DNA of 64,000 nucleotides from the human T2T-CHM13v2.0 reference genome, Homo sapiens. The notes below the pieces were generated by a model. It had not been told where the DNA came from. It searched no databases and saw only the letters and a list, made by a program, of their open reading frames with translations. The position numbers and the translations under genes were made by a program. Below, piece after piece: positions 1-64,000 of the stretch. Within the stretch, counting starts at the first letter, position 1; the number at the start of each line of letters is the position of its first letter. Location of the stretch: the NCBI RefSeq assembly GCF_009914755.1, contig NC_060927.1; one strand, given 5' to 3'.

Positions 1-837
1 ATGTGATGTTGAGCGCCACTGTTCATTTATGTGTCAGACTAATGCCTTATATGTGAAGCAGACATGAATATCAGGTTAGTCCTGAGCAATTCCAAGGACA
101 GCAATAGTACTATACAATTGTCTGTGTACTATATCTGGTGTAACATGATTATGGGTAATTATGTTAATCAGTACTTTTTATGGCCATCTATTTATTGAAT
201 TTGGTTTCTTTCTAAAAGAAAAAATGAATACCAAGGTATATATGATCTACTGAAAACCTTTACTTATTTCACCACAAAAGGTTCTCAGAGGAAAATTCTC
301 TGTTCCAACCCAGCAGAAGACAAGATATTTAAATAGAGAAATTTTTATAAACGTGCTTTCCAGGGACATATTAAGCATGTCAATGGAGAATCATTTTACT
401 AAACTATCTGCTTGGTTACTGAGAATCATCAAAGCATTTATAGTTCAGTTAACTTAAGAAGAGGACTTCAGTTTTTTAATTTCTGAAATTAGTACAGCTT
501 TTTAATTTCTGAAATAAATATTAGAATAGTAGCTTGAAAGGGTTTTGGTGGACAAAAGTTTTCAACCATGATTGGCTGCTAGAAGCATTTGGAATCCTTT
601 CATTCCCGCCCGTCTACCCACCCTCCGCCCACCTTCCAGAGGTTTCAGTTAATTGTTCTGGGGCGGACATCAGGCAACAGGATTTTAAAAAAATACTCCA
701 TAGGATTCTAATACCTAGCTAAGACCGAAAACATTGTTGAAAGAGTGTGGGCTTTGAAATAATCCCTAGGATTGAATTCCAAGCATCAATAGTTTTATAA
801 CCGAGGCAAATGGCAAAGCCATGGTAAGTTTCTATGG

Positions 838-1012
838 CAGTGGTTCTCAAAGTGGGGTTCCTTAGTAAGCAGCATTGGCAATATCTGGAGAACTTACTGG
901 AAATGAAAATTCTTTGGTTCCACCCAGACCTACTGAATCAGAAAGTCTAGGGTAGGGGGTGGGGCCCAGCCTCCAGGTGATCCTGCCACAGGCTACAGTT
1001 TGAGAAGTACTG
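838..1012 (+). mobile_element. MER5A-type hAT-Charlie MITE
   Basis: Starts cagtggttctcaaagtg, contains ccacccagacctactgaatcagaaa and ends agtttgagaagtactg, matching MER5A termini and core. Confidence 0.85.
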
Positions 1013-1279
1013 TGCTACATGATAAGAATTATAAGGGCTGACTCCATGTACCTTCACTGTTCCTCAATATCTACATAAATTTTCACAGCCTAGAATTCTT
1101 CTCTCTCTCCTTGTCAAGGTATCTTGTTTTTTAAAAAATTGTAAAAGCCTAGTAGCAAAACTTCAAAAAAGTAAATGCATTGTTTTATTTCTGATTCTTT
1201 AATTCACTTTTATTGTGTTTTAATTAGAAAAGCAGAAAGAATAAAAAACTCCTACTTTGCAATGTTATTAACATTTGAT

Positions 1280-1910
1280 ATAAATTTGGTTTTTACAAGA
1301 AAAGATCAAATTTTGCATACTGTTAAATAAACTTCTTAATCTTCTATTTCACACACTGCATCTTTTACATGCTACTATTTAATATAATATTTGTACATAT
1401 CAACATATCATATTTTTGGTGTAGACTTATATTCCATTATATAAATATGCCATAATTTATTTAATCCATCCTTTATCAGTTGATTATAATTTTTGATTTT
1501 ATAAATAATGTTCCTATTAATTATTTTAAAATTGTTTACATCCATGATGCCATTCTTGGGATCAGTTTTCAAGATGTGGTATTGCTGGATCAAAGCATAC
1601 AGTGGCTAGTGATGCACGTTGACAAATTGTCCTTAAAAAAAACTGCACCCTTAGCAAGGGATGAGAATGCCAATTCTTTTGTACCACAGTTCTTGCTATA
1701 TATTACTAGTTTGTTTAATCTTTGTCAATTTAATACAAGGATGACTTCATAGGGTTTTTCTTTAATGAAGTTAAATCTTTTTGCCATTGTGTTTTTGTTT
1801 AATGCCTATTTGTATTTCTTTATTCTCATTATTTGTCCATTTTTAAAAAAATGTGAGTACGCACCTTTTTTTCCTATTGAATTGTAAATGCTCCTTATAT
1901 ATTAAGGATT
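1280..1910 (-). mobile_element. Old L1M (L1ME-like) 3' fragment
   Basis: Antisense L1 3'-end motifs (attccattatataaatatgccataatttatttaatcc; attgctggatcaaag; gtatttctt). Highly diverged; boundaries approximate. Confidence 0.6.
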
Positions 1911-2169
1911 ACTTTTACCAACAATTGGAGGTAAGAAAAATATCATAAATACTCAATTGAGTAATATCAGAATGAGTTAATTTCAATTTATTATTAATAA
2001 GAACTATAAATAATTTGGTTGGATTACACTATTGCAAATCTGGCAACAATCAGTATCCATTTTCCTTTCCTAGGCCTGAGCTATGCTGAACAAAATTTAG
2101 TCCTTCTCTGATTATTAGAGATCTTGTGGTGCCTATGGGGGATTATTCTAAATTTTCCATTGTGCAAAG

Positions 2170-2520
2170 AGAATGAGACACAGAAAGCCCAAGTCCTGGC
2201 TCTACAGGCTACCAGTTGGACAACCTAGACTGGGGCAAGTAATTTAACCTCTCAGTGCTTTGGTTTCCTCATCTTTCAAACAGAAATAACAAAAATAACC
2301 TCTACCTCATATGATGACTATGAGAAACGATAAGTGTAAGAGTTAAGCACACAGATTTCAGAGCCTTTCTGGATTTGAATTCCCACTCTACCATTTAATA
2401 GCTATTGTCTTGGCAAAGTTCTTAATCCCTCTGGTCCTTACTTTCTTTACCTGTATAATGATGAAAATAATATAACTTACCTATCAGGGTGGTTGTAAGG
2501 ATTAAATAAGTAAAACCTAT
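2170..2520 (+). mobile_element. Two adjacent MIR fragments
   Basis: The MIR core appears twice: gggcaagtaatttaacctctcagtgctttggtttcctcatct and ttgaattcccactctaccatttaatagct...gttgtaaggattaaat. Confidence 0.75.
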
Positions 2521-4999
2521 TTACCTACCTATCTATCTATGTGTCTATCTATCCATGATACCTGTTCACCTGTCATCCATATAGCTACCTATCGATAATC
2601 TATCTGGCATTTAGAAGAGTAGCTGGCAGGTAATAAGCACAGTAATCATTATAATTAAATAAAATAACTTTATGTTATGTCCTTTCTTAACCACAGTCCC
2701 TCACAAATGTCACTGGTAGGGACTATAACTGCTATAGGGGCCACCACAATATTGGTAGTTATATAAAATTGGGTTGAATCTCTACCAAACCCAGGACATA
2801 CTCTGGAAATGAGTTTCTGAATAAGGCTCCAGCATCAACTTACTTTTTTGGTGATTCACCTCATTTTATTAAATGTGAAGGGCAGGAAAACCAATCTGGC
2901 TTTTGTTAGCTGAATAATGACTGCAAAGCTAGCCATGTGAATCGATTTTTTTGCTTCCATCCTAGAAACCCACCTTCAGCAGACAAGCTATAAAAATAGT
3001 GTACCCGAGATGCTCTAAGACAGGTTTATGTCGTTTCCTCTCACAAAGCAGAACACTGAATTGATTTTTAGATTAATTGTCTATAGCTGGGTTAACTAAA
3101 TTCTGTGTTCTCTGATTCATGCTCTGTACTAGCTCACAAGAAAATTTTTGGTCTTAACACTTAATATGAATCATAATTAATGCAAAAGATAATTAAAAGA
3201 ATCTCTCAGCATTTTGGTCATTTTATCAGATGAAACTCCCACTTTTATCCCCATGATTTACACTGTATAAAAGAAAATATACCCATATGGAATACGCTTG
3301 TGAATCAAAAACAAAGCCAGTGCCCAAAATACAAATCAAAAACACTGTCTAGAACAACAGGCTTCAACTAATGAATTAAAATGATTGCTGGTTTCTTTAA
3401 AATATTAAGCTCATCGATGCTTGCCAAAAACCCCTTGGCTAGCTGAGGGATTCAAACTGCATTGTTCAGCTAGAGTTTGAAATCCTTCCATTCATCATTG
3501 ACATGTGAGAGACAAGACAAGGTTTTTGACAAAAAGGGGATGAGGCGCCAGATGGTTTCCATCTGTATCTCCATTGATTGTACAATGAAAACCCACCTTC
3601 CCTAATCAGAAGGCTGTGCCATACATGGAAAATGAATACCCAGTGTTTTTAAAGAAGCACAATCACCCCTTCCCAACCATAGATGTATAAATATTAATGA
3701 ACACAATCTGGTTCTAAGCAAATTTAGCATGAACTTTTAGCAACCCTCCCTTGACAACTTCCTCTCTTTTTAACTGAATTAAGCTTCTAAGTTCTGTGAT
3801 TAAAAATAGCAAACCCTGCACTGAAGTTGGATCTGTGACTGAGGTAAACCTCTCCCTTCCAGCTAGTAACCAGTTAACGTAGCTCATATGATTGTGTGCT
3901 TTTTATAACCAAAAAAGGGTCTTAATTTGAATGGATGCTTAGCAAATATGAATAGTGAGATATAGAATCCATACAAATAAGCAGAAAATTGATAAATTAA
4001 CCTATCATTTATGCCATGACTATTTCCAAAACTACTTGAGCAAATTTAGAGATTATTACACACAATATTGAGATAGTTGTTAAATAACTTTATTTCTGTA
4101 AAACCCTGTAGTACATCATATATTGACTCATATTTTAACTTTCCTGTAAGCTAATAGAGAGTATTAAGACAGTTTTAATAACTAATGTTAAAAAGAAAAT
4201 AGTAGATTCCTTTCTTGGATGTTTGAACTTGAATCATAGTATCACAGTATCTTTAACCAAGAAGATTTGGTTAGTCTTATTCTTTCTTGATTCACTTCCT
4301 GAGGTTTTCCTTGAAATATCAGAAGAGACTTAGATTTGAAAATTTCCATTAATTCCTTCCTTTGTTTCTTTTCTTTTTAGTTCAAACTAGGAAGGTTTGC
4401 ATACTTGCTCCAGCTTATGTGCCTTTAATCTGTTGAAGCAATGCATTTTCCAAGAAGCATATTCCATGTTTTCACCACTAATGGTTCCCTGTGGATCAAA
4501 GTGGTAAGTCTTTAAAGTAAAATATATCAAATCAGTCCAAAGATAATATGAAAAATTAAATCCATATACTAAGCTTCAGTCTTCATGTGACTGGAAGGAA
4601 TTAATCTTTTTCCTCTCCTACAACATGCATTGTCCTCCTGCTGTCAATAAACAAAATATTATTGAGTACCTACTATGTGCCTGGCATTAAGCTAAGCACT
4701 GAACATTGACACATTGGACAGTGTTGTTATTCTCAGGCACAGATGCTATTTCAGAGCCATCCTACAGAGATTGGCTAAAGAATGTTCTTTGCTGTATGAT
4801 AGCAACATTGTGCACAGAGCTCATATGTATTTCCATTGCAAGTGATCAAGCCTGTCTCTTAGCCCCCATTTGCCTTTTGGGAATAAGCGCTCAGTGGAAC
4901 TTGCCAGTGTTACCAGCAGTGTTGCTGTTTGTTTAAGGTTCAGTTTCACCAGGTGGTGGCAAGTTTTTAAAACTCTTCCTAGCCCAATTTGTTTGTCAG

Positions 5000-5230
5000 C
5001 ATCATGATCAGATATCAGGATAACATCAATAAAGCAGGAGCAAAAGATGAGCTAAAGCTGCAGAGAAAATGCTGAGCTTATCAAAATGCGTTTTTGGTTA
5101 TGTTCGAGGCAAGAAGAACAGGAAAGGCTAGACCCACAGCTTGAGCCAGATGGTGCAATGTTAGCATTAGACAAAGAGGAAGAGAAACAATGTCTCTCCT
5201 TGTTTCTTTTGTAATTTTCATCAAGAAGAA
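5000..5230 (+). mobile_element. CR1/L3 LINE ORF2 fragment (part 1)
   Basis: Frameshifted translation YQDNINKAGAKDELKL..ENAELIKMRF..GYVRGKKNRKG..PQLEPDGAMLALDKEE resembles the CR1 ORF2 segment KIRKAKAQLELNLA..KKGFYRYV..VGPLLNG.G.LVTED.EK. Confidence 0.65.
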
Positions 5231-5789
5231 TACTCTCCAAACTGCAAAAAAGATACCTTAAATGGTTCATTTTAGTAGGAAACTGAAAAAATAAGAAGAT
5301 TGAAGGTAAGCCAAAAAAAAAAAAGTAAGCACATATATATGTTTAAGTCTCTAGGCTCAGATGCATTGGATCTTCAGAAATAATGGGAAAAAACAAACAA
5401 GCAATAAATAATTGTTTTGATATATAAGAAAATTAAATTTTTTCTTGATTATCAAAAGAAGGAGCTGGGGCAGTGAGGGGAGAAACGTAGGTTTGGAAAA
5501 CAATATCCCATAAAATAGCCATAAAACCCCTAATTCTATAAGTTACATTTTAATACATGGTTTATGAGTACTATTAAAAGAAAATTATGAGGTATTCAAG
5601 AAGAGGTAGCACAGAGTTGGGGAGGAGACATAAATATGTGATATATGATATGTGGTATTTGACATATATACTATATGTTATATTACATATACATATATAT
5701 CAATATATTAAATATATTCACCTTGATATATATATGTAATATAACATATATTATATGTAAGTTATATGCATATATGCAAGGTTGCATCA

Positions 5790-6420
5790 TATCCCTATTT
5801 CAGCAAGGTATTTGACAAAGTCTTACAAGATATCCTCAGGGTAAGACTGTAGAATATGGCATGAATGACAAAGAATGAATGAATGAATTGGACAATAGTT
5901 AATTAATTAATCAATGTCACTTGAGGAAATGGTATGTAGAAATCTCCCATTGAGCTCTGTCCTGTCAAAAAATTTATTGATTTGGGTGAAGACGAGAGAA
6001 TTATCATCACAATTGAATGGTTGTAGATAGTTGACATAATCATGTTTCAAAATGAATCTGAACAAATGGGCAAAAACAAATCAGATGGAATTTATTTGTG
6101 TAATTATTTTTGTAGAGACAGGGCCTTACTATGTTGCCCAGGCTGATCTTAAACTCCTGGCCTCAAAGTGATCCTCCTGCCTCGGCCTTCCAAAGTGCTG
6201 TGCTGGGATTACAGGCATGAGCCACTGTGCCCGGACTCAGATGAAATTTACAGAAGAAACTATAAAGTACTGCACTGAATATCCAAAACTTAGTTAGAAA
6301 TTACAGGATGCAGGGTTTGGGGAGACAGGATGACAGCAGTTTAAAATAAAAAATTTAAGTTGACAGAGTGGTATGGTGGCAAAGTTGAAAAAAAAATTGT
6401 CAGTAGGATCTTAGAGAAAG
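5790..6420 (+). mobile_element. CR1/L3 LINE RT-domain fragment (part 2), interrupted by a FLAM
   Basis: tttcagcaaggtatttgacaaagtcttacaagatatcctc gives FSKVFDKVLQDIL (CR1 DFSKAFDKV.H.IL). ctctgtcctg..tttattgatttgggtgaag resembles SVL..FI.DL.E. atgaaatttac..aaagtactgcac resembles MKF..KVLH. Confidence 0.7.
6095..6236 (-). mobile_element. FLAM / single Alu monomer
   Basis: Antisense left monomer (tttttgtagagacagggcc...gccactgtgcccggac) flanked by TSD tcagatg(g/a)aattta at 6081-6094 and 6237-6250. Confidence 0.9.
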
Positions 6421-7170
6421 AGTAACAGAACATGTTTGTCCTCTTCACTCCCATTATTCACTGTCATCCTGGTGATGATGAGGACTATATCATGTACTAG
6501 CAAGTGCTATAAGGAGAAATTACCATGAGCAAGAAGTGGCCCTGTTAGTGACCCATTGTGGAGTTTATCAGGATGATCCTCAGGAACTGGCTGACCTGGG
6601 ACATAAGCAAAGTATGAAATGAAATATCCAGGATCCTTAGAGGAAGTCTAAAGAATAGAAAACAAAAGAGAGAAAGTAAATCAAGCATGAGGTATGGAAA
6701 TAGAAATAGACAAAGTGTTCCATGACATAGACCAAAAGCAGCTTCATATGTGAAAGCTTCATTTATGAGAGGCTTTGCATTGAAGATCAAAGGGGAACTC
6801 ATAGACTGCTCAGTAAGTTATGCTAGCACAATTGTTTTTCATATGAGAAAAATGGAATCAGATCCCTACCTCATGCCATATAACACAAGAATCCATTCCA
6901 GATGAAATATATGCTTAAACGTAAAGACAACATTTTTAAAGAATATAAATTTATTACCACTGAACTCTATACCTAAAATGCTAAAGATAGTGAGTTATAT
7001 GTGTATATATTTACTTCAGTGAAATCTTTAAAAAAGACATTTAAGTCCTAAAAGAAAGAAAGAAAATATAGACTAGAAAGAAGAGAATTTCTTAAGAAAA
7101 GTTGAAAAATTACTAACCATAAAAGAAGAAATTGACAAATTTGACTACATTAAAATTAAGTCCTAGAAGA

Positions 7171-7564
7171 ATGACTCCCACAAACAATAATGGTGAGAAG
7201 AAGAGCTATTTTGCCTTTAACAAGGTGGTGACCCAAGAATACATCATCAACATTTACAAGGGCATCCAGGGAGTGGGCTTTAAGAAGTGTGCCCCTTGAG
7301 CACTCAAAGAAATTTGCCATAAAGGAGAAAGTACTCCAGATGTGTGCATTGATGCCAGGCTCAACAAAACTGTCTGAGCCAAAGGAATAAAGAATGTTCC
7401 ATACTGTAACCATGTGCAGTTGTCCAGAAAATGCAGTCAGAATGAAGATTCACCAAACAAACTCATGCACTGGTTACCTGCGTACCAGTCATCACCTTAA
7501 AATTTTACAGTCAGTGTGGGTGAGATCTAACCACTGGCTGTCAAATAAAGTTTATAAGACTGCC
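7171..7564 (+). pseudogene. RPL31P: Processed pseudogene of 60S ribosomal protein L31 (RPL31)
   Basis: ATG at 7171 translates to [42 protein letters not shown] then [43 protein letters not shown]. This is collinear with RPL31 ([87 protein letters not shown]). No introns; premature stop at 7297-7299; indels; ancestral TAA at 7528-7530; AATAAA at 7544-7549. Confidence 0.95.
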
Positions 7565-7665
7565 AATGAAAATAACATATGTTCATTTAAAAAAATTCCA
7601 TAAAGTGAAATAGTAAGCCAAAAATTGGGAGAACTTTGCAACACCTAAAAATGACAAAGGATCAG

Positions 7666-7721
<56 letters not shown>
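7666..7721. repeat. Compound (CT)n(CA)n microsatellite
   Basis: Directly visible. Confidence 0.95.
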
Positions 7722-7722
<1 letters not shown>

Positions 7723-8849
7723 TTATAATTACTATGAATCAAAAGAGAAGTGGGTGAAGACATGAACAGTATTTAACCAAAAAAAGGAAGCATCAATGGT
7801 AAAGACAGATAGGAAAAGATGTCGAACCTCATTAGAAATCAAAACATGCTTTTTCAGATCACAGTAAGGTACATTTTAGATGGACAAAATTTAAAAGCCT
7901 GACATTACCAAATGTTAGCAAGGATGTGGAGCAAAAAGAAGCCTAATGCACCACTTCTTGGAGGGAGTGTTGACCAGTTCAACCATTTTGAAAAATACAT
8001 TTGAGTTACCTAATAAAGAACATATTTACCCTCTGATCCAGCAATTCTACTGCTAGAAAAACTTAACTCAACATGAACCAAAGACACATGGAAGGAAATT
8101 CACAGTAGCTTTATTTGTAATAGCAAATCACTGGCAGTAAACTCTGCAAAGAGGAAATAACCCAAAAGTCTACACAGACTACACAGAACAAAGTGATATA
8201 TTGCCTAGCAGAGTATTATACAGCAGTGGAAAATGGAAAAATTCTAGCTTTATATTCTGGATGAATACATCTTAGAAATACAAATATGAATGAGAAAAGC
8301 AAGTTGTAGGAACATATATATGACATGCTACCATTTTTATAAAACCCACAGACAAGCCAAATTTTAGAATATATTGTTTAGGAAGATATACGCACATATG
8401 TAGTACAGCTAAAACTCATCCAAATGATAAACAGAAAATTGATAATAGGGAGGCAGGAGATAGGATCAGGGAGGAATACTACATATTTAATATCAACATT
8501 ATTGGTAATATTCTACTTCCTAAAATGAGTGTTGGCTTCATGGGGGATTTATTCCATTACCAAGCTTCATAGCCTACATATACGTTATAAGATGTACATT
8601 TATTCATACATAAAACAAGTTAAGGAAAGAAAAGAAAAAGAGAGAGACCAAGGAAGGCAGGCCTCCTTAACCCCACCAAAGCTATGTAGGCACTGGCAGG
8701 CAACCTAAGGTGTAAAGAAATATTTTGCTTCTTTCTCTGTATTTCAAATGGGTTATGAGTCAACATACAGCTTAAAATTGGATTCTTTCTGGAAATGGGC
8801 TAGTCTGTCTAATATTCCATTAATTCTATATCAGTAGGGCAAGGTTACA

Positions 8850-9220
8850 GAGGTACATACACCTTCTAGTTAAGAGAGGGGAACCTCTCACCATATTCAG
8901 CACTAAAGCTATATCTGCAATAGCATGTTCAATTCTTGGAAATATATTTTATGAGAAGTATTTGAAAAAATAAAGAGCTTCCCGGGAAAGTTAATGTAGA
9001 CACTGGGGTGTTGAAAATCCATTTCACACGAATGGCTAAGTGAACTTGAATTTGAGATATTCAACTGAGAGAAGAGATTAGGAGAACTGTGATAGCTAAC
9101 TTCAGAAATTAAAAAGAAATGCTGTGAAATTTTTTTAAAATTTTAGCTTTATACTGCATATAGAGTGGCTCCCCACTGCCAATGGATAGAAATGTACTGA
9201 GGCTGATTTAAGGTTTGAAA
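8850..9220 (+). mobile_element. CR1/L3 LINE 3' ORF2 fragment (part 3)
   Basis: ccatattcagcacta..tatctgcaatagcatgttcaattcttgg resembles YSAL..L..VQFW. ttcaactgagagaagagattaggagaactgtgatagct resembles FSL.KRRLRGD.IA, a CR1 C-terminal motif. Confidence 0.6.
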
Positions 9221-9597
9221 ATTAAAATATCAGCTCACAACAGCTAGTTGGATGACTGATTCTGGGTGGTGGCCTATTACAGTCCAACAATTTCCTAGAG
9301 CTATGAGAGAATGTTACCCTTTAAGAATGTTTAGAATTTCCATTTTTCCTATAATGGTTTATATTTTATAATTCAGACCGCAGGCTTAGTATATTTTTGG
9401 TCTAAAAATATCTAATGATATAATGTTTATCTTGAATTCAGTTATATCATTTATTTTTTATTTCTACTAACTCAGTTCCAGAGATAAAGAATGAATGACT
9501 CTGCTTCTCAATAACTACCTAACTCTGTGGAATTTACTTAATCTCTCAAAGCCACAGTTTCTTCAGCTGTAAAATGGGAATAATAACAATACCTATC

Positions 9598-10083
9598 TGT
9601 AGTGGGTTAAATAATGACCTCCCAAATCTGTTCAAGTCCTAATCCCTGGAACCTGTGAATATGTTATCTTGCAAAGGGACTTTGCAAATGTAGTTAAGGA
9701 TTTTCTGATGAGAAGATTATGCTGGATTATCTGGTGGCCCAGTATGGTCATAAAATTCCTTATAAAAAGGATGCAGGAGGGGTCAGAGGCAAAGGAGATT
9801 ATGTGATGATGGAAGCATAGATTAGAGTGACGCACTTTCTAAAATGGAGGGAGAAGCCAAAAAATCAAGGAGATGTGTGGCCACTAGAAGCTGAAAAAGG
9901 CAAGGAAATGGATCCTTCTCTCAGAGCCTCCATGAGGAATTAGTTCTGCAGACCCTTTGACTTCAGCTCTGTGAAACTCATTTCTGACGTCTGACCTCCA
10001 GAACTGTAAAATAATACATTTGTGTTGTTTTAAGCAACTAAGCTAGTGGTAATTTGTTACAGCAGCAACAGGAAATGAATTCA
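9598..10083 (+). mobile_element. MaLR solo LTR (MLT1D/MLT1C-like) inserted into a MIR (MIR halves ~9505-9597 and ~10084-10140)
   Basis: TG...CA ends; cctaatccctggaacctgtgaatatgtta; ctgacctccagaactgtaaaataatacatttgtgttgttttaagc; gtaatttgttacagcagcaacaggaaa. The MIR sequence resumes after the LTR (ctatc/ccatc flanks). Confidence 0.88.
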
Positions 10084-11049
10084 CCATCTCATAGGGGTTT
10101 TGTGGGGATCAAATGAAATAAACCAGTAAAAAGTTCTTGGCTTCTATTACTATTATCATCGACCTTATTTTCTCAAAATGAAGATTCAGCCTCGCAATTC
10201 AGTGACTGCCCTCAGTTATTTCCCTCATAAGGTGTTTTGATACTCCATGTACATTAATGACATGGGGAAAAGACCCTGGATGGGAGTAAGGAATTCACAG
10301 CCATAACGCTGAGGGTCCTGACAGCTGCTCGACTTCTCTAGGCCTCTATCCCTCAGCTATAATTAGAGGCTTGATTGTTCCAGCTCTAAAATGCAAAGAT
10401 TATGTGCTTACTTAGGTAGTCCAATAAATGCTTTCTAAGTCCACCCTCTTGTTCCTCTCTGATGGTTTATCTTGTAGCTAGTGTCTGAATTCTCTAGTGC
10501 CAACTGCTCCTAGGTTATCTTTACTTTGGGCACTGATTAACCAGGCAGTCCTAATTCCATGCTTTAAAAAAAGGAAGATGAAGAGAGGACTAGCAGTTCT
10601 CAGCTTAAATTTATGTTTAAAAAATATATTCGGTGTTTTACAAATGATGTTCTTGGCAAAAAATCCTCGCTTTAAGGGTCCGTATAGATTTGCCTTGGAG
10701 CCTTCTGTTTTTAATTCAAGGCAGTTGCTTTCAAGAACAGGGTTGACTGGCCATCCTCACTAAGTGTTCTGCCAAGGCTCTTATCCTCCTAAGTGGCAGA
10801 ACGTTTGACACACTTTCCTTGTTGCTAAAGGTGTAGATAACAGTACATAGGAATCAAACATGACCAGAATAGAACAGACACCAAAGTAATGTTGAGCACA
10901 AGCTCTCTTTCATATCTCCACTTTCTCCAACTCACCATGGAGAGAATGACTGTGAAAAGGCTTTGCCATCCATAAATTATTCTTTAAATGCAAACATTCC
11001 TACTGATTTGAACTCAGCATAGGGTGGGATGTTGTGATAGAGACTCAGA

Positions 11050-11640
11050 CAGCACTCAGTTGACATACAGAGAAAGTGCTACTTCAATATGAAGCAACCC
11101 TCAAAACTTCCTTCACAAGAGGGTCTTGAAAGAAGAGGACATCTTTACTAGCTGGAGAAAACAAGAAGGACATTTTGGGGAAAAAGAATGATGAGTGCAA
11201 ATGCAGAGAGGCTTCCTCTAAAAGAAGAAGTTACTGTGTTTGGCATGTCATGGGGAGGAAATAGACACTAATTGAAGATGATGCTAAGGTCAGCTGCTAT
11301 CAGTCTGTGCTTGCCATACTGGTCATCGGAATTTTACTGTGTAGCATTCAGCAATTAAAGAGACAACTATCATGAGGAATGGGGCATGTTCAGATTGGAT
11401 TTTTTAAGAAAATAGGTAAAATCTGGTAGAGGTATCCAGTATGTGGCAATAATTGAGGTCTGGGAGAGGGGCTGTCAGAGTGAAAAGAGGGAGGTGTTGA
11501 ACTGGAGCTGCCTTCATTGAAAACCAAGTGGTTGTTGGAGAGACAAGGTCTATAAGGACCTGGAGGCTTCCAGCTTGGCTGATTAGGTGTATGGCAGCAT
11601 CACTGGCCATGCCATGAAAAACAAGGATGGAGGAAGACAG
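11050..11640 (-). mobile_element. L2 fragment
   Basis: Purine-rich antisense L2 motifs (gagtgcaaatgcagagaggc; catgttcagattggatttttaaga; tttccagcttgg-like..gtatggcagcatcact). Diverged. Confidence 0.55.
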
Positions 11641-13604
11641 AACAAAGGTTGGGACCACAGACACTAAACTGAGCGGGTAGATAGAAGGCAAAGAGAAAAT
11701 CAGAACCCTAGAGAAAAGAACCACTTGGGCAAAGTAAGGCAAGGAAGCAGACAGGAAATGCGTAGGCAGAGGGACACAGGAGATTAAAAAGGATGATGTC
11801 AGAGAAAGCAGATGCAGAAAGATGGACATGGAGGTGCAGATCAGCTGCTGTGCCAAATGTGGCAATATGGTCCGGTAGGTAAAGGACAGAAATGGGCACC
11901 ACAGAGCCACATCCAAACCCCCCAGGGCCCTGAGCATCCCCATGTGGAGGTGAACACTTCCCCTCTCCCTAACTTGATGAGATACCTCTCACGACATTTG
12001 ACACGTGCCTTGTACAAAGTATGGGTATATTTGCTACATGAAACCAAAGGGAATGGAAGCTTTCCCATATTCCCACAATGCCAGAAGGCAGAGCCTGGCT
12101 CTAGCCACCCCCACTCAACAACTTAAAACCAAATCAGTCCCCAAAGTATTGAAAAGGCAAGATAGGAAACAATGAGTAATGTGGGCCCAGGAATGAAACC
12201 AAAGCACGCAGCAATATGCACACATGCAGATGCAACGTTGGCCTCCCCCTCCGCGGCCCTTCCAAACTGTTTAGAAAGAATAGACGATTAGGCCTCAGTA
12301 TAATTCATTCTCTTTCACTGAAGTAGAAATTAATTGCCGCTTAAGTGACTAGAGAAAGCAAAAAAGTACATAAATGCTTATACACACAATAATCATTAAA
12401 TGTGCCCTTCAGAGCAGTCGTGGGAGAAAGTGGGGATTGGGAGAGAATTAAAAATGACACTTACGTACTGAGACCTCAGGGTGAGTCAGAAAACAATAAA
12501 ATTTCTGTTTAAGGAAAAAGAGAGGAAAGAAATAACACTGGTATAACAATGTATAGTATATATCTGGGGGCAAGTGCAGGAAGCTGTGCTTTTCTCATGG
12601 TAGGGAATACCTAAGGGAGATCCAAAGAGATACTGCCTTTCTAAGGAAAAGAAAAAAAAAAATAACAGAAGAAGGAATACTGGCAAGAGACTGAGTTACA
12701 GAGAGGAAAGCCCAGCACTGTAAGGGAACATAAGAACTACATACACCACTCCACATTCCTCATAGTCTCAGAAAAGGATGACCCAGTTTACAAACGCACA
12801 GCAGTAAACAAGACACGCCTCGATGCACGACTTGATCATGAAAGACGGAGTCAGAACTCAAAGTTCAGGTTTCTTAAAATATATAGATAGTATGCACACA
12901 CACACACACAAATGCACACACACTTCTCTTTCTCAAGTTCGAAAAAGTGTATCTGCTTGAGTAAATGGGAAGTTTAACAAGAGCAATGAGTGCTTTTTAG
13001 CTTTCCTCTGAGCCTGACCGTCGAAAATAATTCAAGTTACCAGAACACATTCTACATTTCACATTCTTGCACTGCCCTTGAACATAGATTCTGAGGAATG
13101 CATTTCTATGCATAGAGCACACGTTATTCCCCGGTGGGGTGGCCTGGAAGATCACGTACATCTAACCACCTGGGCCAAGCTTCTTCGAAATGCTCTGAGC
13201 ACTTCTCATTTACCAGGAAAGGTTCTCTTCTTCTGTGTGATATATAATAATGTGAATCTCTTCACATGATGATCAAAGAATCAGCTAATCAATGCTGATA
13301 GAATTAGGTGCAGATAGAAACATCCCAGTTCTCAGGTCTGGCCAATGTAGTAAAATCCACTTTAGGAAATGGAAACCCTTAAGTCTCATTGCAGAGGGTT
13401 GACGCAAAAGAGATCATCCAGTCCCTGCATCAATCAAATGTGCATGGACCTGGCACTTTTCTCCATTATCATAAAAATGTGTATATATATATCATATATA
13501 TATCATAAAAATGTGTGTGTGTATATATATATACATACATATAATGAAATATTATTATATTATATATAATGAAATGTATATATATAACGAAATGTATATA
13601 TATA

Positions 13605-14090
13605 TATAATGAAATATTATTCAGCCAAAAACATGAAATCCTCTCATTTGCAGCAATATGGAACAGAATTGGAGGTCATTGCGTTAAGTGAAATAACCCA
13701 CCCATAGAAAGACAAATATTGCATGTTCTCACTCATATGTGGGAGTTACAAAAGTGTATCTCATGGAGGAAGACAGCAGATTGGTGGTTCCCAGAGGCTG
13801 AGAAGGGTAGGGGGAAGATGAAGAGAAGTTGGTTAATGGGTACAAAAATACAGTTAGATGGAAGGAATAAAGTCTAGCACTCGAAAGTACAGTAAGGAGA
13901 CTATAGTTAACAATTGACTGTACATTTCAAAATAGCTAGAAGAGAACTGGAATGTTTCCAACCCAAAGAAAAAATGTCTGTAGCAATGGATATACTAATC
14001 ACCCTGATTTAATCATTACACACTGTACACACGTATCAAAAGACCACATGTACAAAAATATGCACAACTATTATATATTAACAAAAAAGT
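13605..14090 (+). mobile_element. L1MA-type 3' end
   Basis: aatgaaatattattcagcc..aaatcctctcatttgcagcaa..ttaagtgaaataa..gacaaatattgcatgttctcactcatatgtgggag..aatgggtacaaaaatacagttagat..ccctgatttaatcattacaca. Confidence 0.85.
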
Positions 14091-14924
14091 TTGCTGGAAA
14101 AAAAGGTGGGTAACAGATCTTTGTTACTTTTCTGGATTTATTCAAGGATCCTCCTGTCTATGTATGACAAGCCAGAAAGGAGATACAGGGAAGAAAATGA
14201 ACACACTTTTGGGCTCAAAAACTAAATTTACCCAGCAGGAAATGGGTTTTCCCTTCTCTGAACTCCTATACAACTCTATACCTCCCTGATGACACAGATC
14301 ATCCCCCACCTTAAATAATTTTTATTTGTGTTTATGTCTCAGCTCTCCTACTATTTTGCAAGCTCTTCACAAGCAGGACGGCATCTTAATATCTTAGCTG
14401 AGTAATCTCTCATGTTTTTCAAGGGCTTTATACTTTCCTAATATGCCTTCAGATGCACTATCTCATTTGGTCTTCATGAGACTGACAGTTAGGTGGGGCA
14501 GGCACAATTTTTTTTTTATTTTATTATTATTTCACTTTATACATACAATTGAGATTAAGAAAGGTGAAATGAATGGAAGGTTACATGGCTACCCGGCTTC
14601 ATTCCAGAGTCCAGAATGAAGCACATTGATCTAGGCTCCCAAACCAGGCCGTCATCCTCCACACCAAGCTTCTCCACCTGCATTCCCACATGCCACCTTA
14701 TATGGGTCAGCCAGGTGCCCATTACAAGAAAGACATCTAGAGAGAAGAATAAAGAAGCAGAAACATAGAGCGGTTAAAAAGAGAAAAAGAGATGGACACC
14801 AACTGATCTTCATGTTTTTCTAACCTGAAAAGCCCCTAGAACACTGTTGCTAGATATGAGATGACGCCTATCTTTTTATCTCCATAAGAGTCATGTAGTA
14901 ATGCCATTGTCAGAGAGAACAAAA

Positions 14925-14925
<1 letters not shown>

Positions 14926-14965
<40 letters not shown>
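14926..14965. repeat. (GT)n microsatellite
   Basis: Directly visible. Confidence 0.95.
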
Positions 14966-14966
<1 letters not shown>

Positions 14967-15304
14967 ACATGCATTCTTTCTTTAAAGAATAAAATGGCAT
15001 TATGAGATCCACGGGATCATTGATGTTGGAGTGGGGAGGGCCCTCAGGGGGCATCTGTTCCAGTGTTGCTGGAGACATCCTTAGACAGAACAGAAAACTG
15101 AAGCCTGCTGGGGGATGCTCCTGGCAAAATTACTTCTTTACTTAGTTATAAAGGAGTGGTATCTTGGCCCTCTACCCTCTTATCCAGTTACTGGCCCTCG
15201 GTAAGAGAGTAGATGAGAAGGTAGAAGCCCCTGTCAGGTAGAAGGACAGAAGTACAGCAGTAGAAGGACAGAGATCAGAAGTCCCCCTAAACAAGGAAAA
15301 GGCA

Positions 15305-15768
15305 GTGTCTTAGGTAAGGATCCCCACAAGCAAAGCCTGAGAGAACAATTCCTAGGCAAATCAGGCTCTTAATGGAAACACATGAGGGAGTAAGGGAAGC
15401 AAGGGAGGGCAGGGGAAAAGACAAAGATGTGGTTTTAGAAGTCTAGTCTGATCCCACAGGGAGCTCTGGGGTGTAAGTCACTCAGAGGTCATTCTGCACA
15501 GAGGCAAGGGGCCTGAGCTGTTGTACCTCAGCATCAGGTGGTAACTGGTCAAGGGCTGTCCTGTGGCATGGAGGCTGTAACCTCCCAGGCATGAGGTAGA
15601 TGAGGTAGATGTCATTGTCTGGATGAGGTAGATGTCATTGTCAAGGGCAATCCTCCAGAGGGTGGTGCAGATAAGAGGATATGACAGCCAACAACTGCAG
15701 CAGCTGGAGGGCAAGGGGACTAGCCCTGTTAAGGGGGCCTGGGTGGGGCACTAACAGCATCTACTATA
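15305..15768 (-). mobile_element. ERVL LTR16-family solo LTR
   Basis: The reverse complement begins tatagtagatgctgttagtgccccacccaggccc, typical of LTR16 5' ends, and is similar to the copy at 56180-56635. Confidence 0.6.
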
Positions 15769-16539
15769 GGCTTCTTCTCACACCTACAGGAGCTGAACTC
15801 CAGGTAGGTGGTCTAATTCAGAGCCGGACGCCCTCTCACGAGAACTATGGCATGGGATCCTCTGTCTGGGATCTGTTGTATTATCCCCTACTTTACAAAA
15901 CCATATCCATATGTTTCTATATTCTTTACACTTAATGAAACTTTAGAGTCTCTATATTTGTTGATGCCTTTCAGTCAATCACTACCTCCTTGTGACAACA
16001 CACGCAAAAGACTTCACAATTCTGTTTTCCTCCATCCAAATTTCTATTTGTACATCTCAAGGAGAATGGGGTCAATAACTCCCAAAGGCAACCCACTCTA
16101 TTTTGCTATTAACTACATGTTGGTAACTTTAATAAAGTAAAACTCTATTTCCTTATCATTTCCATTCACCAAAGTGATGAAAAATAGGTCTAATTTTTAG
16201 ATATTAAATACCTTCTCTTCTACAGGTGAAAGAGCCACAGTTCAGATTGTTCCACCATGTAGGACATGATTGCAAATCTGTTTGCCCATCTGGTCCCTAC
16301 CCAATGAAGAAATTCCAGTTTGTCCATGACCCCATTTAAGGAGGTGCCCAGAACTACCCAGGAGTCATGTGACCCACATAGATCAAAGGAGGATTATCCT
16401 TTTTGTTTGGGACACAGCAGTTCAATTAATGCAGTCTAAAATTAACTTCATGATTTAAATAAACTCTACTATATGATCCATTATGCCACTGATTTAAACT
16501 AAGTCGTAAATAACAAATCTATATATATTCGCATGTGCT

Positions 16540-16830
16540 GTCTGTCTCACCCCAACTTTAGTTTCTAGATTGATTTTTTTAAACTTAAGTATAGGCTTTC
16601 ATACTTGTTCAATTAAAACTTAACCTTGTTCCATCATTCCAATTTGAAATGGTCTCTCCAGGTAGTAATTCTGTTACTCAAAGTATGTGCCATGCTTCCA
16701 GGTTTCATGTCAATCATAATGTTGACACATATACTATCTATACCCTCATCAAAATCATTGATAGAAAACAGTACCTTGATGGGGCTAAGAGTGGATCCTC
16801 ATAGCCCACCATTAGAGACCAGCCCCACAC
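16540..16830 (-). mobile_element. CR1/L3 RT fragment
   Basis: Antisense CR1 motifs: ataccctcatcaaaatcattgata (INDFDEG on the minus strand) and ggggctaagagtggatcctcatagcccaccattagagacc (GS.LSP region). Confidence 0.65.
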
Positions 16831-17274
16831 AGGAGCCATTCTAGCATGCACACAGTTTGATTCATGCCTTTTTCAAGACGCAGCCTCAATGTTATGATCA
16901 ATACATTTCTTCAGATATGTATTTTGATATACTAAGTTGTGAAGAATACAAAATAAATTATAAAATATTTGTAGTCACATGCATTTATTAGAATATAAAA
17001 ACAGAATATAAAACCAGGAGCAGTTTTACAAATAAAAATAATCCAAGGAGACAAAGGTCAGAATGACTCAGAGGTCATTCTAGGTATATTCTAGGTATAT
17101 AGAATATAATTTCAGAATAAAAAGATGATTTTTTTCCCATGTAGAGTAAGTTGACAAGTCTGAGGGGGTGAAAGGGATGATGACTGAGCTCTGGATAGGG
17201 ACACATGGAATACAAATTGTACTGAGGGAAACAGGTGATCTGAGATAAGAGAATGCAAGAGACTAAATGACTAA

Positions 17275-17805
17275 ATTAGTTATCTATTGCTGCATGACAA
17301 ATTCCTACCAAATTAACAGCTTAAAAGACCAAAAGTTATTTCACAGTTTCCATGGGTCAGGAGTCCAGGCTCAAGTTAGTTCAGCCCTTTGTTCAGGATC
17401 TCACCAGGCTGAAATCAAGGTGTTAGCTGAAGCTGCAAACTCAGCTATGGCTTGGGGTCTCCTAACCTCACTGGTTGTTGGTGGAGTTCAGTTCTTTGCA
17501 ATTGCAGGAAAAAGATCCCTACTTTTGCTGGCTGGCTGCAAGCTGAGGGCTGTTCTCAGTTCCTAAAGGCCACCTACCATTCTATGCCATGTGGCTTTTT
17601 CCACTGTATGGCAATTTGCTCCTCAAGGCCAGTAGGGGAAACACTCTTCATTCTGCTAAAATGGAGTCCTATACTAAGTAAAGCAGTCAAGGGCGTGATT
17701 ATCATATTCACAGGTCCAGGCCAAGCAAAGAGAGGAGATTAGAGACAGTGTGTACACGATTGGGTAGGAATCTTTGGAGCCATCCCAGAATTCCACCTGT
17801 CACAA
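17275..17805 (-). mobile_element. MaLR solo LTR (MLT1 family)
   Basis: ttagttatctattgctgcatgacaaa..aacagcttaaaa..tcacagtttccatgggtcaggagtccagg..gaaatcaaggtgttagc..ggagccatcccagaattccacctgtcaca. Confidence 0.85.
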
Positions 17806-18654
17806 GGACTTAACGTGGCTGAGGCATAGTGAGGAACTGTGGTAGAGGAGGGACCTGGAGAGGTCTTTTGTGCCCTGCTATGTAGTTTGAATATTATTCT
17901 GAAAGCAATGGAGGCACATTAACAGATGCTTCTCCCTTTGGGGAGGTACAAGAAAATGTTATAAGTAATAGTGGTTAAGAAAGTATTCTAGGAAGCATGG
18001 CACTTGGAGAGAGTATTATTGAATGAACCGAGGCAATAAATGTAAAACATAGCATAATCCATATATACAGTTGATTCTGTTTATAGTTTACCCATCCCGC
18101 TTGCCTACACGACCACTGTGAGAAAGCAAGACTACACCTTGCCCTGTTGCCCTTGTGATTAAGTGTGCCCTTCACATACCAATGACAGATGAAACAAAAA
18201 TATTTTTGCATCATTAGAGACTCCTTCCAAAACAGAAAACCCTATCTCACTCTAGTCTCCCCATCCAAAAACATTTTTAAAAGACTTGAGCCCCTTCCCT
18301 GTAAGTTGCTGGCTCCCCCAAGAAAAAAATCTTTATCTCTGACTTTGGAATACAGATATCTGCAGATATGTGAGGATCCACCCAGGTAGGATAAGCATGT
18401 GAGAACTGCCACTTTTTCACCAATGAGGATTCTGAACAGATTAACTGTAACTTTGTGGGCTAAATTTTTTTTTTCTTTAAATACCTGTAGTATCCTTTTT
18501 TCAGGGACTCCTGTGCTTCTAAAGGCTGGAAAGCCCTCCAAACATTACAAGTAAAAAGTGCTTCAGTGTTCAATTTGTCTTTGAGTTTTCCATTCACAAC
18601 TGTGTCTATACCTTGTATCCTCAAGAGCAACCACAGTGTTTATTTTTAAATGTA

Positions 18655-18835
18655 ATAATAATACTATCTATAAGCTACTTATTATATGCCAGGCAAGGCA
18701 CTGATCTCAGAGCTTCATATCCTCACAATCAGATGAGGAAACCACGGCACAGAAAATTCAAGTAACTTGTTGGAGTTTACACAGGTTGTTAGTGGTGGAG
18801 CTGGGATATGAATCCAGGTAGAATATTCTGCAACA
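18655..18835 (-). mobile_element. MIR
   Basis: cagatgaggaaaccacggcacagaaaattcaagtaacttg..ggagctgggatatgaatccagg. Confidence 0.75.
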
Positions 18836-18927
18836 GTTCGCAGTCTTGGAAAAAAATAGGCACTTACTACTCTTGTAAGGGTGACCCTTGAGGCACTCAA
18901 TATGTGATTGCTGATTAACAATTACTA

Positions 18928-19299
<372 letters not shown>

Positions 19300-19327
19300 C
19301 TACAAGATCATGTCACAGAAGTAAGGT

Positions 19328-22550
<3,223 letters not shown>

Positions 22551-23177
22551 GAATAAAAACAATATTGTCATGAGAAATCAGAAGCTGGACACACTGGTCA
22601 TGACCTTCTAAGGATGTAAGGAAGCCTTCGCCTTTTATGTTCCTCTAATTTTACTGCATGATCTCACAGGGAAATGAGTGGAGCAAGTGGCTCATCAGCC
22701 ACCTTGGCCTCTGAAAAGAATTGTCCCAGAAGCCATCTCTCTATCAAACCTGGCTAATTTCTTCTCTCCTCCTTCAGCTCTGGCCTCTTCCTGCTCACCT
22801 CTGCCAATCTCCTTTCCTTCCACTCAAAGTCTGGCCACAACAAAAAAGAAAGCAGGTTTGGAGAGAGGTCAGTATGCTGGGTTATTGTCAAAGGAGTTAT
22901 GTGTGTTTGTGTGTTTCTGCAAAAGTGCATTCTGCTGCTGCTAAATTGTCATTCCATACACTATCTACATTGGAAAGATCTTTCTCAAAAAAAAAAAAAA
23001 AGAAAGAAATATACTTTTGAAAATTCCTGCAATGCCTACTGTGACAGTGACATCAGAAGTCTATTTGTTCTTCACAAGTATAATTCATGGAGCTTTATTG
23101 AAACCATATCATTTGATCACTCAACAATATTCAGCAAATCTTTGTGGGGTGCTCTCTATGGTTCTGGGAAATATAAT

Positions 23178-23375
23178 GTGAGAGTGGGCGGCTGAATCAT
23201 GGTCCTCAGAGATGTCCATAGCTTTATCCTGAAACTTGTGAATAAGTTACTTCCTATAGCAATACTTACACATGTGATTGAGGTAAGGATCTTGAGACAG
23301 GGAGCTTATCCTGCAATATTTGGGTGGGCCCAAATAATCACAGAGATCTTTACAAGGAAATAGGCAGAAGAGTCA
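23178..23375 (+). mobile_element. MLT1 LTR 5' fragment
   Basis: ggctgaatcatggtcctcagagatgtcca..catgtgattgaggtaaggatcttgaga..gggtgggcccaaataatcaca. Confidence 0.75.
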
Positions 23376-24126
23376 AGATAGTTGTTGTCCTTGCAAAGTA
23401 TTTTTTGCAACTTCCCAGTCTCCCATCATTACCGGGGACACAGTTATGCAAATATAGCCTCCATTTTTATAAGAAATGAAGGAATTAAAAAATAGAAGTA
23501 GATGAAAACTATTTAGCAACATATATTTTAATTATAAAATTAGGAGGCACAGATTCCCCTTTCCAATTAGTTTTTAAGTCAAATCAATCAAATTTCAAAG
23601 AGCAGTTATGCATTTATTTTTAAAATTTAATTAGGAAGAAATTCGAAGCAATTAATGAATGTTATCAATTATAATGCATTACCATGAGAAAACCCCAACA
23701 ACCCTTAAGTATGATTGAATATTTTGTACTCTGTAATGATGAACTAGGCTTAGCCATTTAAAAAAATTAACTCCTGAGCTTAAAATAATCTCAACAAGTC
23801 AAACAGGTCTAAGTGAACCTGCAGTGAACCTAGGAGAGAACTTTCTCATGCTACACCCTTCTTTGCAGTAATGGGAGGGTTTGATCTCAGAGGGAATACC
23901 TTTGTTTCATCGTGTCCTGTTAATATATTAATAAGTTCAATTGCCAGCTGTTCATTTTCATGATGACACAGGGATATCTTTATTTCTATTTATCCTGTAT
24001 ATAATCAGGGGCACCATGACCCTCTTCTTTGAAATGAATGATTTCAAGCTTAATGGAAATTTAAAGTACTATATAGCAAAACTCTATGATCTGAGTCCTG
24101 GAGGGGAAGGGGTGAGTAGACATTAG

Positions 24127-24639
24127 ATAATAAATCCCCAATGAAAGCCAAGAGAACTCGAGAAAGCCTGACCATTTTGGTCCATAAAATGTGTCAGGGG
24201 TCAGTGCTCTGCAAATGGGAGGAGATGGGGAATGAAGGTTTCATAATTTAGTGATCACCCAAATGGTATCGGAGGAGTTTGAACTATAAAGAGAAAAGTA
24301 GTTGCCTCTTGCTGACCACCAAGATTGCTACAGGTTTCAAGGAAAGAGAGCGCTAGTCATCACGACCACTTCATTTGGTAATTATTTATGAAGTACCTTC
24401 CTGCCCTTGATGACGAATTCTTTCTTTCTTTGAAACCTGTAGCGATCTTGTTGGTCAGCAAGAAGCAACTACTTATTTCTTTATAGTTCAAACTCTTATG
24501 ATACAGTTGGGTGACCACTGAATTATGAATCCTTCTTTCCACATGTGCCATTTGCAGAGCACTGACCCCTGACACATTCCAAGTACAGAAATGGTCAGAC
24601 TCTCTTGAGTTCTCTTGGTTTTCACTGGCGATTTATCAT
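24127..24639. repeat. Long imperfect inverted repeat (fold-back palindrome, ~235-bp arms)
   Basis: Left arm 24127-24362 aligns to the reverse complement of 24408-24639 at about 197/236 positions by hand. There is a perfect 31-bp stem (24188-24218 with 24548-24578) and an inner ACTTCAT...ATGAAGT stem around TAATTA at 24379-24384. Confidence 0.97.
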
Positions 24640-26394
24640 TAAGGATGTAAGTATAACTTAACTTTAAAAAAGACTCGCATATATGAAAAAATCAGCATAA
24701 TCACATAGAAACGCAATTCAGGGATCAAAATGCTATTTTTAAAAAATCTTTTAAAAGTCTCCATTGTAAAAATGATTACTGCTCAACTCTGAGAAAAGTA
24801 ATGATACCAAAAGAGGTTAACCAGAATGAAATGTACAATGTTGGTAATTAATGATTACTTTAGATAACTATGTAAACATTTTTTCAGAGGCACTTGCTAT
24901 CAATTAGGAAAGCTACAATACACAGATAAGCAGGCCTTGTCCTGGTTTGTTCCATCGGCTAGAGAAGCAGCCTTTAGCTAGGGGTCTTTATTAAAAAGAC
25001 TTGTATACCTCCCATCTTGACAACCTAAAAGTTCATTCTCTGAACATAAACACAACCCGTTAAGTACCTGTCATGAGGTTATTACAAAACATATAAAAAT
25101 ATAAAACTTGGTCTTTGCACATTTATAACAGATTCAGGTTGTTTGGCTAAATGTACATTAAATGTTCAAGAGTCAGCAAGTTCTGGGTATGAAAACTAAT
25201 ATTTAAACAGAGAAATGCCTTTTCTGAGAAAGAAAACCCCTGCCACTGGCTTTGGAGAGTAAGAACACAAGCCAGCAGATGACAGGGAAGGACTCTATGC
25301 CACTAGTTAAAAATAAATGACAGAGAAGCCCATGCAAAAGCAGGCCAGAAAGATGTGAATTTAGAGAATGGCAAACAAAACAGCCAAAATAAGGTCAAGG
25401 ACAGATGTAAGACAGAAGGAAGTCAAAGCAGGAATGGCTTGAGTTTGAAGGCAAAGGCAGAATTCTGAATTTGACAGAGGGAGTGATGGGCAGCCATGTG
25501 GCTAGTTAGAGGGTGATTTAAAGTTGGCCAATGAAAGACAAAGTATGAAAGGGAAAATCAGTTCTTCAGAAATGATTATTAAAAATTCTTGAAGGCAAGC
25601 TACTTACAGCCATATTTCAGTACAAGCATGGTGAACACTGTATACCAATATAAGGAGTGTTCCTTATTTTAAATCTGTTCTCATCTATTTTCATGGATTT
25701 CACATATATATGACCCATTTCTGACAGCAGGGAAGGTCACTTTCATATTAATATTCAATATGTCACACCACTGTCATATCAACTATCCTCAGGCAGGTCT
25801 GATGGCTGGTTGACAGAAATGGGCATTTTGAGAGGAAATTCCCAGAACCAAGTAACCCAGCTGGAGAATACCGCTGCAGGAAAGACAGCAGTACTATATA
25901 TTAACTCAGCAGGGAAAACAGCTAAATTGTTCTTCCTGCTTATTAATAGACCAACATTTAGTCCAACAGCTCTAATTTTCTGTGGAATTTTTGACTTTCT
26001 CTCTTGAAAACTGAAAGTCATGTTAATGGTTTTCTGCATAATGCTTGTCTGTATGGTTTAGGGATGTGAGGGAAGATTTTTTCAAAATAGGGAAGCCGGT
26101 CCAAAGAATATTAGCCTTATCTTTTCCCTAAATACTATATATGTGAGACTATCTTAATTCAAAGGAGGCGATATAGTGAAAAGCTTTTCTGTGCTAGTTT
26201 TAGTAATAACTTGTAATAATGGGAAAAAAAGAAGATTAAGTTTGAGTGAATAATAGGACGCTAAAAAAGAAGATACTAACTTGGCTCTTAAGTTTTTAGT
26301 GGGACTTACTGCTTTGATTTATAAGCAATAATCATAGAGGCAGAAATGAGACAATCTAGCATCTAAGCATTCAAATGAACATTTTAAGAATTAA

Positions 26395-26500
26395 TGAGGA
26401 AGGAAGGAAAGGAGGGAAGAAGGAGGAAGGGGAGAAGGAAGAAAGGAGGGGAGTTAGCCGGGAAGTAAACAGAGGGAAGAAGGGAGAGAGAAGGAAGGAA
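26395..26500. repeat. GA-rich low-complexity purine tract
   Basis: ggaaggaaggaaaggagggaagaaggaggaagggg... Confidence 0.8.
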
Positions 26501-27607
26501 ACTAGACACTCTTAAAGAAAGCATCATAACTTAATATTTAAGATTCTTATTTTATACAATTGAAAATCTCGTTTAATTATTTAAGAAAGAAAACTTCCAC
26601 GGGTATAATGTACAACTGTACCTTAGAGACCATGTGATATGTATTCATAGTCTGAAAAGTCTTTGTATTTATTATTGGGAAATAAGGACTACACACTCAA
26701 AAAGAAATTCCTGCAGAGAGGCAGGTAAATGGACAGCACGATTTACAGTAGACCTCACATTTACACATTGGCAACCCTCACAAAAGCTGATATGCCCTGA
26801 CGTTTATTTCCTCTGAACATTTACTTACGAGTGTCAAAGTCTGAAAGAAACCTCATTACAAAAAGTGACATTTTATCTCCATTTGTGCATTTATGAACGT
26901 ATTCTACATTTTTCTGAAGTGTTATTTATTCTTTACTTTAAAAATGTACTACCCAATTTATCTATGAGGTCTTTCAGTCTCAATTCATGACAACCTTTGT
27001 ACTTACTGTTCCTAAAAACTCAAAGACGAGTTTCTGAGCTTTGTAATAAAGAACTTCATTCTGCTGTACAAATTAAACCAGGTGTAGGTAAACCAGTGTA
27101 GGTAAATGAAAAACTGGGGTTAAAAAGAAAAAGATGCCAATCTATAGTAGGCTCAGCTTTTTTTTGAGAGAGAGATTAAGGTGCATACAGTCAACTGGTG
27201 TGAAGGTCACCAAACAAAATGTTGCAATCTTAAAGTGCCACTGACATGCAGTCAGTGTGCTGCAGCAGCTCAGGATTAATCCATGCAGCTCTTTCTCCTT
27301 CCTTGCTATTGTTTCAGAATCCTTCATAAATGTGCATTATGAAGTCTGTTATATTTGCAGGAAAACATTCTAAAAATTAGACAAATTTTTCTTCAAATTG
27401 AAATAAAAATATGTAAATAATATAACTTTTAAAAATTTGGTTTCCCACACCCAGGTTTTGTTATAGGAAAAGTGACCCACAGGCTCAAAACTCCATAAAT
27501 ATTTCCTTGTGATACATATGAGCTATGACAAGTCTAACCTTAATTATTTATTATCCACTTACTAATGACGTCTAAATTACCAAATATTTCAGTTGAAGAT
27601 TTTCTGA

Positions 27608-27955
<348 letters not shown>

Positions 27956-28549
27956 TACATGTACCTTTAGCTTTCAAAAGTCAGAGTCAAAATCAGAAGG
28001 AAGCATTCCTGGTTCAGGGACCTCTATTCTCTTTCACCTGCTCCTGACCTGCTGCTTTCCTTTTGGTGAGGACAGCTCCTTATAAAGCAAATAGCTCCCC
28101 ACTCTGAATGGAAAGGCTCATCTCCTCAGTCCATGTTGCAAGCACAAATCTCCCTGATAGTCATTTAGGGAGTGAATCAGACTTGCAGCCAATAAGCACA
28201 AAGCTGACCTTTAAACCTCAGCCTTTAATAGAGCATTGGGTTATTTTACTTTGTGTTTGCTCAACATTTCCAGGGGTCAAAGGGCCTGGTTTACTGACGT
28301 GGGGTGAACTAGGGAACCTTGCTTCAACTTCTATGTTGCAACAGATAAAAAAGCACTGGGGGCTGGGCTGGTAGGGGCCTAAGCCCCAACCTCAAGTATG
28401 CCCAGTATCACAGGTGTTAGAATACATTCTGAAGTCTTTAGCATTTAGAGATGACTAGATTGCCCGAGGCTGAGGACTAGCCCTTAGCTAACAACTATGG
28501 GAGAAATGAGAAAGAGTCTTGGGGGCTGGGGAGTAAGCTTTCACATTTT

Positions 28550-28786
28550 CCCAGTACTGCACCAAATGACAGATCTTGAGGTGAAAGGAGAAATCAGTTA
28601 ATACTGATTCTGTCTTTATTTAAACATTAATATTTATTTTACCATGGGTATTTGTGCATTACTTTTGATTTTTAAAAGTAGTGCATTAAAATAATATTTG
28701 TTGTGATTGCCTGGATTTTTGGCACCCCCTTCCGTTTGGTGCCCAAGGTGCGTGCCTAACTTCCCTCACCCTAGTCCTAGCCCTGG
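28550..28786. mobile_element. MER96/MER96B-like hAT MITE
   Basis: Ends tttggcaccccct..gcccaaggtgcgtgcctaacttccctcaccctagtcctagccctg, resembling the MER96 terminus. Confidence 0.6.
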
Positions 28787-29329
28787 TCTGTCACCTCATG
28801 GTTCCCATCCAACATTTTCACATAAAAATGGGGGTAGATTTAAGCAGGCTGGTGGAGATGCTTACAGCAGGGTTGAGAAGGGGAGAAGTGTCCAAGTCAT
28901 CCAAGAAAATCATTACTGAGCATGTAGTATGTGCCAGATGTACATTCCTTTGGTCCTCACCTATGAGGAAGGCCTACTAATCTTCTGCTGAGAAAGATGA
29001 GGCTCCGAGAAACATGCTTCCTTCCACTTTCCTCCAACCCAGGAACCGGCGCTATAAACCACCTGGTGCTCAAGCAGAAACGTGGGGGCTGTCCATGACC
29101 CCTCCTTGCTAACCCACCTGTAACTATTTATGATCACTCAAATAGTAAATGGAGGGGTAAAGTTCAAAAGATGGTCTGCTTGATGACAATGTCCACACTC
29201 TTTTTGCTATATCTGCAACCTCTCCCAAGAAAACTGGGCTTGTTAAATTGTTCTGGCATCCTGTTGGCTGGTCCAGGACAAGGTTAAATTATTTTTAAGT
29301 GCTGTTTTGCAAATTTCTCCAGTATATTT

Positions 29330-30420
29330 CAGTTCGAATTTGAATACCAGCTCTATCTCTGGCCCAGGATGCTACTTGAAGCCCGACATCTCCACTCAGA
29401 TATCTCACATCCATCCAAACAAACAACTCCAAAATAAGATTCTTGACCTTCCTCTCAAACCCTTATTCTCCCCAGTTTCCTCCATCTCAGGCACTGGCAC
29501 CACCAAGTGTCTTGTACACAAGCCGGATACCTGTCAGTTGTCTTTGAAACTTCCCTCCTCTTCTCCATCCAAACCATCACCAACTCTTGTCTATTTCAGT
29601 AGTCAAAACAATTAATAGCAGCAACGGTTATTAAAGCATTCACTATGTGCCAGGTACTCTTGTGATGCATATACAGCATTATTAACTCATTCGATTTTCA
29701 TAACAACTTCACATCATGGCTCCTATGATTATTTTCATTTAACGGTGGCATAGGAAAATTAATTTGCCCAAGGTCATACAGCTAGTAAGAGAGGAAGTTA
29801 GTACTATAACCCAGTCATTCTGGCTTCAGAACACACACTTTTAGCCATGACACTCTATCCAAGATAATCCCCAATCCATTCACCTTACTCGTTTTCCACT
29901 GTCTCATTTTAGTTCAAGCTCACTGATTTTAGTCATTGCTCACTCTAGCAACAGCAAAGGTCTCCCAAGTGGTCGTCTTGGTTCTGTTTCTACCTCATTT
30001 TCACACATCAATCTTCATGAAACAGCTAGCAGGATCATCTTAAAGTTTATATTGGATCACGCCATTTCCGCTGCTAAAATCCACAAAACCACTCAACTAC
30101 TTTCTGAATGAAATTCAAACTCCTTAATGTGGTCTCTAAGGTGTATGTAAACCGGCCCCTTCCCTCTTCCCAGACTTTGTCTCCTACCCTTCTCTACCTT
30201 ACCATCTTTCTATTCCACTGGCCTTCCTGCTCATCTTTAAACCCAGCAAATTCATTCCTGTCTCATGGCCTTTGCACATGCTGCTCCCTCTGCCTGCAGT
30301 GTTCTCCTCGCCCTCAAGACAGCTTCATCAAATCCTCAATGTGTCTCAGGGTACTTTCTTGACCCCGTTCCCCAAACTAAAATAACCTCTGTATTATTTT
30401 ATCTTAGCACCCGCTCTCTA
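29330..30420 (+). mobile_element. L2 fragments interrupted by a MIR (~29610-29860, minus strand)
   Basis: gacatctccactcagatatctcac..ttcctccatctcaggcactggcaccacc..gaatgaaattcaaactcctt..ggcctttgcacatgctgctccctctgcctg. Confidence 0.75.
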
Positions 30421-30449
30421 CTTTCATGGCAATAAAAAAATGCATTCCA

Positions 30450-30960
30450 GGAGGAAATATAAAACGAAATAAAAATTTTGCAAATCATATCTCTGATAAG
30501 AAACTTGTATCTTGAATATACAAAAAACTCAATAGTAAAAAGGCAAGATAATTTAAAAACAGGCAAAGGATCTGGAATATTATTAAGCAATATAAAGAAA
30601 TGAATTTTATCGATACATGGTATGACATGGATAACCTTTGAAAACATTATGCTTAGTGAAAGAAATCAGTCACAAAAAGTCAAACATATTGTATTATTCC
30701 ATATACATGAGATGTCCAGAATAGGAAAATTCATAATTCATACAGACAGAAAGTAGATTAGTTGTTGCCCAGAGCTGGAGGAGGGAATGAGGAGCAAGTG
30801 TTAATGAGTGTGAGGTTTTTGAGGGGAGTGATAAAAATGATCTAAAATTAATAGTGGTGATAGCTGCAAACTGAGAATATACTAAAAATCACTCAATTGT
30901 GTGCACTTTAAGTGGGTAAATTGCATAGCATGTGGATTCTCAATAAAGCTGTTTAAAAAT
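30450..30960 (+). mobile_element. L1MB-type 3' end
   Basis: ttgcaaatcatatctctgataagaaacttgtatc; acatggataacctttgaaaacattatgcttagtgaaagaaatcagtcacaaaa; gacagaaagtagattagttgttgcc; ctcaataaagctgttt. Confidence 0.85.
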
Positions 30961-31521
30961 AGAATGGAATGTAGTTTTTACTACACTTTAAAATGGACCT
31001 GTTTGGCATTTACAAGGCAGGTGTGGCTTAACTAAGAGTATCTACAACTTGCTTTTGATAGGAGAAGATAAGTTTTAGATGAAACTTCCTCATATAGAAT
31101 TTATAATCTCTCTCTCTTCTCATAATTCCTAGTCTTTTTGTCTTTTTCTATAGATATTGTTGAAATCTTAGAATAAGATGTATAGAATTTTAGCATGGGA
31201 CAAGATATAAGAGATAATGTAGTCTCTGATTTTAGAGGAAAGAAAACATACTCGGAAAGAATAAACATCCTTTCCACGATCACAAAGATAATGAGAATGA
31301 GAATCAGAGCTTTCCAGATCAAAGCTTTATTTTTTATTTTTCAACAGCACCATAGAAAATGTAGAGTAGTGAATGGTATTTTCCAAAATATCTTCTTGAC
31401 CAAAGTCGCTAACAATTGACAAGGATGAAGTCTACACAGAGATTGCTTTTTATTGCAGTCATTCCCTCAGTAGCCCTTGACCGAGTGCTTGGTTTGTATT
31501 AGTCACTTTGGGAATAAGGAC

Positions 31522-31524
<3 letters not shown>

Positions 31525-31553
<29 letters not shown>
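31525..31553. repeat. Poly(T) run
   Basis: Directly visible. Confidence 0.9.
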
Positions 31554-31556
<3 letters not shown>

Positions 31557-32436
31557 GCAGTATTGAGTAGGAAGTTTACATTGGAGTCTCTCCCTCAAGA
31601 GTTAGGTCTTCATAGGTACTGAACACTTACACCAATCACCTCCATTACTCAGCTCCTAAGCAGAGATGGAAGCCTCCTAGGTGGAATGTTGAATTTGATT
31701 TTGAATTCTCTCTTCAACATTTTCAGCATAAAATTCTTTTCCACTCCTAGATAATATGCCTTTTCTATCTTCTCTTCTCTGTAAAACACTTGGCTTTGAG
31801 ATCCTGAGAGGTCTTACTTAGTTGTGGGTCTTTGATTATCTCAGGTTTTCTTTTGTCAGCATCAGTGGGAAATAAGAAGTGAAAAAGTGATTTCGTTTCT
31901 TAGTGTTTCTGAGTTAATAATGGAAGCACAACTTTGGTTAAATCATTACTTTTGATTCAAATTAAAACACTGGTATCAACATAATACTTTTAAAAATAAT
32001 CAGACTAGACAATCTGTTCAGATAAGCATTTGACCTCAAAAATATTTTTTACTTCTATATTCCTTGACTACCGCCCCTTTCCAACTTTCCTCTATTTCAG
32101 AAAGTTTAAATTGCCTAAAAGAATTCCGGCTTCATTCAGTGGGGTCTTTTATTAATAGGCAGAGAAAAGAGAACTGTATTATAAGACTCAATGACATATA
32201 GGATGGATTTTTGCTACTCCATTTCGTCTGGCTGATGACAAGAAATGCATGTGTCCATGCTCAGTGTTGGTTTAGGTGGGCTGGAGAAGGTGGGGCTACT
32301 ATTTTGACATCACTGTTATTGCTCAATTCTCTGAAATATATTTTTAAAGCATTTTATCAGCTGCTTCACTGAATTTCTCTGCAAACTATTATCTTCTCAC
32401 ATAATCCAGTAAAAAAGAAAGCACATAGTCCTTTTA

Positions 32437-32766
<330 letters not shown>

Positions 32767-32938
32767 GTTAAAAATGTTTATGAAGCTTATAAAAATGCAT
32801 TCATTCAATCTGTTTTGGTTGTCACCTGATAGAAATTCTTGAAAAGGCAACCAGGTTCCTCTCTACTATATGGGACTATGAAATAGAGTTTTCTACATGA
32901 TAGTGAATGATAGTAATAAATATGTTTAACCATCTTCC

Positions 32939-33132
32939 TATCATTCAGTAACCAGTTTGTATACTATCTTATACAAGGTAAGTATTATCTTGTATTAAAT
33001 ATTAAAAATATTAATTAAAACATTAAATTAAAATTTAAAATATTAGTTTAATTAAAAATATTAAATTAAAATATAAAGATAAGTATTAATTATCTTGTAT
33101 AAGATAGTAAACAAACTGCTTACTGAATGATA
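32939..33132. repeat. AT-rich inverted repeat (43-bp arms, ~108-bp almost purely AT spacer)
   Basis: 32939-32981 matches the reverse complement of 33090-33132 at 40/43 positions. Confidence 0.93.
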
Positions 33133-34364
33133 AGTATTATCTTATGCTTATCTGATAATATAAGATAGTATACAATATCTTATACACTGTCTTATTATAT
33201 AAGATAAACTTACTAATAATTCTCTTTCAGAGTTTCATTGTACCATTAGTTAGCATCTAACTTAGGTAGAGAGTAAAGAGGCAAAGGTGGTGAACTGTGA
33301 TTCTATCTAATTTCTGATTTTTTCATTCTAGAAAAAGTTTAGGGGAAAAGAGAATAAAACTAGTGTAAATTGTAAGGTTTGGGGCTTTTTGGTGTCATCA
33401 ATTGGCAAACCTCTCCTAATTGTGTTCCTAATTAAGCTTTATTGGACTACACAATATTTAGAAGGGAAGAAAAAAGAGAGGGAGGAAGAAATTATTAATT
33501 CACAGAAACTTGATTTAATTGCCAATAGTTAAAAACCTTAAGATTTCACACAAAAATGAAGATTTCTATTTTTTCTTCTTAAAACAAGACAATATAGTCA
33601 CCCTAACTAAGCCTGTATTACCACAGGACAATACTGAGGGGTAGCTGTCCTGTTTAGGCAAGCTATACTCACCCTTCACCTTTTCCTGGCCAGGCTGGCT
33701 AAATTCTTTTATCCTCTTGATCCCTAAAGGCATTTTGTCCATGAGACCCTTCTGATCTAGGCCATCCTTCCTAACATTCTGGCCATTAAAATGAACACTT
33801 GGCATTTGATTAGCAGGTATAGATGCATAAAAGATGAATGAGAAAATATATGTCTTCTAGTCTGACTCTGACCTCAGAATCTAATGTCTTCCTAAATAAG
33901 AAAATACAGCACACATACCTACTTTTTAAACTATTTTCATCAGCTGACCAAAAATCTGGATTTTTCTGACATTGTCTTAAAAGGCAACAAACTAGTGACA
34001 TGCGAACAGAAACCACAGGTTTAAAGAACATTGCTGAAAATATTATACGTTTGGTATCTGTGCAAGTGTTTTCTCAGAGTGCTTTCATCTTTCCTATTTT
34101 TATTTTTTCTAAAAATAGGACTGTTTTAATATCAATATGTCATCAAATAATCCATTTAAGCAGCAGATTACCAGGCAAAACCAAGAAACATCAATAGATA
34201 GGAGTGTAAGACACTGTGTAGCCCTGCACTTCTCTGAAACAGCAGATCAGATTTCCCAGTGAGGACATTTGCCTTTAGAGTAGAGTTAGGCGCATTTGAA
34301 GGCTATAGGAGCTCTTCAGAGTCATGATGGTAGTAATTACTCAGTAACTGCTTTAGTGATTTAA

Positions 34365-34525
34365 AGCAGAGCTTCTCAAACATGAATGAATCACCTGGGC
34401 ATCTTGTTAAATGAAGATTCTGGTCCAACAGGTCTGGGGTGGGGCCTAAAATTATGCATTTCTGACAAGTCCCCAGGGGAAGTCTATGGGGCTGGCCTAG
34501 GGTCCACACTCGGAATAGGAAGGTT
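34365..34525 (-). mobile_element. MER5A-type MITE
   Basis: cttctcaaac..gaatcacctgggcatcttgttaaatgaagattctgg..ggtctggggtggggcctaa..tgcatttctgacaagtcccc. Confidence 0.8.
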
Positions 34526-34644
34526 CTAAAGAAATACAGCATTGTAAAAGGAAAAATAAACATTTTGAGGCTAAATGACAGCAGTCATTGTGGGCTGATA
34601 ATACCTGCCAGACAAATTATCTCAGCATCATTTCTTGTTCCTAG

Positions 34645-34782
34645 GAGTTGAAGCAGCCAAAGTTGGCTGACTGTGTGCTAGCTCTCTTTAGAGATCCTGA
34701 GCAGGCTGAAGACCCTGTTGTACTGGGTAGTTCTGAAGCACAAAAGACCACGGAAGAGTTTTTTAATCAAAAAATATTTGAG
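34645..34782 (+). other. Candidate 138-nt symmetric (phase 0/0) exon of an unidentified transcript
   Basis: Acceptor catttcttgttcctag|G, donor GAG|gtaatc. Open frame ELKQPKLADCVLALFRDPEQAEDPVVLGSSEAQKTTEEFFNQKIFE in non-repetitive sequence. Protein not recognised. Confidence 0.35.
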
Positions 34783-35325
34783 GTAATCTCTGAAATGCTT
34801 ACAGAAGACTGCAATTTGGTCTGTAGTTTACATTCAGAATAATTGCCTTTGAAGATTTAAAAAAAGAAGGAGCTTTGAAGAATACCCCATTTGCAACATC
34901 ATTGCCTCTCAACCAGTTAAACATTTTCGATTCTTTCAGTCCACTCAGTAGGGTCCTAGTTAATGCACTGGTTACTAACAATTTAGCAATTAGTTTCAAT
35001 TTCCTCCACCAAACATTTTATAAATGGTAAAACTGACTAACTCAGATACCCACTCCCTCCCCTACAGTGCAGCAAATGTATCAGCAACCTGAAGGAAAGA
35101 ATGTTCCTCCATGAACATCCAACTTAACTGAGGAGTGATTTAAGTACTGAGAAAATTAATCTCATACTATTCGAAAAGAAGAACCGAACTGCAAACCAAT
35201 AGTCACATTACAGAAAAGATAATACTTAGCTAAAGCTTCAGATGTCCATGTAGGATGGCCTTCACCTTCAAATACGTTAAATATTATAAATATTCTAAAA
35301 GAAAAAAATTCAAGGTTCAGTTTTT

Positions 35326-36268
35326 TCCTCTTTTACTTTCTGATATTTATGTATTTATTATTTATTTATAAATATTTATATATTTATTTATTATACTTTA
35401 AGTTCTGCGGTACATGTGCAGAACGTGCAGTTTTGTTACATAGGTATGCACATGCCATGGTCGTTTGCTGCACCCATCAACCTGTCACCTACATTAGGTA
35501 TTTCTCCTAATGTTATCCCTTCCTTAGGCCCCCACCCCCCAACAGGCCCGGGTGTGTGAGTTCCCTTCCCTGTGTCCATGTGTTCTTGTTCAACTCCCAT
35601 TTATAAGTGAGAACATGTGGTGTTTGGTTTTCTGTTCCTACGATAGTTTGTGATAGCTTGCTGAGAATGATGGTTTCCAGCTTCATCCATGTCCCTGCAA
35701 AGGACATGAACTCATCCTTTTTATGACTGCATAGTATTCCATGGTGTATATGTGCCACATTTTCTTTATCCACTCTATCATTGATGGACATTTCGGTTGG
35801 TTCCAAGTCTTTGCTATTGCGAGTAGTGCTGCAATGAACATACCTGTGCATGTGTCTTTACAGTAGAATGATTTATAATCCTTTGGGTATATACCCAGTA
35901 ATGGGATTGCTGGGTCAAATGGTATTTCTAGCTCTAGATCCCTGAGGAATCACCACACCGTCTTCCACAATGGTTGAACTAATTTACACCCCCACCAACA
36001 GTGTGAAAGCGTTCCTCTTTCTCCACATCCTCTCTAGCATCTGTTGTTTCCTGACTTTTTAATGATCGTCATTCTAGCTGGCGTGAGATGGTATCTCATT
36101 GGGGTTTTGATTTGCATTTCTTGGATGACCAGTGATGATGAGCTTTTTTTCATGTTTGTTGGCTGCATAAATGTCTTCTTTTGAGAAGTGTCTGTTCAGA
36201 TCCTTTGCCTACTTTTTGATGGTTTTTTTATTGTAAATTTCTTTAAGTTCTAATATCCAGAATCTACA
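35326..36268 (-). mobile_element. 5'-truncated L1PA (L1PA7-like) with a ~20-nt 5' inversion
   Basis: Antisense L1 3'UTR (ttatactttaagttctg..tacatgtgcagaacgtgcag) and ORF2 end; TSD aaggtt(c/t)agttttt at 35312-35325 and 36269-36282. Confidence 0.93.
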
Positions 36269-37589
36269 AAGGTTTAGTTTTTATATAGGTACTTATAAAT
36301 ATTTTTATTTGAAAATGTATTTGTTTGTATTTTGGGGGCATAATATCACGCTCTTATTAATATATTCACAAGACATTTTGGTAAACAGAGCAGTTAAATT
36401 TTAGCCATTCAATTTTAAGAAATCACTTGAAACCATATGGGTTAGGCAGTGCCTAATGTTTTACCTGCTGTCCTCTTTTCTTTGCTTCCACTTCCTCTAA
36501 AAGATTATTATTCTATGCTCATTAAGGACATTTTATTTAGCACATTTTCTAAATGGCTTTTGAGAATGTATTATCTGGTGAACTCTGTCTTTAAACACCA
36601 AAATGGAAAGGTTAAAGTGACAGGCTTATCTATCCGAGATGTATCTTTCTAAAAATACGAGAAGGTTATTATTTTTTTTCTTGTTTCATACCATACTGGG
36701 TAAATGAATCTATGGGTTTAAATTATAAAGCAAACATCATCAGGAACATCACAGAGTTCAGAGATGATCAGACAAATTGCACTGAAAAAGTTTACCCTCA
36801 ATTATCTTTATCAGCAATGGGAAAAGTGACAGGATACATTCAAACCACTGTGTTGGGTTTGTAATATTCATGATTATTATTTTTGAACCAGATTTCTTTG
36901 TATTTCCTTAACATGTTTGTACAGACTAATATTTAAACAATTTTCTTTCATTCCTTTAATCTACTGTAATTAAAGGGAAGAGAACATAAAGCTTAACTTT
37001 ATAATTCACTAAGTAATGATTGGCTATCTTGAGAATTATTTGTCTATGAGATTGTAGCTCCAGAGTTATGCTGTAGTTATGACTGAGTGTCAGGTACTAA
37101 AACTTTTAGAGGATTCATCCAGAACTGCCTGGTCATAGAAAAGATGGGGAAAAGGTAAAATTTGTAAGAAGTGCTTCCAGGAATCTTAGTTTCTATTTAC
37201 TAAGATTCTGCTCCAGACAAAACGTCACAATTTTAGTTGATAAGCACTTCATGTGTTCTCTCATAAGGTTATGTAACTTCATCTAACTCTTACAGGGTTA
37301 TTTGTATTTTAGCAGAAGATTTGCATTTTAGCAGAAGATTCCAAAAGCCTGGAAAGTTGTAAAGCCCCCCAGAAGTATAAGAGCCTCACTGGTCAATTGT
37401 AGGGGTTTGCAGGCTAGAGGCTATGTATCTCTAAAATTTAATTCAAAACTGTATACATGTTTTATGCACACCATTTTCTAGGCAACAGTACAGACTCTTA
37501 AATGGTTCTGCAATCCCTAAAAGGTCAAGAACCACTGCTAATAATGGAATATGAGTCACTAAGAAAAAAGAATTCATCAGCATCACTTT

Positions 37590-37835
37590 GGAGAGGTTGG
37601 CTACAGTCTTGGGTTTTGAAGTGAGGCAGGCCTGGGGTCAAGTCTGTAGTTTGCCATTTACTCACTGTGCCACCGCAAGCAAGTTACTTAACTTCTCTGA
37701 GGTAGGTTTCCTCCCTTTATAAAGTGGAGATAAAAGTAGCACCTACTTCAGTGGGATGTTGTGAGAATTAAGCGTAATGTTTATCAAGATGTTGGTACAT
37801 AGCTGGTATACTGTATACTCTCAATAAACAGTAGC
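37590..37835 (+). mobile_element. MIR
   Basis: gcaagttacttaacttctctgagg..gttgtgagaattaa..ctcaataaacagtagct. Confidence 0.8.
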
Positions 37836-39681
37836 TGCTACTCTTAGTACTGTTAGTATTACTTGCTTTATTAGCATTATAAAAAACATTGTGAAGGCAG
37901 AGGACTTATCTGCCAAGTTAAGGCAGATTATTCTAACTCTTCTTGCAGCTGGCTAATAAAATAGAGATGTGGCTAATTAACTTAATGATTAATCCATCGT
38001 TGACCAAGTCAAAGCTTAACAGATTTGTTCTTTAAAAGTGATCTGATTTTATTTGCATTAACTATAAGCCAACTAATCTAGTGAAATGAAATAATTGAGG
38101 GTTTTAAATATTCTCTGGTCTTCTAAGAATTTCCTAAATTATAAAATGACTATGATGTCTATACTAAGGGGGCATGTCATACAGCATGCAAAAATAAGCA
38201 TAAATTTATTGTCAGCTATGTTCAAGACAACATCTTAGCGTTAAAAATCTGGTGTCTTCCCAAATGGTCATCAATGAGACTTATTAGGTATTACGGCACA
38301 TCTTTAGCACAGATTGCCATGCACCTATTAAAAATAATTTTAAAGAATAATATTCAATGACATGGAATAATGTTCATGATACATTTAGTGAAAAAAGATG
38401 TCCACAAAATTATATAAAGCCTCATCCTGTTTCTGTACAATGATGAGCACAGAAAACTGCCTAGAAGGAAATACACCAACATTTCAACGGTGGGTGACAA
38501 GACAATAGGTGAGTTTCTAAAATGAGCATTCATTACTTTTGTCATCAGAAAAATAATAAAAAGCATTAGAACATAATGGCTAAAAAAAAAAAACTTTTCA
38601 GCAGCATGTTATCCCAAAAAGGGCCCCAGATGGCAAGGACTTGGGCTTGAGCCCAAGACACAGGCACCTTTAAGGGATAGGCTTGGACAAGTTACCTCCT
38701 TTCTTTTGGGCCAGATATTATTCCTTAGAATTAAGAAGGTTTGACTAAATGATCTCTATGTATCTCTCCAGTCTTACATTCTAGAATTGCATGTCTCTTG
38801 CTATGAGAAGAAGATGAGTTTTTAAGAAAATTCAGACAAGTAGTCCTTCAAATTAAGTTGGTTCTATTACTCACGGCATTTCAGGAGTAACGTATTGCCG
38901 AGGTCATAGCCCTGTTCTAAACTATTACATATTAGAAAATTATCTATGTGATTAAATTTGTTCTGTGGTAATACATAGTAAAGAAATCAATTTACTTGGA
39001 GCTCCAAATCAAAACAGAACAAAACATGTTTTAAACTGCTACCATTTGGCTCTGTGTATAAAATGAATGCATAAAACCCTACTTTGCATTGTCCTTGCAA
39101 CATACAGAGGGGAGAAAATTCTTCCTTTGTTCCTGCCCAGATTCTTCCCCTTGGAGCCAGTGGGCTCTTCAGATGCCACTGAGGAGTTTCCTCGAGGTGC
39201 TTTTCAAATGGCATTGAAAGATGGCAGCAGTCACCCAGAAGCCTGGGAAAAATACCCAGTTTCTCAGGCTACCAAGCTCACCCTCATCTGGGCAAGGCAC
39301 CCAGCTGAGAGGAACTAGTACCCAAAGGCTGATCTGCTTCTATGCATGAGCAAGAACAATTTTCCACCCACTCCCTGTAACCCCCCTCCTGTCACTGCTA
39401 TAGGGTCACACAACTTGGCTTCCCTCCTGGACAGAGGGGAAACTCATTCCACAGTATCTATTTGGGCTCTGCTATTGACAAAGAGCTTGATTTGCCCTGA
39501 TTAGTAAGACAGTATTGTTTCCTCTAGCCAGGGCTAGTTAAGGGAGAAGGAAGAAATATCTGAAACCTTAATGGAGTGTTAAGGGATTAAGATTTCTATG
39601 TAACTTTGTTACTAGAAAAAGTGTTGAAAGGAACGGGGAACGGCTTTTCTCTTCACACCATCTCATTTCTAAATTTGATAA

Positions 39682-39976
<295 letters not shown>

Positions 39977-40382
39977 ACATTTGATAATAATCTTTCAAAG
40001 ACTCCCCGATACTATATTTTTCAAAGGCACAGGTAAATATGTTGCTGCTACATAAAGCAAGTTTAAAATAAAATATGCTGCTTGGGGAATTTTCACTGTG
40101 ATTAGAAATTGCTTCAAAAGTATACTTGATTTGGACTTAGAGTCTCATGGTAGACAAACTATTTCCCAGAAATTAGAAAGGCAGACTTGAGAGCAGTCTG
40201 TCAGCAAGCATTGCCAACTATTCTGTAAGTATTAATGAACACCCATGAGTGCAGAACTATTAATTTACATCACAGTGCCACCACTGATGACACTGAAGCA
40301 GTAATCTGTTAAATGCTATCCCCTTTGTAAGAGTTATCGACACTTTGAAAATGCAGTAAGAACACTCTTAAGAAATGGTTGC

Positions 40383-40693
<311 letters not shown>

Positions 40694-40779
40694 AATGGTT
40701 GCATTAGTTTGGTTAATATGGCACATTACAACACAAATGCACAGATAAAAATAAATCTATGTCATTAAACTTTAGCCCA

Positions 40780-41750
40780 AATAATCAATGGTGATGACAG
40801 TCTTTCTAAGATCTTGACTTAATATTTTATTTTGTCTAATATGAATATTGCCATTTTAGCTCTATTTTAATTAGTATTTTTCCAATGTAGCTATTTCCAT
40901 CTAATTACTTTCAAACTTTTTGAGTTACTATTTTTAGGTCTGATGCTTGTAGACAGCATATACCTGGATTACGGGTTTTATGCAATCTGGAGGTCTTTCT
41001 TTTTAAGCTGAAGAATTTAGTTCATTTACTTTTAATGTGATTAAATATATATTTGGACTCATTTCAGTTGTCTTATTTGTTGTTATTGTTTTCTGTTGAT
41101 CACACTTTTTTTGTATTTGTTTCTTTCCTGATCTCTATTGAATTGATTATTGAATTTATTCTCCTCTACAGGTTTGGAGTCAAACATTTTATTTCTGTAG
41201 AGATTATTTCTAAATTTGTAAACCAACCAAAATCTAAAGAAAATCTTTTTTTATCATTCTATAAAATAATAGAGACTGTGGAAGTTATTACTTACAGTTC
41301 CCTCTTGCTCCATGCTGTTATAGTAGTTAAGTTCTGTATTTTTTTAACAAATACCCACAAAAAATAGTTACTATTAATGTCACTGTTGTTATTTTACAAA
41401 CAGTACTTATTTAGATTTCCCATTATGTTTACAAAATTCTTCACTCACTATTTTTTTTTTCCTGCAACCTACACCTTCTTTCTTGGTTCAATTCTCTTCT
41501 CATTCAAATATATTCTGCAGTAGTTATTTCAGCAAGGGTCTGTGAGTGGTTAGTTAGCTCAGTCTTCTTTATCTAAATCAATTTTTAATTCATCCTTAGT
41601 TTTGAATTATATTTTAGCTAGTATGGGATTTTGGGTCGATGATTTTGCTCAGGATTCTGAAAAACACATTCTGCTGGTATCTAGCGTCTATTGTTGCTAA
41701 TGAAAAGTTAGCTGGCTATTTAATTGATTTCTTTGCAAGTAACGTTATCT
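40780..41750 (-). mobile_element. Old L1M fragment
   Basis: Antisense L1 motifs (tttgtctaatatgaatattgcc..gcttgtagacagcatata..ttcatttacttttaatgtgatta; tagtatgggattttgggtcga). Confidence 0.6.
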
Positions 41751-41827
41751 CTACTCCAACCCCATTACATTTGATTGGTTTTATTCTCATCAGGATGAGG
41801 TGAAGTGGGAATCTGCCTGGGGTTTAG

Positions 41828-42121
<294 letters not shown>

Positions 42122-42984
42122 TAGAATTTTCCTTTAATCTGAACCTCTAAGTCCTGGCTGTATGCTAGTTGATTTCATCAGCACTATCTTCAAGTTCAAG
42201 AGATTTTTTTCCCACATTTATATCTAGTCTGCTCTTTAAACAGACTTTAAAAATTGGCTTTGGTCCTTATTTTTATTAAATTTATACTTTCACGTGGCTT
42301 AAAATGTCAAATAATTTTATAAATTTGTTATGAAGAACTACTCTCCCATCTCCCCCTTCCATTTCTTCCTTCCTAGAGATAATCACTCTAAGCTCTTTAT
42401 TTATGAGAAGGGAGTCTTTACCTCCATGTCCATAATAGCATGACTGTATTATGTGATATTTCAGTTTTAGGCATTATCTATTTACTCCCCAGTATGGAGA
42501 ATAAGCAATCAGCTGGTTTTCCTCTGTGCCCAACATACATGTGCAGCCTTCTGAATTAGTTTGTAAATGACTTCCTTCTTTCTATTTTTTTTTCTGTTCT
42601 CCCTTCCTGATATTTCTCTTATTAAGATGTACTGCTGCCAAAACTAGTCATTTGATTATCTTGGGTTTTATTGTTTTTTTTCCTCTTATTTACCATCTCC
42701 ATTTTTTTCATTCTTTCTGGGAGATTTTTCTCAATTTTATCTTTTACTTGTAGATTGATATGGTTGGGCAGAATTGAGGGTACCCTCAACTCATCATCCT
42801 TAGTTTCTATCACTTGGGCTACTCAAATTTCCCTTAGAAGACTTATTTTCAAACTACCACCTGGAGAGTGAAGGCTTGGATGGTAGGGTTCCGGAAACCC
42901 AGTGGGGAAGAGTTCTGCTGGCTCCGTGTTCAGTATGCACACATTTATCTAATTCTTGTTTAGAGTACCCTCCAATCTCAACTA

Positions 42985-45412
42985 CAGGCACACTTTGGAG
43001 ATACTGCAGGTATGAATTTAGACCACTGCAGTCGTGGATATTGCAATAAAGTGAGTCACATGAATTTTGCTTCCCAGGGCATATAAAACTTGTGTTTATA
43101 CTATAGTGTAGTCTATTAAGTGTGCAATAGAATTATGTCTAAAAATAATGTATATACCTTAATGTAAAATATTTTATTGTGAAAAAATGCTAATGATTAT
43201 CTGAGCCTTTAGTGAGTCATAATCTTTTTGCAGGTGAAGCGTCTTGTCTTGATGTTGCTGGCTGCTAACTGATCAGGGTGATGGTTGCTGAAGGTTGGGG
43301 TTGCTGTGGCAATTTCTTAAAATGAGACAATAATGAAGTTTGCTGCATCAATTAACTCTTTCTTTCATGAAATGTTTCTCTGTAGTGTATGATGCTGTTT
43401 GATAGAATTTTGCCCACAGTGGAACTCCTTTCAGAATTGGAGTCAATTCTCTAAAACCTTGCCACTGCTATATCAACTAAGTTTATGGAATATTCTAAAT
43501 CCTTTGTTGTCACTTCAACAATATTCACAGCATCTTCACCAGAAGTAGATTACATTTCAAGTGACACCTCTTTCTTTGCTCATCCATAAGAAGCAACTCC
43601 TTAACCATAGAAGTTTTATTATGAGATTGCAGCAATTCAGTCACATATTCAGGCTCCACTTCTAATTCTGGTTCTCTTGCTACTTCCATAGCATCTGCAG
43701 TTACTTCTTCCTCTAAAGTTCTCGAAGTCATTTGTGAGGGTCAGAATCAACTTCTTCCAAACTCCTGTTAATGTTGATATTTTGACCTCCTCCCAGGAAT
43801 CACGAATATCCTTATTGGCATGTAGAATGGTAAACCATTTCCAGAATGTTTTCAATTTACTTTACACAGATCAATCAGAGGAATCTCTATCTATGCAGCT
43901 ATAGCCTTAAGAAATGTATTTCTTAGATAATAAGACAAAAAGAGTCAAAATTACTCTTTGATCCATAGGCTTCAGAATGAATGTTGTGTTAGCAGACATG
44001 AAACAAAATTAATCTCTTTGTGAATCTTCATCACAGCTCTTAGGTGACTAGATGCATTGTCAGTGAGGAGTCATATTTTGAAAGGAATGTGTTTTTTCTG
44101 AGTAGTAGGTCTCAACAGTGAGCTTAAAATATTCAGCAAACTAGGCTGTCATCCAGGCTTTGTTGTTCCATTCATATAGCCTAGGCAGAGTAGATTTAGC
44201 ATAGTTCTTAAGGGCCCTCAGGTATTCATAATGGCAAATGAGCATTGACTTCAACATAGTCATCTGCTGCATTAACCTCTAACAAAAGGGCCAGTCTGTC
44301 CTTTGAAGATTTGAACCAGGCATTCACTTCTCCTCTCTAGCTATGAAAGTCCTAGATTGGCCTCTTCTTCCAACAGAAGGCTGTTTTTTCTACATTGCGA
44401 ATCTGTTGTTTGGTGTAGCTATTTTCATCAATTATCTTAGCTACATCTTCTGGATAATTTGCTGCAGTTTCCACATAGGCACTGGTGCTTCATCTTGTAC
44501 TTTTATGTTATGGAGACAGCATCTTTCCTAAAACCTCAGGAACCAACCTCTGCAAACTTCACATTTTTCTTCTGCAGCTTTCTTACCTCTCTCAGCCTTC
44601 ATGGAATTAAGAAAGTTAGGGCTTTGCTGTAGATTAGGCTTTGGCTTAAGGGAATGTTGCGGCTGGTTTGATCTTCTACCCAGAACATTAAAACTTTTTC
44701 CACATTAGAAATGAGGCTGTTTCACTTTCTTATCATTCATGTGTTCATTAGAGTACCAGTTTTAATTTTCTTCAAGAACTTTTCCTTTGCATGTACAATT
44801 TGGCTGTTTGGCACAGGAGGCCTAGCTTTTGACCTATTTCAGCTTTTGACATGCCTTCCTCATTAAGTGTAATCATTTCCAGCTTTTGATTTAAAGCTTA
44901 AAAAACGGGTAACTCTTCTTTTCACTTGAACACTTAGAGGCTATTGTAGGGTTACTAACTGGCCTAATTTCTACATTGCTGTTTCTCAGGGAGTAAGGAG
45001 GTTTGAGAAGAGGGAGACAGATGGAGGATCACTGAGTCAGTGCAGCAGTTAGACACACACATTTATTGATTAGGTTGGCCATCTTGTATGGGTGTCGTTT
45101 GTACTGCCCCAAAACAATGACAACAGTAACATCAAAGATCACTGATCATGGATCACCATAACAGATACAATAAGAATTTAAACATTTTAAATGTTGTGAG
45201 AATTACCAAAATACGACACAGATAAGTGAGCATATGCTATTAGAAAAATGGTGCCAATAAATCTGCTTGACGCATAGTTGCCACAAACTTTCAGTCACAT
45301 AGTTGCCACAAACTTTCAGTTTGTAAAAAAATAAATTAATATCTATGAGGCACATAGATCTTAATTTATTAAATCAGGGTAAAGCAGGGTTCAATAAAAT
45401 GAGGTATGCCTA
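42985..45412 (-). mobile_element. Full-length Tigger1 (TcMar/pogo DNA transposon) with a decayed transposase
   Basis: TA-flanked termini caggcacactttggagatactgcagg ... caataaaatgaggtatgccta; length ~2.43 kb. Minus-strand ORF fragments KTFWKWFTILHANKDIRDSWEEVKISTLTGVWKKLI and EEVTADAMEVAREPELEVEPEYVTELLQSH match Tigger1/TIGD1. Confidence 0.95.
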
Positions 45413-46769
45413 TATATCTGAGGTCCAAACTCCAGTGACACACGCACAAACACACAGACACATCCCCATGGCTTTGCCAAGCTGACTACTACTAATTCTT
45501 CAAAACAAATTAAGCATCACCTCCGCTGGAATGTTTTCCCTGATCTCCTCAGTAGACACCCCAATTTAAATGTGTCATAGAAAACAGGGGTTCCCTCCAT
45601 CATAACAGGTATTCCCTGCCTCTTTAATTGCCTATCAAAACATCTATTTCACTCCAGAACCAGCTGGATCCGTCTTGGATTTCTGGGCTCATAGCACAAT
45701 TTCTAGCACATAATGAGCTCAATACGTTCATGAGTTATTAATTAATTCTTAAGGCAGCCCCATTAAGGGAGTTGCTCATATGCACAGGAGCCACCCAGGA
45801 GCTGGGAAAACACCTCGGTAAACTCCACTGATGCCTTTAGCATCACCATTAGCCCTATCCCTGACTGTGCAACTCCCCAACAAACCAGGGAACCCTAGAC
45901 AAGCTTTTCCCCTCAGATGTCTTCCTATGTCTCAGATGTTCTCATTACTTGAAATATGTAAATCAGGGGAAGCATTCAACCTACTTCTGAAGAGTATAAT
46001 GAAATATCTATGAAAATGATTATTACTGCTTTAAAACACAATGGTGTTAGATACATGCAAAAATCAAGCTACACTACAATGAGGTGTAAGAAAACCAGGC
46101 AAGAAATAGCTACTGTATAGAAGAATACATTTTATTAACTTATTTAGAGAAAAGTGTTGAAGAGCAACAAACTATGAGCGCGTGGTAAAGAGTGAGGTAC
46201 GAGTAAAGAATGGAAAACCGTTTGGGTAACTTATTTTTATACCTGCTTTAACTGTGACAGGCATAATCTTTTAGAATCTGCATAAAGTTTCAAGTGAGCA
46301 AAGGGAAACAATGGAACAATCTGATGAAGACTGACACTTCAAATGAATGAAGTCAATGTCTTCCATAGTGTAGAATTTTAAAGTCAGAAGGTTAGTTAGT
46401 CCAGCTTCCTCCTCTAGGTGCTATCCATGACTGTTCTTCTAGAGGGTCATTTAGAATCCAAGAAATACTCCCAAAGCTGAAGCCCTGGCACCTTGCTGGA
46501 TCCCATCACTGATAGGTTTTGTTACCCTTGAGTCATGTGACTCACACTAACTTTACCCACTGCTCCTAGCTTTGCTTGAATATCACAGAACTCTAAACAC
46601 CAGACGCTAGATAGGCACATTACGAATACTCTCTTTGACTATTCTGAACAATTTATGAGAAACAAATTGTCACTATTTTGAAGATGAAGGGACTGAGTCA
46701 CAGAAACATTAAGGATGTTATTAAGGACTCACAGTCAACAACTGGAGAGGAGCCAATAGTGGACAGGTA

Positions 46770-46965
46770 GTATGATGGAGTATTTAAGAACTTACACTTC
46801 ACGTGACTGCCTGGATTCAAATCCCAGTTCCACCATGTACTAGCTATGTGACCTTAGGAAAGTTGCTCAACCTCTCTAAATCTACTTTCTAAGGCTGTTA
46901 CGAGGATTAAATAGGTTAACATACGTAAAGTACTTGGAACGGTGCCTGGTACTTAATAAGCCCCA
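46770..46965 (+). mobile_element. MIR
   Basis: gactgcctggattcaaatcccagttccacca..tagctatgtgaccttaggaaagtt..gaggattaaat..gtaaagtacttggaacggtgcctgg. Confidence 0.85.
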
Positions 46966-47008
46966 TAGAAATGTTTGTTGGATATATAAAAGGATGGCAG
47001 AACTGTGA

Positions 47009-47380
<372 letters not shown>

Positions 47381-47590
47381 TGAAGGCTGCCACACATCTC
47401 TGAAGTTTTTCTCTTCTCCATATATTCCTCTTTCCTCAGTGGTCCTTAATATTAACTGGTTGCCTGAATTTTCTACATCCTTCTGGATTTTGTTCTGACT
47501 GAAAGAGTGGGACCCAACATTGCTACAATACTTCAGCAGATTACAATAAAAATATTACCTCCCAGATTTGAGTAGAATTGTTCTTCTAAT

Positions 47591-47776
47591 GCAGTGGTTT
47601 GTAGAAAGCAGAAGTTTCCAGGAGCATCAGCATCGTCTGGGAAATTGTGTGACATGTAAATTCTCCAGTTCCACCCTAGACTGACTGAATCAGAAACTCT
47701 GGGGATGTGATGCAGCAATCTGTATGTTAACAAGCTCTCCAGGTGATTATAACGCCGCTCAAGTTTGAGAACCATT
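47591..47776 (+). mobile_element. MER5A-type MITE
   Basis: gcagtggttt..gcatcagcatcgtctgggaaatt..gactgactgaatcagaaactctgggg..caagtttgagaacca. Confidence 0.85.
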
Positions 47777-49746
47777 ATTTTGATGGAGCTTAAATCTGCA
47801 ATAGGGGTTAAGGCATCTACATGCTTATCAGTGCATACTAAATTAATAATTGATAGTCTTTTAGAATTTGGGCCTCCAACATATATCTAATGCAATGTTG
47901 TGGTTTTAAATCCTTTTTCAGGCCTTCTTGATTTGGACCCACCATTCCAGTCCCTCAAGATCTCTCTAAATCCACACTCTGTAGTGGAGCATTTTGGCTC
48001 TCCTTCCCAGCTTTGTGGCCCTTGAACATTTGGTAAGCATGTCATCCATATCTTCATGGTGTCCCTTACAACATCCACAGAGAGGACTGAGGCAGAGAGC
48101 CAGAGGGCTTTGGCAGATCAACCCTCTCTAGTCTGCTGCTAATCCACAAAAACATCTCATGCATATGGTTGTTCAACTTGTGAAATTTCCTAAATACTAT
48201 CAGCCTGCATATCTCCATTTTATCCAAGATTACACCACGGAAGACTTACTTTGTTCTAAAAATAAAAGCCAGAAACAATCCTTATGAGTAGGGAAGCTAT
48301 GGATATTCTTCTGAGGCTTCCCTTTGTTCCTCCCTTTGCCTACTCTTTCCTGTCCCCACAACCAGAAGAATATGGCCTGGAAGCCAGGCAGACCCTCAAA
48401 ACCTTCAGACCAAAGGCATACCTCTGCTAAGAAGAGTTTCTTTTCTCTTTCAGGTATTTTTAGTCTTCATAGTCCTACAGAGTAGGACATTTTCCTTAAA
48501 AACATTTTTACAGAATTAGAAATTGAATCTCAGAAAAATTAAGCAATTTTTTCTCAGATCTTATCACCTAGCTAGTAGGGACACCCATATTTATAGTCCA
48601 GTCTGTCCACCAAGGTTCATACTTTGCCTGCTATGTTATATCAATACTACTGTGTCTATACATGCCAGGACAAATAAAAATGTTGAGGATCTTTGAGACC
48701 CTCTTAATCTACTCTTCATTCCAGAGAGTACTAAACTCAATTACTGATGGACAAAACAACACATATCCCAGCTACCTGAATGGCAACATCTTGAAACATC
48801 TATAGGAATCCAGCCCTCAGTAACTTCTGCAAGAATCCCCTAAGGCGTGAAGACTCATCTGGCCACAATTCCTTTTGTCCTGGAGACTACTGACCCCTAA
48901 AAAGGAATGTCAACTGTGCAAGGGGCTTTTACACAAAGCCAATTATCTCCTCCTACTCTCTCTGCCAATCTTGGAAAAGTCAAGTCCTGGACTTGTTAAA
49001 GAAGGTGATTCATCTCTGTGTGGAAAGAATGCCAACAGCAACTGTATAAAAGGTTTCTTTCTTCACATCCCTAATTCCTGAGGACCTGATAGTCACTTAC
49101 TGTAAGGTAAGTAATTGTGAGCTTCCAGATTTGGCAGACAGTTGAGTAATAATGGAAGGGAACACTATTCAGACCTTCTCTCACAGACAGGTTTCAAGGG
49201 AGTCCAATCAAATTGACTGACAGAAGATTCAATTCTTCTTGGTGAAATAAGAAACACAGGCTCGGGAGACCTTCAAGCAGCAAATTTGCACTCTTGTGCC
49301 CTTTTATTTATAAATTATAAATTTTTATAAATTCTTAATATTTACAAATTTATACATTCTTTTATCTTCCTATCTTAGGAGACTCAAGATGAGCTTATCT
49401 GTGACTCACCATCTGTCCTATGCTCTTATATACAATCTACTTCCTTCCCGTTCTTCATGTAAATGGACTGGCCAAAGCTTTCTGAGAGGATGAGTATTAT
49501 AATTAAGAAACAGAGTAGACAATAAGGCAAATGATAAATTTCACAAATAAACATGTAATAGAAACTTCAGCATTTTAACATGTAATAGAAAATATTGTTT
49601 ATAATTTTATTCTGAGAACCTAGCATGTTCTTCTAAAAGTTTCAACCATTTTGGCATATCAATTTTTAAAATACGATTAGTGATGCATTTATTCGTAGTC
49701 TCAGGACTCAGAAAACCAAAAGAGACAATTAAAAAGTTCATTGTAT

Positions 49747-50531
49747 TTCTCTAATGACCAGTGATGATGAGCTTTTTTTCATATGCTTGTTGGCCACATA
49801 AATGAGATACCATCTCACACCAGTTAGAATGGTGATCATTAAAAAGTCAAGAAACAACAGATGCTGTAGAGGATGTGGAGAAATAGGAATGCTTTTACAC
49901 TGTTGGTGGGAGTGTAAATTAGTTCAACCATTGTGGAAGACAGTGTGGTGATTCCTCAAGGATCTAGAACCAGAAATACCATTTGACCCAGCAATCCCAT
50001 TACTGGGTATATACCCAAAGGATTATAAATCATTCTACTGTAAAGACACATGCACACATATGTTTATTGCAGCACTATTCGCAACAGCAAAGACTTGGAA
50101 CCAACCCAAATGCCCATTAATGATAGATTGGATAAAGAAAATGTGGCACATATACACCACATATACTATGGAGCCATAAAAAAGGATGAGTTCATGTCCT
50201 TTGCAGGGACATAGATGAAGCTGGAAACCATCATTATCAGCAAACTATCACAGGAACAGAAAACCAAACACCACATGTTCTCACTCATAAGTTGGAGTGG
50301 GAACTCATAAGTGGGAACAAAGAGAACACATGGACACAGGGAGGGGAACATCATACACTGTGGCCTGTTGGGTGTTGGGGGATGAAGGGCTAGGGGAGGG
50401 ATAGCATTAGAAGAAATACCTAATGTAGATGACGGGTTGATGGGTGCAGCAAACCACCATGCCACGTGTATACCTATGTAACAAACCTGCATGTTCTGCA
50501 CATGTATCTCAGAACTTAAAGTATAATTTAA
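49747..50531 (+). mobile_element. 5'-truncated, 5'-inverted L1PA (L1PA7-like)
   Basis: Sense L1 from aatgagataccatctcac to cagaacttaaagtataat, preceded by an inverted block at ~49741-49804. 16-bp TSD aaaaagttc(a/g)ttgtat at 49731-49746 and 50532-50547. Confidence 0.95.
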
Positions 50532-53501
50532 AAAAAGTTCGTTGTATGCTTTGTTTTATGTGGTATTACACTAAACCTGCCAATCAAGAAACAAACACTC
50601 TTTTGTAGTCTCTTTTATTTACAAACAATTTTCCTGGTTAACTGTTAAAAATAACATTAACATATCTTCAGAGCAAGTACAGTACTCCTTCAAAAGCATG
50701 AAGCATAAAGCCAAAGGCAATTCAATAGGATACTATCCTCAAAATTTAGTCTTCCTTTGGTATGGGCACAGGGTAAGAAAATGCATGGCATTTGGCCCAT
50801 CATACTCTTATACTTCCTCCATAGCAGACATCACTAATCAATCACAGTATTTTTTACTGCTAACCTCAGAGATCTGGCCTTGTAATACTTCCAAACACAT
50901 CAGCCCTAACAGTCACCAAAATCTACTGGAGTTGGCATAAAACTATTTGCCATCCTAGGCTTTGTGATAGTCTACCAGAATTTGTAGAATCAATGGCTAC
51001 TGTTCTGGTTCAGGTTTCCTATGTAAGGAAAACAAAATCAAACAAAATACAGCTACAGCAACTCAAATACACAATCCTTCCAGGAAGGATTCTTTGATAG
51101 TTCATTTAAAAACAAATCCTCAATTTTTCAATGGCTCAGAAGACTGCTGCAGACCATATGTGCTATACGTAGGTAATAATGGAACTGGAAGTACAGGGAA
51201 AAGTTCAAGCCTCAAACATAATTTACAGATGGGCAGAGCTGATTCAACTGTAAGGACCTGTATCAGATAGGTGACTGCTGCAATACTTGCTTTTCTTACT
51301 AATTGAAAAGTATATATGAAATTTGTCCAATACGCTGTAGGTAGGATAATGACTTAATATGATGAACTGCACTTTTTAATTGAAAGAACATTACGTGTAT
51401 CATAAATCACAAAGGAAAACTACCACACTAATACGTGGCATTCTATACCTCATGTTCTAAAAACAAAATGTTCTATTTGGCTTGGGCCTCAAAATTCTTC
51501 ATGTTCTAATTAGTCTTGAAGGCAACAGGGCTACTTTCTACAACTGTAACCATCATGCAACAAAAAGTGAGAGTCTGAAATATGATGTAAGGATTTTTTT
51601 CAAGTGAGCAAAAAATTGCTAAAAATATATTACAACAAATACGAATAGCTATAATTTGATATTATTTAAGTTAATATTTTATTTTGTAGAATAAAAATAA
51701 TTTATGAAAATTGCAATGATCAAACACAATATTGAAGAACTATAATTTACTTATTTAGAAATAAATAAATGTAAGAAGTTGTTACAAGTGCTACCATTTG
51801 CAATATCTTCAATATACTTTCTTATACTAATTTTCAAATTACACATACTTAATATATATACAATGTTAGAATTGTTTTTCTGTATATTTGTATAATTTGT
51901 GTATGTGTGTATATATGTGTGTAATTTGAAAATCATATATGTCAACATATATATAGATAGATAGATATAGATAGATATAAAATCTGAAAGGCCATGCACT
52001 AGCAAGAAGATGACACTACTAGTGACTAGTTCTGGAACAATTAAACATGACAGTTTTTTAAAAATGAGCAAAACCACACACTGTAACACTTATGCCTAGG
52101 CGAGAACACCAGGTATCTCATCTTCACTATCAAGCAAATTATTTTAAAATTTCCCCCAAAACACATCATCCTTAAAGAATATGAACACCATCAACTGTTT
52201 AAAAATGTCTAATAAAGTAAAGATTCTATATAACAGACATCCTGATTACAAAAGCTAATAAAGAAAACATGTTTACAGTTCCTTAAAAGCATATGTAAAA
52301 TCATGTTTAATATAATACTGCTTTAAATAGCTCACTCAGGTCTTTCTAAGGAATCTCTCAAGTAAACAATCATTTCAGGAAAATCTGAGGCCCTGAAGAT
52401 CAGGAAAGAGCCTGAGGGCACAGTTGGGAAGCTCAGAAGAAGCTGCTAGGTCCACCCAGCTGCTGCTCTTTGGTGGGGAAAAGGCACTTTCAGAGACAAC
52501 TCATTGTCTGGCACAGATTCTGCCTGCAAGATCGAAAGTACTTCCCTGGAATTGTGTCTCAGCCTGGCATTAGCACCCTGCTGCACAAACCACCTTGGTT
52601 TCACCCCATGGACTGGTTCTTTCCCACAGTGGTGAAATCTGACTCTCCAAGGGTTCTCTGAGGCTTGGCTTCACCCAGATCACACCTGAAGAGCAACTTG
52701 GTTTTCTTTCCCTCTACAGGGTGTTCATAGCTTCAGAGGGATTACTGCTACAAATGTACAAATTAACACAAAAGTTTTACTATCTAAATTTAAGTACTCA
52801 TTTAGGTTTGTTAATTTTGTATAATCTTTTAAATTTTTAAGGTATTGTTTCAATGGTTGCCATCTTCAATCAGAGGAACTGAAACAAAAAAATTAAAATG
52901 AAAAATTTACTTTTTAAATCTGCAAAGCTAAATGAGTGTTGAAGAAATGTAAATGATTAAAATTCCAAAAAATTAGTTGCAAGTTTGTATCATTTACGGA
53001 ACCGCACTACCAATTTGGGAACATCCTGTGTCTCCCATAACCTGGCGAATTTCTTTTGGAATCAAAGGTATTATTCCCTTCAAGTTAATGAATGTCCTTT
53101 GGGCAGCCTACATTTGTTGTTTTTCTCTTGAATTAAGATGAGTGTTTCATTAAAGGTATGGTTTTTGGGATTTTGAGAAATTATCTGATAGAGTATGGTT
53201 TTCTAAAATTAAGAAAAAAATTAAAATTCTTATTGTTATTGCCTTGCATTTGAGACAATTTTAACGTTCCTATTTGCTATTTGGACATCTCATTCAGGAA
53301 TCTCAACTGAAGAAAATGATCTCATTATCTCAATCATGTGGACAAACATCATCAAATGCTTGCATTTGAACACTGGCCAATATATAAAAAGAGACATTGG
53401 GTATTTATGGTAGTGGTTTTCAAGATTTTTTTTTTTTTTTTTTACTGTAACCCCAGTCAGAATTCCATTTTGCAATCATGATCCAGGACATACATATAAA
53501 G

Positions 53502-53502
<1 letters not shown>

Positions 53503-53536
<34 letters not shown>
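53503..53536. repeat. (GT)n microsatellite
   Basis: Directly visible. Confidence 0.95.
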
Positions 53537-53537
<1 letters not shown>

Positions 53538-53811
53538 TTTCACATTTTTTGGATGAAACAAATGTTTCAAATACATTTGATATACTCTAATACTTTTCTA
53601 TTTTAGTCTGTTTACTTAAAACTTTTGTTGATCGTGACTTATTATGTTAATTCAAGGCCCACTAATGTGTTGGCAGGTAAGTCTGTAAAACAATAAACTA
53701 AGTATAATGGGTTAGTCAATACACAGCAGGGTTACTACATTAATCCTTTTATAGTTTGTTTTCTGCACTTTTTAAACTTCATTAGAAGTAGAAAAGTAGG
53801 AAGAGAACAAA

Positions 53812-53990
53812 AGTGCTTCTCAAACTCCAGAGTGAATCCAAACTCCAATGCAAATGAATCCCCTGGGGACCTTGTTTAAATGCAGATCCCGGGTTCAGCA
53901 GGTCTGGGCTGGAGCTCTAGATTCTGTATTTCTAATCAGCTCTTGGTGATGTGTATACTGCTGGTCTGGGGGCACCACACTCTTGAGAAA
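53812..53990 (-). mobile_element. MER5-type MITE
   Basis: agtgcttctcaaact..gaatcccctggggaccttgtttaaatgcagat..gcaggtctgggctggagc..tatttctaa..caccacactcttgag. Confidence 0.8.
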
Positions 53991-55276
53991 CGAGGATATG
54001 GAAGTCAGTCTGAGGAGATTGAGAGGAACAGACCTAACAGAAATACAGAAATAACTGCATGGGACATTCCACTACTTTGTAGCTAACGCTGCCAAAGCAA
54101 GGGTCCTAACGCAGGATACGTACAGCACACACAAGGCAGCAAAAGAAGGCAACATCGGGTCAGTAGATCTCTCAGTGACACCGGCACCATCATAATCTTC
54201 TTCTCTGTGATCTTTATCCAATTTCCTTTCTCCATAACCTACACCCGCCCAAAAAAGTACAAGCAATGCAATCCTGTTTCTGACTGCTTGAAAGCTACTT
54301 AGGAATAGATTACCTGAATATGTGGACAGCTACTAGATCAGGCAAAGCAGAAACTGGTTACAGAAAACCAGCAAAAGAGGATCCAAACAAAGAGTGTGGA
54401 ATATGTATTAACATTTTATTTAAGGAACTTAAACTGTGAAATTCACTTGTCAAAATGGTCTATGTTCCTAAAAATATGTCTTAATGTGAAGAAGTAAATC
54501 CTATCATTCAAAGCATCATTTCATAATTCTAAACGATATAGTTAGAATTACCAAACTAGGAAATGTTGAGCCAGTCATTGTAACTGTTTCTGGTACAATA
54601 CTGGGTTTTTGTACTTTCAGTCTCCAGATTTTGGAGTATGCATATATTGATAAAATAAAAATATTTTTAGTTTTGAGGAAGCTATCTTTTATGTCATCAT
54701 TTTTTGTAAGTATCTGGAGGGGCAGGGAATATGTTGTTCACTACTGTACCCAAGCATACCTCTGGCACATATTTGGTGCTGAATAAATATTTGATAACAA
54801 AAGAATGAATGGATGAACGTAATTTTAAAAATAACATGTTACATCTTACTATATACTTTATTAGCTAATTTGCCATAACATATTCACTTTATTGTACTGA
54901 GCAGAAACCTTTAAAAAGGAGGCAGAAGTGAAAAGTGGAATTCTCCAAATTACAATTGTTTACAATGCAGATGGGGAAAAAAGGAAGGAAAAGAAAAAAG
55001 AGATAGAGGAAGAGAGGGGAGAAGGATAGGAAGAGGCAGTGAGAGACAGAGTACAAGTGTAGGACAATGATTCGTAATTTCTGGGTGGAGTAGAATATTG
55101 GCCCACGGAGCAGGAGGTGTGTCAGAATCAACCGGAGAAAATGTTCCAATTTTCCGGATTTGGAAACATCTCCCCCTACCCCATGAGGGCGAAGATCATC
55201 ATGATGAAAAAGCAGCTATAACTGATGAAAAGCTTAGGGGGTGGGGAGAGATTAAGAGGTAGAACTAAAGTCTAAA

Positions 55277-55845
55277 CAGTGGTTTCCAACAGGGATGATT
55301 TTGCCCCCAAGAGGATACTAGGCAATGTCTAGAGAAATTTTTGATTGTCATAACTGTGGCAGGGGATAGGGGGAGCAGTGCTAATGAGATCCAGTAACTA
55401 GAAGCCAGAGATGCTGCTAAATATCCTATAATGCGGCCGGGCGCGGGGGTTAACGCCTGTAATCCCAGCACTTTGGGAGGCCAAGGTGGGAGGATCACGA
55501 GGTCAGGAGATCGAGACCATCCTGGCTAACACGGTGAAACCCCGTCTCTATTAAAAATACAAAAAAAAAATTTGCCTGGCGTGGTGGTGGGCGCCTGTAG
55601 TCCCAGCTACTCGGGAGGCTGAGGCAGGAGAATGGCGTGAACCTGGGAGGCGGGGCTAGCAGTGAGCTGAGATTGCGCCACCGCACTCCAGTCTGGGGGA
55701 CAGAGCGAGACTCCGTCTCAAAAACAGACAAACAAATAAACAAACAAAAATTCCTAAAATATCCTATATTGCACAGGGCAGCCCCTCCGACCCCAACAAA
55801 TTATGTGCTCTAAAATGTCAACAAGTCTGAGGCTGAGAAACCTTG
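55277..55845. mobile_element. MER20 split by an AluY
   Basis: cagtggtttccaacagggatgattttgccccc..ggcaatgtctagagaaatttttgattgtcataact..gatgctgctaaatatcctata [Alu] gcacagggcagcccc..aaatgtcaa..gaggctgagaaacc. Confidence 0.88.
55435..55750 (+). mobile_element. AluY
   Basis: AluY diagnostics; TSD aaatatcctata(a/t)tgc on both sides. Confidence 0.96.
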
Positions 55846-56179
55846 CTCCAGGGGAACACGGGGGCATGGTAGAGACAAGAACAAGCTATTAGGAGAGAGA
55901 GCATGCACTCACCATGACCAGTAGGCTGTCTCAGGTGGAAAGTAAGGTCTTAGAGAATGAAGACAGTATGGGAGGAAGATGATGGGGCTGAGGAAGGCAG
56001 TGGGAGATCTGGCTGTGACTCCTGGTTCAAGGGATCCCTCTTTAGTAGATCCCAAATCAAATGCTGGTGTGGTCAGCTTAGTGTTCCAGCTAAACGCAGT
56101 TTGCCCCTCATGAGAACCATGCAAAAGTCCAAATGAGGCCAACAATCCTCAGGTGGAAGTCGGGGTTACAGGCTGCCCT

Positions 56180-56635
56180 GCTGGTAGATGCTGCTGGTGC
56201 CTCGACTATACTCCCATGGCACCACTTCAGCGCCCACCACCTTGTCTTCTGACTGCCAACACCTGCATTCCTTTGCCTGGAGGATTACTCTTGGCTGCCC
56301 AAGTGATAGTCCTGAAATGACAGGGAATCATTTGCCTCTGAAGGCAGTCCCCAACAAATGCCTGACAGATTTTGGTGAATAAATACCTACTCCCTTGCCT
56401 CTAGGATGGGTCAACCACAAGACAAGCATTCCATGCTGTATAAGAGTCCCCCAGTGTGACTAAGCTCCAGGTGCCCACAATGCTTAACTGATTTGATAAT
56501 GCCCACTTTACTGGCTGCTGTCCCTTCCTGGCTCTTCCCCAATTTCCTACTGGTACTTTCTTTACCTCCCCCCTAAAAATCACTTGCACTTGAATTTTCA
56601 TCTCAGAGTTTGCTTCTGGGGAGCCCAAACTGATG
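56180..56635 (+). mobile_element. ERVL LTR16-family solo LTR
   Basis: tggtagatgctgctggtgcc start; ends aaatcacttgcacttgaattttcatctcagagtttgcttctggggagcccaaact. Confidence 0.75.
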
Positions 56636-57647
56636 GTCAGTCTTTTGAAAGAATATTGCACTGGAAAGCACATGATCCTCAGGTTCCTCTGATGTAAGAG
56701 CTCTCTGGGTCCACAGTATCCCTTCCCTTAGGAGGGGCCTCAGGATTACTAGAGATTGGCCAATTTTTCCATCCCCAAAGTCCCAGGCACAGAATCCTCA
56801 GAGGACCCACTTCCTTCAGACCATTAGAAATACAACTTCAGGAACATTTCATTCTCTCCCATTGACAGAAGCAAAACCACATATTTTGCTCAAGGATGGC
56901 AGGGATCAAATGACTCTGGAGCACAAACATACTCCTTATTAGGGCCAATGTCCCTAAAGTCAAACTTGTACAAGAACTCTAATGAGTAACAACACTTGGC
57001 TCCAAGAAGGGACTCTTACTATAATTCTAAGAGGCAAAGAGGAAGAGTGACAACTGCCATGGTTCAAATGAAACTTGAATGAATTGCTGGTGGGGATTTA
57101 AAACCACAAAAGAGCCAAAATGAAACAGTTATTTCAAAACACTGCCAGACAATGAAGAGAAATGAATTGTATAATAAAATCCCTTCAGGGCAATGTCCAA
57201 TCACTCATCCTCCATGTAATGGAATTCTGAGATGCTAAAAATCTTAAGAAATAAAAGGCCAAAGAAAGCCAGGCATTGTGAAAGCTGCCACAGGAGCTCT
57301 GTGTCCAGTGAGTTCCTCCTATCAGTGAAAAGAAAATTTAAAAAGCGATGGAGCTTGACACTTTCTGAACAGTCTCACAATATCATCCCTGCAGAAATTT
57401 GAACCTGTCACCTAAGGAAGTTATTGCTGCCATACAAGTTGAAGAATCAGGCTGCCAAGCTCTGGGTCTTTTTGCCGTAAGCCATTCTTAAGCAAGTTTC
57501 CTTACAAATCATCAGATTGTGGATTTTTGCTAGGTTTCATCTTTGCAGAGAACATCCACTTTGGGGCCATGATTCTTCCCAACTTAGTTGAGGAATTGAG
57601 AAGATCGTCTATCTCAGTTTTTATATGTGTGGATGAGTTTCTTTCTG

Positions 57648-57678
<31 letters not shown>

Positions 57679-58619
57679 GGAAAAAGAAAACAGCAGAGCT
57701 TTTCTGCAGGACAACCTATTCCCTTATTTATAATGCAGGACAGCAGGGCCTTGTAAGTGTATATTCTGGTTCATCTGAGGACACGCGGTTGCTCATTTTA
57801 AAATTAGATTCATCCTAATTATATGAAAAGAGCTTGCATGTGGTTGGTCAAAACATCAGGAAAGTATTACTCAGCACGTACCTGCTGGGCTTGCCTTCTA
57901 ACCTGCACTGAACTTGTTTAACACACAGTCCTTGCCCTCTTAGAACTTAAAATCTAGCAAAGAAATATCTCATTGACAAATAAGGGGTGTGGACACTGAA
58001 TAGTGAAGAAATATAGATATATAGCAAGTGACTAGACATGTAATACTACCTGTGGACAAAGGGGTGAGGGAAAGTGTCATTGGAGTGGCATGTTTCAGTG
58101 GGGCAGAACCAGAGAGGATTTTAATCTCAATTCTAATTAATCAGGGCAGGATTTCAGGAGTTCCTTGAATAAAGGATATTGGGAAGTCAGACTGAAACAT
58201 AAGTGGGGGAAAATATGCATTGGACTCCAAGGGACAAAAGTTTGAATATGGACCATAAAAAAAAAAAAAAAAAATCCAGAACAAGGGAATCCTGAGCAGG
58301 CTGGAATCCTGAGCAGGTAAGTGAGTGCCTATTATTATTACCTTTTGCAAACCCTGAGGGATCATTAACTTGGACAACTGACCACAGAACACACATCTTT
58401 GAGGCTGAAAAATACTAGGTCATCTATAAAACAGAGATTGTTATCAATAAACAGACAGTAACAATTTAAAACTAACTAAAGAATAACTTATGCAAAATGA
58501 TCGAGTAAATTTGGAGTCTGACTTCTGGGTCTCTCTCTTTGATTTCCTGCCTTTTGGACAATCATGCTCCATACATCCAAGGTACAAGTTTACTCAACAA
58601 AATTAATTTTACTACTTCC

Positions 58620-58860
58620 GTAATAATGAAATAGTAATAAAATTGTTTTCCATGTATTGAGCACTCACCAGGTACTATGTCCTGGCTAAGCAGTTTATAG
58701 CCATTATCTCATGTAATTTCTTCCACAGTGCTGTGAAGTAAATACCAACATTCTTTCCCTTGCACAGATAGAGTGATTGAAGTTCAAAGAGATTAAACTT
58801 GCCAGAGACCATAGCTGGAAGGTGGCAAAGCCAGGCATCCAACTCAGTCTGCCTTTCAAT
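58620..58860 (-). mobile_element. MIR
   Basis: tattgagcactcac..cattatctcatgtaat..aaacttgcc..gtggcaaagccaggcatccaactcagtctg. Confidence 0.7.
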
Positions 58861-58902
58861 GCAAGCATAGATACCTACCCTTCCCTTCAACACCACTTCC
58901 TG

Positions 58903-58952
58903 ATTCATTCATTCATTCATTCATTCATTCGTTCTTTCTTTCTTTCTTTCTG

Positions 58953-58992
<40 letters not shown>
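58903..58992. repeat. Compound (TTCA)n(TTTC)n(TC)n microsatellite
   Basis: Directly visible. Confidence 0.9.
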
Positions 58993-58994
<2 letters not shown>

Positions 58995-60194
58995 ATGTCC
59001 TAGCTCCCAACCAATCCAGGACACAGGACCCCCAGCTTCCACCCTCTCACAATACACTCAACCAATAAGAGAAGGGGGTTTCTCTTCCCTGCTCCGTGAC
59101 AGGGCATTAAAATAGGACATAATTGGAGCCCACTGCTGTGCGATATGCTGAGTCCTAGAGACCTTAATCACAGACCACAAATACACTGGGGATTGACAGC
59201 ATTATTTCTCACCTATTATGGAATATTAATAGTTGGCTAGATTCTGTACCTGAGCGACATTATCAGAATTAACTTCTTAATATTGCAAGTTTCCCTTATA
59301 AAAAATATTTAAACTCAGAAATAGGCTTGTGAAGTAGAAGACAGCCTTATTCAGTCAAATAGAAAGACACATACTGTTTATTTTTCTTTTATATGTTCTC
59401 TGCATGATACTTCTTATCATTGGTTAGTCTTATTTCTTAATAATCTAAAATGCATGTGTCTGTCCTTTGTGTCTTACTTCTTAAAATATTTAATAATAAA
59501 ATAATAATGTTTTCAAAAAGGTAAAATATGCATAGTTAGAAGAAAAGATTTTCTTTGTTCTTTTTACTTACCTCACTTTTATTATTCATGTCCCTTATAT
59601 TTCTTTCATTTCTATAGACCTGGCTGAGTATTTAATAAAACACACTTATAATTTGGGAAGAAAACAAGCAAATATTCTTTTGGATTAGAAAAGTGTGTGT
59701 CCCATTATAGTAAGAAATTATAGAGTAATTACTAGGTTAAATATTAGGAAAATTGGTATTTTTAAGTCAAGATATTATGTAAAGTCATTTATTTAAATAA
59801 TCTAAAACTGTTATAAAATTATTCCACGAAAAATGGGTTCAGTACCTCTGTCAACATACCAAGAATCAGGTCTGGCCTTTGCTTTCTGACATCTCTATTT
59901 TAAATTTTAGTTCTCTTTAAAAAAAAAAAAACATGTTAATAATGTGCTGATAATGATATGAGGATTCATCAGCAAGTTCCCAACACTCTTTGCATACTAT
60001 GAACTACACAGATTTATCAAGGAAATAAAAATGATGGTCAAAGACAAAAAGGTAAAACCAGGTCTAGCAAGGTTAAAGATGACCCCATAAGGGTGAGAAG
60101 GAAGTAAGGAAACAGAATTAGGTCAGATAGGAGGGTGGTATGGCACAAAAAGTAGAACTTAGTTACCTCATTGAATTAAAAAATAGTAGCATAG

Positions 60195-60652
60195 TGTAGC
60201 AAAGACAATTCACTGCTCACCAAATTCTTGCTCCCCTTTCCACAGTACAGACACATTGCTGAAAAGCAGCTTCCCAGTAGGAGCTATATTTCCCATCCCA
60301 TCCCGCTTTATTTAGGTAGGGGACATGCGATTTGTTCTCACCAAGGGAATGTGAGCAAAGTGATTATGTGTTTCTTCCAAGCCAAGGTGGTTAAGAAGCC
60401 AGCATACTCTTCACTTTCTGGTTCCCCTTTCAGCGGTCTGATGCAATGAGCCCATGACCTCAGAGCCATGTCCTGAAGATGGAGGAGCCCAAGACCAGAG
60501 GAACCCCTGAATCACTGTGGAACAGAGCCATCAATCAATCAGGAACAGCAATTTTCAACTCACATGAGTGAAAAATAAACTTCCATTTGTTTGAGCTACT
60601 GTGCATTTTTTATTTTATTTTTGAGTGCAGATGGTGTTTTACTAACCAATAT
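60195..60652 (+). mobile_element. Old MaLR LTR (MLT1H/I/J-like)
   Basis: gctatatttcccatcc..taggtaggggacatgcgatt..gaagatggaggagcc..ccctgaatcactg..aaataaacttccatttgtttgagctactg. Confidence 0.75.
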
Positions 60653-60754
60653 ATCTGGCAAGAAAAAGAAAATGTCTCAATCACTTGAATTAATGATATA
60701 ATTTACTTTTTCATGGAATTTGATAGAATCCCAGAGTTTTAACTCTAGAGTCCT

Positions 60755-61030
60755 GTCATCAAATTACAGTAGCTACTAGCCATAAGTGGCTATTAAGATG
60801 TGCTGCAAGTGTAAAATACACACCAGATATCAAAAGCTCTTTAGAAAGTAAAATATATTCTTAATATTTTTATATTGATTACATGTTAATAATATTCTAA
60901 ATATATTAGGTAAAATAAAATATAGTATTGAACTTAACCTTACTGGTTGCTTTTCACTTGTCTATAATGTGGCTACTAGAAGAATTTAAACTACATATAT
61001 GGCTCACGTTCTATTTCTATTAGACAGTGT
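60755..61030. mobile_element. MER33/MER3-type hAT MITE
   Basis: gtagctactagccataagtggctatt..atgtggctactagaagaatttaaactacatatatggctcac..ctattagacagtg. Confidence 0.75.
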
Positions 61031-61038
61031 TGGGCTAC

Positions 61039-61241
61039 CAGGGGTTAATAAACTATAGCTCATCGCCTGTTTTGTAAACAAAATTTTATTGGCACACAGC
61101 CACACCATTTGTTCACATATTGTGTATGTCTGTTTTTGTACTACAATGGCAGACTTGAGAGTTTCAACAGAGACTGTGTGTCCTGAAAAGCTTAAAATAT
61201 TTATGATATAGCCTGTTATAGATAATGTTTGCCAACCCCTG
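61039..61241. mobile_element. MER58A
   Basis: caggggttaataaactatagc..tttgtaaacaaaattttattggcacacagccacacc..ctacaatggcaga..gtttgccaacccctg. Confidence 0.88.
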
Positions 61242-61839
61242 GGCTAAAGATAACTTTGGAATTATCTAATATACCTACAAGTATCATTTTATGACTAAAA
61301 ATTAAAGCTCAGATCAGCCAAGAGACTTGTCCAGAATATTTTTATTCTTAATTAGGTGATATTTCCATAATGCCACCCATTCCTGCATTCATTCATTCAT
61401 TCATTATCTTCATCCATTTCTAATCTGGATCATTAAAGAAATAAAATCCCCATCAGTTAGAAAATCACTTAACATTAAATACTGAAATGCTTCACACTAA
61501 ATAATGAAACTCAACACGACAATGTCAATGCTATTTCAATGTAATCATATAGAAACACGTTCCTGTCAGACAGAGGAGCTATAGGCATGTACATACAATG
61601 GCAGAGAAACCCTTGAAGTAATATTCAACTATGAATAGGCTGTGAGATGGTCTTTAAATTAAGCTTCACTTGAAAACATTTTAAAGAGAATCTATCATGT
61701 AATCTGCTTTCAAATTAAACTTGAAATTCCCCCAAATGTAGAGCTAGCTTGCTAAAAATATTCATTATTGGAATTAAATTAGAAAAATTTTGCCACATCT
61801 CGGAGAAAGTGAAATCTGTTCCCAAAGACATCACAGCAA

Positions 61840-62260
61840 TGTATAACTGCCTCAGCTCCAGCAGGCATCATCTCTCAGTGGACTATTCTAAGAGTCTCTA
61901 ACTGGGCTCATCACCTCCAGTCTCTCACTCAAGACCTATCCCAAAGAACTCTTTTAAAATAAAAATCTGATTTGCTGAACATTCTTAAGTCTCTTCAAGC
62001 TATCAAGACAAAGTCAATCTTCCTTATTGTGCCCAGGAAGGTCCTCGCCATCTGGCTCCTGCCTGCTCCAATGGCCTCATTTATAGTCCTTTGCACATGA
62101 GTCAGGCTGGGCTCCTTACAATTTCCCAAATGCTTCATACTTTTACTTTCACTTCATAGGCATATCATATTTATTTCTGCCTAGAACCCTCCCACCCCTA
62201 TGGGTTCCCACAATGTACATTGTACTTAACTATGTCATTGGACTTACAAATATTTTAATT
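61840..62260 (+). mobile_element. L2 fragment
   Basis: catcatctctc..ggactat..ctctaactgg..ctccagtctctc..tctggctcctgcctgctcc..ttctgcctagaaccctc. Confidence 0.55.
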
Positions 62261-62463
62261 GTCTGCTAAAGTATTAATGCTACCACTACTATAAATAGCT
62301 AATATTTAGAAATACTTGACTGTGACTCAAGCACTATATTATTTCATTTAATCTCCACATATGATAGATGAGGAAACTGAACACATGCAATGAAGCCAGG
62401 TGAAACCAGCATACAAATCCACACATTTCCCACTCCACGGCCCCAGTTCCAAACGTCTACACC

Positions 62464-62670
62464 AGCTGTTCTCAATAGGAGCAGTTTTGCCTCCCAGTAG
62501 ACACCTGATAATATCTGGAGACATTTTTGATGGTCACAACTGGAGGGTTGGGGGAGCTATTGGCATCTAGTGGGTAGAAGCCAGCAATGCTGCTAAACAT
62601 CCTGTAATATATACGACAGCCCTCCACAGCAAAGGATTATCTGGCCGCAAATGCCATAGCGTAGAGGAAT
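62464..62670. mobile_element. MER20
   Basis: gttctcaatagg..ttttgcctcccag..atctggagacatttttgatggtcacaactgg..ggcatctagtgggtagaagccag..atgctgctaaacatcct. Confidence 0.88.
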
Positions 62671-63754
62671 TACCAGGCTCAAAACTCAAATAGTACCTCT
62701 GCTGAGAAACACTACTCTACACTAAATCACCTCCTGTAGATTGCCCCAGAAGATTCCGAGCATCTCATCCATACGACAAGAATTTTTAAATGCTCTACCA
62801 TGGTGTCTTGGCACTTACCATCGTGTCTGGCACTTGGCAGATGTCCCATGCATTTGTGACCAACGGACAGACTCCAGAAGAAAAAAATTACTTATTATAA
62901 GGCTTGATTTTTGTGGCAACTTCAATAAAGATAAATTGAAACACATATTCTTAATCAATGATACATGAATGCATGTGCACCACATTCTAGTGCATGGCTT
63001 CACTTTAGCAATACCTTATGTTTATGAACCCATAGAGTGGGAGATAGATTAATAAGCCAGATGCCTAGGATCTTTTTCTCACAAGTCCTCAAGGAGATGA
63101 GATGCTTTTCAAATCCCTTATAACTGCTACATTACAGGACAAATGTATAGGTTTATCATCTACATAGGTCATAACTTAACTTGTTTCAAAAAATATTTTC
63201 TGTGTAAGGTTCCCTTGGTTCCTTTTTTTTTAAAGAAAAATAACACAAGACTAAACAACCTTATTCTATTCCCTGTTGCAGCTACAATTCAGATATAGGT
63301 ACTTTATTCTAGATCTCCAGATGTTAGAAGTATAGCAGAAATTGCAGTGAAGCCTAGGTAAAATTTTAAAAGTAAACAGAAATACAGCAGAAATAAACCA
63401 TTCTCCAGCTTATATAAATTAATACACCTAAACAGCAGAAAGAAAGTCAAGGAAAGATTATGATTATAATGTTTTCAAAGGGACAGAAATTTAGCAGGAC
63501 TTTTGCATTCTTGCAAAACACTTCAACAACAGGCAGCATTAGCCAGTGTTGTATACAAGTTGCTAGGGGTTTGTGTGTGTGTGTGTGTGAAAAAGCAAAA
63601 AGGTTCTGTTGTGGTGCTAGATACTGGTCATTTGTCACTTTTTATGAACTGTATTAAAAGGTTAAAACATATGAGCCTGATTTTTAAAAAGTGTGATATA
63701 GTGAACTGTTCCTCACAACCTATTGTGCTGAACTTTTGCCACTTAAGGTTTTAG

Positions 63755-63789
63755 ACACACAAGCACACACACACACACACACACACACA
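63755..63789. repeat. (CA)n microsatellite
   Basis: Directly visible. Confidence 0.9.
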
Positions 63790-64000
63790 AATAAAATGGT
63801 GATCAAATGAATTTTGCTACCTGCTCTCCCCTTTCTTGGACATTTATAATGCATGCTAGTATAAAAATAGGCTCTGGAAACTTTTACAAGTTGTTAAACT
63901 CAAGATTTCCCAAACATAATTGAGCCTAGAGTAAAATAAACAAATACAGCAGTAAAAGAAGCAAAAAGTAATAATATAAGAAGAGGATCTGTCAACATAT

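What the first reader, a model, noticed from the sequence alone, without database searches (positions are those of the whole stretch)
24127..24639. ~513-bp fold-back palindrome of unrecognised origin: potential ~240-bp dsRNA hairpin
Seen: 24127-24362 pairs with 24408-24639 at about 83% by hand alignment. It contains a perfect 31-bp stem (AATGTGTCAGGGGTCAGTGCTCTGCAAATGG, 24188-24218 with 24548-24578) and an 18-bp perfect block (GAGTTTGAACTATAAAGA). After one internal loop, pairing resumes (ACTTCAT/ATGAAGT) almost to the TAATTA apex at 24379-24384. The arms are complex, mixed-composition sequence, not Alu, L1 or low-complexity, and matches cluster in blocks separated by divergent patches. Inference: 83% arm identity is higher than expected if each arm had decayed like the eutherian-age MITEs in this window. 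It is therefore either (a) an ancient palindromic DNA-transposon relic (Eulor/UCON/MER13x class) kept by selection or arm-to-arm gene conversion, or (b) a local inverted duplication of roughly AluS age. If transcribed from either strand it would form a long stem suited to ADAR editing, Drosha/Dicer processing or dsRNA-sensor binding; as DNA it could extrude a cruciform.
Basis: partly seen in the sequence, partly recalled or inferred. Interest (0 to 1): 0.85.

Follow-up and report, generated by a model that had tools for sequence, protein, structure and literature searches.

The report
Single-copy intronic inverted duplication in THRB
A real 513-base fold-back palindrome sits in an intron of the human thyroid hormone receptor beta gene; it seems to be a one-off local inverted duplication that has drifted neutrally, not a transposon family member or a selected RNA hairpin.

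Summary
The palindrome is real. Arms 24127-24362 and 24408-24639 align over 236 columns with 37 mismatches (84.3%) and three small gaps, and include a perfect 31-bp block. Either strand folds as RNA into a ~240-bp imperfect stem (-319 and -315 kcal/mol, z about -30).

It looks single-copy in the T2T genome. BLAST-type searches found only itself. Six exhaustive pattern scans gave chance-level extra hits, none extending beyond the seed. That excludes an abundant, same-age MITE family (power).

Nothing points to selection. Mismatches are not clustered (p 0.12 and 0.64). Neither strand has an excess of wobble-compatible changes (12 vs 9). No CpG survives at the same place in both arms. There is no Rfam match at threshold.

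Arm divergence (K2P 0.177) falls within the range of Alu pairs in this window. That implies a neutral age of roughly 40-60 My, up to about 90 My.

Best reading: a local fold-back inverted duplication, now a neutral relic and a likely incidental ADAR substrate in THRB pre-mRNA. Conservation, Dfam membership and editing could not be tested.

The parts
24127..24362 (.). Left arm of the palindrome
   Evidence: Pairs with 24408-24639: 199 of 236 aligned columns identical after reverse complement, 3 small gaps.
24408..24639 (.). Right arm of the palindrome (inverted copy of the left arm)
   Evidence: The own-genome search reports it as the only match other than the query itself (83% over query 18-253, E 1.5e-62).
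24363..24407 (.). Poorly paired centre: asymmetric internal loop (CGACC against ACCTTCCTGCCCT), a 7-bp mini-stem at 24368-24374 / 24388-24394, and a 13-nt apical loop at 24375-24387 that contains TAATTA
   Evidence: Sequence and folds. As single-stranded DNA, 24330-24430 folds at only -9.1 kcal/mol, z -1.19.
24188..24218 (.). Perfect 31-bp block, left copy (the partner is 24548-24578)
   Evidence: The pattern scan with up to 3 mismatches finds exactly these two places in 3.1 Gb, and the reversed control finds 0. A run of 31 is not unusual given 37 mismatches in 236 columns (p 0.12).
24548..24578 (.). Perfect 31-bp block, right copy
24120..24126 (.). Possible weak outward extension of the pairing (ACAT..TTA) with 24640-24648. 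No target-site duplication is recognisable.
   Evidence: Folds and alignment. A scan of all boundary pairs found no direct repeat of 4 nt or more (exact), or 7 nt or more (up to 1 mismatch), beside matching termini. A 2-bp TA duplication cannot be judged, because TA is itself palindromic.

Best explanation
This is a single-copy palindrome made in place. A stretch of about 250 bp of unique THRB intron DNA was copied once in inverted orientation, directly next to itself. The likely route is fold-back (hairpin-primed) repair synthesis or a replication template switch, possibly nucleated at the short central inverted repeat ACTTCAT/ATGAAGT. Since then both arms have drifted neutrally and independently, to about 16% divergence. 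That puts the event roughly in the AluS-AluJ era, about 40-60 My ago, or up to about 90 My with a slow clock. THRB is transcribed from the minus strand, so its pre-mRNA carries the element. The intron RNA should fold into a ~240-bp imperfect duplex with a longest perfect helix of 31 bp. Such a duplex is an expected incidental substrate for nuclear ADAR editing and is discarded with the intron. Shown here: the palindrome, its predicted fold, its single-copy status and its neutral-looking substitution pattern. Inferred: the fold-back mechanism, the date, the editing and the lack of function.
For: (1) Single copy by BLAST-type search. Searches of the whole T2T genome with the palindrome, with one arm (E up to 10) and with a 2.2-kb span return only the locus itself and its own other arm.
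(2) Single copy by exhaustive pattern scans with up to 3 mismatches. The extra hits were 0 (31-mer), then 2, 2, 2, 1 and 30 for five 24-mers. The reversed-pattern controls gave 0, 0, 3, 2, 1 and 22. About 1.3 hits per 24-mer are expected by chance.
(3) No extended similarity. Of the 37 extra hits, 35 were delivered as loci and compared with the palindrome. None aligns beyond the seed; the longest alignment is 36 nt.
(4) Power. A copy at the arms' own 16% divergence would be caught with probability 0.95 for one arm and 0.997 for two arms. A neutral same-age transposon family is therefore excluded.
(5) The flanks 23376-25500 are also unique, and no other similarity exists within the 64-kb window. 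The only possible template is the neighbouring arm.
(6) Neutral pattern. There are 21 transitions and 16 transversions, not different from 2:1 (p 0.22). Seven of the 37 mismatches are at CpG, and no CpG is kept at the same place in both arms. Mismatches are spread evenly (p 0.12 and 0.64). Transitions that would keep a G-U pair number 12 on the + strand RNA and 9 on the - strand RNA. In the THRB-sense RNA, 28 of 37 differences therefore break pairing.
(7) Age yardstick. The 42 Alu-Alu pairs in this window are 69-88% identical, and the arms are 84.3% identical.
(8) No target-site duplication was found.
Against: No outgroup genome could be examined, so the key prediction (one arm missing in more distant mammals) is untested. 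Deep conservation cannot be ruled out.
No Dfam or Repbase library was available.
The BLAST-type genome search is weak on old repeats. A control palindromic repeat from this window returned only 3 other loci.
The pattern scans lose power beyond about 30-35% pairwise divergence.
The centre is not a clean fold-back junction. An 8-nt length difference and a run of mismatches (24351-24367 against 24395-24419) need a secondary event or a complex junction.
Fold-back duplications described in the papers I listed are mostly large or somatic events (listings and the starts of abstracts only).
A TA target-site duplication of a Tc1/mariner-type element would be invisible here.
Confidence: 0.55

Rival explanations
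1. It is the relic of a palindromic non-autonomous DNA transposon (MITE). Its family is either too old and diverged, or too low in copy number, for the tools here. Alternatively it is a curated Dfam family that I could not query. In this copy the arms would have been kept alike by intra-element gene conversion.
For: The whole element is palindromic almost to its centre, as many MITEs are. TA dinucleotides sit at both edges (24124-24125 and 24640-24641). The genome search recovers old repeats poorly: 3 other loci for a control MITE-like repeat. Families with fewer than about 20-85 copies at 35-40% pairwise divergence would escape the 24-mer scans.
Against: No paralogue was found by three BLAST-type searches or six pattern scans. 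An old family implies arms far more diverged than 16%, unless conversion or selection acted. Identity along the arms shows no conversion-like patchiness (p 0.12 and 0.64). No target-site duplication of 4 nt or more was found. From recall only, the termini do not resemble hAT, piggyBac, Tigger or mariner ends; this was not tested.
Confidence: 0.2
2. It is a selected element. One possibility is a conserved or primate-specific structured RNA in THRB pre-mRNA or an unannotated transcript, acting as an ADAR, Dicer or Drosha substrate or a regulatory hairpin. The other is a DNA-level regulatory palindrome. In either case the arms stay alike through purifying selection.
For: The predicted stem is very stable on both strands. 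By the dsRNAscan preprint, long non-repetitive hairpins are sparse in the human genome (PMC11838218, sections 9 and 10 and table passages read). Arm identity is higher than that of the old palindromic repeat in this window, which is 72-77%. GGTCA/TGACC 5-mers occur 7 times against 0.79 expected.
Against: There is no excess of pair-preserving changes on either strand, and 28 of 37 differences break pairing in the THRB-sense RNA. Mismatches are spread evenly, and CpGs have decayed independently in the two arms. Rfam gives no family at threshold; the best match is MIR391 at 21.3 bits against a gathering score of 70, E 0.35. The hub's gene table lists no RefSeq functional element or exon here. The GGTCA enrichment is only the fifth strongest 5-mer in the left arm, p 0.007 before correcting for 512 5-mers.
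Confidence: 0.1
3. It is an assembly or sequencing artefact, such as a chimeric fold-back read.
For: Palindromes can arise as library artefacts (general knowledge).
Against: The arms differ at 37 positions and 3 indels. An artefactual fold-back would be a perfect copy. The window comes from a finished telomere-to-telomere assembly, according to the hub's annotation line.
Confidence: 0.01

Closest known systems
Fold-back (hairpin-primed) inverted duplications and replication template-switch events
   Same: Both have two adjacent copies in inverted orientation, a short unique centre and a short central inverted repeat that could prime the fold-back. The template is local and unique. Papers listed: Hermetz et al. 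2014 (PMC3907307), Li et al. 2020 (PMC7467729), Loytynoja and Goldman 2017 (PMC5453318), and the de novo miRNA template-switch paper (PMC10710096). I saw listings and the starts of abstracts only.
   Different: The described fold-back duplications are mostly kilobase-to-megabase, pathogenic or experimental events. The described short template switches are tens of bases, by my recall. This element is about 250 bp per arm, fixed and old. Its centre is not a clean junction.
Non-repetitive predicted long intronic dsRNAs (dsRNAscan catalogue; editing-enriched regions)
   Same: It is an intronic, intramolecular hairpin that does not overlap a detectable repeat. Its longest contiguous helix of 31 bp equals the median reported there for edited dsRNAs (PMC11838218, Table 1 passage).
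   Different: At about 240 bp it is well above the reported medians for non-repetitive dsRNAs (75 bp unedited, 144 bp edited). About 84% Watson-Crick arm complementarity puts it below that paper's >96% paired class of putative MDA5 substrates. I could not check whether it is in that catalogue or is edited.
Palindromic MITEs of the human genome and ancient conserved low-copy repeats
   Same: The architecture is a near-complete palindrome of a few hundred bases.
   Different: No other copy was found in the genome. No target-site duplication was found. Conservation is untested.
PATRR-type cruciform-forming palindromes (recalled from the literature; no call)
   Same: It is a palindrome of several hundred bp in an intron.
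   Different: It is not AT-rich (41% G+C). The arms are only 84% alike. The centre is poorly paired. Cruciform extrusion and palindrome-mediated breakage are therefore not expected.

Membership tests
Interspersed MITE / non-autonomous DNA transposon family | Multiple dispersed copies in the genome | tested here: not met
   Only the locus itself was found by BLAST-type searches. Six pattern scans gave chance-level hits, and none of the 35 loci examined (of 37 hits) extends beyond the seed. Power is 95% or more per copy at 16-20% divergence and low beyond 35%.
Interspersed MITE / non-autonomous DNA transposon family | Target-site duplication flanking terminal inverted repeats | tested here: inconclusive
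   No direct repeat of 4 nt or more (exact), or 7 nt or more (up to 1 mismatch), lies beside symmetric termini. A 2-bp TA duplication cannot be told apart from the palindrome itself.
Interspersed MITE / non-autonomous DNA transposon family | Match to a curated consensus (Dfam/Repbase) | not testable with these tools
Ancient conserved low-copy repeats (Eulor/UCON/MER13x class) | Orthologous conservation across distant vertebrates | not testable with these tools
   No non-human vertebrate genome or conservation track is held.
Ancient conserved low-copy repeats (Eulor/UCON/MER13x class) | Recognisable paralogues within the genome | tested here: not met
   None found. Copies more than about 35% diverged would escape.
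Fold-back / template-switch inverted duplication | Adjacent inverted copies of a locally unique sequence with a short spacer | tested here: met
   The arms are 45 nt apart. The sequence is unique in the window and in the genome.
Fold-back / template-switch inverted duplication | Ancestral state with a single arm in outgroup species | not testable with these tools
   No outgroup genomes are available.
Fold-back / template-switch inverted duplication | Short inverted microhomology at the turn-around point | tested here: inconclusive
   A 7-bp inverted repeat (24368-24374 / 24388-24394) surrounds a 13-nt loop. The adjacent 5/13-nt asymmetric loop is unexplained, and a 7-bp match could be chance.
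Known structured RNA families (Rfam, including miRNA precursors) | Covariance-model score at or above the family's gathering threshold | tested here: not met
   The only match in 23000-26000 is MIR391, at 21.3 bits against a gathering score of 70, E 0.35.
Selected RNA hairpin | Arm differences biased toward pair-preserving (G-U) changes on the transcribed strand | tested here: not met
   Wobble-compatible transitions number 12 (+ strand) and 9 (- strand) of 37 differences, and 16 are transversions. This compares the two arms within one genome and is not covariation across species.
ADAR substrate / editing-enriched region | Long intramolecular duplex within a transcribed region | tested here: met
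   The predicted stem of about 240 bp folds at -314.9 kcal/mol on the THRB-sense (minus) strand. The intronic position comes from the hub's gene table.
ADAR substrate / editing-enriched region | Observed A-to-I editing sites | not testable with these tools
   No editing catalogue is held.
PATRR-type cruciform palindromes | AT-rich, near-perfect arms and a symmetric centre | tested here: not met
   G+C is 41%, arm identity 84%, and the centre folds at -9.1 kcal/mol with z -1.19 as single-stranded DNA.

The most novel reading that the evidence does not exclude
A template-free birth of a long structured RNA. A single fold-back event in an ancestral primate created a ~240-bp hairpin inside the THRB pre-mRNA. 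The hairpin has since been retained as a working ADAR or Dicer substrate (for example an endo-siRNA or miRNA source, or an editing-dependent modulator of THRB intron processing). Alternatively the palindrome is much older and both arms are conserved across mammals as a single-copy exapted element.
Probability: 0.1. Interest if true: 0.55.

Novelty: new member of a known kind. Interest (0 to 1): 0.2.

Why it matters
If the best reading holds, this is one more neutral structural relic. It has limited use. It is a datable example of a medium-sized (about 250 bp) germline fold-back duplication, a size between the short template switches and the large inverted duplications described in print. It is also a long non-repeat hairpin in a well-expressed intron, which can serve as a natural ADAR substrate that is not confounded by Alu multi-mapping. 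It would matter more only if both arms prove conserved beyond primates, or if small RNAs or regulated editing map to it.

Tried and rejected
1. An abundant MITE family is rejected. There are no paralogues, with a power estimate.
2. The 24-mer hits elsewhere are chance or an unrelated satellite-like repeat. They include C1:200144821, C3:181481342, C2:42944500, C18:37517380, C5:116677664, C9:94893363, C2:115826123 and 30 hits of an A/T-rich 24-mer, mostly one pericentromeric repeat word. The longest extension is 36 nt. Two of the 30 had no locus and were not examined.
3. Patchy identity as a sign of gene conversion or constraint is not significant.
4. A known RNA family or miRNA precursor is not supported: nothing reaches threshold.
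5. Nuclear-receptor half-site (GGTCA) enrichment as a THRB-related regulatory clue is not significant after multiple testing.
6. Cruciform-prone DNA is unlikely, because the centre is weak.
7. A target-site duplication was not found.
8. A request for up to 6 mismatches was outside the tool's range, so I used 24-mers with up to 3 mismatches.
9. Literature on this locus:
- 0 papers hold THRB together with 'long inverted repeat' and 'intron'.
- The three supplement files held as text for Barak et al. 2020 (PMC7006430) contain neither THRB nor my coordinate prefixes.
- The dsRNAscan preprint's main text has no THRB and no chr3.
These are narrow searches and do not show that the element is absent from genome-wide catalogues.
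10. The search of earlier findings was not open. Paper reading closed, so the supplements of PMC11838218 were not seen and may list this hairpin.

Full report
**Observation.** The repeat finder reports three collinear inverted blocks:
- 24127-24218 with 24548-24639 (92 nt, 86%)
- 24225-24265 with 24504-24544 (41 nt, 85%)
- 24259-24362 with 24408-24511 (104 nt, 84%)

A gapped alignment of the left arm to the reverse complement of the right arm gives 200 identities in 235 columns, with 3 gaps totalling 5 nt. A global alignment restricted to 24123-24362 gives 199 of 236 (84.3%), that is 37 mismatches. The perfect 31-mer (24188-24218 and 24548-24578), the 18-bp block and the central 7-bp mini-stem (24368-24374 / 24388-24394) around a 13-nt loop containing TAATTA are all present.

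Folded as RNA, 24110-24655 gives -318.9 kcal/mol on the + strand and -314.9 on the - strand. One hundred dinucleotide shuffles average -139 and -130, so z is -29 and -30. One detail is not: the apparent clustering of matches into blocks is within chance. The longest run of 31 has permutation p 0.12. The variance of mismatches per 20-nt bin has p 0.64.

**Is it a member of a repeat family?** The window's own genome (3.1 Gb, 24 contigs) could be searched.
- BLAST-type searches with the whole palindrome, with one arm at E up to 10, and with a 2.2-kb span returned only the locus and its own other arm. In the 2.2-kb query only the first 76 nt (23300-23375) hit dispersed repeats, so 23376-25500 looks single-copy.
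- This tool is weak on old repeats. A control, the palindromic repeat at 32895-33175, returned just 3 other loci at 74-78%.
- I therefore added exhaustive pattern scans with up to 3 mismatches. The 31-mer found only the two arms, with 0 in the reversed control.
- Five 24-mers spread along the arm found both arms each time. Their extra hits were 2, 2, 2, 1 and 30, against reversed-pattern controls of 0, 3, 2, 1 and 22. About 1.3 are expected by chance for a uniform 24-mer.
- The 30 hits of the A/T-rich 24-mer are mostly one pericentromeric repeat word.
- Of the 37 extra hits, 35 came as loci. Together with 9 control loci, I compared them with the palindrome using a sensitive blastn. No alignment exceeds 36 nt, so none extends beyond the seed. 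Two hits without loci were not examined.
- Within the 64-kb window there is no other similarity to the arm.

**Power of the scans.** A copy as diverged from this one as the arms are from each other (16%) would be caught with probability 0.95 for one arm and 0.997 for two arms. At 30% pairwise divergence about 7 copies give a 95% chance of a hit. At 40% about 85 copies are needed. A transposon family of the same neutral age is therefore excluded. An ancient, highly diverged or very low-copy family is not.

**Signs of selection or conversion.** The 37 differences comprise 21 transitions and 16 transversions, which is not different from 2:1 (p 0.22). Seven are at CpG sites, and in each case the CpG survives in only one arm. 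This is what independent neutral decay predicts.

Transitions that would keep a G-U pair number 12 on the + strand RNA and 9 on the - strand RNA. In the THRB-sense (minus-strand) RNA, 28 of 37 differences therefore break pairing. Rfam gives no family at threshold; the best is MIR391 at 21.3 bits against a gathering score of 70, E 0.35. No boundary pair has a target-site duplication of 4 nt or more. A TA duplication would be hidden by the palindrome.

GGTCA/TGACC occurs 7 times against 0.79 expected. It is only the fifth most enriched 5-mer in the left arm, at p 0.007 before correction for 512 5-mers. I give it no weight.

**Age.** The Kimura distance between the arms is 0.177. If the arms were identical at birth and neutral since, that is 40 My at 2.2e-9 per site per year, 59 My at 1.5e-9 and 88 My at 1.0e-9 (the rates are my assumptions).

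As an internal yardstick, 42 pairwise alignments among ten masked stretches in this window are 69-88% identical. I take these stretches to be Alus from their 5' sequence; the identification is by recall. The arms' 84.3% sits among the more similar pairs. Alus are CpG-rich and decay faster, so the palindrome is probably as old as or older than those Alus. The old palindromic repeat at 32910-33161 has arms only 72-77% alike.

**Mechanism.** The simplest account is a single in-place inverted duplication of about 250 bp of unique intron DNA. The route would be fold-back (hairpin-primed) synthesis after a break, or a replication template switch. The short central inverted repeat is a possible priming site.

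The kind of event is described in papers I saw only as listings and the starts of abstracts: PMC3907307, PMC7467729, PMC5453318 and PMC10710096. This step is inference. The asymmetric 5/13-nt loop and the dense mismatches next to the centre do not fit a clean junction.

THRB is on the minus strand and, by the hub's gene table, the element lies in an intron. The pre-mRNA should therefore form a ~240-bp imperfect duplex. By established knowledge of ADAR, such duplexes are promiscuously edited in the nucleus. This is expected but was not tested. As DNA, the centre (24330-24430) folds at only -9.1 kcal/mol, z -1.19, and 29 of 200 shuffles fold as well. Cruciform extrusion is therefore unlikely.

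**Comparison with what is known.** The dsRNAscan preprint (PMC11838218; abstract, sections 9 and 10 and table passages read) reports that non-repetitive predicted dsRNAs are sparse. Their median lengths are 75 bp (unedited) and 144 bp (edited). Its putative MDA5-substrate class requires more than 300 bp and more than 96% pairing.

This hairpin is long for a non-repeat dsRNA but too imperfect and slightly too short for that class, and it is intronic. I could not check whether it is in that catalogue, because paper reading closed. The supplements of PMC7006430 held as text do not mention THRB or my coordinate prefixes. A search for THRB with 'long inverted repeat' and 'intron' found 0 papers.

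**What remains open.** No repeat library, no non-human vertebrate genome, no conservation track and no editing or small-RNA data were available. The decisive tests are therefore not done: a Dfam match, presence of one or both arms in outgroups, and observed editing.

**Verdict.**
- Single-copy, neutrally decaying inverted duplication: 0.55.
- Undetected transposon relic: 0.2.
- Selected element: 0.1.
- Artefact: 0.01.
- The remainder is unassigned.

Interest is low (0.2).

Noticed in passing
window 35650-36274 and 49739-50362: Two masked stretches share 452 nt at 92.5% identity in inverted orientation, about 13.5 kb apart. They are probably two copies of a fairly young interspersed repeat. If co-transcribed in the THRB intron they could pair over a long range.
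   Followed up: no
window 32910-33005 / 33066-33161: An old palindromic dispersed repeat (MITE-like). The arms are 72% complementary by the repeat finder and 77% by BLAST. Three other genomic loci match at 74-78%. I used it as a sensitivity control.
   Followed up: partly
window 24127-24639: GGTCA/TGACC (the core of a nuclear-receptor half-site) occurs 7 times against 0.79 expected from the window's density. Only one mirrored pair is RGGTCA. The enrichment is not significant after correction for 512 5-mers.
   Followed up: yes
window 23300-23375: This is the end of an interspersed repeat, with six dispersed genomic matches at 78-82%. Everything from 23376 to 25500 otherwise looks single-copy.
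   Followed up: no
G000 pericentromeric regions of C1, C7, C9, C16 and others (L035-L062): The A/T-rich 24-mer from 24275-24298 matches, with 3 mismatches, a word (GAATTTGGAATATAAAGAGAAAAG) that recurs in pericentromeric repeat arrays. It is unrelated to the palindrome.
   Followed up: partly
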